Shown: piece after piece, positions 1 to 64,000 of the stretch
How the letters are laid out: each line of letters starts with the position of its first letter
Position numbering within the stretch: position 1 is the stretch's first letter
Assembly: GCF_035594765.1 (NCBI RefSeq)
Contig: NC_085843.1
Coordinates: forward strand, 95,209,971 to 95,273,970
Source: Anolis carolinensis
Taxonomy: Eukaryota
Direction: 5' to 3'
Length of the DNA: 64,000 bases
Notes under the pieces: model-generated
What the model was told of the DNA's origin: nothing
Database searches by the model: none
The model's input: only the letters and a program-made list of their open reading frames with translations
Position numbers and translations under genes: made by a program

Positions 1-377
1 CTATGATTCTAGGTTAACATAGTTACATTTATACAGTTTTACAATTACAAATGGCCCTTTGAAGGCAACCATAAAGCTGAAGTGGCCCTAGGTAAAAAAA
101 AGTTTGACACTCCTGGTTTAAACTATCCAGTACATGTGCTGCCTTATATACTATTTGTATCAACTGTATAACCTTATTTTCACCCAGAGGCAAGTCTGTG
201 TTCAATAGTTCTTTCTCCCTCATAAAGTTGTTTAACAAAAGACTTTCAAAAGGATTAGAGCAGAATTAATCAGAAGCAAGTATGTCAATCTATTCTACAG
301 TAGTAATGAATAGTCTACTGCAGACAAAAGTAAATTATGGACAGAAACTAGACCATCCATGCTGAACTAGTCGTCAC

Positions 378-499
378 CTGACTAGTTTGAAATTCCCTTT
401 GGTCCCAGGAATATCTGTAGGGAATTCATCAGGTGTACTGCTCCCGCAGGATCGGTAACATTCTGGTCGCGAGCAACTTGGATCATCAAGTTTGTATAT
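378..499 (-). CDS. EIF2S3: eIF2 gamma exon 4 ([41 protein letters not shown]); gene continues beyond the left window edge
   Basis: Near-identical to vertebrate eIF2-gamma; cag acceptor at 502-500, gtgac donor at 377; 122 nt. Confidence 0.97.
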
Positions 500-637
500 C
501 TGCAGAGAAAAGCCACAATAAAGATACAATTTACCATAACGCAATAGACCGTTCACTAAAAGAACAGTAAAAGTAAAATAATGACTAAATAAAAATATAA
601 TTATAGTAAGTTTGCTAGATGTAGGGTAGTGACAAAC

Positions 638-765
638 CTTAGCATTAGCATAGCCCAGCTTGATGGTGATATTTCTTTCCAGTTCATTTTTGAATCTGAC
701 AGTATGAACTCCAGAAATAGCTTTTACTACAGTTGACTTTCCGTGAGCCACATGGCCAATTGTAC
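638..765 (-). CDS. EIF2S3: eIF2 gamma exon 3 ([44 protein letters not shown]-loop)
   Basis: [10 protein letters not shown]1 motif; tag acceptor and gtttg donor; 128 nt; phases fit exons 2 and 4. Confidence 0.97.
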
Positions 766-1672
766 CTAGATTTTAAAAATAAAGGTTTGTCAATTTTACA
801 GAGATCTTATATTATCAAGAAATCAAAATAAGATGAAACTTACCTTCATGTGTTCATTCAAAATCTTTAAAAACAGTTTTATTCCCACAACTATTTTAAG
901 CAATTATTTTTCAGCCTCAGTCCCATAATCCAGGTATATTAATTACACCAGAAGACTTCTTCCAATGAATGAGTGAAACTGAAATGATCTCTCAATGAAT
1001 CTGAGAGAATAAACCCGTTCAGCTGAAATCATCCTGAATACATTGCAATCAAAGTCATTTCTATTTTCACTAATCATAATGAAATTGCTCTATTAATATG
1101 ATTTACAAGAAAACCATGGAGGTTTTCCAACCCCTCTGATGTTTGACTGCAGCTTACAGCATCACTGTCCACCGTAGCCAATACTCTGCATTTCAACAAC
1201 ATTCTGTGTGCCATACAATACTTCTTTCTATTTTATACTCGCAGAAATATGATAAATGAAAGGTTCTTTTTTAACATGTCAGAGGAAAAACAGAAAACAG
1301 CTGTGTGATCAATTTTGAAAGGGCTTACTTCACAATTACAAACGTGGACAATTCTGTACTGTTAGTCCGCAAATGATTTTGGAGATCAATTTGTGAAACA
1401 GCATCATTACACCATTCCTAGGAAACTATTTTTGGACACGTAAAAACTCCCAAAAGCATAATTTGGCACAGATCTGCTATTTTAAGAAAAATATCAAAGC
1501 CCACAATTGGGTGCATATTTGCTGAAGATTGGGACATCTGGAGCTGTGCAGATGTTGAGAGGATACCACAGTTCTTTCCAAAACCACTTCAGCTCATAAT
1601 GAACCCATGAATTCAGCTGGCATACAATCAGGATACTCCAACTGCAAATAGGTTTTTTAGGGGGTAACATAC

Positions 1673-1736
1673 CTATATTTATCGTAGCTTGTCTGCTGAT
1701 AACTTCTGGTGACAGAGGTGTCAACTTAGAAACATC
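1673..1736 (-). CDS. EIF2S3: eIF2 gamma exon 2 (DVSKLTPLSPEVISRQATINI-G)
   Basis: cag acceptor, gtatg donor, 64 nt; peptide matches eIF2-gamma. Confidence 0.97.
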
Positions 1737-1954
1737 CTGCAGAGAAAAGATGCACAGTGACTCCTCAAAATTTAAAGGAATTCTTTTAGCAGATAAATTA
1801 CAATACAATTATTTGAGGAATGAGATGCAATTTTTATTTTTTTCCAGTAAAAAGAAATGTAAAGCTCACTTGTGTAAGTGCGTATTTAACACCTCCCTCT
1901 CTGTTTTATGAGTGGTGTTAAAAAAACTTTAAAATCGGGGCAGCAAATAAAGAA

Positions 1955-2236
1955 CATCACTCATAAAACAGCGAAATTCCAAACATGAATCAATCAGGGT
2001 CAGCTAATCACCTCCCAACAAAGCCAAGCTTTGAAGCTGCAAGGCTGTTCAATGCTAATCAAAGTGATCAATTGCAACATTCACACTTGCCTCCAACAAG
2101 ATAAGAGTTCTTTCTCCCACCCTGGACCTTCCACAGATATATAAACCCCACTTGTGTAGTTTCCAACAAGCCTCACAACCTCTGCGGATGCCTGCTATAG
2201 GTCAGGAGAGAATGCTTCTGCAACATGGCCATACAG
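1955..2236. mobile_element. Penelope-like element fragment (EIF2S3 intron 1)
   Basis: Reverse-complement homology to 3350-3660; typical squamate Penelope terminal sequence. Confidence 0.7.
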
Positions 2237-2309
2237 CCTCAGTAACCTCACAGCAAGCTCAGTATATAGCTATATCATTGCAACATCACACACATTGGAG
2301 CACACAATT

Positions 2310-2540
2310 TCAGTTCAGGATCCACACTTACATACTGTAGAACTAATGCAGTTTGACACCACTTTAATTTCCAGGGCCCACGGCTATGGTATCATAGTTG
2401 TAATTGAACAAGGTCTTTAGTCTTCAGTACGAAAGAGTGCTGGTGCCTCAATAGACTGCAAATTCCAGAATCCCGTAGCACTGAGGCATTGCAGTTAAAG
2501 TGGTATCACACTACATTAATTCTGCGGTGTGGATGAACCC
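2310..2540. mobile_element. Palindromic MITE, probably PIF/Harbinger type; related copies at ~11850-11960, ~39765-39980, ~56725-56842
   Basis: Imperfect TIRs actgtagaactaatgcagtttgacaccactttaa ... ttaaagtggtatcacactacattaattctgcggtgtggatg. Confidence 0.6.
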
Positions 2541-2569
2541 AAAGTAATATAAAACTGACTGAGAGAGGT

Positions 2570-3260
2570 GGGCAGGAATGAAGCGGGCATTTCCCGGCCT
2601 TGTCCTGACACGGCTGCCTCGGCCTACCAAGAGCCTCCCCTTCCCCCTTTCCCTCCGAAGGCGACCCAAGCCGCCCCTCTTTCGCGCCCTGGAGCCCATT
2701 CCACAGAGACTAGGCCTCCTCAGGAGCGCGAGGTCTTCAGCCTGCCCTCCCTTCCCCTTCGGCCCACAGGATCCGCCTCAGGATCGCCTCCTCACCAAGC
2801 TACTCAGATCCTGCCGGGAAAGGTGCGGCTGCCCCAGAGTCACTCCCGCCTCGTCCCCCGCCATCTTGGTTGAAAAGGAAGTTAGGAGCCCGGAGAGCCT
2901 GCCTGACCCCTCTGCCAAGCAGGTCCCAGCGGAACCGCCAACACCGGCTCCTAGTCCCAGAAGATGTCAGAGGGTCCCCTAGGAAGGGGAATTTACGCGT
3001 GGGCGCTTTCCGGGTCTGGAGAGCGGCTTGGGAGAGTTCAGTTTTGGATCAGGCAGTGAGCTAGACAACTCCGCGAGGCCCCCGGGCTTGGCTGATGCAA
3101 CCGGCACTTGTGAAGAAAGGCGTGACTGGCGTGTGTGAGGAGGAGCAATGATCACAGGGGGAGGGGGCGTGACCTGGGGAAGAGGCGTGCCTCGCGAGCT
3201 GTGATATCATAGAACGTATTATTCGATGTGGGCGGTGCCCTCAGAAGCCCCGCCTCTTAT
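2570..3260 (-). promoter_or_regulatory. EIF2S3 CpG-island promoter with GC boxes and a pyrimidine tract just upstream of the ATG
   Basis: Local GC/CpG enrichment around exon 1; CTTCCTTTTC (minus) at 2881-2872; GGGCG/CCCCGCC boxes ~3160-3255. Confidence 0.75.
2796..2864 (-). CDS. EIF2S3: eIF2 gamma coding exon 1 (MAGDEAGVTLGQPHLSRQDLSSL)
   Basis: ATG at 2864 in caagATGGCGG context, gtgag donor at 2795; 69 nt; matches the eIF2-gamma N-terminus. Confidence 0.96.
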
Positions 3261-3346
3261 AGCATCTCAATTTCTGCAGGGAAGAGCATTATGTTTTCAC
3301 AGCAGTCAGAGATTGTGTTGTCGCAAGCTTTCATGGCCAGAATCAC

Positions 3347-3820
3347 TGGATGGCTGTCAGTTTTCCGGGCTGTATGGCCATGTTCCAGAAGCAGTCTCTC
3401 CTGACTTTCGCCTTCTTCTATGGCAAGCATCCTCAGAGCTTGTGAGGTCTGTTGGAAACTAGGCAAGTGGAGTTTATATATCTGTGGAAGGTCGTGTGGG
3501 AGAAAGAACTCTTGTCTGTTTGAGGCAAGTGTGAATGTTGCAATTAATCCCCTTGATTAGCATTGAAAAGCCTTGCAGCATCAAAGCCTGGCTGATTGCT
3601 ACTTGGGGGAAATCCATTGTTGGGAGGTGTTAGATGGCCCTGATAGTTTCATGTCTGGAACTCCCACCCTGAACCTTCCACAGATATATAAACGTCATTG
3701 ACTTAGTTTCCAACAGACCTCACTACCTCTGAGGATGCCTGCCATAAATGTGGGCGAAATGTCAGGAAAGTATATTTCTGGAACATGGCCATACAACCCA
3801 GAAAACCTGTAGCAACCCGG
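3347..3820. mobile_element. Penelope-like element with inverted terminal segment
   Basis: ~3350-3500 recurs inverted at ~3670-3820, a characteristic Penelope pLTR inversion. Confidence 0.75.
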
Positions 3821-4158
3821 TCAGAGGGATTGCACTCAAAGCATTGGGCTGGCTGGCATTTATAGCCATGCTCCATATTTTAAAGATGAGTCAGAGGTCT
3901 GAATTTTGTTCACGGTTCTAGGCAATCACATTTTGTTGACTAGCCTGCTTTTGAGAATATTGTTATTCCTTTGCTGAACTCTTGTTTGCACAGGTGGGAC
4001 TCTTTTCAAACTCGTGTTATGGTTATCCTGTCATTAATAGTAAACATACATAATATTGGATGTATGCCTAGAATAAGGAACTATGTAACTAGGTCTATGC
4101 ACCCTTCAGCCTGAATCGTGATCTGCTTTGGTTAAAATACATTTCAGCCTTTCTTTGA

Positions 4159-4302
4159 GACAGTGGAGGGAGTGCCTCTGAGAATCAACAGAATGCCTTC
4201 CTGCTTCGTAAGTGCCCTTTCTCAATAAAAGACAGTGAAGGGAGTGCCTCTGAGCATCTGCAAACCTTTCTGCTTCCTAAGTGTCCTTTCTCAGTAAGAG
4301 AC
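4159..4302 (+). repeat. ~70-bp tandem duplication (about 2 copies)
   Basis: gacagtg(g/a)agggagtgcctctgag...ctgcttc(g/c)taagtg(c/t)cctttctca repeated. Confidence 0.7.
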
Positions 4303-4310
4303 GTTGTCAG

Positions 4311-4573
4311 AGCTGCGGTGGCACAATGGGTTAAACCCTTGTGCAGGCTGGATGGTTGACCTGAAGGTTGGATTGCTGACCTGAACATTACTGGTTTGAA
4401 TCCGCGAGACAGGGTGAGCTCCCATCTGTCAGCTCTAACTTGAGGGGACATGAGAAAAGCCTCCCAACAGGATGGTAACATAATTGGGCAACGTCTCTGT
4501 AGACGGCCAGTTTTCTCGCACCAGAAACAACTTGCAGTATGTTCTCAAGTCACTTCTGACACGATGAAAAAAA
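4311..4573 (+). mobile_element. tRNA-derived, poly(A)-tailed lizard SINE (Anolis SINE2-like)
   Basis: A box ggtggcacaatgg, B-box-like ggtttgaatcc, A tail; homologous to four other copies in the window. Confidence 0.8.
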
Positions 4574-5015
4574 GCCTTTGTCATTAATTGTTGTAATGTG
4601 TAATCAATATGAGAAAAAAGTAAATATTTTAAGGTTCTAGCCAGCTTCACCTATAGTCAAGACATATATTTTTATATTTTCTGGGAGTATTGTATGATCT
4701 AGTTGTACCACCTTTCTGTAAGCTCCATACTGCAGAATGAATTATAGGTTGGACTCACATTCTAGGCTCATTGCCATTGGCACTGGATCAGCAAGAAGAC
4801 TTGGCAAAGACTTGTGATATCTGGCAGGATCTAGACGGCCTAAATCAAATGCAGTGTTAACTGGAAAAGTTTCATCCAGTTCTCAGCTCTGAATTGTTTA
4901 TGCAGGAGGGACTCTTGATGATCAGACTAATTATTAGTAGTACACATACTGAGTGTATATATTGGTATATATTGGTTATGTGCTTGCAATAGATAATTAC
5001 GTATGCAACCAAGTA

Positions 5016-5344
5016 CAGTAGAGTCTCACTTATCCAACGTTCTGGATTATCCAACGCAGTCTGCCTTTTAATAGTCAATGTTTTTGTAGTCAATGTTTTG
5101 AATACATTGTGATATTTTGGTGCTAAATTCGTAAATACAGTAATTACTACATAACATTACTGTGTATTGAACTACTTTTTTGTCAAATTTGTTGTATAAC
5201 ATGATGTTTTGGTGCTTAATTTGTAAAATCATAACCTAATTTGATGTTTATTAGGCTTTTCCTTAATCTCTCCTTATTATCCAACATATTCGCTTATCCA
5301 ACCTTCTGCCGGCCCGTTTACGTTGGATAAGCGAGACTCTACTG
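5016..5344. mobile_element. Tc1/mariner (Tigger-like) MITE, copy 1
   Basis: TIR cagtagagtctcacttatcca / tggataagcgagactctactg, TA duplication on both sides. Confidence 0.9.
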
Positions 5345-6264
5345 TATGAGCCATACACTCCCTTATACTTTTTGCATGAGAGTGTAGAGTGCCTGTAGCA
5401 GGTGAGATTACATTCTGCTGATGCAAAACTATTTTTTCTATATGAAGAACTGAATGGTCTAGAGAAAAATTTGAAAAGCGCGAGGGGGGGGGGGACGTGC
5501 TAAGCAAATGTCTCTATCTAAACTGCCTGTGTCCATATTTAAGTTGCTCTGATCTCTTTGGAGGAGTGGAGGAGTTTAAACAAATAATGGAAATTAAATA
5601 AATGTGAGCTTTTACTGTACCCTTAGCTTAATTGGTTAAAAAGGTGACTAAGGATCAATGAACAAATTCTCTCTTTGGGATCAAAAAGATGGCTTAAATG
5701 CTGAACATATTTACATGTGTAGTAAAACTCAAGTAACTTCAGGACTTCTGCATGATTTTGGAAATCAAACTGCAGGTGAAGATAATGTTTTTGACTATAT
5801 GCATGCCGAGTTGATTAGATCCAAATAAGCCTTTCTTAATGGTCCTGCCTCAGAGAAAGACAATGGCAAACCTCTGTGTGAACAAAAAGAAAACCCAATT
5901 ATAGATTTGCTTTAGCATTGCAATAACATGACGACACACAACAGCCCAAGTCAGGTTTAAAATGCAGAACAAGCTCTAATACTAGTAGTCACCCATAGAT
6001 ATATGTCACTTTTTGTATTGTATACATGCCCAGAAAGCAGTACAGTCCCGAGTTGTCAATAACTGGGCAGGACTTTTGGAGATCTCTCATTTCATATAGT
6101 CACAAGTCTAAGTCACATGATGGCATGATAATGTTGCAGTTTTGCATTTCTGCTTGGTAAAAAGGGGGGTGGACTAGATGATCCCTTGGGATCCCTCTTA
6201 GGAATGGCTTAGAGAAAAAAGAGAATACTTTAGAGAACACGGAGGCAAATTGCTATATGACTCA

Positions 6265-6651
6265 CCCAGTTTCCCGAAAAATAAGACATCCCCTGAAAAT
6301 AAGACCTAGTAGAGATTTTGCTGAATTGCTAAATATAAGGCCTCCCCCAAAAATAAGACCTAGCAAAAATTTTGTTTGGAAGCATGCCTCCCAAACAGAA
6401 CACCAGAGCATGCAGGATCTGTAAATGTACGTATCATAGATTGTTGAACATGGAAATAATGGTAGTAACAAGAAATTCTTAATAGGATTCACAGTTTGTC
6501 TGGTTATGCTGGTTTGTGATGACAACTACTGTTCAACAATAAATTTGAATTCTTCTTCATGGAAGAATAAGACATCACCTGAAAATAAGATCTAGCGTAT
6601 CTTTGGGAGCAAAAATTAAAATAAGGCTGTCTTATTTTCGGGGAAACACGG
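6265..6651. mobile_element. Tc1/mariner-superfamily non-autonomous element (CCGTGTTTCCCCGAAAATAAGAC TIR family), short copy A
   Basis: TIRs with repeated aaaataagac subterminal motifs; homologous to 13479-13898 in the opposite orientation. Confidence 0.85.
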
Positions 6652-6974
6652 AAATTCAGTTAAGTCCAAGAAATAGAAAAACTAACAGCTAAGACAAAAA
6701 CTATAGAAAAAAAAGTAGATATTCACATTTCTTTCCAAGGCAAGTAAAAGGTAATGTAAAACTTAGATGCAGGCCAGAAAGGTGGAAAAACACATTATCT
6801 AGGTGAAAGAGCTTAATTTACATAGAAATGTTTGCACAAATTTTATGTTAATGTATCACTATCTTGTATATTTTGAGATGAATTTACACAGTGCATTTTG
6901 ATAATGCTGATTTTTTAAAAATGGCATTAATTCCACAGTCCTAGATGCATCCTCAGCCATTCATGTGGTCTGTT

Positions 6975-7720
6975 GTTGTTTATTTGTTCAGTTGCTTCCA
7001 ACTCTTCGTGACCTCATGGATCAGCCCACACCAGAGCTCCTTCGGCCATTGCCACCCACAGCTCCTTCAAAGATAAGCCAGACACTTCAAGGATACCATC
7101 CATCTATCTTGCCCTTGGTTGGCCCCTCTTCCTTTTTCCTTCCATTTTCCACAGCATCATCTTCTCTAAGCTTTCCTGTTTTCTCATTATGTGGCCAAAG
7201 TACTTCATCTTGGCCTCTAATGTTCTTTCCTCCAGTGAACAGTCGGGTATTATTTCCTGAAGAATGGACTGGTTGGATCTTCTTGTGGGCCAAGGCACTC
7301 TCAGGATTTTCCTCCAGCACCAGAGTTCAAAAGTGTCTATCTTCCTTCGCTCAGTCTTCCTTGTGTTCCAGCTCTCGCACCCATAGGTTACTACGGGGAA
7401 TACCATTGCTTCAACTATGCAGACCTTTGTTGCCAGTGTGATGTCTCTACTCTTCACTATTTTATCGAGGTTGGTCATTGCTCTCCTCCCAAGAATTTAA
7501 TGTCTTCTGATTTTCTGGCTGCAGTCTGCGTCTGCGGTAATTTTCGTGCCTAGAAAGTCTGTCACTACCTCCACATTTTCTCCTTCTACCTGCCAGTTAT
7601 CAATCAGTTGCCATAATCTTGGTTTTGCACCTTTTTTTCACCTTGTTTATAAGGCTCCTCAGCTCCTCCTCGCTTTCAGCCATCGAAGTGGTATCATCTG
7701 CATATCTAAGGTTGTTAATG
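6975..7720 (-). mobile_element. RTE-BovB LINE 3' fragment
   Basis: Minus-strand peptides NLRYADDTT, VVTYGCESW, KIDTFELWCWRKILRVPW; (caa)n-like tail. Confidence 0.9.
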
Positions 7721-7789
7721 TGGACTATTTCGGAGCCTTTCCCCACCTGATTTAATATATGACCCACAAGGAACAGAAAAAAGAAAAAT

Positions 7790-8460
7790 AGGGCGGGAAA
7801 CATGATGACAATGGGTGTCTGAGGGAAGCCCGCCGCGGATTGGCCGAGGAGGAAGTGTTTGCGCGCTGAGCGGCAGGCGCGGCGGCCAATAGGGGCAGGA
7901 TGCGGGAAGGGGCCCTTTGCAGAGGGCGCAGATTGGGCGGCGCGAGGGAGGCGGGCCAGCGGCTTTTACGAGGCAACGGCAGCGCCAGCGAATGGGGCGG
8001 CTGGCCTGTGTGAGGCGGCGCCGTCGTCGGTGGCGTTCTCCTCAGAAGCAGCAGCAACAGCAACAGCAGCAGCGCTCGGAGCTGCCCGTCGTGTTCATGG
8101 AGGCTCCTCCTCCTCCGGCCTTGCCTACAGGTGGCGGCGGAAGTGACGGTCAGTGTGGGATGCTTGCCGTTGGGGGAAGATGGCGGCGGTGGCGGAGGCT
8201 GTGCTAGGCAGAGACGGAGGTAAACAACGGAGCGGGAAGGGAGGCTGAGGCAGGGAGGAGCGGGTCCGGGGCCGAGAGGCCGCCCTTCCGCCAGGCTCCC
8301 GCCTCCTCTCTCCCCCGCCTTTATGTTTCCCAGAGAGGCCCCTCTCCTCACGGCCAGCGTCTCCGGCGATGCTGAGAGGTAGGTGCCGCTCTTCGCCCCC
8401 TCCTTTGTTGTCGTGCCCGTGTCCCCTCAGGTAGCTCATCCCTGCCCGATCCCTTATCAG
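7790..8460 (+). promoter_or_regulatory. KLHL15 CpG-island promoter and putative first exon (donor GAG/gtaaac at 8219/8220)
   Basis: High CpG; CCAAT/ATTGG boxes ~7840, 7886, 7932; ETS/CRE-like GCGGAAGTGACG ~8137; YY1/TISU GAAGATGGCGGC 8176-8187. Confidence 0.8.
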
Positions 8461-8753
8461 GCGCCTTGCCTTTTTTTTTTTTTACTTTCTCCTTTCTAAA
8501 AGAGTGCAAGTACCATCGTAAAATTCACGCACTCGAGACCACTTGGACTGCTGTGGCATCAAGGGAGCAGTACAGTGTTTCAAAAAGACGGACCCAATTT
8601 CAAAGCAGTATACTTTCGTCATGGCAACATGTTTCAACTGCACACGGGGTTGCAAACGGTTGCCATTGGAAAATATATTATCAAGCCTTGTGTTGTGGGA
8701 TTGCCCCCTTAGAAATTGGGTCCAGGAGCTGTTTGTGTGCTGGGAGAGGCATC

Positions 8754-8754
<1 letters not shown>

Positions 8755-8807
<53 letters not shown>
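8755..8807. repeat. (AAT)n microsatellite, about 17 units
   Basis: Seen directly; explains the poly-I and poly-N ORFs. Confidence 0.95.
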
Positions 8808-8896
8808 GTTTTATTTATTCCCCGCCACCATCTCCCAGAAGGACTCGGGGCAGGTTACAGAAGCATATACAGCACCATAACACATAATAACACAGG

Positions 8897-9158
8897 TTTT
8901 TTTCCCGTGTCAGGAGCAACTTGAGAAACTGCAAGTCGCTTCCGGTGTGAGAGAATTGGCCGTCTGCAAGGACGTTGCCCAGCAGACGCCCGGATGTTTG
9001 ATGTTTTACCACCCTTGTGGGAGGCTTCTCTCACATACCCGCACAAGGAGCTGGAGCTGACAGACGAGAGCTCACCCGCTTCCCGGGTTTGAATCCCCGA
9101 CCTTTCGGTCAGCAGTCCTGCAAGCACAAGAGTTTAACCCATTGCACCACCAGGCTCC
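8897..9158 (-). mobile_element. tRNA-derived poly(A) SINE nested in an L2 3' fragment (~8808-9512)
   Basis: Reverse complement of the 4311/55383 family; flanks resemble the L2 3' end (gggggccaccaccaagaaggccct). Confidence 0.8.
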
Positions 9159-9763
9159 AAAAATAGAGGTAAAATTACATCACATATTAAACAATGATAA
9201 CAGCAGTTAATATAAAAACTACATATTACAAAAATCCAATTTAAAAATCAATAAAACACAGGACAAATTGCCTAAAACAAATAATACAGCTTCCCAGCCA
9301 TGGCCCAATTCAACCATTAAAGTGCTAGTGACAATATTAAATTGTTTGATTCTTAGATTAGCAGATGTCTTAATCATATCCAAATGATTGTCTTTAGCTC
9401 CTTGCGAGCCATGTCTTTAGCTCCTTGCGAAAACATTGTAATGTGGGGGCAAGCCTAATATCCTTGGGGAGGGCATTCCAAAGCCAGGGGGCCACCACCA
9501 AGAAGGCCCTTGTCTAGCAGTAATCACTTGAAACTGTATGCCACACCCTTTCAAGTGGTAAGAATTTCATTCTTGGGTGGTTAACTGAGAGATACAGTGA
9601 TTTCAAATCAGGTCCATCTTTTTGAAACACCCTATAGTTTGTTGAGGCATCATCACTCTTTAGCGGAGAAAGCTAAAGGCCATGTAAAACGTACTTATAC
9701 TTAGGCGATCTCTAGTTGTCTGAGTATGATGGCCTTCCAAGTGTAGTGTCTTGGTGGTTAATA

Positions 9764-11245
9764 CTGTGTTTCTCCGAAAATAAGACATCCTCAAAAAATA
9801 AGACCTAGTAGAGATTTTGTGGAAATGCAAAATATTAGACATCCCCCGAAAGTAAGACCTAGGAGGAGGAAGCCACTGCCGTCAGCGCCTGTGGCGCGAA
9901 AGAGGAAGGAAAGGCACCTGCCTTACCGTCCTTCTCCTTTGCCTTCCACGGCAGTGGCAACAGCTCCCTCCTCCTCCGCCTTCCTCAGTGGGTGCTGCGC
10001 GAAGAAGGGGAGATGGGGCTGAGGCCTGGCATGAGAGAGAAGCCCGACCCATGGCGTTCCTCGCCAGGTAGATGTCCCTGCCACCGAGGGACTAGGCAGA
10101 GAAAGACCCGACTGTCCAGCCCCTTCCCTCATTCCCCCGCTCCCTGGGAGGCCCTGCCGCGCACTCATAACTAGCCTTTGCCAGATTTCTCCCAAGTCTT
10201 CATCCACTCAGCAAAGAGCGCCGTCCCTGTTGCCGCCACCATCTTCCCTGTCTGGTGCTGGAAGCGTCCGGATGTATGAGCAGCAGCCAGGCAAGCAAGA
10301 AGGGGCCCACTGCATCTTCCTTGATGGAAGCGCCACCGCCAAGGAAGGCGCGGTGGGCCCCTTGCTTGCTTGCCTGCTTGCCTGCTGCTTGTACATCCGG
10401 CACTTCCAGCACCAGATGGGGAAGATAGTGGCGGCAACATGGAAGGGTGCTACCTGCTGAGTGGATGAAGACTTGGGAGAAATCCGGCGAGGGCGAGTAA
10501 TTAGTGTGGGGCAGGGCCTCCCGGGGAGCAGGGGAGGGAGGGAAGGGGCTGGATGGTCGGGTCTTTGAGCCCCTTGGTGGCAGGGACATCTACCTGGCGA
10601 GGAATGCCATGGGTCGGGTTTCTCTCTCATGCCAGACCTCAGCCCTATCTCCCCTGCCAGTCTCCAGATCCAGTTTGTCTGCTTCAAACCAAATTATCTT
10701 GCAGTGTAGACTCATACCATCCAGGCCAAAGCAGATCATCTGGAGTCAGAAACCTGAATTCTGTGACAGTTTAGACCAGGCCTGGTCCACCTTGGGTCCT
10801 CCAGGTGTTTTGGACTCCAACTCTCACAATTCCTAACAGTGGGAGTTGAAGTCCAAAACACCTAGAGGGCCGAAGTTGGCCCAGGCCTGGTTTAGACTCA
10901 TACCATCCACATCAAAGCAGATAATCTAGATCCAGAAACCTGGATTCTATGACAGTTTAGACTCATGCACTTTAAGGCAGATACCATATCATATGCTTCA
11001 AAACAGATAATCTGGATTCAGAAACCTGTTTTCTATGAGAGTTTAGATTCATATCATCCACTTCAAAGCAGATATATGGTTATGCTGGATTGTGATGACA
11101 ACTCTTTACAAAATGTTCATTTTTTTTGTTCAACAATAAACGTGAATTCTTCACGAAAAAATAAGACATCCCTGAAAATAAGACCTAGCACACCTTTGGG
11201 AGCAAAAAATAATATAAGACCTGTCTTATTTTCGGGGAAACAGGG
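9764..11245. mobile_element. Long copy B of the CCGTGTTTCCCCGAAAATAAGAC Tc1/mariner family, carrying a GC-rich palindrome, a minisatellite and a nested hAT MITE
   Basis: TIRs with TA flanks at 9762-9763 and 11246-11247; ends homologous to copies A and C, interior different. Confidence 0.85.
10777..10889. mobile_element. hAT MITE
   Basis: caggcctgg...ccaggcctg termini; perfect 8-bp TSD gtttagac (10769-10776, 10890-10897). Confidence 0.9.
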
Positions 11246-11279
11246 TACGTAGGTGACTATAGAGCCCTATTCTTGATCT

Positions 11280-11845
11280 ACATGTTCTTCCACAGTGAGG
11301 AATCAGTTTTCAGCCGACCAGGGTTGGCTTGACATGCCTTCCTCTTGGCACGCTTCTCCCTTTTGCCGTCCATTTGTGCCTCTTCAAATTGCACAGCACT
11401 GCTGGTCACAGCTGACCTCCAGCTAGAGTGCTCAAGGGCCAGGACTGCCCAGTTCTTGTTGTCTATGCCACAGTTTATAAGGTTAGCTTTAAGACCATAT
11501 TTAAATCTCTTCCTGTCCACCAACATTCTGTTTTCCATTCTTGAGTTGGTAGTATACTAACTGCTTTGGGAGACGGTGATCGGGCATTCGGACAACGTGG
11601 CCTTTCAGTCCAGTGGAGTTGATGGCATAGGAGCATCGCTTCAATGTTGGTGGTCTTTGCTTCTTCCAGCATGCTGACATTTGTCCGCAATGCTGATGGA
11701 ATCATCCCAGGAGTTGAGTGATGTTTGTAGACAGTCCACATTTTGCAGACATATAACAGGATTGGGAGGACAATAACTTTATAAACAAACACCTTGGTAT
11801 CCCTACAAATGTCCCAATCCTCAAACACTCTCTGCTTCATTCGGA
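11280..11845 (-). mobile_element. RTE-clade LINE 3' fragment (not BovB)
   Basis: Decayed RT C-terminal peptides TKVFVYKVIVLPILLY, LEEAKTTNIEAMLL, WRSAV. Confidence 0.8.
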
Positions 11846-12573
11846 AACTGCAACTCCCATCATTCCATAGCACTGAGCATGTAAAACTGCAACCCCCATC
11901 ATTCCATAGCATTGAGCTATAGTAGCTCAAGTGGTGTCACACTGTATCCATTCTACAGTTTTAATCCCTAAAATGAACATTCATGCTGAGTCAGTTTACT
12001 CTTCTCACATTCATCCCCTATATTTTGGAGAAATAGGGACAGTTTGATTGAGGAGTCTGAGAGGACAACACTGTTACAGAATTGAAGGGTAGTGATGTAT
12101 TTTATGTGTTGCGGGGGGGTGGTTCTGCTACTCCTACTTAATATTTTGTAAAATCTCTGGCTGGCAGGTATCTTTCCCTCTCTGCTGTTCTGATGTCTTT
12201 AAGGGTATTGTGATGATCCTGTCTTCTTCTTTCTAATTCCTCACTTGATAAAGAGGCTGGGGAAAAGATGGGCACTATGGTGATGTGAGCACTATAGTGA
12301 TGTCTCTAGAAATATAGCATATCTAATTGCCCAGTTGATTTTTGTACTTCAGAAATCTTCCACCCTTACAATTGTCCATGGTGGCTGGGACCTCTGGTGG
12401 TTAAAGTTGAAAACATCTGGAAGATCAAGGATTGAGAACCACCATACGGTACTTACAAGGCACATAGTTTGGACAAGATTGTTGCAAACCTCTCTCTCGG
12501 TCATATACAAATTAAGAATTGTTTACTTTGAAAGATCCTTTGCTTTAGTTCTTGTGATACATAATACCACATT

Positions 12574-12745
12574 GGAGAGTCAGCATGGTGTAGTGGTTTG
12601 AGTGTTGGACTATGCTACTGGGAGACTGGAGTTTGAATCCCTGTTTAGCCATGGAAACCCACTGGGTGAATATGGATGAGTTTTCTCTCAGTCTGGCCAA
12701 GGAAGGCCTATAACAGATCATAAGTCAGAAATGACTTGAAGGCAT
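12574..12745 (+). mobile_element. Old tRNA-derived (MIR/CORE-like) SINE; similar copy at ~30380-30570
   Basis: A box tggtgtagtgg, B box gagtttgaatccc. Confidence 0.6.
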
Positions 12746-13478
12746 ATATGTCAATAAAATACAGTACGCCCTCTATGTCCATGGTTCTGCATCATAAATT
12801 CAACCAGCTATGGTTTGAAAATATTCAGAAAAACATCCCCAACAGCAAACCTATTGTCCTGATCAGTGTTGTAGTAGAAGTTGATGAAACAGTGATAGCA
12901 TCTTGTATGGTGCATTGTTCTTGAGTCCCTTTTGGTTATAAAATGTTATTAGTGTCAATAGAACTTTTCTTTTATTGTCTCATTCTCAAAGGCCATTTAA
13001 AATTTAGCCTTCAAATGTCTTCAAATGACCAGTAGACTGAGAAGTAATTTTAGAAAATTAAAATGGAATAAATTCAAATTGACCATATAGCTTTTTAAAA
13101 AAAGAAGAATGGCACACTCTACCTTGGACTCAGGTTTCATGTTTTTTACTCTGAATTGAAAAATCCAGATATTATTACAGTCTAATTTTAGCACATTAGA
13201 TGGATAAATGGTACAAGCTTTTTGTCTGTGATTTGATTATGCAGCACCTAGAGATTCCAAGATATTGTTCACTGAGAAGAGTAGAAACCATGGCTTCTTC
13301 TTTTAGGAGAAAAGCTAGCCACAATCTTTCGTCTTGGATGTCATGTTGAACAAACAGGAACAAAGTAGGAACAGTCAAGAACTGAGCATGAGCTCACTCT
13401 TCATCACCCATAAGGAAAGATTTTCTGGAGGAATGATTTTCTGGAGGAATGACATAGTGATAACAGCACTATGTCATA

Positions 13479-13898
13479 CCGCGTTTCCCCGAAAATAAGA
13501 CAGTGTCTTATATTAATTTTTGCTCCCAAAGATGCACTAGGTCTTATTTTCAGGGGATGTCTTATTTTTCCATGAAGAAGAATTCACATTTATTGTTGAG
13601 CAAAAAATTTGAACATTTATTATCTACTGTACAGTAGTTGTCATCACAAACCAGCATAACCAGACAAACTGTGAATCCTATCAAGAATTTCTTGTTACTA
13701 CTAATATTTCCATGTACAACACTCTATGGTACGTACATTTACTGATCCTGCATGCTCTGGTGTTCTGTTCGTTGGGCATGCTTCCAAACAAAAACTTTGC
13801 TAGGTCTTACTTTCGGGGGAGGCCTTATATTTAGCAATTCAGCAAAACCTCTAGTAGGTCTTATTTTCTGGGGATGTCTTATTTTAGGGGAAACAGGG
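13479..13898. mobile_element. Tc1/mariner non-autonomous element, copy C
   Basis: TIRs ccgcgtttccccgaaaataagac / gtcttattttaggggaaacaggg with TA flanks. Confidence 0.9.
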
Positions 13899-15101
13899 TA
13901 GTAATGACTTTTACTATACTGCTGTGTGTAATAACATTAAGGAAACATTTGTAAGATTCCTCTCCAACTGTAATTAGTTTTTTTTTCTGAGTTTGAATTT
14001 AAAGGTCCCCCTTTCTATTGATAAAGGGTTACTCTGTTGTTAGTATTTTAAGTGCTGTCAACCCTATGGCACTTCAAGAATTTGAGAACTTTTATTTTAA
14101 AACATTGTTGATTTAACTTCCCTAAACTGAACATCTGCAAACATTGTCAATGTTTAAAAAATGTAAAATGGTTCACAGACCTAATAGTAATATGTTTACA
14201 GAAACATAAGCAATTAGTGTATTTACTCGAGTCTAGTGCACCATTGAATTTAATGCGCACCTCAGTTTTCAAGACCCTGAAACCAAAAAAGTATTTGCTG
14301 GCAAATGTAATTACTCTGTCATAAATTTCTTACCATCCTGTAGGTATGATTTTTTTTGGTCAAAGGTTTTATATTAGCCATGTTTCCAAAATCAGTCTTA
14401 AATCCTGGTTTTTAAATCTGCTTAATAAACAACACTAATTAATATTAGCAACACTACAGATGATTGTCAACATGAACTTTAGATATAGTTCTCTTTTGTA
14501 TTTTTCTCCAGTAAACATTGTCTTCAGGTACACACATCAGATATAAGATATTGGATTTTCAGAGGAAGTGTAGGTGGCTATTTAAAAGCAGTGTAGGTGG
14601 TTATTTAGGTCTTCCTAGCCCAATTTGACATTCCTAATTCACATTCAGCAGTGGTTATATGTCCCAGTGCCTTACATGGCTTTTTTACAGGCCATGTGAA
14701 ACTACAGCCCTTCTGAAAGACTGATAACTGCAGAAATTACATCTGCACACCCATACTTTCTCTTATTACTGTAAACTTTGCCTCATTTTATTAGGGGCTT
14801 CTGTCCAGGGCGTTCAGCAGTAGATCATTCAATGCGCTTACAGTCATTGTCACTTTAATAAGCAAAATATTTTGTAATAACAATTTAGTAGCCTAATTCT
14901 GTATTCCTTTTAGCTGATAAGTGGTTGTTGGTCTTAACCTGTAATCTTGAATTGGATTTTCATTATTTGCAAACATTTGTTTCTTTGACAGAACATAGTA
15001 TTATTCACTATTTTATCCTGCCTTATTTGATCTCTGACGACACATATTTTCAAAGTCAGTATGACACAACTGACCTTTTTTTTTGCTTTGGCTGTTTTCA
15101 G

Positions 15102-15144
15102 GAACAGCTGTGGCAAAGATACAAGTCTAGAGATGTTGCTATAG
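15102..15144 (+). other. Candidate 43-nt KLHL15 5'UTR exon
   Basis: Branch-point-like ctgac at 15070, long polypyrimidine tract, cag acceptor, TAG/gtaaac donor; no transcript evidence. Confidence 0.55.
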
Positions 15145-16268
15145 GTAAACAGTTTTTAAAAATCCTTTATCATTCCTCTGTGATTGATTTTGCTATGCTT
15201 TAAAAGGAATTGTTATGGTTTTAAATCAATTAGAACATATTTCTTTGATAAATGTTGTCTTCTTGAAAATAGGTCAAACAGATGTCATAATAATAGCAGT
15301 TCAAAAATAGAACAAATGTAATTGCCAAAAACATAAATGCACCCACTATTTAATTTAATTTAATACAGGTTAAAGCATGACTTCACTTTTGTCCTATCTG
15401 TGATTCATTTTATTAAATGTATACATGAAATCATCTAGTTTCTGAGAGGAATCCTTTTGAGACTTGGTGACAACATCAAAGATACTTTCAAATCAGTCTG
15501 TGCTAATATATTGTTTCTCTAGACTTTTTAATACATTCATTAAAATCCCTTCAAATGCTGTCATAAGACACTTAATTTAGAAATGCTTTCTGAGGAATGA
15601 GACATAATAAGTTTTATGGATATGTCCATAAAGTGTGTGTGGTTTTTTAAACCCATTTATCTGCTCAGTTGAGCCTGTATTAGTCATTCATGGCACAGAG
15701 ACAACATAAAAAACAGCAAAACAGCAAGTGATCCGTATTTGTCATAGGTGAACAGGAGATGGCTGACTTCATGTTTTTCTTGTAGTGTTCTGTTCCTGTG
15801 TAACAGTATGCTTTGCTACAGAAAGAATTGATGTGCTGACTCTTATATACTTGATGCTTGGCAGAAGATCCATATCAACTGCTTTATATTGGTTTGTTGC
15901 TTCTTGTGTATTTTTATAGGATTATCATATCTTGGTAGCATTTGTCTAGACATTCCCAAATCTGATAGCATCATACATTGTGAAACTGGAATTATACAAT
16001 GTACATTTAAAATGGTTATGCATCAAGATTTGTCTATTCTGTGTTCAGGCATTTTTTTTCTAACTCCTGAAAATGTCAGAGGTCTTGACAGTGATATTCT
16101 AGTCAACATCTAGTCTCACCTTTTGCTACTCTACCCAGAGAAGGGTTCCTTTTTTAAATACAAGTTTTGGTACAGTACTTGCATTGACCTATGGATAAGT
16201 CAACCTAGTTTTTTGTGTAAAGTAAATTGTTTACAACACCTTCCCTCCCCCCTCCAGTCTCCCTAGCT

Positions 16269-16376
16269 CAGTGGTTCTCAACTTATGGGTCCCCAGATGT
16301 TTTGGTCTTCATCTGGCTGGGATTTCTGGGAGTTGTAGGCCAAAACACCTGGGGACCCATAGATTGAGAACTACTG
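16269..16376. mobile_element. hAT MITE; related copies 18308-18429, 33771-33892, partial 59759-59820
   Basis: cagtggttctcaac...gagaactactg palindrome; degenerate 8-bp TSDs (ccctagct/ccgtagtt; ctttaaag/ctttaagg at the 33.8-kb copy). Confidence 0.8.
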
Positions 16377-16568
16377 CCGTAGTTTAAGCCTGATTTTAGT
16401 TAATATGTGTAATGCAAGAGATTGGGAATAAAGGGTTTTAAATGTTGTTTTAAATGCTGTAAGTTATTTTCACAAATAAGTTTCTTTCCACAGCAAGAAT
16501 CCTCATAAGGTTATTGTTACAGTTACTTTGAATTGTAACATTTTTTATTTACATTTTTCAGGTGATTC

Positions 16569-17273
16569 ATGGCAGGGGACGTGGAAGGATTTAGTTCCTC
16601 CATCCATGACACCAGTGTCTCTGCTGGGTTCAGAACACTGTATGAGGAAGGATTGCTTCTTGACGTCACTCTTGTTATTGAGGATCACCAGTTTCAGGCT
16701 CATAAAGCATTGCTTGCCACCCAAAGCGATTACTTCCGGATTATGTTCACTGCTGATATGAGGGAACGAGATCAGGACAAAATCCACTTGAAAGGTCTGA
16801 CTGCTACTGGCTTCAGTCATGTTCTACAGTTTATGTACTATGGAACCATTGAACTGAGTATGACCACCGTTCATGAGATCCTGCAAGCTGCCATGTATGT
16901 CCAGCTTATTGAAGTGGTGAAGTTCTGCTGTTCTTTTCTCTTAGCAAAGATCTGCTTGGAAAACTGTGCAGAAATTATGAGACTTTTAGATGACTTTGGT
17001 GTAAACATCGAGGGAGTCAGAGAAAAACTGGATTCCTTTTTGTTAGAAAATTTTGTGCCTCTCATGGCTAGACCAGACTTCTTGTCCTATCTGAGCTTTG
17101 AAAAGCTTATGAATTATTTGGATAATGATCGTCTGAGCAGGTTCCCAGAGATAGAGCTCTACGAGGCTGTTCAGGCTTGGCTACGACATGATAGAAGACG
17201 CTGGAGGCATACCGACACCATTATTCAGAACATCAGGTTTTGTTTGATGACACCATCCAGTGTTTTTGAAAAG
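16569..17273 (+). CDS. KLHL15: Kelch-like protein 15, coding exon 1 (BTB + BACK, 235 aa); exon starts at 16562
   Basis: MAGDVEGFSSSIHD...LLDVTLVIEDHQFQAHKALLATQSDYFRIMF; AAG/gttggt donor; phase 0. Confidence 0.97.
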
Positions 17274-20200
17274 GTTGGTGTGTTTGAAAGCAATAGATAG
17301 AATTCATCATTGCATTTAGGGCAGCATGCTGTTTGTATGTAAAGTTCCCAGTAGTAGTAATAGTAGAAGGGGAAAACAAAATACTGGTCTAGAAAATCGA
17401 ACATTGAAATCATCAGTGTTTGAAATAATTGCCACCTGGCACTTAAATATAACTTATATATAAACAATACAATAAAACCCCATTTACAATCTAGCAGGAT
17501 TTACAGCCAGGAAACAGGTAGGTTTGCGGCTTTTTCTGATTGTCAGTAATAGGTGAAACCTCAAATAATTGCAGTCCGAGCTATGTTTATTTTAACAATG
17601 AAATTAAACTTGGACACACTGCCTGCCATTGTGGTATTACTGCAGGGGTGTGCAGATGTTGTATTTAAATGAAAACCACACACCTTAGATGCTTCTAGAT
17701 TCTGTATAATTGAACTCATTTTACTGGAAAATAACTGAAATATTAATGGGTCCTTGCCCTTGTTCACTTGAATCCAACAAAATTAGTGCAAGATCTATGC
17801 TATCAGTTCCGAAAACCAAAATAAGTAGAAGTCTCATTTTTTAGGTTCAAAGAGATAATATACTGAACTCCGATAAGTCTTATTGTCCCCCACACCCCAT
17901 TATCACACTTGCTTAGAGTGAATGATCTTGTCTCAAGAATTAGGAACAATGCTTTTCTTTTTGCTCATATTGTTCCATGCAGGAGGGTGAAACACACATG
18001 TTTTCAAACCCCTATATGTTTAGAGTGTGGGATTGAGGATTCTTTGTCATTTGCCGACTAATCCATATCTTTTTGGAGGACCCTCTCATTGGCTTCCAGT
18101 TGCTCAGGCTTCCAGTTTGTGATCAGGTCCATCCACACAAGCAAATTTAACATCAACATTCTATTTAAATACTCTTAAGGTATTGCATTCTCAGGATTTT
18201 TACATGGGAGAATGAGCAGGTTTTAGACTTTTGTTAAAATGGACAAAATAGTAAATATACATTTATAAACACCCTGGGGACGAACATTGACTTTTCATTC
18301 TCTAGGCCAGTAGTTCCCAACCTTGGGTCCTCTGTGTGTTTTGGACTTCAGCTCCCACAGTTCTTAAGAGCTGGGATTTCTGGGAGTTGAAGTCAAAACG
18401 ACTGGACAACCAAAGGTTTGAAACCAGTGGTCTAGGTGCTTAGCTATAGTTTCCTTTGTATTATTTGTAAGGCATCACACTTCATATTTTTGTCGTAGCA
18501 AACATTCACTAAGAGGCAGCTGAGTAGTTGGAAATTTTATATGTCTACTTTGTGTAGACATAGCTGGGTAAATACTGTGTAGAAGCACAGGTATTGCTAT
18601 TTATTATAGCATCCATGGAAACAATATTCTTCCATAGGCATTTATATTTACGGGTAAGAAATAGAGCCTATGTCAGAAGGAAAATGTTATCTCCCTCTCA
18701 TTTTCCAGCATTTTATGAGTAGTTGTCAGCAAAGAAGGGTATTCATAGCATTGGAACTGAAGACAGCTATGACATTCCTCATTGGATACTGGTCTACTGC
18801 CTGCTTTTTACTTGATTGTAGTGTGCCATCAAATGTAATGCGCACCTCAACTTTAAATAATTGTTTTATTATACACTCATCTTTGAGATGTGCATTACAA
18901 TTTTTTTTTGCTGCCATATGTAATTCAGATGATGGGGCTTTGCTTCCCCTTGCTTTTTGGCCTGTCCTCTGCCTGCCTAACTGAGGCAAGCACTGGAAAG
19001 ACTGACAAACAAGGGGAATCCAAGTCCCTTTGCCAGTCATGCGATTTCCAACTGCTGTCCTTGCTTGTCAGCTATTTTGCTGTCTGCCCCTTCAGCATGC
19101 CCCCCCCCCCCAAGGCAGGTAGCCCTGACCAAGGGATCAGGCAGGCAGTTGAAGGGCTGAGAAGACAAGAAACCAAGCCCCTTTGCCAGGCTTCACAATT
19201 CCCAACCGTTGGGAACGGAATGAGGTGGTCATAGAGGCTTTGCGAGGCCTTCAAAATCAAGGGGGAGGTTTTGAAGGCCTCATGAATGATGCCATTTAAT
19301 GCCATGCACACCTTATTTTGGCTGTGTAATGTAGGCAAAAAGGTGCACATTAGACTTGCATAAATACGGCCCTTTTTTCCAATTGCCAGCCTCTCTTTGT
19401 CCAGAAACAGATCTAACTAGTCCCCTCTAATGCCAAAAATTATGTCCCCCTTCATTATGATGTAATATTTATACAAGGCCACCACAGAACCAATTAGTTG
19501 GGAGTCTCACTATCTACTGTTTTACCGACTATCTGCCAACAGATTGCACAAGCCATCAAATGTAAATAGCCCTTTCTTAAGAAAGCAGTACCCTGTTTAG
19601 ATTGTTTTATTATGCACTAATCATACATGTAATAATTTTGATCGAACTTTTTCTTCTGTAATTCTTTCTTTGAAGTTAAATTGTTTCATGCTCAGAACTA
19701 CCTGGCAAGCTGGTATTTTTTACACACACATTTTGCTTTTTGTACTAAACCAGGGATTGACAAAGTGTTGCCTGCAGGCCCCTCAGAAGAGCAAATGCTG
19801 TTTTGCAAAATTTCCAAACAAATATTTTGGGCTTCAGAATACCATTTTATAGGTGATGTAGAGAATGTTTCCACTACAATTAGAGGCCCTCAAGGGGTAT
19901 TTCTACCACACTGGGAAAGGGCTGAAAGTACCTTTTTGAAAGAGGAGGTGACTTCTGCTAATTTCATATTGTTGACACCCTTGGGCTTAAACGGCTCAGG
20001 AAGCCCTCAAAATGACATGAAAATCACCCTTATTCTCCTTGAGGATGTTAGGGGACATTTGGAGGAATAAATATGTTTGTCTTTTTTTGTGGGAGCAGAT
20101 GCAGTGGAGTAGTGCCAACACCCAAGGTCTCCTGAGAGACTAATGCATCTTCCTACTGTTCTACAATTATCTGCCCATGTTCTCAGCAGCCACTCTTAAA

Positions 20201-23200
20201 TCTGCAATATTCAGGCTTCTTAGGCTTGAATTTCACAAAATACAAATTAAATTAGCACTCCGTTTGTAACAAGAAAGTGGAGAGAGCTACTGAGGACTGA
20301 TGATGAGGAGGCTTAGTCTACTTTTGTGTTTATATTATTTCACAGGAATAAACACTGTAAAAGGAGGTTGAGTTCTCAGTTTACCTAGGGAGTAACAGTT
20401 TAATTTTGCTCTTGCAGTATTGACCTTCAGTGGTAGTAGCTGCCAATTGAGGATGAATTGAGAATGATAATCTTTCAGGGACAGGGTTCCTCAAGGGTAA
20501 ACCTGAGTATTTGTGTCATGCCCCACAGTTAATGGTGGTTGGTATAGTGGCCTACCTAGCAGTTGGTTGTGATTAGTATATACAGAATGCTTGGTGGCTT
20601 GGTGATGGGTAATATAGGATCATAACTAGCAGGGTAGTGATGTTGCAAAAGGTATGGAAGGGGTTAATCTCCCTCCCGGTTCTAAAGGTCAGAGTAATAT
20701 GCCTGTAAGAATTTACAAGTGGCAGCGATTAAGGGAGGAGGCTTGCAGAGATGATTAGCTGCATAAAAAGAACCTGGCTAGAGACTACTCTTTGAGAGAA
20801 AAGTATTCATCATGCTTGGCTGTGGATGCTGGTGGTTTTTCCCCAGGTTTGTGGGGATTGTGGTATCTTGACCTATATTGTAAACTCTTTGTGAACCATG
20901 TACCTTGTTGAACCATGAACCCTTGTGAGGATCTTGTTGTGAGAGTTGTTGCTACTGTACCTTGTTGTGGAACTTGATATACCTTGAATCTCTGGACTGA
21001 CTCTTGACTACAGATTTTGGATTATCCTTGAACTCTGGATTATCTGACTTGACCTTTGGAACTACGACTATGCTTTGTACTCGTGCACCAGGGAACATTA
21101 ATTAGTGAACCTTCAGCATATAACTCTTGGACTGCAACCTTAACTACAGTGTACTCTTGCTCTTAAAACCCGCGTTTGTAATACTTCTTGTTCTGGAGAC
21201 TTTGTATTTCAGCTGTGTGCTATCTTTATATGAATTTTTATTTTGAAAGCCATGTGATTTTAGTTTACTGCTTTAAGTAAAATAGTTGGTACAAACTGAG
21301 TGTTGCCTTAGTTAATCTCTGCCTGCATAGCGACAGCGCTGGAGCCTGACATCATACTTTTCTCTCCCATGGAACCAAACAAATCCAGCTATGCTTATGT
21401 CTGTTTTGACTGGCATAGAAGATAAATTGTGAGGGAGGAGTATTCCTGAAGATGTAATGGAGAAGAGGCTGCAAAGAATACTCGAAGATTTGTGGGAAGT
21501 AACAACTGGGGTGAAGGATTGCAAACTCCAGCTTCAAAGCCAAAATGGTGATAAGGGTCAGCAGTGGAGGAGCATGGAGCTGCACCTGTGTTTCAGTGGG
21601 TGTAAAGGGAAGCTCCCCTATTGCCTGAGCCACAAAAAAGTACTCCTGTGTCGTTTTCCAGATGATTGACACCTTCTCTTGTACCAGGGAACCCAGCTTC
21701 ACGTCTGCCTCTTGCAACCAAGAAACCCCACTTATCTGCAGCTAACTCCAGACATCAGGGAGGAGCCCTAGTCTTGTGGGTTCAGCTATGTAAGTTGGGG
21801 CTACTTAAATTCCAATAATGTGTAAAGTTTAACTTTAGCTGTCCTTCAGTGCCTTTGAATCCTGCTATGAGTAGTTTCCTTGAGCAGCAAAATCCTGCTG
21901 CTGTTCTTGCAGAAAAAAACAAAAACATTTGGACAGTCTGTGCCTCACAGCCTTGAATTTCATGTGTATTGCTGAACCCAGTGCTTCGGTTTGTTATGCT
22001 GAGTCTGAGAAGCCTTCCCAAGGAATGGAGACTGAAAATTCTAGTTACCCTCACTCTGTACCTGGAAAGTATAGTTCTCCAGCAGTTCCTGCAGGCTGGA
22101 ACTCAGTTTGCACTCCAGTTTCCTTGCTGCTGAGGGTTGAATCCAAGAAATCTTGTGTTCAGATTCTGTGACACCTGGTTCACCTCTTATTGTGGCTGAG
22201 TGTCCAAAGTCTTGTGCTTTTATGTCTCCAAATCCTGCATTGTGCCAACCTGTTCCAGTGGTGGTTTGTGCACCATGGGAAGTTCTTGCTAACTTGCCGA
22301 AGCCTCCTGTTTCTGCTGAGGTTCAGCAGGTCAAACCTGCTAATTCAACGGGAGTTTTGAATCAGATGTGTTGCCTGTGCAGTATCAGCCGGCTCCTTTT
22401 GTGGCTAATAATGTTAGGAAAGACATTGCTGAGCCTAGTCCCTGTATAGAGACTCACTGTTTTGTTTTTGTTGGTTATGGTGAACCCCCTCATCTTACAT
22501 TTGTTACCTTTGGACCAAGAGCAGGCTGTACTGTTGGAATTGGGCAAATCTGTTGCTGTGGAGTGGCAACAACTCTGGGCATCCTGAAGGGCCCATGAGT
22601 TCTCCTGATGTCTCAAAACATGCTTTAAAGTCAGAGTTGCCCATTTCTTTGTCTAGTTCTCTGGAGATCATGTCTAGGAAGACTGTTTCTGATAAATCAG
22701 TATTTCAGCATTCCCATCCTGCATCAGAGAAAATGCCTGCTACACAGGTTGGAAAAGAGATTTAAGAGATTTCTCTGCCTGTGAAAGTGCTGCCTGCATA
22801 TGAGGATATTCAGTCGGTGGCAGTAGCTGACATAGATTTAAAAAGTGAGGGCTTTGTTAAAGAAAGCAAAATACAAATGAACCTGGACATCTGTAAAGCA
22901 AACTATGTTGAGAACCAAGAATCTGTAGGCAAGATTCCAGATTCCCGAGAACCAAAACCAGCCTCAGTTTTGTGTATCTCTTCGCCAGAGGATTTTCAAG
23001 GGGCAAAGAGAGTAAAAGCCTCTATGTCTAAACCTCTAAGGGTTTCACTGGGGGGTTTGACCACTGTTCTAAGCCTACAGTACAAGGTAATTTGTCAGGC
23101 TTATTACCTTATTTATTTATTTATTTATTTACATCACTTTTACCCCGCCTTTCTCTCCAAGGAGACTCAAAGCGGCTTACAGTAAATAGGCAAAAATTCA

Positions 23201-23372
23201 ATGCCTAAAAACAACAATTCATATAAAACAATCCACAAAACAACAGTTCATATAAAACAGATACCATTACAAAATAAAGTCACATTATATAAAATTTTAA
23301 GATTGTCCAAGATTAAAATCCATTCATCCAGAATCCTCAAGTCTTCGTACAGGTCATGTAAAGTCCATGTTC

Positions 23373-26300
23373 TCATTCATTAAAAGCTTGCGTGCACAAC
23401 CATGTCTTTAAGGCTTTCCTGAAGCCTAGGAGAGTTGGTATCTGTCTTATGTTGCTGGGGAGGGTTTTCCATAGCCAAGGAGCCACCACCGAGAAGGACC
23501 TGTCCCTCGTTCCCACCAGCCTTACCTGCGAGGCTGGTGGGACCTAGAGCAGGGCCTCCCCCGATGATTTAAGAGTTCTAGAAGGCTCATAGGGGGAGAT
23601 ACGTTCGGACAGGTAAGGTGGGCCAGAACCATTTAGGGCTTTGTAGGTCAAAACCAGCACTTTGAATTGGGCTCGGTAGCATATTGGCAGCCAGTGGAGC
23701 TGACTCAACATGGGAGTAGTACGCACCCTGTAAGCCGCTCCTGTTGTTAGTCTGGCTGCTGCCCGTTGTACTAGTTGGAGCTTCCGAGCCGTCTTCAAAG
23801 GCAGCCCCACATAGAGCGCATTGCCGTAGTCCAAACGGGATGTAACCAGAGCGTGGACCACCGTGGCCAAGTCAGACCTCCCAAGGTACGGGCGCAGCTG
23901 GCGCACAAGTCTTAGTTCTGCGAAGGCTCCCCTGGCCACCACCGAGACCTGGGGCTCCAGGCTCAGCGATGAGTCCAGGAGAACCCCCAGACTGCGAACC
24001 TGTGTCTTCAGGGGAAGTGCGACCCCGTCCAACACAGGCTGTAACCCTATACCCTGTTCAGCCCTGCGACTGACCAGGAGGACCTCTGTCTTGTCTGGAT
24101 TAAGTTTCAATTTGTTCGCTCTCATCCAGTCCGATACAGCGGCCAGACACCGGTTCAGGACCTGAACAGCCTCCTTAGTGAGAGGTGGGAAGGAGTGACA
24201 GAGCTGGACATCATCTGTGTACAGATGACACTGCACCCCGAAACTCCTGATGATCTCTCCCAGCAGCTTCATGTATATGTTGAACAACATGGGGGACAGT
24301 ATTGACCCCTGCGGGACCCCACAAGTCAATGGTTGTGGGGCCGAGCAGGTGTCCCCCAGTGACACCATCTGGGAACAACCCTCCAGGAAGGTCTGGAGCC
24401 ACTGCAGAACAGTACCCCCGAGACCCATCCCAGCAAGGCGTCCCAGAAGGATACCGTGATTGACGGTATCGAAGGCTGCTGAGATGTCCAGCAGAACCAG
24501 CAGGGACACACTCCCCCTGTCCAGTTCCCGGCGTAGATCATCGACTAAGGCAACCAAGGCTGTCTTGGTACCATGCCCCTGCCTGAAGCCAGACTGTGCC
24601 GGATCCAGAAAATCAGTATCTACCAAGAATGCCTGGAGTTGTGCGGCCACCACACGTTCCACAACCTTGCCCAAAAAGGGGAGATTGGAAATAGGCAGAT
24701 AGTTCTCCAATTGAGTGGGGTCCAGTGATGGCTTCTTCAACGGTGGTTTGATAACAGCCAATTTAAGGCTCGCTGGAAATACGCTTTCCCGAAGGGAGGC
24801 ATTCACCACCACCTTCACCCACTCAGCCAATCCCCCTCTGGCTTCTCTCACCAGCCAGGATGGGCAGGGGTCTAGGATGCATGTGGTAGCCCTCACCTCT
24901 CCAAGCACCTTGTCCACATCCTCAGGCTGAACCAATTGAAACAAATCCATCAAAATAGGACAAGCAGGTGCACTTGTTACATCCTCGGAGACTGCCGTTA
25001 ATATGGTGTCAAATCCAGAGCAGATCAAAGCGACTTTGTCTGCAAAGAACCGAGCAAATGCTTCACAGCGGGCTGCCGAGTTGTCAGGGATCCCGTCCCA
25101 AAGGACGGGATATAACAAACCTCTGACAACTTGGAACAGCTCCGCCGGACGGTTCTGTGTGGACGCAATATTAGCTGCAAAGAAAGAGTTCTTTGCAGCA
25201 TCTATTGCCGCGGCATAAGCCTTAAGGTAAGAGCCCAGCTGTGTTCGGTTTGACTCGTTCGGTTTTGAACACCACACGCGCTCTAGTCCCCCCCTCTTCT
25301 TTTGCTTCATCACTGCCAACTCCTCAGTAAACCAAGGAGATGGTTTAGCTCGGGTACTCGAGAGGGGACGTTCCGGAGCGATCGTGTTTATTGCCCTAGT
25401 CATCTCCCGATTCCACAGAGCGACAAGGGCATCGACAGAATCACCAGCCGAGGTGGCGGGAAACTCCTCAAGAGCCATCAGGAAGCCGTCCGGATCCATG
25501 AGCCTCCTGGGGCGGACCATTTTAATGGGTCCTCCACCCCTGCGGAGGTTAGGGAGCGCAGCAAGTCTAAACCTGATCAGGTGATGGTCGGTCCATGGCA
25601 ACGGAGCGATGGTAAGCTCCTCCACACCGCCATTTTCCTCCCACCCCTGACAGAAAACCAAGTCAAGCGTGTGCCCAGCTCTGTGGGTGGGACCAGATAC
25701 TCGTTGGGACAGCCCCATGGTTGCCATGGAGGCCATGAAGTCCTGAGCCACACCTGAAAGGTTGGTCTCGGCATGGACATTGAAGTCCCCGAGCACAATG
25801 AGCTGTTGAGACTCCAATTCCAGGCCAGAGACCACACCCCCTAGCTCTGGCAGGGAGACTGTAGTGCAGCAGGGTGGTCGGTACACTAGCAGTCTGTCCC
25901 GGTTACCTACCCTCAGGTGGACACATTTGAACAAGGTTGACTGTGGGATGGGGCACCTGGTCAGGGGGATTGACTCCTTATAGATTACTGCGATACCACC
26001 TCCCCTCCCTCCAGATCTTGGTTGGTGCTGCATGGTGTAACCTGGCGGACAAAGCTGGGTGAGGTTAACCCCCCCAGCCTCGTCCAGCCAGGTCTCCGTT
26101 ATGCACGCCAGGTCTGCCTGTTCATCCAAGATAAGATCCTGGATGATAGCAATTTTTCCATTGACAGACCTGGCGTTCAACAGTACCACCTTTAACCTGG
26201 AGGGACCGCCAGCCTGGGCACCCAAGTTTACCATATCAAGAGGCCGTTTTAAATCTATAAGAACTCTTTTTTCCCCCTAGGCTGAATTATATTATGCCTC

Positions 26301-26704
26301 CCTTTCCCGTATCTCCCCCTCTCCTGAATTACTTCTATGGGGACTCCTCGGCTGTTAGATGGCCACCCTCTCGCCACATGGTCCATCATTATGTTAACGT
26401 CAGCTTTTAAATAAGGGCACATATCTTGTTTTTGCTGCGTCGTACTTCTCCCTCCCTTCAAGTTAATTAAAATTCTCTCCTTCCCCGTCTCCTTCACCTT
26501 GGGAGCAGCGCAGGTCTTATATGCCAGAAAGCTTTGTAATTTTCTCCCTTCTAGTCTCCCAAATGTTAAAGTGCTATGTGCTAAGGTAGTGGGAGCTAAA
26601 TTAAAATCATTGGGGTAACAGAGGCTCGACTGGAGGTTAAGAAGTAACAAGCTTACTGTTAAAATGATCGCAGCATCTAGAACAGTGCCCGAATGCATCA
26701 CCAT
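23373..26704 (-). pseudogene. L2 pol ORF reconstructed at ~1110 aa, with one frameshift (~26270) and one nonsense codon (23544-23546)
   Basis: After the TAG the frame continues VPPASQVRLVGTRD...AFNE*; the 44.8-kb copy reads EALLSVPP at that site. Confidence 0.8.
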
Positions 26705-26712
26705 AATCTGTA

Positions 26713-27035
26713 CAGTAGAGTCTCACTTATCCAACACTCGCTTATCCAATGTTCTGGATTATCCAACGCATTTTTGTAGTCAATGTTTTCAATGCATTGT
26801 GATATTTTGGTGCTAAATTCGTAAATACAGTAATTACTACATAGCATTACTGCATATTGAACTACTTTTTCTGCCAAATTTGTTGTCTAAAATGATGTTT
26901 TGGTGCTTAATTTGTAAAATCATAACCTAATTTGATGTTTAATAGGCTTTTCCTTAATCCCTCCTTATTATCCAACATATTCGCTTATCCAACATTCTGC
27001 CGGCCCGTTTATGTTGGATAAGTGAGACTCTACTG
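26713..27035. mobile_element. Tigger-like MITE copy 2, inserted in the L2 5'UTR
   Basis: Same TIR as 5016-5344; TA TSD. Confidence 0.9.
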
Positions 27036-30000
27036 TACTTTGTACTACTTGTGTTGTTTTTAAGGTCACTTTTTGCACCAATTACCCACCAAACCTTCCC
27101 GTCCCCTAACTGACCCCTCCCTGCTCCCCACTATTACCCTAATTGTGTACTAACCCCACAGCTGATGTTAATTATAATAGCAACTATACAGTTTATCTCT
27201 AAAGTGCATTAGTGCTTATTATTCCAAGCAATAGATGCTGTAGTGTTCTTTACTCAATCCGGGAATAGTTCATCGAGCCAGTTCAAATTAATAGGGGGGT
27301 CTCGTGATATAACATAAGAGGTAGTGCATTAAAGTTCGGTTCCATAAAGTGCAACTGGTATACCTTCCAGGAATACCAGTTCAAGGATCAGACTCAGACC
27401 ACCTTAATGCCTCAATACTTGCTGCTAGCAGAGGAAGATCAAGTTTTCGACATCCTGGGAAGCAAGGAAGATCTTCATCTGTTGGTCAGTACACGGGGGC
27501 CAGGTTGTAGATTTCTGTGCGAAAAAGGTCTATTCTCTGAGGCCATGGTTGTGCGGCTGCTCTAGAACCCTACCTTTTATAAGGGACCCATGTTCACACA
27601 AGTTGTCAAGACAAGGCTGGTTTAAGTCCAGGCCTTGGTTGCAATGGATCCACTGCCATTCCTGAACTCGATGTAAAAAACCCATAGTTGGAACCTCTTC
27701 CATAAAACTAAGGGCAAGCTTTTTACTAGGAAGATGGAAGTATTCGCTTCCTGCTGGGCAGAGCAGGACTATGGTTTCCCTTGCAGATAGCATCTTTGAG
27801 TTTTCTTCCAGAAGAAGTCGTCCAGATTCTTTTGCCCAAATTCCAGGACCATGGAGATATATTTGGTGGGGATCTGCACCTGAATCTAGGGACAGATTGC
27901 AGGAGTTTTCTGGGCACCGTCAGTTTGGTGTGGGCCAAAGGTGAAGATGAAACCTCAACCTGGGAGATGGGGACATTGTCTCCCTGGCCATGGCCCAGAA
28001 GGATCCCTGTCAGAATGACACCTGTGAAATCCAGAAATGTTTGCAGGCAAGTAACTCTATGACATCTAGGTGTGAAGCAGCCATCCAGGAGATAGGAAGG
28101 GATGACGTTCAGTATCCGAGCATAGGTTTGTCTCTTGTTTAGTGTTTGGGTCGAAGGGAAAAGAGGAACAGAAGCCAGTACTGGCCCCCAAGACATTCAC
28201 CATCTCATGATCCTGTGGAGACTGACTACTGGAGAACATGGGCCTTTTCTGCAAATTATGTAGCTACACAATGCATCATCCCTCTCGTTGCATGGAAGAG
28301 AGTTCCAGGATCCAAGCCTGGGGAGGAGGAACATGTTCCACAGTTAATGTGGTTGGTATAGTAGCATTCCTAGCAGTTGGTGGAGATTAATATATATGGA
28401 ATGCTTGGCGGTTTGGTGATGGCTAATATAGGATCATGACTTCCAGGGTGGTGATGCTGCAAAAGGTATGGAAGGAGTTAATCTCCCTCCTGGTTCTAAT
28501 GGTCAGACTAATCTGTCTATAAGAACTTACAGGTGGTAGCAATTAAGGGAGGACGCCTGCAGAGATAGGATGCAGAGGTGATCAACTGCATAAAAAGAAC
28601 CTGGCTAGAAGACTTAACTGCTCTTTGGGAGAACTCTGTGTCATGCTTGGCTGTGGATACTGGTGGTTTTTCTCCCAGGTTGCATGGTTTGTAGTATTCT
28701 GACCTGTATCGTGAACTTTTGTGAACCTTGTACCTTGATGAAGCTGGGTGTTGTTTTGGTTAATCTCTGCCTGCATACCCGCAGACCCTTGGAGCCTGAC
28801 AATTTGGAAGAGCTGCTTTTAGTACTGTCTAGAGTTAGGCCCAATGTTGTGATCTAGGAACCCTATTCAAATAAAAGAAGCTTGCCTATAGGACTAGATA
28901 CGTTGTTATTTCAAGTCTGACAAGATTTGATTTGACTAATACATATGGAAGGCTGGGATAGGAAAAGTGGGGACTAAATAAGCATTGACTATATTAAAAG
29001 CAGTGATTCATTTTGTAGCATTTCTTGCTTTACAGAAAAGTCTCTCTTTCATTTTTCTAGTTGTATAAAACTTGTCATAGGCACAAGAGCATGAATTCAG
29101 TGCCTTTGTGTAATCAGATGTAATTCTGCAGTTGCTATTCAGTTGTCAATAGTATATAACCTTCCTTAGAAAGATTAGGTTCTGTACAATTTTGTAACAG
29201 TGTTAAATCAGGGTAAAATTCACCCCAGTTTGACTATTTTCTTTATGTCTCCGTATATTTTATGATTTAGGAGGGACTTCGCTTTTGTGATTAATATTAA
29301 CATTAGGTTTCATGGCAGAAACAGTTCTTTACATTTATATCTTCATGCTAAGCCAGTTCTTAAAAAATAAATATTTTATATTCCGTCTGTTGCGTACTGT
29401 AGTCATTGGATGTTAATATTTGGTTTAATATTGTTCTTAACATTTCTTTTGGTTTTTCTACATTATACCTTGCTGTTTTGTGGACTCACTGCACTTTTTT
29501 GCTGGTATGTTTTTCTGTTCCAAGTTTTAGTAATTCGTTTTTGTATGTTTTTTATTTGCTGTTTCCATTTTTTATAATTTGTTTGTCAAAGTCTTGTGTC
29601 TGTATCCAAAGTAGTCCTGTCTTGGTTTATATTCACTAATCCAGTGGCTCAAAGTCTTTGGTCCTCCAAGAAGTTTTAGCTAGTATTACCCGTCATCAGG
29701 AACTAAGGGTTGAAGTCCAAAACATTTGCAGTAATCTATTAAAAATATCTCTGTGGATCTGTACTGGCTTCCAAAAGAAAAGATAGCTCTCTTTTCTCTT
29801 AAGTGTCAATCAGGCAATGCTCATTTGTGTGTTCTTTTTGTTTCCTGTGAAGAGTGACTTAACTCTATACATGGTTCCAGGTCTTGCTGTCATCCCAAAT
29901 CCTTGTTTACAATGCTTTCTTTGTTCTCACAGTATTGGTTTCCAGAGGTTTCAAGTGAGTGCGGATGCAGGCTGAATCTGGACTTGATGAGTGGTGAAGC

Positions 30001-31096
30001 CAGATACTTAAAAAGATGAAATGAGAGTAGTGGATTCCTAAGGAAGTATCACCTGAGTGGTAAAAGAGCTCTAGAAACACTGAAATCTACATTGTATTTT
30101 TGAGGGAGACACTTCTTCTAGAGAGAGCAAAGTTTTTTGTTCGTGACCAAGCTGAGGGTTATTGAAAGGCTGGTAAAGGTCACATTATAATGCGAACAGT
30201 CCCATTCTTCTTGAGCGAACAGAATTCTGGGAAACATAGCTTGGGAAGGCGAGGACCCCTGTGGCAGAGAATTCAAAAGGCCCCGCCTTAAACTACATTT
30301 CCCAGAACTCTGTTTCAGAAAACGAGCTGCCCACGTTAAAGCCCCAAGGTGATGAGGTAATTTGTAAAACAGGAGTTAGTCCAGTGATTTTTAGTGTTGG
30401 ACTAGGACTCCCAGAAACCAGGACTTGAATCACTATTCAATCACGTCTATCAGTTGGGTGACTTTGACTATGTCATACGCTCTCAGTCATAGAGGGGGGC
30501 CATGGCAAATCTGAATAGAGCTTGCCAAGTAAACCCTATGATAGGTTCACTTTAGGATTGCTGTAGTTTGCAGACTTCTTGCAGAATATGTCTCATATAT
30601 ATAGTTCAGTATTTGAAATTAAGAGTCTCCATTCATAACCTAATTCTGTGCAATTTTCAAGATGGGTTGGGTGTGCACATAACAAGCAATTGCTATTCAA
30701 GTTTAATTTCTTCTTGTAGGTAGGAGCAACGGTGTTTGTCACAGGAGATGAGAACTATTTCCACAGTTGAGTTTGTAAGACTGCTCTTTTAACCATGGTT
30801 AGCCCTATGGATTCAGTTTCAGAGTCACTGTTGTTTCCAGGAGCTTCACTACTGTGGCCTTTATTTGCTTGTTTGATAAAAAAGGAATTCGGTTACGGAC
30901 AACCTTGGGATTGGTGCAATGTTAAAATGTTTTATGTTTATGTTTGATGGTTTATAGTTTTTAATGGTTTAATTTATAGTTATGTTATTGTTTTAGATGT
31001 GTGATGTACTGTTTTTATTGTATGTGAGGCACTAAATTTTTGCCTTTTATTTGATGTGAACTGCTTTGAGTTCCCCCAGGGGTGAGAAAAGTGGTA

Positions 31097-31419
31097 CAGT
31101 AGAGTCTCACTTATCCAAGCTAAACGGGCCGGCAGAAGCTTGGATAAGCAAATATCTTGGATAATAAGGAGGGATTAAGGAAAAGCCTATCAAACATCAA
31201 ATTAGGTTATGATTTTACAAATTAAGCACCAAAACTTCATATTATACAACAAATTTGACAGAAAAAGTAGTTCAATACGCAGTAATGTTATGTTGTAATT
31301 ACTGTATTTACTAATTTAGCACCAAAATATCACGATATATTGAAAACATTGACTACAAAAATGGCTTGGATTATCCAGAGGATTGGATAAGCAAGGCTTG
31401 GATAAGTGAGACTCTACTG
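31097..31419. mobile_element. Tigger-like MITE copy 3 (opposite orientation), inserted in a LINE 3' tail remnant (~30900-31450)
   Basis: Same TIR, TA TSD; flanks rejoin as ggggtgagaaaagtggta...aataaataaa. Confidence 0.9.
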
Positions 31420-34373
31420 TATGTTAATGCAATAAATAAACAAATAAATCTGTTACACATATTATAATTTACAGCTTTCAATGGGATGTGGCAGACCTTT
31501 AGTAGCCATGCATTATTAAAAATCAGACAAATGGTATTACTTTAATAAGTAATAACTAATTTCATTTTTTAGGAGAAACTAAATGTTACAACTGAAGTAA
31601 GACATTATATATATTTTAAGGCTACTTTGGTGCAAGGTGTGATATTTTTGGTAACAGACATTTAGAAAACTGAAAATAATTAAATCTACATTTTGAGCTA
31701 GCTTTTGTTATGTAAAATGTGCTAGATTAAATGAAATAATCTGCTGCAACAAACAATTGGCAGTATTACTAAACCGAGCCGGCAATAAAATATATAGTAG
31801 AAGAGGACTTCGATGTGAAGGTGGGCTGTTCAGCTAGGCTGAAAATGAGGGAGAATCTATCGCTTCCATTCATCTAATTAGGAAAGAGATTTCATGGATT
31901 TTGTAGCTATAGAAGTATTTCATTTAATTAAACATATGTTCAGGGTTGCTACATTATGGGAAACTGAGGAAATGAAAATTGGTCAGGGAAATTTTGATGA
32001 ACTTGTGCTTGAGTGAATGTGGTTTCTTTGTTTTGTTGAGAGAGAACAGTCTGCACCTGTGGAAGTTAGACTAGAAAAGAGACAGAATATTAGTGTAATG
32101 CAATAATGTTCATACATATTTGACAACATTGTTTTGAAAATTATGTATGATTTTCACAAATATTTAAAAATATTTTGATGACTAACAGTTAAAGAATAAA
32201 TTGATCCTGTATGTTATACCATTTTTATTATTGAGAAACTAACTGGTTTCTTGTGATGCAGTGATTTTTGAATTTAAACAAATAATCAATTTAATACAAA
32301 AGATGCCGTATTTTGAGGGATTGTCAAATTGTGTCTGGCTGGATTTAGTAGCCAGTTATTAGTTGTCCTTGCCTGCTGTCAGGTCCAGTAATGTAGAACA
32401 ATAATGTACTCTTAATGGTAAAATGAGGTTAGTTTACAGTTTATTAGTTTTTATACACAGTACTGTGCTAATAAAAGGTCATTTTAAAATGTTAATTTTG
32501 TTTGAGGTAAAAAGAAATATCATATAAAGTTTATGTAGAGAAAGCTTTCTTACATGCTGTGCCACTTTGGTTAGATTCCAGTGCTTAAAGAGGTTTGACA
32601 AAAATTGTTTCAGTAATTTTGTAATGTTAAAACATTTCATTTATTTTTATTTACGGTAATGTAATATATGCATTTTGAACCTTGGTGTTATTTTTATAAA
32701 ATGGTGGTCAGGGAAACAGACAATAAAATTTATGTGGCAAACCTGTGATGTTCCAGAATAGTTATTTTTAGATCTGTAGAAACAGGCTATCTGAGAATAT
32801 AAACTGGGATGGTGTAAGCGCTACTAAAAATTAGACACTTTCTCATATTCAGTTAATTACTGTGATTGCCATGCAAATGACAAAGAATTAAAATGTCAGG
32901 ATCTTTATTTTACCTTTTAACTTGTTCCCACATATGCAGCAGCAATAGGAAATACTCTCAATGGCTAATATGTCTTTACAGAATTTGTGGGAAAGCTTAA
33001 GTTGAAAAATTAAAATTTAATTTTAATATGTAATCTGCTAATAGGTGGTAAGTGTGGAAAGTGTTTAGACTTAGGAAATGAATTTCTGAAAAGGTCTTTG
33101 TCTTAATGTGTTTTGTTAACTTGATGTTATAAGCTGCCTTGAGTCCTCTTCGGGGCGGAGAAAGGCGGAGCAGAAATAAGGCAAATAAATAGATCTATAT
33201 CTATCTATGGCTGAAATATTTTCAGCTCCTTGTAATCATGTACATTTCAGCCATACACACAGATATATACCAATTTAACAACACATTTAAAGAACCAGCT
33301 TGTTCTGAAATCTCTCAGAGCCTAAATGATGAGATAGCTTGAACCTGTGCTCAGATCATTGAGGTGGTCGCTTTAAAGAATGTAATATCACAGCCTCAGG
33401 TTTTGGTGGTCAAAAGTGGATATTCGCAATCCTGCAACTGTAAAATGATTTTATCCCACTTGTTCATTCTATATCAGAGAATATGATAAAAACCATCTTA
33501 ATTTTAAAAGAAGCCATTAAAAACTATTTAACTTTTTTCTATTTAATTACTGTTGCAAGTGGACATGGGAAGGTACAACTAGAGGTTGTCCTTGAGCTTC
33601 AGAGCAGTCAAATTGTTGAACCTTGTGTAGATCCTTGCACTGTTGGATTCAGTGGTAACCAAGAGGCATGGTAAGATTGGCCTGAAGGCCTGAGGAGCAA
33701 AAACCCACAATTACATGGGAGGGCCTGCTGGGTCACTGAAATACCAAAACAAACAGGGTAGCCTTTAAAGCAGTGGCTATTAATCTTATTAATCTTTAGT
33801 CCTCTAAATAATTTCTTCTACAACCCCAGACCATTAGCCATGATTACAAATGCTTCTGGGAGTTGAAGTCCAAAACATTTGAAAAACCACTGCTTTAAGG
33901 GATTAATTTGCAAGCATTAGAACTCTCAGAAAGTAGTTGAATTATTTTGGATGCTATTTAAACTATCACTACATTCTAAACATTTTAAAATGTCTTTGAA
34001 AAGTGATGGCCTATTTAATCTAGGGTTCTGTAATTAAGTGCCCTTTAGACTATGTGGGGTTATGGGAGTTTTGAGGAAAGCTGGTTAGGTATCTTCTGTG
34101 GCACATTTTAGATGCATTGGCAGAAAGGTCTGTGGGGAGTAATTGCATCCAATAATTGTTAGTCCAGTAATTATCGGTTCTGTAATGATAAAGCAGGGCA
34201 ACTATTAGAAAAGTGAGAAAAAGAACTAGGCCTTCAGTTAGTAACTCTTTGCTGTACATGCGCCATGATTATACATCATAGTTTAATTATGTAAAATCAG
34301 GCAGTATTGTTTCAGAGACATTTCTCCTCCATACCATCTTGGTCAACACACACATGTTTTGCTCTGTCCTTAG

Positions 34374-35483
34374 GTGAAAACATCTGAATTTTATCGTTAC
34401 TCCCGGCAATTGCGGCATGAGGTGGAACAAGCTATGAATTACTTCCACAGTGTGCACCAGCAGCCTTTGATGGAAATGAAATCAAATCGCATCCGTTCTG
34501 CCAAACCCCAGACTGCAGTATTTAGAGGAATGATAGGACACAGCATGGTAAATAATAAGATCCTTCTCTTACACAAGCCAAGGGTCTGGTGGGAGCTAGA
34601 AGGCCCACAAGTACCTTTACGACCAGACTGCCTTGCTATTGTCAATAACTTTGTATTTTTATTGGGTGGGGAAGAATTGGGACCAGATGGCGAATTTCAT
34701 GCTTCTTCAAAAGTGTTCAGATATGATCCGAGGCAAAACTCTTGGTTGCGGATGGCAGACATGTCTGTGCCACGTTCAGAATTTGCTGTTGGTGTTATTG
34801 GAAGGTACATCTATGCAGTGGCTGGAAGGACAAGAGATGAAACATTTTACTCAACTGAACGTTATGATATAACAGAAGATAAATGGGAATTTGTGGACCC
34901 CTATCCGGTGAATAAATATGGACATGAAGGAACTGTTCTTGGCAACAAGTTATATATCACTGGCGGAATAACATCCTCTTCCACCTCCAAGCAGGTCTGT
35001 GTGTTTGATCCCAGCAAGGAAGGGACTGTGGAGCAGCGAACAAGGAGGACTCAAGTGGTCACCAATTGTTGGGAAAACAAATGTAAAATGAATTATGCAA
35101 GATGTTTTCACAAGATGATTTCTTATAATGGCAAACTTTATGTTTTTGGAGGCGTCTGTGTAATCCTAAGGGCCTCTTTTGAGTCTCAAGGGTGCCCTTC
35201 CACAGAGGTTTATGATCCAGATTCTGATCAGTGGACTATTTTGGCTTCTATGCCAATTGGAAGAAGTGGTCATGGTGTAGCTGTCCTGGACAAACAGATA
35301 ATGGTTCTTGGGGGACTTTGTTACAATGGTCACTACAGTGATTCAATTCTCACTTTTGATCCTGAAGACAATAAATGGAAAGAAGATGAATATCCAAGAA
35401 TGCCTTGCAAGCTAGATGGCTTACAAGTTTGTAGCCTGCACTTTCCTGAGTATGTACTGGAACATGTTAGGCGATGCAGCTAA
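34374..35483 (+). CDS. KLHL15: KLHL15 final coding exon (Kelch repeats, 369 aa + stop); total 604 aa
   Basis: tag acceptor then GTG (Val, not a start codon); Kelch GG/Y/W repeats; ends EHVRRCS*. Confidence 0.97.
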   Translation: MKTSEFYRYSRQLRHEVEQAMNYFHSVHQQPLMEMKSNRIRSAKPQTAVFRGMIGHSMVNNKILLLHKPRVWWELEGPQVPLRPDCLAIVNNFVFLLGGEELGPDGEFHASSKVFRYDPRQNSWLRMADMSVPRSEFAVGVIGRYIYAVAGRTRDETFYSTERYDITEDKWEFVDPYPVNKYGHEGTVLGNKLYITGGITSSSTSKQVCVFDPSKEGTVEQRTRRTQVVTNCWENKCKMNYARCFHKMISYNGKLYVFGGVCVILRASFESQGCPSTEVYDPDSDQWTILASMPIGRSGHGVAVLDKQIMVLGGLCYNGHYSDSILTFDPEDNKWKEDEYPRMPCKLDGLQVCSLHFPEYVLEHVRRCS

Positions 35484-38400
35484 AAGAAGAAGAACCAAAA
35501 AGCTGTTTATATGTGGAATAGGACAAAGGGGTAGGAAAGGGGGGCGGGAAACAGATTTAAACCCACTGAAGAAATTATCCTGTGTAATACACCTCATATT
35601 AATAAAGAGAAGAAAAGAGTGTACAGGGAATGCATCTACCAAGTTAATTAGGAATGCCAATAACTGTGGTTTTGTTTTTTGTTTTTTGACATGCCCTTAC
35701 TGTGTGTTCTGAGAGGGAAGAAAGTAGAAGTTCTTCCATTTCATGTGCTTTAATTCCATTTAATATATTCATTCTGTGTGAGTGAAGACAACACATGCTT
35801 CAGGAAACACTGGAATATACTGTATTTGCAAGGTGGGTCAAGAGCATATATATTGTATTGTGCGTTTTAACTTTTTAAACTGTGTCAGGAAAAAAATCAG
35901 CAGTCTTACTAGAATAGCCTGACTTCACATGTAGAAGTGAAAGAGGCCTTTTAATTTGTTCCTGTACATTGCCCACTCTTTCAATCTTTTTCTTTTGGTT
36001 TATATGCCTCCGTATGAAGTTTGACACTCCTCACTTTGGCTCTCGTGACAATTCAAACATTTTCAATTTTTTGCATGATGTTCCCCTTCGTTTTGTGGAG
36101 TTCCAGTAAGTCTGCTGAAAAATATACATTTCTTAAAAATAACACTGAACGTTTTCTACTAAAATAAATTCTAGGCTGCCTTTTGTCTGCATTGTGGTTT
36201 GTGAATAAAATATACCTACGAACACATACAGGAATACAGTATTAGGAACAAGATGCAATGCATATTTTATGTGCAGTTCTAAAAGTCTATTTTTACCTAA
36301 TACATGGATATCAGTCATATCTGTTGAATTTTAGCTGTAATAGCACCCATTCATATATTTAAACTCGTTGGGTGATTGGAGGCCTCATTCTATCAATATA
36401 AACTTTTATACTTGATATATATATATATATACTGATTGATTCAGTAACACTTGAAATCCTTTTAAAGCTAATTATATGATGTTGAGGCTGCACTTTTTCA
36501 TCTTTTTGAAAACAAGCCAGAGATCCCAACTCATTTGGTCTTTTCTTCTTGAAGTACGTATCCAAGATGTGTATAATGATCCCTAACTTTTCTGCGTGAA
36601 GGGTGGCTGCGCTCTCCCTTAGACATTATAGTTATAAAAATTAAAATGAAATAGTTCTTTGCACTGATTGAGATCTTTTAAAAAACTGTTGATTTGAGAA
36701 AACATATTTTATTTTCAACTTAATTTGAAACATAACTGCTGACTTCACAGTTCTTTTAGGGATGCCTGGGGTGTCTGAGCAACTGCCTGTTATAAGCACT
36801 TTTTAAGATTACAGATATATCTGTAAATTAGTGGATTATATCACTAAAAATATATCTAGTACTGAGCTGAAATCCTGTCATTTCAGTAGCTGTCACGTGT
36901 AAAAATGTTTTTCAAAACTTGCTTTGGTGATTTCAGGGTTACTTATACTGTGCAAACTGTTGCGAAGGCATAATGGTAGCTCACCCAAACCATTGAGGCA
37001 GAAACACTACAATTTCGTTACAGCATTTCCGAGTTGGAAATCACTATATGTATTGGAGTCCAAAAGTATGCATGTTAGAAGTTCTCAAAACCCCTACTGT
37101 ATTAAATAGAAAAAAACATTTGACTAAAGACAATAAATGAGCAACTGAAATGTTATAATTCTGTCCATTACAGAGGATTATTATAGAGATAATCTATATT
37201 TCTATTGACTAAGGTGCTAGAATATTTTAAATAATTACTTGATCTAACTTTCTCATTGCCTTCCAATAGCAAGCCAGTTTATTGACACTTGTCAACCAAT
37301 AGTTGTGTGTTCAGAAATATGAAATTACATGTCCTAAGCAGAAGCAACTACTGTACGACGTTTATGGCACAGACCAAATATGCATGTACTGTTCCTAAAA
37401 TGATATTATTCTATAACCAGCGTATATAAAATGATGTTTTCATCTGTTTTGGATTAACTATCTTTTATTGAGAAATGGGCAAAAATATAAAGTAGGCAAC
37501 CTGTATCTTCAAATGAAATTGAATTCAAACAAAAATGACACGGGATTGAGAAAGTTCTACTCACACTTTTTCTGCCTATCACACTATGCTAATGTTACAA
37601 GCTCAAGGATTTTTTAAAAAGGGTTAGAGGGCATTCATTTACTCAGCCTGTTGTCCAAAGCAGCACAGTTGAGCAACAACTAGCTTGTGCTGTACATTTG
37701 AACTCTAAAAAAACACCCTCCATTAATTCTATTGCATTGTTTAACTTTTATCACAACAGCACCATATAAGTAACATATTTCCTCATTATTTTTGACACTT
37801 TGAAGGAGCTTTGCATAGCACAACTCATTCGAACCCAAAATATATAACCTACATACCAGTTCATGATGTAGAAAGCCACTGCTGTTTCAGAATTTTAATT
37901 TCTCATATTTAGAGTTCAGTAATACTTAAGAATCAGAAGACACTACGAGGTTCTTGATAACCTCCTGTGTGCAACTGCAGACCTATTTATTAAAATCATT
38001 ACATTGGTCAGTGAGGGGGGAAAACCCAACTGAGCAATATTAAGGCCAACTGAAATGTCTCAAGTGTTCAACATGTCAGGTTCTCCAAAGGTCTTCATCA
38101 GGAACTTGAAAGCTTGGACCCTCTTTCTCAGATTAATGTGTGTGCGTGCGTGGGGACAATTTTGAGTAAATAAAACTAAAATGTCTTTGTATTTATTTCC
38201 AATATTTCTATCCCGCCCTTCTCACTCCTTCTGATTCTATATTGCATCATTGTATTTTGTGCAGATATAATGGTGGCTCTCTGTACACTGATTTTCTGAA
38301 TTCTAAATTGTTTTTAAATGACAAACATGTAAATCATTGAAATTGTCACTTACACCTCCTCCCTTTGCCTACAGCTCCCCTCCAGTCACCCTGCCCACAT

Positions 38401-39263
38401 ACCACACTGATGATTTAACTGTTATGAAAGTCCATTTGTATCTATACCCATATAAAGAGAGGCGAGGCAATCATGTAAAAGAGAAAAGGGGAATGATAAA
38501 ATAGAGCTAGACAAAAAGGGTGATACTTGTGTAACATTGCTTAAAATGTCAATTCAGTGGTTGAACAGCTAGAAGAAGATGGACCAGAGATTTAGATACT
38601 TTTTGCCCATGTCCCTTTGATGGAATGTGCTTTACCTTTTTGTGACAGTCTCAGTGGTATTTACTCTTCTGTGTGCAGGATAGTCAGGGAATTTCAGTTT
38701 TACAAGATACTGCTTTTGGCCACTTAAGACATTACTGGTTCCCAAGTTAATTTTAAGACTAGTTCAAACAATTCTTCACTGGCTGCTTAAAATTTTGTTC
38801 ACCTTGCCACAGAGAAACATAATTTATTTGTTAATGGTCTATAATGACATGGTAAAATTTCAGACAGGGTGCCATAGAAATATAATGTGGCTTAAAGGAA
38901 CAAGACTGATTTTAAATGTCTTTAAAAGCCTGTTTGGCATATAACATAGATCTTGGGTTTAGCACTATATGCACAAGTAGGAGCAAAGTTTAGACATTTT
39001 ACAAGTTCTGGTTTTATGGACTACTTTCAGTATTACAAAAGCATGATCAGAAATGAAGTATTTGGTGTAGACATAAAACACATTTTCACCAGTTATGTGG
39101 AACTTCAGTGATTGTACCTGACTCCTGTGCTCCATTCCACCATAATAGTTGAAGACTGGCTGCCTACTGGCAACCTACATGTTTATATGCAAACAAACCC
39201 AGTGTGTTCACTGTAGCTTAACTTCAAACTATGCTGCATGGGACCATGAGCAATTTCATATCT

Positions 39264-39530
39264 TTTTTTTTCATGTCAGGAGCAACCAGAGTTGCTTCTG
39301 AAGTGAGAGAATTGGCCGTCTGCAAGGATGTTGCCCAGGGGACGCCCGGATGTTTTGATGTTTTACCATCCTTGTGGGAGGCTTCTCTCATGTCCCCGCA
39401 TGGAGCTGGAGCTGATAGAGGGAGCTCACCTGCGCTCTCCCCGGGTGGGATTCGAACCTGGCAGCTTTCAGGTCAGCAACCCAACCTTCAAGTCACAAGG
39501 CTTTTATCCCTTAGGCCACCAGAGGCTCCG
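39264..39530 (-). mobile_element. tRNA-derived poly(A) SINE
   Basis: Perfect 11-bp TSD atttcatatct (39253-39263, 39531-39541). Confidence 0.9.
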
Positions 39531-42500
39531 ATTTCATATCTGCCCAAATATTTCTTTTACTTGTTAACATGGTGGCTATCATTGATATACAACGTATTTC
39601 CTATTGTTCAAATTACCATGTTACTGGTTTAAACATTCTTTATATTGCCTAAGTAGGCCTGTTCTTAATGGAGAAGTGTGTGGAGGAGTGGTATGGAAGA
39701 ACCTGTTCTACTTCAAGGTAGTCATTTTTCTGCACTGCTGTCAGTATCTTCTATCACCTACTTAGGGTGTATCTATACTGTAGAATTAATGCAGTTCAAC
39801 ATTACATTAACTGCCATGGCTCAATGCTATGGAATCATGGGAGTTCTAGTTTTAGAAGGTCTTTTGTCTTCTATGCCAGAGTGCTGGTCCCTCACCAAAG
39901 TACAAATTTCTGAATGCTATTACATTGGACCATGGCAATTAAAGTGTCAAACGGCATTAAATCTACATTTTATATGCATCTTCAGTCAAATATATTTAGC
40001 TAACCTCTTCTGGTCTGACCCTCCTCTAACCAGGTAGGAATGTCATTCATCTGTGCTCCTATTAGCAGCAAATGAGCATCCTTCTCATGCGGGTAATGCC
40101 TTGCACTGTAGATGTGGGTCAGTATGTTTATAATTGTGCCAATAGTGTCACAACCATGACTAAGTAGCAGTCATGACTACGGAACAGTTACCTAGGTGTA
40201 CTCATCTGTAATTGTTATGTATTCACAACCACTACTTAGCCATAACTGTGACACTTGCCATGGTTGTAAACTCCATGGCACCTACAGTGCCAACCATTAT
40301 TTGCATTAGCAGAAGGCCCAATCTGCCAGGGATCAGAGCATGGATGAAATTTCTATCAGTTTGAATGATTGGGCCAGGGGAGTTTACTCAACTAAAAAGC
40401 TAACACTGAATACTGGCATATATTATTAAGAAGCACTAGAATTTGTCAGATGTGCATTCATAGTTTTAGTGGTTAAGGACATGGTGTGGTTGCTGTTTCC
40501 AAGTTTAATTTTTGGCATCTGGAAACGTTAAAAACCTAAAGAGCTGCTGCAGTCAGTAGGAGCAGTACTGAGGTAGCTAACAATGAGTTCAGTGGTTTAC
40601 ATTTGAATTGTGATGACAGCTGGGATTCTTAAGTAGTGCCAAAACAAATAGTCAAACTACAAGCTTCAATATGGACAGCAACCACAATCCAGATTTTAAT
40701 AGCTGTTTAATCTGCACTGTATTGTAAGACCACTACTTCACTCATGATGGCTATATATAGAGTTTAGTAGTTATGGAGGAACATGTTTTACCTTGATAGA
40801 AAGCTTTGGTTTTCTAGCTAGAAAATGCTGCTGCTCATGTTCCACTTAAGGTCTAAGGCTCTCTGAAGAACTTGGTGTCTTGGATCTAGAAATATTTCTA
40901 TATTCTGTATACTAACACAAAAGCTGAAACTTGATTTTTAGTGGTAGGAGTGCAAAGGTTTTCCAGTTATCTCTGTAGTCTAAAAAACCTTTAAAAGTTC
41001 AGCTTCTCACATCAATGCAGCTTGATTCTATATTTTCCCCAGACCAGAGGTACAAAAAGTGCAGCCAGTCTAAGATCCCCTCCTTCCCAGCTCTGGAAAA
41101 TGAGAAAAATAGATTTTTTAATGGAAAATCAAAACTGCAAGAATGTTGCATCACTTGCTGTGCTGGGAGTGGCTTATCCCTGCCTTAGACAAGCTTTACA
41201 TTATAAAAGCTTGCAAACACCTACACATCAAATAAAAATATAGCTATGTTCATTATTAGTGTTAAGCCAGTTTAATCACTGCTAGAAAAATACTGATTCA
41301 AAACTTAATATTACAGAGTCCTGCCACTGCTAGTTATTAAATGAAAAAAATACTATTTTCTTAATAGTTTTTCTTTCCAGGAATTGCTCCTGTTCATTCT
41401 GCACAGAGCAACAGTTGGTTCAACAAGATTGCTCATGTGTGGGATAATTTGACAGCCAATATACAAGTGAATAAAGTAATTGGATGTTTAAAATGTCAGA
41501 CTGGGAAAAATCCTGTTTTGTTATGTTGTGTCTTATCAGCTTTTTGTTCAGGTTGTATAGAAAAGAGTCGAAGAAGAAAAATAATTGTGACTGGAATAAT
41601 ATTCTTTGCTGGGTTTCTTCAACTGTCAATCTTAGAAACCACTGAAAGTCTGGAAGAAATATTAGTAAAAATATTACTGGGAACAGCAGTGACAGAAAGA
41701 GTTAAATCTGTATAATCCAGTGTTGCTTTGCAGTGAGGATGTGGTGGCAAATATTTCATACATGATGTTATTGACAGCTTAATTTGAAGAAAAAATTGAT
41801 ATGTGCTGTAGCAATTCAAGTATTTTGTTTAAATAATAATATCTTTATTATTGTATCCCGCCACCATCTCCCCAAAGGGACTCGTGGCAGCTTACGCATG
41901 ACACAAGATGCCTAAAAACAACATAAAATGAAACACAATTTAAAATACAATTAAATAAAACAGAAATATAAAACAACTAAAATTCAATTAAAACAGCACT
42001 CATCAACCAAACACAGACTCCAAAGTGCACTACCAGGAGACTTTTCTAGTAACTTCCGGAGCTGCTATAAAACTCTTTAAAAAAAAAAACTTTCTAGATA
42101 TAGTTTTCCTTTCCACTGGTTTGCAGACTTTAATTTTGTTCATGCTGTGAATGCATTATGTTCAGACATGTTTTATGAATTCTATTGTTTTTAAAAGAAA
42201 GGATGTAAAATTGTATATAAAGTAAAATGTAAATAAAATATTTTTAATCTTTATGTTCATCTTCTTGTTCTTTAGAGTGTTTTGCTCTCTATATGCCTTA
42301 AGCTCCAAAACCCTGCCCTCTCTGAGGTCATGGAGATTGATGTTTGAAATAATACTGTGAAATGACTTCACTGAAATTCTAACATACATTATTTCCCCAC
42401 TTCTATTTTGTTAAAATAAACAAAAATAAAATACTGTGATATCTTATTGACATTTTACAGAAATTTGTTTGAATATGTTTAGTTCATCCATTGCGAAATA

Positions 42501-43237
42501 ATTGTACTTTTTCTGCTGTTATTCTGAGACTAGAGATTTGTAGCTTATCTAATCACTTTGAAATTAGTACATGAGTGAAGCAAAATACTTTTTTATTACT
42601 TTAAAATAAAAACCCCAACTCTTGAATGTTTTCTGTATACTGTAGGTAGATATTGGCGCACTAAGTTCAGCAGCTAAATTTTTCTGCATCAAATTATATT
42701 TCCGTGTCTTTATTTTTCACAGCAATAATAGTCAAAGGGAGTATTACTTTCTCCTAATATTTACTGACTTTATCTTATCCATAACCTGACTAAAAACATT
42801 GTGGTCTTATCATTTTCAAAATGTTGAATAACTCTGATTTTATAGCTTCTGCTTTTATTTCTCTTTATATTTACTAACTTAATTATTTTGTTCACAATAA
42901 TCACCTTCATTATTTTCAAAGGGATGTCAGGTTGCTTCAGCAAAAGCAGTTGAGTGCTGTGGCACTTAAACAACTTTATTATAGCATGAACTATTGTCTA
43001 TGTAGTCCACCTGCATGCATTTGACAAAGACAACTATAACAAATTGGTTATTGTACAAAATGACAGAACACTTTGCAGTTTCTGGTGGTTTATTATGAAT
43101 TTCTTAAATTCAGAGAGAAAATGTTCATATTATGTTCATGGTCTGCCAAGGCTCTGTTTGCACAGCACTACAGCCAAATCCTAGCTATGGAGAACAACTT
43201 TATCTGCTTTTTAAAAAGCATACAGATTTCTCGTGAG

Positions 43238-43396
43238 TTAGCCTTCTTCAATATCTTCACTCCGTAGTGATCTGGCCCAGTCATAGAGTCTCACTGCCTC
43301 TTGCTCCCAGTCTTCATCTGAAAATAGGCTTTCGTTATCAGTCGGTGAATGAAAACTTCTTAAATGATAACTTGAAGTTGGGTGATTTAACTCCTC
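43238..43396 (-). CDS. CXorf58: CXorf58 orthologue exon 8, terminal (EELNHP...DEDWEQEAVRLYDWARSLRSEDIEEG*)
   Basis: cag acceptor, phase 0 continuing exon 7, TAA stop; AATAAA (minus) at 43094-43089. Confidence 0.75.
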   Translation of the reverse strand, partial: EELNHPTSSYHLRSFHSPTDNESLFSDEDWEQEAVRLYDWARSLRSEDIEEG

Positions 43397-44036
43397 CTGA
43401 GTAACAAAAGGATATATTACTTAAAGAAGGAATTAGTTTTGTAATTGTTAATATAATATCTCCCAATTAAAATCCTTGTTTTTGCCACTGATAAGGGTAT
43501 GTCAGTGCAAAGTCAGCAGTCTAAAATGAAAATACAATTGCACTGGTTTAATTAAACCATTTTTCAAGTTGTGGATACTATTCTGTCATCCCCATTCCCT
43601 AAAAACCAATCTTTTATTTTGTGAATGCATGATCTGATAGATACGTCTTTGACTTCAAATGCTAGTTCTGCCATGACCCTCAGAACCTCTATCCCTCCCA
43701 TAAGGCTATATAAGACTGTACAACTGGTCTATTATCTCCCAGCCGCCCTAAGTGGATACCATTATCTGTTGTCTCAGACATCTACTCAAAAAATAATTTG
43801 CAAAATTAGAAATACAAATTTTAAAAAGTAGCTGAGTATAGTAGCCATTGATCCCTTCACTTTTCTGATGTGCCTTTATGTAGAACAAAATGCTGCCACT
43901 GTTAAAATGTCTGAAAGGTCTCAGAATATCCTAACAACAAAATATACATTTTCAAGGAAGAAAACACACTGGTAGCATCCTAACTGGTGAGATGGATGAG
44001 TACTTAGAACATTTATCCTTCTTTGCACACACTCAC

Positions 44037-44178
44037 CTCCCCTTTCTTGGTCTTGTAGACCTTCCTCATTTTTGAAACCTTCTGCCGAGCCTGAAATGAG
44101 CGACGTTCAGAAATTCTGCGGAGTGATGTGCGGTCTCTTTTTGAAAGACAAGCAGTTGTGGGACACGGCGTGGGGGAT
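44037..44178 (-). CDS. CXorf58: CXorf58 orthologue exon 7 (…RRSFQARQKVSKMRKVYKTKKGE)
   Basis: tag/gtgagt sites, 142 nt; resembles recalled human RRSKQAQMKVEKMRKVY. Confidence 0.85.
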
Positions 44179-44534
44179 CTAGAAAAGCATTTATGTTTTG
44201 TTTCTTAAATTTGAATAACATTCAACAATCTTCACATGGAAATGGGGGCATCACTGCTTTAATTTCTGCTTTATCACTGCATCTTCAGTCTTAATGTTAG
44301 GATAAATACACTGAAAGAGAATATTAATCCTAATGGTTCAAGACAAGTCTTGCAAAGGCAGGCCAACATTATTATTAGACAAAATACTGTGCTATCTCTA
44401 TTAAATGAACACATTTTTCACTACATTGTTGCAACATGAGAATCGGTGAAAGCAAAGCACTGTGAAAGCACACTTCTGTCACATCATGAACATACTCAAG
44501 TCACTGCAAATATCTACCAACATAGATGCAGCAC

Positions 44535-45300
44535 ATTTATTTATTTATTTACAACATTTTTACCCCGCCTTTCTCACCTGTAGGGACTCAAGGCGGTTTT
44601 ACATGGTTGGCAAAATTCAGTGCCCAAAAAATGAATTCAATAAAATCAAACAACACAATTACATCAATTTAATACTTAATTAAAAACATTATAAAAAGTT
44701 TAAAACACATAAATAATTCAGTCCATTCATCCAAATACCTCGTACATAAACCTTAGTTCGGGCCATGTTAGAACATAATACTTATTCGTTGAATTCTTAC
44801 GCACAGAGCCACGTCTTTACATTTTTCCTAAAGCTCAAGAGGGTCGGGGCCTGCCAAATGTTACTAGGAAGGGTGTTCCACAGCCGAGGGGCCACCACCG
44901 AGAAGGCCCTGTCCCTCGTCCCCACCAGCCGCACCTGTGAAGCAGGTGGGACCGAGAGCAGGGCCTCCCCAGGCGATCTCAGGGTTCTTGATGGCTTATA
45001 GGGGGAGATCCGTTCGGACAGGTAAGTTGGACCAGAACCGTTTAGGGCTTTATAGGTCAGAACCAGTACTTTGAATTGAGCTTGGTAGCATATTGGCAAC
45101 CAGTGGAGCTGGCATAACAAATGAGTAGTATGCTCCCTGTACGCTGCCCCAGTTATTGGTCTGGCTGCCGCCCGTTGTACTAATTGGAGCTTCTGGGCCA
45201 TCTTCAAAGGCAACCACACGTAGAGCACATTGCAGTAATCCAAACAAGATGCAACCAGAGTGTGGACCACCATGGCCAAGTCAAACTTCCCAAGGTACGT
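44535..45300 (-). mobile_element. L2 3' fragment, closely related to 23111-27360
   Basis: LHWLPICYQAQFKVLVLTYKALNG peptide; TAAA tail. Confidence 0.9.
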
Positions 45301-46537
45301 GCACATGTGATCTCCCAGATGATTTTGGACAGCAAGTCCCATCAGCCCTGGCTAGTACAGCTATGATGGGAGTTCCAGTCTAACAACAACTGGAGGACAC
45401 ATGTTTCTATATTTCTGCCTTACAGCAATGAAACAATGATGCTTAGCATTCCATAAAAGAATAGCTGCTAGACACAGTATGAAATTGTCTGGATCATAAT
45501 AATATATTAATAATAATAATGAATAGACAAGGCTCAAGTAATGTATACATAGATGCACAAAAGCTGAAACCCCTTTTTATAAACTGCACACTTTGAATAG
45601 CCAGGTATTCTTTTAGTCCAGCTTGTAAAAATTGTAAAATAAATCCAGCAAAATATTTAACAGATAGCCACAGAATTTGACTGTGGCACCGATACAGAAT
45701 GAGTATAGGTGCCACAGTCTAATTCTGTGACCCTCTGTTAAATGTTTTTCTGGTTTCATCAGTCCTTATTCCAGAAAATCCTTTCCATGTTGTTTTCCAA
45801 TATGCTTTGTAATAACTTGTAAGGATTTCCGTCTGTTTTTGGTTTCATGCAAATAACACCATTTAGAGACACACAATAGCTTTGCAAATAATTTCTTTCT
45901 CTCTTGTATGCACTTCTATTTGAATAACAATAGGAAGAAAAAGATATTTTGGTAGAAGAAAAAATGGTGCAGAACAGCACTGAAAGGGCCCCTCTCTTAA
46001 TCCATCTCTTAATCTAAATAAAAAAGAACACAGAAAAGATGCGGAATGCTTAAAATCATGTTAATGTGTCAGCTAACAGATCTAAAAATTACCCAAGTTG
46101 TTGCGGGCATGTGGTTTGCAATTTTAGATTCTCTTTCAAAGTAAGACTTAATGTATTAGTCCTTGGTAGGTGCTGCAAATTACAACTATGATTTGGGGAG
46201 ATAAAAAATATGGTATGGGGCAACTGTAATGGAGAAATGTTACTATCTCACTTAGGATTTGCTGAGTGGAAGAAAAAAGGTATTGGAACCTAGGTCTTTC
46301 TGTGTTCTGCATACATCAGGCACACTTTTCTATTCGCGGCTTTTCTAATGTCAGGAATTGGAAAATGATCTGAATTGATGTTACTGCAGTTCCGGGTCCG
46401 GTATTTCTTCATCTATTATAAGGATCTGTAATAGAGCTCTCACTACAATATTTTGTTCTTCTCCACACATTCCAGTTCTCATCCAGCATGGAAAGATGGG
46501 TCATTGGTATTTTGACAATAGTAGGATTAGGCTAACG

Positions 46538-46754
46538 CAGGCATGGACAAACTTTGGCTCTCCAGGTGTTTTGGACTTTAACTCCCACAATTCCTACAAG
46601 CCTACCAGCTTTTCTATTAGCGGCTTTTCTAATGTCAGGAATTGGAAAATGATCTGAGTTGATGTTACTGCAGTTCCGGGTCCGGTATTTATAAATTAGG
46701 AATTATAAAGTTGAAGTCCAAAACACCTGGAGGGCCAAAGTTTGCTCATGCCTG
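46538..46754. mobile_element. hAT MITE containing an 82-bp copy of flanking DNA
   Basis: caggcatgg...catgcctg termini; TSD ggctaacg/ggctaatg. Confidence 0.88.
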
Positions 46755-47605
46755 GGCTAATGTTTCTTAATAAAGATAATTATGCCTCCCATTGCCTTTA
46801 AGTACTCGGTCTAAAACCAACAGGGACTTTCCTATGTGAGAGAGTTGTAACCTTTTTCCTAACCTACAGAATAGCCAACAGATGAAGGCACTTTATGGCC
46901 ATGAGTGCTTAAGTGTTCAGTGTACCCATTAATTGTGTGGAAAGGATGTGTTAAGATCTACTTTGCAGCCCACTATTGCTCCCACTTTTGGCTTACTTGG
47001 ATGGGGTGCAAACACAAGTATTGTTGAGATGTCTAATGTCTGGATTCTTCAAAGAGAGTACTTATACAAACCCTCTGAGAAAAATGATCCAACTTTTTAC
47101 GGTAACTTTTGCTATGGGGTTTTGTTTGCACTATGGAACATTTTGCAATACCTGGGCCCTTATGCAAAATGTTTAATTACTGAGGTCCCCTTTACAACAA
47201 TAAGGGATATTACTTTACTCTACTCACATGGTATCCCACTAGATATTTGAGATATGCTTCCTTCCTGAAACTAATTTAGTTTTGATAATATGCCATTTTT
47301 GGCTGCAGAATTAATTCCCTGTTGTAGCTTTGAGAATGAGTCATCAGTGTTCTCCACTGATTTCATACAGATGCTTTAACTTAATGGCATCTTTTTATTG
47401 GTGTGACAATGTACTGTATCAAGAGATAAGAATGAGTTGGGAATGATGTGATGCACTTTCTCAATTCTACTCTCCCACACTTTGTTTTATCTGTCTGTTA
47501 CTTTGGTTACATGCTGCTGTAGTATTCTCCTGGTAATAGTTTTTGTGAGTTCTTATTCTGGTGCAAATTCATGGTCAGTGTATATTTGGTTAGTACACAT
47601 GAACC

Positions 47606-47770
47606 GTGGCCTAAAATTCCTAAAGGCACCAGATCCCATCTATCTTGGAAGCTAAGCAGAGTCAGTCCTGATTAGGACTTGAATGGGAAACTGCCAGTGA
47701 ATATACGTAGATGCTGTAGGCTATATTTCAGAGGAAGGAATGGGTAAAATAACTCATAGGGTCACCAAAC
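47606..47770 (+). mobile_element. 5S-rRNA-derived SINE (SINE3 type), decayed
   Basis: Resembles 5S rRNA (ccagatcccatct..cttggaagctaagcag..gtc..cctgattaggacttgaatggga..gctgtaggct) followed by a non-5S tail. Confidence 0.7.
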
Positions 47771-48131
47771 TCACTCTAACCAACTGGGAAAGGGATCAGA
47801 CAAGACAGAAAATTAGTTTCCTGGAAATGGAAAATAAAGCATACAAATGACAGTGGGTTTAAAATCCATGGCATATTACATAAAAACATAAATAAGTATA
47901 CCATACACCACTGACCGCTCCAAAATTGGGATTACTGTACTTTGCAGATGAAGTAAGAATGGCTCCATTTGATCCAGGCTGATGTTAACTGGCCTATTCA
48001 AAAGCAGCACCTACTTGGCCACAAAAATATGGAAACTAATTTTACAGGCTTCCTTTTTATGTTAAAAATATTTTAAAATGCATGAGTAGAAAAATAGATA
48101 TTGCAAAGCAAAGATAACCACTGATATTTAC

Positions 48132-48361
48132 CTGATTTGACAAACGGCCAGGAACTGAGTACGAGACACTTCTTCATTCTGTGGCCTCAACAGCAGAAAA
48201 GGCAGCTCTCGCCTTAGTCTTTCAGACAGCTTCCCAGACTGTGCATAGTCCATGATGTCATACATGATCATTGTCCTAGGAAAATGTTCTAATGATAGTT
48301 TTCTCCAATAGTTATGCCTACCCCCAAAGTTTGCAGGGGTCTCATCCAGGCGGCTGATATA
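48132..48361 (-). CDS. CXorf58: CXorf58 orthologue exon 6 (YISRLDETPANFGGRHNYWRKLSLEHFPRTMIMYDI…)
   Basis: 230 nt open frame, tag/gtaaat sites; matches recalled human DEAPAFSGGRNNSWRKLNLENIPRTMLMYDI. Confidence 0.92.
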
Positions 48362-48893
48362 CTAGAGAGTCATAGGAGAAAAACGTTTATGAGAATTTAT
48401 ACAGAAATCCTTAACTGATTTTGGTGTAAACATTCACTTTAATCAGCTATTGTTAATTACACAAAGTGAGAATTCTGTATCCATTTACTGATGAGTAAAC
48501 CCCTTCAGTAGAGTGAAAATTAATGTATAGTAAATATGAATAGGACTGCACTGTAAATGCTTACTTCTTCAATAATCTTTTTTCTAGGATATGTTATTTG
48601 AGTTTATGCATTTAACTGAATCCTGAAAACATTATTTTCAGAACAGTGTAATTGCTGAAATCCAGCTCTTTTGCACTATGAGTTTAATCTGGTTCATCTT
48701 CCTCTAACCCTTCCTTGATCTGAGATTGAGAACAGCTCTCAGATTCATCCATTCGCTCCATCTCTCCTTGTCGTCTGTATGTCTTCATAATTTATGTTGT
48801 TATTTATCTTTTTAGAAAATAAAATGGAACTGACCTGCTTTTTTCATTACCTGATTCCCCAAAAGATGTGGAAACTATATAAGTGATGCTTAC

Positions 48894-49025
48894 TTGAACA
48901 TGGTCTCTTATTGTAGCAATATCAATCTCATCTATTATTCCATATTTCTTGTACTGCAGCTCATCCCACACCATCTGATTGTAATACTTCCGATATCCCA
49001 TTAACTTGCAAGCATCAACAGCTGC
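48894..49025 (-). CDS. CXorf58: CXorf58 orthologue exon 5 (AAVDACKLMGYRKYYNQMVWDE…DHVQ)
   Basis: 132 nt, tag/gtaagc sites; DACKLMG motif. Confidence 0.92.
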
Positions 49026-50609
49026 CTATTAAAAATTAGAAAAAAATAGAGCAAAATAGTATCAGCTTCACTGTATTCTGGAATCCTTTCCCTTTTTACC
49101 TTTCTGACTTAAAAATTACAGTAAAGAAAATCCTGCATCCATTAATAATCTAAAAATGCTAATATCATTTGAAGATGCATTCTCTAAAGCAGTTTGGATA
49201 ATTATTTGCAAGCCACCATAGTCAATACTTGAAAGGTGTCAATGTTGCTTTATTCCATCACAAACCTAATGTAAGATGCTAAAAATAATCTTCACGAGGA
49301 AGTCAAACATCCTTAAACCTGATTTATTCTCTCAAAAAGTGTGTGAATACATTCTCTAGACAGAATGTGTGCATGTATTAAACATGATCTTGTGTTTTAG
49401 AAGGTAATGTATATATGATGGGCAAGAAATATCAATAACAAAAAAAAATACAAATGACATTTAAAGAGCAATGGAGGGGACATACTTCATCCTTCAGAAT
49501 CAGAAAATGCCCAGTAAACACACAAGTCTTGGTCTGACAGGAAAAAGCACAATGTGAAAACTACCTGTGACAGGGAGCCAATAAGAACTGAAATTAATCC
49601 ACACATTTGCTTTTTGGATGGAAAATGGATAATTAATTCATTAGGCTGCATTCCAAAGATAGCATTTATCTTCTCAGAGCCACTTCAATCATGAACAAAT
49701 TTCTGCTTGGCAGCACTGCTATGCTGTTTATAATTTTTGCAGCTAATAATAGTAATAATAATAAAATACTAATAAAAATCATTTTGAAGAGGCAGTGCAA
49801 TATCTACCAAAAATAAAACTGCAACCGGGAAATACTTGCTATTCCCACAATTTTTCTTATCACAGGTCTATATAGAAGCAGTTGTTTTTTTTTGTTTTTG
49901 TTTTTTTTTAAAAAAAAAACACAGAACAATTACTTCAGCTCAATAGAGTTTCAGATTGCACTTTTGAGTTCTCAGGTAGAAGCGTGAGAAGATAACTTAA
50001 AAAACCCTCTCATGAGCATGTGGGGGAAAACACTAGTATCACCAGTAGCCATTATGATAGGAGAGTTCTGGGCCAAACATTTTAACTGTTTAAGGCTGTG
50101 TTTGTAAACTACTGTATAAACTAAAAACAACTCCCCAAAGGTTACACTATAGCTTTATTTATTAACTTTATTTAATTATACCCCATCTATATCCCAAAAT
50201 GAAACCCAAAAGTAGCAAACAAACTGAAGAATGTGTTTGCTTCAATGTGTACTAATGTCCTTGAAGGAGCTGGGGGCGGCAACGGCCGACAGGGAGCTCT
50301 GGCGTGGACTGGTCCATGAGGTCACGAAGAGTCGAAAATGACTGAAAGAGTGAGACGATGACGTACTAATGTGTAAGAGTTGTTTAATCTGTTGAAGAGC
50401 TGGATCCACCTGACCAAAGCACTTTTATAAGAATGGCCAGAATGGAAATGATTCCTTTCCCCCTACAACATCAAATCAGTTCTAGAATATTTCTGGATCA
50501 CATTTTTGGGCAGCATGGAGAGTTGCAAGAAAGAAGAAGAAAAGCAGAAAATTATGTTGTATTCTTTGACTATTTCAAAGCTTGATTTAAATGGAAGGTT
50601 TTAATAATG

Positions 50610-51258
50610 GCTGAGTCTCTTTTATCCAAAATGCTTGGGAGTGGTTTGGATTTTTTTCAGATTTTGGAATACCTGTATTCAACATATACATACTTATTGA
50701 GATATTTTAGAGATGGAACACTAGTCCAAACACCAAATTCATTTATGTTCCATATACACTTTATACACATTGCGCTGAAAGTAATTTTATACATAATACA
50801 ATTAATGATTTTGTGTATGCCTTTAACCATCAGAGGAGCCCCGGTGGCGAAGTGTGTTAAATCACTGAGCTGCTGAACTTGCAGACTGAAAAGCCCCAGG
50901 TTCAAATCCCGGGAGCAGAGTGAGCGCCCACTGTTAGCTCCAGCTTCTGCCAACCTAGCAGTTCGAAAACATGCCAATGTGAGTAGATCAATAGGTACCG
51001 CTCCGGCAGAAGGTAACGGCACTCCATGCAGTCATGCCGGCCACATGACCTTGGAGGTGTCTATGGACAACGCCGGCTCTTCGGCTTAGAAATGGAGATG
51101 AGCACCAACCCCCAGAGTCAGACATGACTGGACTTAACGTCAGGGAAAACCTTTACCTTTTAACCATCAGAAAGTAAAGGTGCCACTATCTTAGCCACGC
51201 ATGTGAACAATTCCATAGTTAGGAGGATTTCAAATTTTCAGATAAGGGATGCTCAATC
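50610..51258. mobile_element. Tigger4/MER46-like DNA element hosting the Sauria SINE
   Basis: gagtctcttttatccaaaatgc ... cagataagggatgctcaa inverted ends. Confidence 0.6.
50835..51158 (+). mobile_element. Sauria SINE, full length
   Basis: tRNA-like head, typical body, ACCTTT tail; 13-bp TSD tttaaccatcaga (50822-50834, 51159-51171). Confidence 0.92.
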
Positions 51259-51321
51259 ATAGTAGAATAAATTTTCAGAATTCTGGTGGGTAGGATCGTA
51301 AGGAGGATTGTAAGTAGGATC

Positions 51322-53937
51322 GGGGCCCGCTCATCAGGCGGGGCACACACTCGATCTAGTCTTTGTGGCAGACGGTGGTTTGGTTGGAGTGGAAGTCCAA
51401 AACATTCTTCCATTGTCATAGTCTGACCATCATCTGATCAGTTTAAGACTAACCGTGACTTCCAACCTTCGCAGGGGTGGTGGACCGATTAAGATGGTCC
51501 GCCCCAGGGGACTAATGGATCCGGATGGCTTCGAGGTCTCTTGGGGATCTTCCTGTCATGGAGGCTGATGTTCCTGTCGACGCCCTGATGGATCGCTATA
51601 ATGGCAAGATGCTCAGGGCATTAGACACGATCGCCCCTGAGCGTCCACTTTCGTTGCGTAGAGTTACGTCAGCTCCTTGGTTCTCTGAGGAGCTGGCTGT
51701 GATGAAACCCAAGAGAAGAGGACTAGAGTGCCACTGGAGGAGAACTCGTGACGTCTCCGACTGAGCACAGGGTAGAGGCCTATTAAGGCCTACTCCATGG
51801 CTTTGCGGGCAGCCAGGAAGACTTTCACGACTGCCCGCATAGCGTCTGCAACTATTAGATGGTCAAAGTTGTTCTGGGTTGTCGGGGAGCTCCTGCACCC
51901 CCCTGAGGTGGGGGACCTCTCTGAGGACTCGGCAACTCGGTGCAGCGAGTTCGTGCACCATTTTGCCAACAAAGTCACTTGGATACGTTCCGACTTGGAT
52001 TCCAGTTTAAATGCAATGCCAGGGGAGGTAACCGAGGCACCTGTCTGTCAGATTTTGTGGGATTCGTTCCAGCTTGTTTGCCCTGAAGACGTAGACGGGA
52101 TCCTTGGGGCTGTGAGGATGACCATTTGTGCTCTGGACCCTCGCCCTTCCTGGTTGGTCAAACTGGCCAATGGCGGGCTGGTTGATTGGTTTGTGGCTAT
52201 CATAAATACCTTGCTGATCCAAGGGATATTCCCAATATGCTTTAAACAGGCTATAGTAAGACCGATACTGAAAAGGACCTCCCTTGACTCTTCAGTTTTG
52301 GGTAACTACAGACCAATTTCTAACCTCCTGTTTTTGGGCAAGGTACTAGAGCAGATGGTCGCCTCCCAGCTCCAGGGATATCTAGAGGACACCAACTTCT
52401 TTGACCAGTCACAGTCTGGCTTCAGGCCTGGGCACAGTACCGAGACGGCTTTGGTCGCCTTGGTGGATGACCTCAGCAGGGAACTGGACAGGGGGAGAGT
52501 GACCCTGCTGGTTCTCTTGGACATCTCAGCGTCTTTCGTTACCATCAACCATGGTATCCTTCTGGGACGGCTCTCCAGGATGGGCCTTGGGGGTACTGCT
52601 TTGCAGTGGCTCTAGTCCTTCCTGGAGGGCCGCTCCCAGATGGTGAAGCTGGGGGACACCTGCTTGGACCCCTGGCCATTGTCCTGTGGGGACCCACAAG
52701 GTTCTATTCTGTCCCGCATGCTTTTTAACATCTACATGAAACCACTGGGTGAGGTCATCTGGAGTTTTGGAGTTCAGTGCCATTTCTACGCAGATGACAC
52801 TCAACTCTACTACTCTTTTCCACCAAAATCCAAGGAAGCCCCTCGGATTCTGGACCAGTGCCTGGCTGCTGTGCTGGGCTGGATGAAAAAGAACAAGCTG
52901 AAGCTTAATCCTGACAAGACAGAGGTCCTCCAGGTCAGTCGCTCGGACGATCGGGGCATAGGGTGGCAACCTGTGCCTGACGGGGTCGCATTCCCCCTGA
53001 AAGCGCAGGTCCGCAGTTTGGGGGTCTGCCTGGACTCATTGCTGATGCTTGATGCTCAGGTGTTGGCAGTGGCCGGGAGGGCCTTGTGCGCCAGCTGCGA
53101 CCATACCTTGTGAAGTCTGACTTGGCCATGGTGGTCCATGCCTTAGTTACCTCCAGGATGGATTACTGCAATGCTCTCTACATGGGCTGCCCTTGAAGAT
53201 GGCCCGGAAATTACAACTAGTCCAACGATCGGCAGCCAGACTGCTAACTGGAGCAACTTACAGGGAGCAGTCAACCCCTGTTTAAGGAGCTCCATTGGCT
53301 GCTGTTCACTTTCCAGTTCCTTTCCAGGTACTCACTTACAAAGCCCTGAATGGCTTGGGACCCGTCTACCTTTGCGACCGCCTTTCCCCCTATGAGCCTG
53401 CACAATCTCTTAGATCCTCAGGGGAGGCCCTCCTCTCATTCCCTTCACTATCGCAGGCTCGGCTTGCTGGAACGAGGAAGAGGGCCTTCTCTGTAGTGGC
53501 CCCCCAGCTTTGGAATTCCCTCCCTAGGGAGATTAGATTGGCCCCAACCCTGTCTGCCTTTATCAAACAGCTGAAGACATGGCTATTTCAGTGTGCATTT
53601 GAACAATCACCAACATGATAGACCCATTTACCGAGACATTACTTCTTAACACTTTACTTCCTTCCTACCTTACCCTATCCCATATTACCCCGTTAACTCT
53701 CTGACACTTGATAAGGCACTTTATTAAAAACTTTTGATATTTTTTTTATATGCTCGACTCTTTTTATTTTTAGTGGTTGATGTTGTATCATTACCCATTT
53801 TTTCTGGTTTTATGGGTTTTACTTTATTTAAAATGTTAAATTATTTATTTTATTTGATTGATGTTATCATTGTTTTTGTTTTTATATCCATTGTAATTGT
53901 TTTATTCTGCTTTTGTTTTGGGCATTGGGCAATAAAG

Positions 53938-53988
<51 letters not shown>

Positions 53989-53990
53989 TA
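51322..53990 (+). mobile_element. 5'-truncated, degenerate L2 LINE (different subfamily) ending in (AAT)n
   Basis: AGHTLDLVF, YADD, KLKLNPDKTEVL across frameshifted ORFs; (AAT)n at 53940-53988. Confidence 0.92.
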
Positions 53991-54126
53991 TTATTATTAT
54001 TAACAGCTTTGCCAACCTTTCAGCAACAACCTTCATTCGGCTGAGTCCAAAAGCATTGGATTGAAGAGAGTGACAATACCAGCTCACTATACTGGAAATA
54101 ACCAAGATAAACAGCCAGTAAATCAC

Positions 54127-54238
54127 CTTGGTTGTTGATGTTATTACTGTTTTCCCACTCATGTACTGACTGCCTTGATTTCCTGGAGTGCAAAATATCT
54201 TGAACACAATAAAAGGGGGGAAAACAGACCCAGCAAAT
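54127..54238 (-). CDS. CXorf58: CXorf58 orthologue exon 4 (FAGSVFPPFIVFKIF…TSTTK)
   Basis: 112 nt, cag/gtgatt sites; FPPFIVFKIF motif. Confidence 0.93.
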
Positions 54239-54579
54239 CTGAAGGGAGGAAAAACACCAAGAGGTAAGATGACAGAACAGCTTATTTTTCATATTCAGCC
54301 ATGGGTAAGACCATTTTCATTTCTTTTGAATTTAAAAAATGTGTTTTGCAACTGTCTTAAATATTCAATTGAAGTCTAAAGTAAAAAAGACAACCAAAAC
54401 AATTACATCCTAAAATCCAAATGCAGTGTAAAAATACGTCCCCAGGCATTAAATGTGTTGGATTTCTATATTATAACTTCAGTCCAGAATGAATATGCAA
54501 ATTCAAGCTATATGACAGATCAATAATGAATGAAGATAAGACAATACTGAACAAAAATCACCTTGAATATCAATGTTAC

Positions 54580-54674
54580 CTGAATCGGACTTTATACTGA
54601 ATAGTAGGTTCTTTAAGAAGTTCGGCCTCTAAAGGACTCACTCTTTTCAAAATCTCATGGCTAATGCAGTGCTC
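54580..54674 (-). CDS. CXorf58: CXorf58 orthologue exon 3 (EHCISHEILKRVSPLEAELLKEPTIQYKVRFR)
   Basis: 95 nt, cag/gtaaca sites; matches recalled human HEILKKVAPLEAKLIKDP. Confidence 0.93.
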
Positions 54675-55382
54675 CTGAAATAAATAGTTTTTGCTCAATT
54701 AAAATGTAGTATGTTTTGTTTTTATCATAATTTTTATTGTTGTATTACTAGGAAATCCGAATGCTGAGTTTGTATAGCTTTATAGCAAAATGAAGCTATT
54801 GGGTTACAGGAGAAAGATATCAGCATGTTCAGGTTAACTTCAAATTTGCAAAAAAAAAAAATAGAAATAATGTTCAGGGTAGAAAGAACAGGTTTTAAAC
54901 CAAACAAATCCTGCTATCTTCAGACAGTTCCAACCCACTACTACTCTCTTGAGGGTTGGAAGTTTCACTTTTGTCAGGAAAGGAAGATTATGAAAATCAC
55001 AATCCCTTGCGGGTGTTGGGCCTGGGAATGATGAAATATGAAATAATAGCAACAGGTAGTGGAATACTTTTTAGCTGCTTTCATTGGCACAACATCTATG
55101 CCCAAGTCATTCCTGCAATACACATGTTCAGGGTAGTTTGGTAAAATACATACTATGTGGGATTGTCTTTGAAGATGGCTTGGAAACTTCAGTTGGTGCA
55201 AAATACATCTCATCCTTTATTATCTGATATTTTATTTTTCAGCTTCAATTTAAGAAGCTAATTTTCATGTTTAAAGCTGTCCTATTTTTCAAGTACAGTA
55301 CCTCAATATTAAATCATCCCACCCAGATGAATTAACTTGGTACTATGCTTCATTTCTGAGTTCAATTTCCACATGTCAAGTA

Positions 55383-55661
55383 AGCCCCTGGTTGCATAGT
55401 GGGTTAAAGCCTTGTGACTTGAAGGTTGGGGTTGCTGACCTGAAGGCTGCCAGGTTCGAATCCAACCCGGGGAGAGCACAGATGAGCTCCTTCTATCAGC
55501 TCCAGCTCCATGCTGGGACATGAGAGAAGCCTCCCACAAGGATGGTAAAAACATCAAAAACATCTGGCCGTCCCGTGGGCAACGTCCTTGCAGACGGGCA
55601 ATTCTCTCACACCAGAAGCGACTTGCAGTTTCCCAAGTCGTTCCTGACATGAAAAAAAAAA
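55383..55661 (+). mobile_element. tRNA-derived poly(A) SINE
   Basis: B box ggttcgaatcc, A tail, family homology. Confidence 0.85.
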
Positions 55662-56428
55662 GCCCAGAAAATAGCATCTTTTTGGTAGTGGGCCTCAACG
55701 TTTCACTGAACCAGCCTTTCTAGCCCTAATATTGGTAATCTCAGGGCCTTGTATACTGCTTTCAAATCATGATTACCTGCTACTGTTTTTGATTTCTTCT
55801 TCAGATTAGTATAGTCATGTTGATTACATCGCACTCTTACTGATCTTGGTTTCAGTTATCTATTTCAATTATAGTTTTTATTTTAAAAAGTAGAATACTA
55901 ATATTTGAAATTAATCGGGTAACTACAAAAAAACTATAAGAAAGTTAAAAAAAACCTAGGGCACCGAAGTTTGGAGTTTGAGTGAACTATGATATAATAT
56001 TGGTATTGCGTTTTTCATCATGTGCTTCTCTGCCTTCCACAGAAATTCATCTTTCTGGCAGTAATATCTATTTCTGGCACAACAATTCTATTGCTTCTCA
56101 AAAAATTCAGGATGCAGTCGACGCCTGGCAAACTCTCTGGGTTATTGTTTTTTGCTGCCAAAGAACAGCCACAAACTGAGGGCAACACACATGCACAGTC
56201 CTAAGTTCCAGCTAGTTTTATAGTATTCATACATATATTATCAGACATTGAAAGCAACAAAAACCCAAACACCATTTTCTGCTTAGTATAGGAGGTATTC
56301 CTGTTCTCAGTCCCCAGCCTAATTTTCATACTCAGTGCATCTGCAAAACAGAAGGCCGACTTTGAAAACAGTGAGAGTGATAAGAAAAAGTCAGATCTAG
56401 TCAGACATCACGAAGTATAAGAACCTAC

Positions 56429-56528
56429 TGCCGCACGAATGGTGTGTTTCAGAAGTTTAAACAGTCTTTTCCTTATGTGAGTCCACCAGAATCTCTGAAT
56501 AAGTTTAACTGCTTGCTCTTCTGCAATC
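56429..56528 (-). CDS. CXorf58: CXorf58 orthologue exon 2 (IAEEQAVKLIQRFWWTHIRKRLFKLLKHTIRAA; IQ-like)
   Basis: 100 nt, cag/gtaggt sites; resembles recalled human IIQRAW…FRLLKHAICAA. Confidence 0.9.
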
Positions 56529-57499
56529 CTGATGAGGGGAAAGCAATACATACATTATATTGGTGTTGTGTTAGGTTTCTAGTTGAAAAAACACATACAT
56601 AACAATTACCTGAACAAAAACATTTATGCTCACGGAGACTTGTAGACTGTACTCTAGTCACTACAGAATCAGCAATCTATTCACAAGCTTGGCATATCCA
56701 TCTTGTAGAGTCCTGCTGCCTAAGACTGGATCTACACTTCCATATAATAAAATTTTGAACTGCATTATATGTTCAATGTAGACACATATATTATGCAATT
56801 CTACGTTGACCAGTTCCAAACTGTAGTGTAGAACCAGCCCTAAAAGTATGGCTGTAAGCTGATTATCTCTATTTCAATAGATATGTGGACAGTCTCTAAG
56901 CCAAGATGACAGATTCAAAGTTGTCCTAGTCAAAGTGGGCTGGCCCTGACATTTGGGACTTGTTTGATAGGCTTTTTAATACTTCCCTTTCATAAATAGG
57001 AAGAATATGGGAAGGTGCTTCAAAGAAATCATTGTTCCGCTTATATATATGGCGAGAAGCAGTAGCAAATATCCCATCCACTGTGCAACTATTTGAAGGA
57101 ACTTTGGAACTTCATCGCCACTGCTATGACAGTGACAAAATGGCAACTACAAGAGTTAATATCTGGCAGCACTGAACCGGGCGCATCTGGATGCTGTGGA
57201 CAGCCTCCTGCTACTTGCAGTGGAATAGAGACTCGGCAGGGTAGATAGCCCAGGGAGATGCGCCCTTCAAGCTCCATGGCAGATTTCTGTGATTTCATCC
57301 TTTTTGTTAGAAGATAGCTGACATAGAGACTTTTCCACCCGCATTTATATTGCTACATAAGATGTGGAGATTGTACTTACACGGTCCGAAATCATTCTAT
57401 GCATCTCAGGCAATGGTTTTTTGTTTTTTTTGTTTGTTGTAAATTTTGATTTATATGTACGGTCTTTATTTTAAAAAAAATCCTCTTTGGTCTCATCTA

Positions 57500-58601
57500 T
57501 TTTGTTGTTGTTCATTCGTTCAGTCGCTTCTGACTCTTCGTGACCTGATGGACCAGCCCATGCCAGAGCTCTCTGTCAGCCGTCCCTATCCCCAGCTCCT
57601 TCAAGATCAAGCCAGTCACTTCAAGGTTACCATCTATCCATCTTGCCCTTGGTCGGCCCCTTTTCCTTTTTCCTTCCATTTTCCCCAGCATCATTCTCTT
57701 CTCCAAGCTTTCCTGTCTTCTCATTATGTGGCCAAAGTACTTCATGTTTGCCTCTAATATCCTTCCAGTGAGCAGCCGGGCATTATTTCCTGGAGTATGG
57801 ACTGGTTTGATCTTGCGATCCAAGGCACTCTTAGAATTTTCCTTCAACACCACAGTTTAAAAGCGTCATTCTTCCTTCGCTCAGCCTTCTTTATGGTCCA
57901 GCTTTCACATCTATAGGTTACTATGAGGAATACCACTGCTTTAATTATGCAGGTCTTCATTGCCAGTGTGATGTCTCTATTCTTCACTATTTTATTGAGG
58001 TTGGTCATTGCTCTCCTCGCAAGAAGTAAACATCTACTAATTTCCTGGCCGTAGTCTGCATCTGCAGTAATCTTTGTGCTGACAAATACAAAGTCTGTCG
58101 CTGCCTCCACGTTTCCCCCCTCTATTTGCCAGTTATCAATCAGTCTGGTTGCCATAATCTTGGTTTCTTTTGATGTTTAACTGCAACCCAGCTTTTGCAG
58201 TTTCTTCTTTCACCTTGGTTATAAGGCTCCTTAGTTCCTACCTGCTTTCAGCCATCAAAGTGGTATCATCTGCATATCTAAGGTTGTTAATGTTTCTTCC
58301 AGCAATTTTAACTCCAGCCTTGGATTCATCAAGCCCCGCACGTCGCATGATGTGTTCTGCGTACAAGTTAAATACGTTGGGTGAGAGTATACAGCCCTGC
58401 CCTACTCCTTTCCCAATCTTGAACCATTCTGTTGTTCCATGGTCTTGCTACTTGGTTGTTATACAGATTCCTCAAGAGACAGACAAGGTGGCTTGGAATC
58501 CCCATACCACCAGAAACTTGTCACAATTAATTTTGATCCACACAGTCAAAGGCTTTAGAATAGTCAATAAAACAGAAATAGACGTTTTTCTGAAATTCCC
58601 T
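57500..58601 (-). mobile_element. RTE-BovB LINE, 5'-truncated
   Basis: FIDYSKAFDCVD and TYRCESWTIKKAERRK peptides; (caa)n-like tail. Confidence 0.92.
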
Positions 58602-58641
58602 GGAAAATGGAAAAAGGTAGGGAGTTTCAGAAAAACATCTG

Positions 58642-58956
58642 CAGTAGAGTCTCGCATATCCAATGTTTATGGGCCAGCAGAACGTTGGATAAGCAAAAAT
58701 GTTGGATATTAAGGAGGAATTAAGGAAAAGCCTATTGAACATCAAATTATTTTCTACTTTTACAAATTAAGCATCAAAACATCATGTTCTACAACAAATC
58801 AACAGAAAAAGCAGTTCAATACATGGTAATGTTTTGTAGTAACTACTGTATTTATGAATTTAGCACCAAGACATCACAATGTATTGAAAACATTTGACTA
58901 CAAAAACACTGACTGCGTTGGATAATACAAAACGTTGGATAAGCGAGACTCTACTG
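58642..58956. mobile_element. Tigger-like MITE copy 4, inside an inverted BovB segment
   Basis: Same TIR family; right TA intact, left reads TG. Confidence 0.88.
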
Positions 58957-59214
58957 TAATTCTGTTTTATTGACTATTCTAAAGCCTTCGACTGTGTGGA
59001 TCACAATAAATTGTGGCAAGTTGTTGGTGGTATGGGGATACCAAGTCACCTTGTCTGTCACCTGAGGAAGCTGTACAGTGGAGTTAAGCTGCATTTATTC
59101 TACAGTATAGATCCAGCTTGGGACGCTTCCTCTTGCTCTCTCATTCACACGGAGAAGCGAGAGTCCCTCTGCTCAGCTCGAGACCAGGCTTCCGGAATCA
59201 AGGGCCATGTTTAC

Positions 59215-59288
59215 CTCCGCCTCCGTTTGCCTAGTTCGTCTTCGTCGTCGTCTTCGTCAGGCAACACGATCCGAACATTGCTGAACAT
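59215..59288 (-). CDS. CXorf58: CXorf58 orthologue putative coding exon 1 (MFSNVRIVLPDEDDDEDELGKRRR)
   Basis: ATG in the CpG island, GAG/gtaaac donor, phase 2 fits exon 2; no homology support for this exon. Confidence 0.7.
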
Positions 59289-59503
59289 GCCTTCGCGCCC
59301 CGCCTCCTGGATGCCAGGCCTTGGGCTGCAGCAGCGTCTTCCCCTGGTTGCCTAGACACCAGGATGCGCCACTGGGCCGGAAATGACGCCAGGCCACTTC
59401 CGCCTGCGCTCTCCCCGCGGGATGTTTCAAAGGGCGCCCGTGTTTGACGTCATCGCCGCTGCGCCGTCATTCACAAGTGGTGCTGTCATTCACGAGCGGC
59501 GCT

Positions 59504-59512
59504 ATGTTCAAG
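59504..59512 (+). CDS. APOO: APOO (MIC26) first coding exon, MFK; downstream exons not found in the window
   Basis: gctATGTTCAAG/gtgaga; human APOO begins MFK and lies head-to-head with CXorf58 (recalled synteny); only 9 coding nt visible. Confidence 0.75.
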
Positions 59513-60650
59513 GTGAGAGAGTTTTCCCCGTCGTTCTGGTGAGGGAGAGAGCGGGAGCGGGAGTGGCAGGGCTGGCTTCCCCGCGGGGGAGTTCTGGCCG
59601 CCTTGGATAAGAGATCGCGGTCGGCTTTCTCTCTTTTCTTTGTAGTGTTGTCATGGAAACAGCGGAATTGAGTTTAAGGAAAGCGCGTGTAAAGGAGCTG
59701 CCATTGTTTTGAAAGCGCTAAAATAGCTCATTTGGCGGGAGAAAGAAATACTCTAAGCCAGGCATGGGCAAACTTGGGCCCTCCAGGAGTTTTGGACTTC
59801 AGCTTCCACCATTCCTAACATCCTCAGTCCCTTTCTTTTCCCCCTTCAGTTGTTTAAGCAAACACATATTTTCACTTTGATTATAGATAGGGATATAGAT
59901 ATAGACATAGATTAAATATCTCTGAGATAGAGCCCAAGTCTAAACTCGAAAGTCATTTGTCTCATCATACTGTCATATCAATCACAAGTGATAGCCTATG
60001 ATATGACTCATATACAATGCTTTAAAAATAATTTTGGTGTATGAAACAGTGTGTGTACATGGAGCCATCAGAACTCAAAGGCCGTTCTCGGCTCGCAGGC
60101 TTACAATCTTATTCAGACACGATACAAAAAGAAAAGGGGGCGGCAGTCTGGGTGGGGAATAGGGGCCAGTGAAGTGGCCTTTGGGACAAAAGACTGGCCC
60201 TTATATATTATATAGTAGCTGGGTTTCTGGATAAGGGATGTTCAACCAGTAATACCTTTTAAAGGCTATATCTGAATGTCATATGATTTGTATATATATG
60301 CATACAGACAAATGCGTCCAAACACACACGCACACATATAATATTGGGCAACACACATTTTGCTGCCTCAGTTGTTATCTCTAGTTCTGGGTATATTTGA
60401 CCTTCTAATTCCGAACATGACACCAGTTTCCTCTTATGAGCTCTTGTTTTTGAGATACAGAACATATGCCACCTACCAGTCGTCATTTTCTTACCCATAG
60501 AAAACCATGAAAACCATATCCAAGAAATTAGACATGATGCAGTCTATTAAATGTAATTTTCTGAATCAGCACCCAAAATAACTCCAGGTGCAAGCCTAAA
60601 AACTAATACACCACACATTTTTTGGTTTAGCTGTGGTAATCAGTTATTTA

Positions 60651-61309
60651 CAGACTGTTTCAAAATGATGGGCCCAATTTCAAAGCAGTATATTTCACAA
60701 TTGCAAGTTTTATTAACCATTTTGAACTAGAAACAAATCTAAAAATAATTCTACAAATGGAGATTATCTTATTAGGACTTAGGTTGTGGAATCGCCATCT
60801 TGCAAATGACAGGCTAGTGGCCATTTGTGTACTGGGAAAGGCATATACAGTGTTCCCTCACTACTTTGCGGTTCACTTTTCGTGGATTCGCTGTTTTGCG
60901 GTTTTTCAGTAAACTCTAAAAGACTATTATAAATCATAAAAATTACAATTTACAGCCTAAGGAAGGGAGGAAGGAGAAGCCAAAGGGAGAGAAAAGGAGC
61001 CCAAGTGGCAACGGGAGCAGAAGGAGGTGATTTATCAACACACAATTTGTTGATAAAGACTTAAAATAGTGTATAACTACTAAAATAATGTATAAATATT
61101 AAAGTACAGATAGCGTCCCTACTTCGTGGATTTTCACTTATTGCGGGTGGTCCTAGAACCTAACCTCCGTAATAAGTGAGGGAACATTGTAGTGGTAATT
61201 GGAAACTCTATGCCCACCCCTTCAAGTGGTAAGAGTTTCATTCAGGGGTGGTTTGTGGCTGCAGAAATACAACAATTTCAAATTGGGTCCATCTTTTTGA
61301 AACCCTTTG
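60651..61309. mobile_element. Mariner-like non-autonomous element (sister of 8573-9634)
   Basis: TIR-like ends with TA flanks; internal homology to the 8.6-kb copy. Confidence 0.75.
60848..61189. mobile_element. Tigger-like MITE nested in the previous element
   Basis: TIR cagtgttccctcact / agtgagggaacattg, TA TSD. Confidence 0.85.
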
Positions 61310-62541
61310 TACGTAGTAACATAGTTATACATGGTGCTTTATAAGTAGAAGAATAACAAAATAGTCCCCTGTACTTTATCTTACAATCTAATAAGGCATG
61401 ACAAAAAGGGGGAAAGACTTGCAGTATGGAAATCCAGCCCCTTCTTTCTTTTGAGGCCAGGGAATTCGGAATAGAGGGTTGGCCCTTGTAAAGCGTGTGT
61501 GTGTGTGTGTCTATGGGTTGACCATGCATCAGAATCTAGTATATTCTAAAATATATATCATGGAAATATATATATTGGGTCATCCAAAGGATACAAAATA
61601 GATTGCACAAGATGTTGAGGCTCACACTTTTCTTCATTATGCTTGGATGTTAGTAGTCATTTTAGAGGAAGAAATGTTGCCCTAATAAAAGTGACACCTT
61701 AATATGTTTTGTCAATTTTACAACAGTAAATAAGCTTTTGAGATCTGCAGAATTCTTCATTGGGCTAGATCAACCTTCTTTGACATACTAGTCTTCATAT
61801 GTTTGGGACTGCAAACTTTGCATTTCCTGAATATTGGCCAGGCTTCCAAAGTTTGATGCAAATTGTTATACTGGACATCTGGAGATTCCCCAGTGGAAAG
61901 GAGATGGGTCTGTATGATAGAAACAGCAGAGGACACACAGGTTGAAATAACAACTACAAAACAATGACAGATATTGTGACTGTGAGGCCTGTGTTTTAGA
62001 TATAGTGTTCACATGGCAAATGCATGACTGCATGTATTGGTATTGCTTGATAGTGAAGGAGTTGATTTACACACAAGGTTGTGAGGTAAAGATGTTCCCA
62101 TTTTTGAAATCCTAAAAAGTAATCTATGCGCCAGATCTGTCTCAAGTCTTGAGAGAGCTATGTGAGTTCTTCAATAGGGAAAGAGTAAATGTAAGGAGAA
62201 TTTCTATGTATGAAGCTAGAATTGTGTGCATGGGAAACTGTTCTCACCCCCCAAGTCTTAGTATTAGCTTCAAGTGTCGCTATAGTGATTAGCTCAGGTC
62301 TCTCAATCCTCTTGTCATTCAGTTTCTGTTGTCTTCCTTTAACAAGGACGGAAATAATAGTGTGGCTGTGATGTAGCAATCAAATTTAAATAGAGGGGAA
62401 TAAATAATCAATTTTGCTCCCTTGCAACAAATATTGTAGATGCAAACAAACTACTTCCTGCCTTCGAAGAAAAAATGTTTAATATGGGGTGCTGTATGGC
62501 TGTGTTCTAACAGCATTTCCTCATGATGTTTCGCCTGCATC

Positions 62542-62807
62542 TTTTTTTTTTCATGTCAGGAGCAACTTGAGTCGCTTCTGGAGTGAGAGAATTGGCCGTC
62601 TGCAAGGATGTTGCCCAGGGGACGGCCGGATGTTTTGATGTTTTTACCATCCTTGTGGGAGGCTTCTTTCATGTCCTCGCATGGATCTGGAGCTGATAGA
62701 GGGAGCTCACCTGCACTCTCCCCGGGTGGGATTCAAACCTGGCAGCTTTCAGGTCAGCAACCCAACCTTCAAGTCACGAGGTTTTAGTCCACTATGCCAT
62801 CAGGGGC
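62542..62807 (-). mobile_element. tRNA-derived poly(A) SINE nested in a Penelope terminal fragment (~62490-62895); another Penelope piece at ~63170-63260
   Basis: Family homology; flanks rejoin as gtttcgcctgcatct|gtggctggcatc. Confidence 0.8.
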
Positions 62808-64000
62808 TGTGGCTGGCATCGTCAGAGGATCCGGACCATACAGCCTGGAAACCACACAACCCCCAGTGATTCCAGCTGTAAAAGCCTTCCACAATACAAT
62901 GTTTAATCTCGCTCCAGTCTTGAGGAAGGTGACTAATGTTAATTGAGAGTGGTTTTGCTTCCAATATTGAGCCACATATTGGGCTGTATAGATTATTTAT
63001 TGAATTAATTAACTATTCTTTAGTGGCTGATAAGAGGACTTTGGTTAGTTGAATGTGTTTACAGTTACTGTAGTTGCTTCTCTACTCTCTGAATATTCTT
63101 CTGCTTTTCTACAGGGGGAGCTATAGGATCAAATTCTGTAAGTCGGATGTTTTGTATAGTAACGTTCACGCTCAACTAGGCAAGTGGGATTTATGTGGAC
63201 CTGTGGAAGGTCCAGGGTGGGAGAAAGAAATCTTGTCTGTTAGAGGCAAGTGATGTTCGTGTTTTGAACATCCTGGCCTTCTTGCTTTCCTACAAATTTC
63301 TGACCAATTTCTGGAAAAACGAATGTGTTCTTAACATGACTTTAGTGAAACCAACTGTACATCCATCATTATACTTTTTTAAATGTAGTAATTCTTTTGT
63401 TTCTGTTACTGGTCAGACTTTTTCCGCTTTTAAATATGTCACTTATTAATGATTTTGTGCATCAATTTTCTGTACCACACATAATTTTCCTATTCTCTTA
63501 AAGAAGGTTGATCAGTGTAAAGGATTACATTGTGTGGCCATAATATAAAAAGTAACGGATATACAACCTTGAACTGAGTTGGTGCATTGAGAGACTTATT
63601 TGGGATCATAATTTTACAATCTGTGCATACTTCCACAGGAGTAAGTCTCTTTCAGTTTATTTATTTTGAAAGAAAGGATGGCTAAATCTGCTAAGAATGG
63701 AAAGCAATGTTTTTCAATCTGTGCTTTCTTGGAAGCTTATCGGGGTTTATTCATTTGCCTCTTCTTTCCAGACTTAGCTGCATACACCAGTGTGATTGAC
63801 ATACTAACCTCCAACAATGCAAACAAAGATAAACTACAGCACTGATCAAACTGAAGTTCAGTAACGGTCAACAAATTTCTCTGAAAGATGGTTTGGCCAA
63901 CTTCTGCCTTCTACTATGTAGCCATATATGTTTTCAAAGATGGTTCCTGGGTTTGTACAGAGCAACAATAGGTCCTAATATGCCTTCGAAAAATCTATAA

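What the first reader, a model, noticed from the sequence alone, without database searches (positions are those of the whole stretch)
8176..16761. Perfect-TISU upstream AUG in KLHL15 exon 1 with a splice-dependent uORF or overlapping ORF
Seen: GAAGATGGCGGC (8176-8187) matches the TISU consensus SAASATGGCGGC exactly. Its AUG (8180) opens MAAVAEAVLGRDG-G and runs 40 nt to a donor at 8219. Spliced directly to the acceptor at 16562 it is out of frame with KLHL15 but stays open for 66 more codons (GDSWQGTWKDLVPP…GLCSLLI*, stop ends 16761), a 79-aa ORF overlapping the first 193 nt of the CDS. With the candidate 43-nt exon (15102-15144) included it becomes a 22-aa uORF (…GTAVAKIQV*) ending 21 nt before the KLHL15 AUG. 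Established: TISU supports efficient cap-proximal initiation; overlapping uORFs block re-initiation while short uORFs allow it; the motif is also a YY1 site. Inference: 5'UTR splicing may act as a translational switch for this CUL3 adaptor and/or yield an unannotated microprotein.
Basis: partly seen in the sequence, partly recalled or inferred. Interest (0 to 1): 0.72.

Follow-up and report, generated by a model that had tools for sequence, protein, structure and literature searches.

The report
Ordinary YY1/TISU upstream AUG of KLHL15
A common promoter motif in front of this reptile's KLHL15 gene contains an extra start codon that would likely act as an ordinary brake on translation; the proposed splicing switch is untested and the hidden mini-protein is likely a by-product of the real gene's codons.

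Summary
The arithmetic is right: a 12/12 TISU match at 8176, a 79-aa overlapping frame on direct splicing, a 22-aa uORF with the 43-nt piece. But the motif is common (1,269 genome matches against 20 for the reversed control) and lies in a CpG island behind an ETS motif, a layout found 12 times; 36% of human TISU genes start their CDS downstream (PMC2518114). No splice junction was seen. The 43-nt piece ranks 11th of 267 candidate pairs, and a stronger donor lies at 8378. The +1 frame is open in lizard, a bird-like and a mammal-like sequence, closed in a salamander and a fish, has about 5% chance odds and shows no extra synonymous constraint (16/60 against 50/158), so a microprotein is unlikely. 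KLHL15 is absent from the 7,264-ORF human Ribo-seq table. Weak hints keep a switch alive: an annotated mouse-lemur upstream start in frame with the CDS, and contig breaks around the 43-nt piece. The scan had not noted this on other DNA.

The parts
7820..8400 (.). CpG-island promoter of KLHL15 (GC 0.62-0.68, CpG obs/exp 0.7-1.0), no TATA box; CCAAT and GC boxes at 7791-7995
   Evidence: edges approximate
8138..8148 (+). ETS motif running into a CRE half-site (name recalled); likely just upstream of the start sites
   Evidence: ETS 15-45 nt before the YY1/TISU core occurs 12 times in the genome, 0 for the control
8150..8154 (+). initiator-like TCAGT; a start at A8152 would put the motif at +25 and its AUG at +29 (predicted, not mapped)
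   Evidence: consensus recalled
8160..8207 (+).
8176..8187 (+). exact TISU / YY1 motif; AUG at 8180-8182 (A at -3, G at +4)
8180..8219 (+). 13 codons + 1 nt from the TISU AUG to the candidate donor (score 7.0; real CDS donor 6.0); unspliced it ends after 22 aa
   Evidence: use of the donor not shown
8295..8378 (+). best-scoring rival leader exon (acceptor 8295 or 8334, donor 8378 score 9.8); holds AUG 8369 in the same +1 frame
   Evidence: not shown in transcripts
15102..15144 (+). candidate 43-nt leader exon, single copy; holds the stop of the 22-aa uORF (ends 15130) and its own 3-codon uORF from AUG 15133 ending 7 nt before the main AUG
   Evidence: weak contig hints
16562..17273 (+). first coding exon of KLHL15: 7 nt of leader with an in-frame TGA two codons before the main AUG at 16569 (T at -3, G at +4), then BTB and BACK
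16570..16761 (+). +1 frame open for 63 codons over the CDS start; stop 512 nt before the last junction
34374..35483 (+). last coding exon of KLHL15 (kelch repeats)

Best explanation
The motif at 8176 is likely a YY1-type promoter element of the KLHL15 CpG-island promoter, and its AUG is likely an ordinary upstream AUG that would lower KLHL15 translation on transcripts starting before it, with no regulated switch and no useful peptide. Shown: the motif, its place behind an ETS site, the frames. Inferred: start sites are spread around the motif; mRNAs that carry the AUG and splice in phase 1 straight to the coding exon make a 79-aa out-of-frame product and are poor, probably decay-prone messages; KLHL15 comes from mRNAs that start later, that carry a stop-containing leader exon, or whose ribosomes enter at AUG 8160, pass the TISU AUG and re-initiate. 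The open +1 frame is mainly inherited codon choice in a nearly invariant BTB region.
For: Motif common and enriched: 1,269 against 20; ETS then motif layout 12 against 0; neighbour EIF2S3 starts in the same core. PMC2518114 (results parts 1-2 read): motif at +5 to +30, 36% of 554 genes start their CDS downstream, two tested promoters have start sites on both sides of it, mutation lowers transcription. +1 frame open for 63 or more codons in 4.8% of 5,000 recodings with the gene's own codon use, and a stretch of about 90 open codons lies deep inside the same CDS. Synonymous differences lizard against bird-like L002: 16 of 60 codons under the overlap, 50 of 158 after it, p=0.51. Frame ends at about codon 32 in Pleurodeles. 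No KLHL15 row in the Ribo-seq ORF table of PMC10032668, where 8 other KLHL rows exist. The published human KLHL15 core promoter has no such motif in -70 to +52.
Against: Under the overlap 0 of 8 stop-prone codon pairs make a +1 stop against 12 of 26 further down, p=0.03, though chosen after the fact. The frame is also open in the bird-like (73 codons) and mammal-like (63 codons) sequence; chance retention in the bird was put at 0.15-0.5. The annotated mouse-lemur protein starts 80 codons upstream with Met-Ala-Ala, so an upstream start in similar context may be old. TISU was non-leaky in reporters, which makes an incidental AUG costly and asks for some escape route. Start site and junctions were not measured.
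Confidence: 0.55

Rival explanations
1. Splice switch: skipping the 43-nt exon gives a non-productive overlapping ORF and probably nonsense-mediated decay, inclusion shortens it to a uORF that allows re-initiation.
For: Frames work as stated. Splice scores 9.2 and 6.0 equal those of the real CDS exon, 8.8 and 6.0. Region single copy. In run X4 intron contigs stop at 15084 and restart at 15162; run X3 has cover in bin 15050-15343 and none in the bin before or after (weak, homopolymer runs lie at both breaks). +1 frame open in three amniote-type sequences. Lemur upstream start is in frame with the CDS, as the lizard one is with the exon included (1 in 3 by chance).
Against: No junction seen; X11 and X12 have no cover in that bin. 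Ten of 267 pairs score higher, led by 8334-8378. Inclusion adds a further AUG (15133) ending 7 nt before a weak-context main AUG, and leaves only 21 nt for re-initiation. No match to the exon in 1.68 kb of bird-like intron, 255 of 300 shuffles scoring as high (the bird exon could lie further up).
Confidence: 0.2
2. The motif works only as DNA (YY1 site): most mRNAs start downstream of 8180 or from a second first exon ending at 8378, so this AUG is seldom read.
For: Strongest donor of 7800-9000 is 8378 (9.8 against 7.0). TISU promoters have start sites downstream of the motif too. The human KLHL15 core promoter used in vitro lacks the motif and lies 100 nt or more before an acceptor-like sequence (reading of primers is my inference).
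Against: ETS and initiator-like elements point to starts at about 8150-8175, upstream of the AUG (inferred). A first exon ending at 8378 carries its own AUG 8369 in the same +1 frame, so it does not remove the problem.
Confidence: 0.2
3. The 79-aa overlapping frame encodes a functional microprotein.
For: Frame open for 63 or more codons in lizard, bird-like and mammal-like sequences, peptide 49 of 63 and 47 of 63 identical; hydrophobic last 11 residues.
Against: That identity simply mirrors third-position conservation of the main frame. No family above cut-off; no hit among 30-97 aa proteins; of 7 phmmer hits the two that are clearly this frame are a one-off chimeric contig product and a lone salamander gene model; the atlas hit is the BTB shadow of a wrong frame. 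End point differs in the bird-like sequence; N-terminus differs from the lemur's beyond three residues.
Confidence: 0.05

Closest known systems
TISU / YY1 element (Elfakess and Dikstein 2008, PMC2518114; abstract, introduction and results parts 1-2 of 6 read)
   Same: Exact consensus, TATA-less CpG promoter, ubiquitin-pathway gene, predicted position about +25; belongs with the 36% of motif genes whose CDS starts downstream.
   Different: Start site not mapped here; the AUG is not the CDS start; reptile, not human; what the AUG does in that 36% was not in the parts read.
Overlapping and short upstream ORFs of vertebrate mRNAs (PMC10123092, PMC3146882, PMC1888809 seen as listing and abstract start only; ATF4-type control recalled)
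   Same: Strong upstream AUG, out-of-frame overlap with the CDS in one form, short uORF in another; about half of animal mRNAs have uORFs (abstract of PMC10123092).
   Different: ATF4-type control has a short first uORF that ends before the inhibitory one; here the first uORF (8160) runs past the second AUG, and no stress control or isoform switch is shown.
N-terminally extended KLHL15 of fishes and mouse lemur (database annotations)
   Same: Upstream exons join 7 nt before the start Met; in 52 of 60 fish-set proteins and 1 of 47 tetrapod-set proteins they are read in frame.
   Different: Lizard and bird-like sequences have an in-frame TGA there, so no extension is possible; the upstream peptides do not align.

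Membership tests
TISU element | Consensus SAASATGGCGGC | tested here: met
   12 of 12 at 8176-8187
TISU element | Lies +5 to +30 from the transcription start | tested here: inconclusive
   ETS and initiator-like motifs predict +25 or less; contigs cannot show a start
TISU element | Non-leaky initiation at its AUG from a short leader | not testable with these tools
   needs reporter or initiation profiling
TISU element | YY1 binding and effect on transcription | not testable with these tools
   only the motif is seen; function taken from PMC2518114
Splice-dependent uORF switch | Both leader isoforms exist | tested here: inconclusive
   no junction among the 15 joints shown, 129 hidden; joints to the coding exon were outside the stretch laid
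Splice-dependent uORF switch | Alternative exon conserved or outstanding in splice strength | tested here: not met
   11th of 267 pairs; no match in 1.68 kb of one bird-like intron; one comparison only
Conserved-peptide uORF / functional alternative-frame protein | Extra constraint on the overlapped codons | tested here: not met
   16 of 60 against 50 of 158 synonymous differences, p=0.51; one species pair
Conserved-peptide uORF / functional alternative-frame protein | Frame kept open across relatives | tested here: inconclusive
   open in 3 of 3 amniote-type sequences, ended early in 1 salamander model; chance retention 0.15-0.5 for the bird
Conserved-peptide uORF / functional alternative-frame protein | Translation evidence | tested here: inconclusive
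   no KLHL15 row in the human table of PMC10032668; two newer catalogues not seen; no reptile data

The most novel reading that the evidence does not exclude
Amniote KLHL15 carries an old, non-leaky upstream start that is a remnant of the coding N-terminal exons still used in fish: a TGA placed two codons before the start Met turned the extension into a uORF, and the choice of middle leader exon now toggles the message between a decay-prone +1 overlapping ORF kept free of stops and a re-initiation-competent form, setting the dose of an X-linked intellectual-disability E3 adaptor.
Probability: 0.15. Interest if true: 0.55.

Novelty: new member of a known kind. Interest (0 to 1): 0.22.

Why it matters
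As it stands it is one more upstream AUG in a YY1/TISU promoter element, of which this genome has over a thousand exact matches. [quoted passage not shown]

Tried and rejected
Run search: no RNA holder listed on record; 14 holders are guessed RNA. Laying 4 of those runs on 7700-16500 was swamped by transposon contigs; no cover of 7994-8287 in any of the four, which is no evidence (GC-rich 5' end, filtered records); the cover in bin 8288-8581 is a steady 0.11-0.15 of the next, repeat-driven bin, so I did not count it for the 8334-8378 exon. Junctions to the coding exon remain untested. Word search with the +1 frame and with the lemur extension against shorter proteins: nothing. Lemur extension against the three forward frames of the lizard island: best 22 of 500 shuffles as high, three frames tried, low complexity, rejected. 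Atlas hit rejected as wrong-frame BTB signal. Five of the 7 phmmer hits (31-43% identity or no stretch) were not followed; one was viewed and is a repeat protein. L003 (fish-like) lacks codons 1-41, so it only shows a stop at codon 64; L004 (28% identity) was not used. Literature: KLHL15 + uORF gave 7 papers, by their titles reviews of micropeptides or unrelated; searches listed none on the KLHL15 leader; listings only. Not seen and able to bear on the human orthologue: the gene list of PMC2518114, the catalogue of PMC13010147, that of PMC13275300 (paper reader closed), PMC9757701 (not held). Splice scores use recalled textbook base frequencies and are rough. Earlier scan notes: none on this gene.
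Full report
Setting. The window is from a 1.85-Gb vertebrate genome. The gene is KLHL15: exons 16569-17273 and 34374-35483 give 604 aa, 596 of them equal to the snake Candoia aspera protein, with BTB and BACK domains above cut-off, so the organism is a squamate, likely a lizard (inference). EIF2S3 (name recalled from its sequence) lies head to head, start codon at 2864 on the minus strand, in the same AAGATGGCG core.

Observation. The motif is the single exact match in the window. Genome-wide the pattern has 621 + 648 matches against 14 + 6 for the reversed control: a real class of element, and a common one. It sits in a CpG island without TATA box, 38 nt after an ETS motif with a CRE half-site and 26 nt after an initiator-like TCAGT (names recalled). 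ETS followed by the core at 15-45 nt occurs 12 times in the genome, 0 times for the control, and 3 of the 11 other sites also show an ATG between the two, so the layout is an ordinary housekeeping promoter. A start at 8152 would put the motif at +25, inside the +5 to +30 range of PMC2518114. That paper also reports that 36% of 554 motif genes start their CDS downstream, that two tested promoters have starts on both sides of the motif, that mutation lowers transcription, and that the AUG is non-leaky in reporters.

AUG 8160 (G at -3) opens 15 codons in another frame and stops at 8207, past the TISU AUG; ribosomes entering there would skip it. The 43-nt piece holds its own AUG at 15133, three codons ending 7 nt before the main AUG, whose context is weak at -3. 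With rough matrices the 8219 donor scores 7.0, third in 7800-9000 behind 8378 (9.8) and 8430 (7.2); strong acceptors lie at 8295 and 8334; the 43-nt pair ranks 11th of 267 pairs, although its scores equal those of the real coding exon. Of nine leader forms computed, five leave a +1 overlapping ORF (from 8180 or 8369) and four do not, three of them through the 43-nt piece. The leader structure is therefore open, and the two-state picture is one of several.

Transcripts. Four RNA-like runs from four studies were laid on 7700-16500. Transposon contigs filled the tables; none of the 15 joints shown is a splice junction at the candidate sites and 129 were hidden. Two weak hints favour an exon near 15102-15144: X4 intron contigs end at 15084 and begin at 15162, and X3 covers only that bin among its neighbours, in single-copy DNA. 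Homopolymer runs at both breaks can explain the first, and X11 and X12 show nothing there. Junctions to the coding exon were not tested.

The overlapping frame. Recoding the protein 5,000 times leaves the +1 frame open for 63 or more codons in 4.8% (own codon use) or 2.1% (uniform) of trials; a stretch of about 90 open codons lies inside the last exon. A bird-like locus (L002, 234 of 235 residues equal to bird KLHL15) has the same acceptor and a +1 frame open for 73 codons; a one-off contig product joining dynein light chain 1 to this acceptor shows a mammal-type sequence (inferred from one diagnostic residue) open for 63 codons; a Pleurodeles gene model ends at about codon 32. Stop-prone codon pairs give 0 of 8 stops under the overlap against 12 of 26 below it (p=0.03, after the fact), and chance retention in the bird is 0.15-0.5. 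So there is a mild hint that stops are avoided, but no constraint on the peptide: synonymous differences are 16 of 60 under the overlap and 50 of 158 after it (p=0.51). No family or homologue supports a protein. The stop lies 512 nt before the last junction, which by the usual rule (recalled) would make a message read only in this frame a decay target.

Relatives of the upstream start. Among 47 tetrapod-set proteins only mouse lemur has an annotated extension, 80 aa starting Met-Ala-Ala; 52 of 60 fish-set proteins have one (the sets come from a search for longer proteins and clustered data, so they are not frequencies). Alternative fish N-termini converge three residues before the start Met, which fits the 7-nt leader of this exon; lizard and bird-like sequences have TGA there. 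The lemur start suggests that a mammal has an upstream AUG in similar context and in frame with the CDS, as here with the 43-nt piece, but the peptides do not align and Met-Ala-Ala is a common start. The human core promoter used in two in-vitro studies lacks the motif in -70 to +52, and KLHL15 is absent from the 7,264-ORF human table while 8 other KLHL rows are present; newer catalogues could not be seen.

Mechanism. Shown: motif, promoter layout, frames, lack of peptide constraint in one species pair. Inferred: a YY1-type element that supports transcription; its AUG dampens translation on messages that carry it; productive messages start later, include a stop-bearing exon, or are entered at 8160 with re-initiation 19-62 nt on. 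I put this static reading at 0.55, a regulated splice switch at 0.2, a DNA-only role at 0.2, a functional microprotein at 0.05.

Verdict. A new member of a known kind. No paper on the KLHL15 leader turned up (listings only), and the scan's earlier notes hold none. Interest 0.22; 0.55 if the conserved switch were shown.

Noticed in passing
window 16562-16571; proteins P0010-P0070, P0082: Fish KLHL15 proteins carry two alternative coding N-termini (9-10 aa or about 50 aa, the long one with a basic stretch) that join 7 nt before the start Met; lizard and bird-like DNA have an in-frame TGA there, and mouse lemur is annotated without it (80-aa extension). Looks like loss of an ancestral N-terminal extension in tetrapods.
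   Followed up: partly
P0110 (unnamed contig, 922 nt): Chimeric product of dynein axonemal light chain 1 joined in phase 1 to the KLHL15 coding-exon acceptor, read in the +1 frame; single record, fusion transcript or assembly artefact.
   Followed up: partly
window 2856-2867 (minus strand): EIF2S3 start codon lies in a near-TISU YY1 core, 5.3 kb from the KLHL15 motif, head to head; a 92/8-type contrast case where the AUG is the real start.
   Followed up: partly
window 10006-10655, inside 9758-11243: GC-rich 650-bp imperfect palindrome (arms 84-93% complementary) nested in a short inverted-repeat element; contigs skip 9758-11243 in 3 of 4 runs, which suggests an insertion absent from other copies or individuals; it carries a YY1-like word on each arm.
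   Followed up: no
window 8046-8075: Short imperfect CAG/CAA triplet run in the CpG island just upstream of the predicted start.
   Followed up: no
P0005, P0006: Two database models fuse KLHL15 to an APOO/MICOS domain (PF09769), probably read-through or mis-joined neighbours; that domain did not match this window in tblastn.
   Followed up: partly
window 23544-26276 (minus), 51776-53618 (plus): Long LINE-type endonuclease and reverse-transcriptase frames in KLHL15 intron and downstream; the first is open for 910 codons.
   Followed up: no
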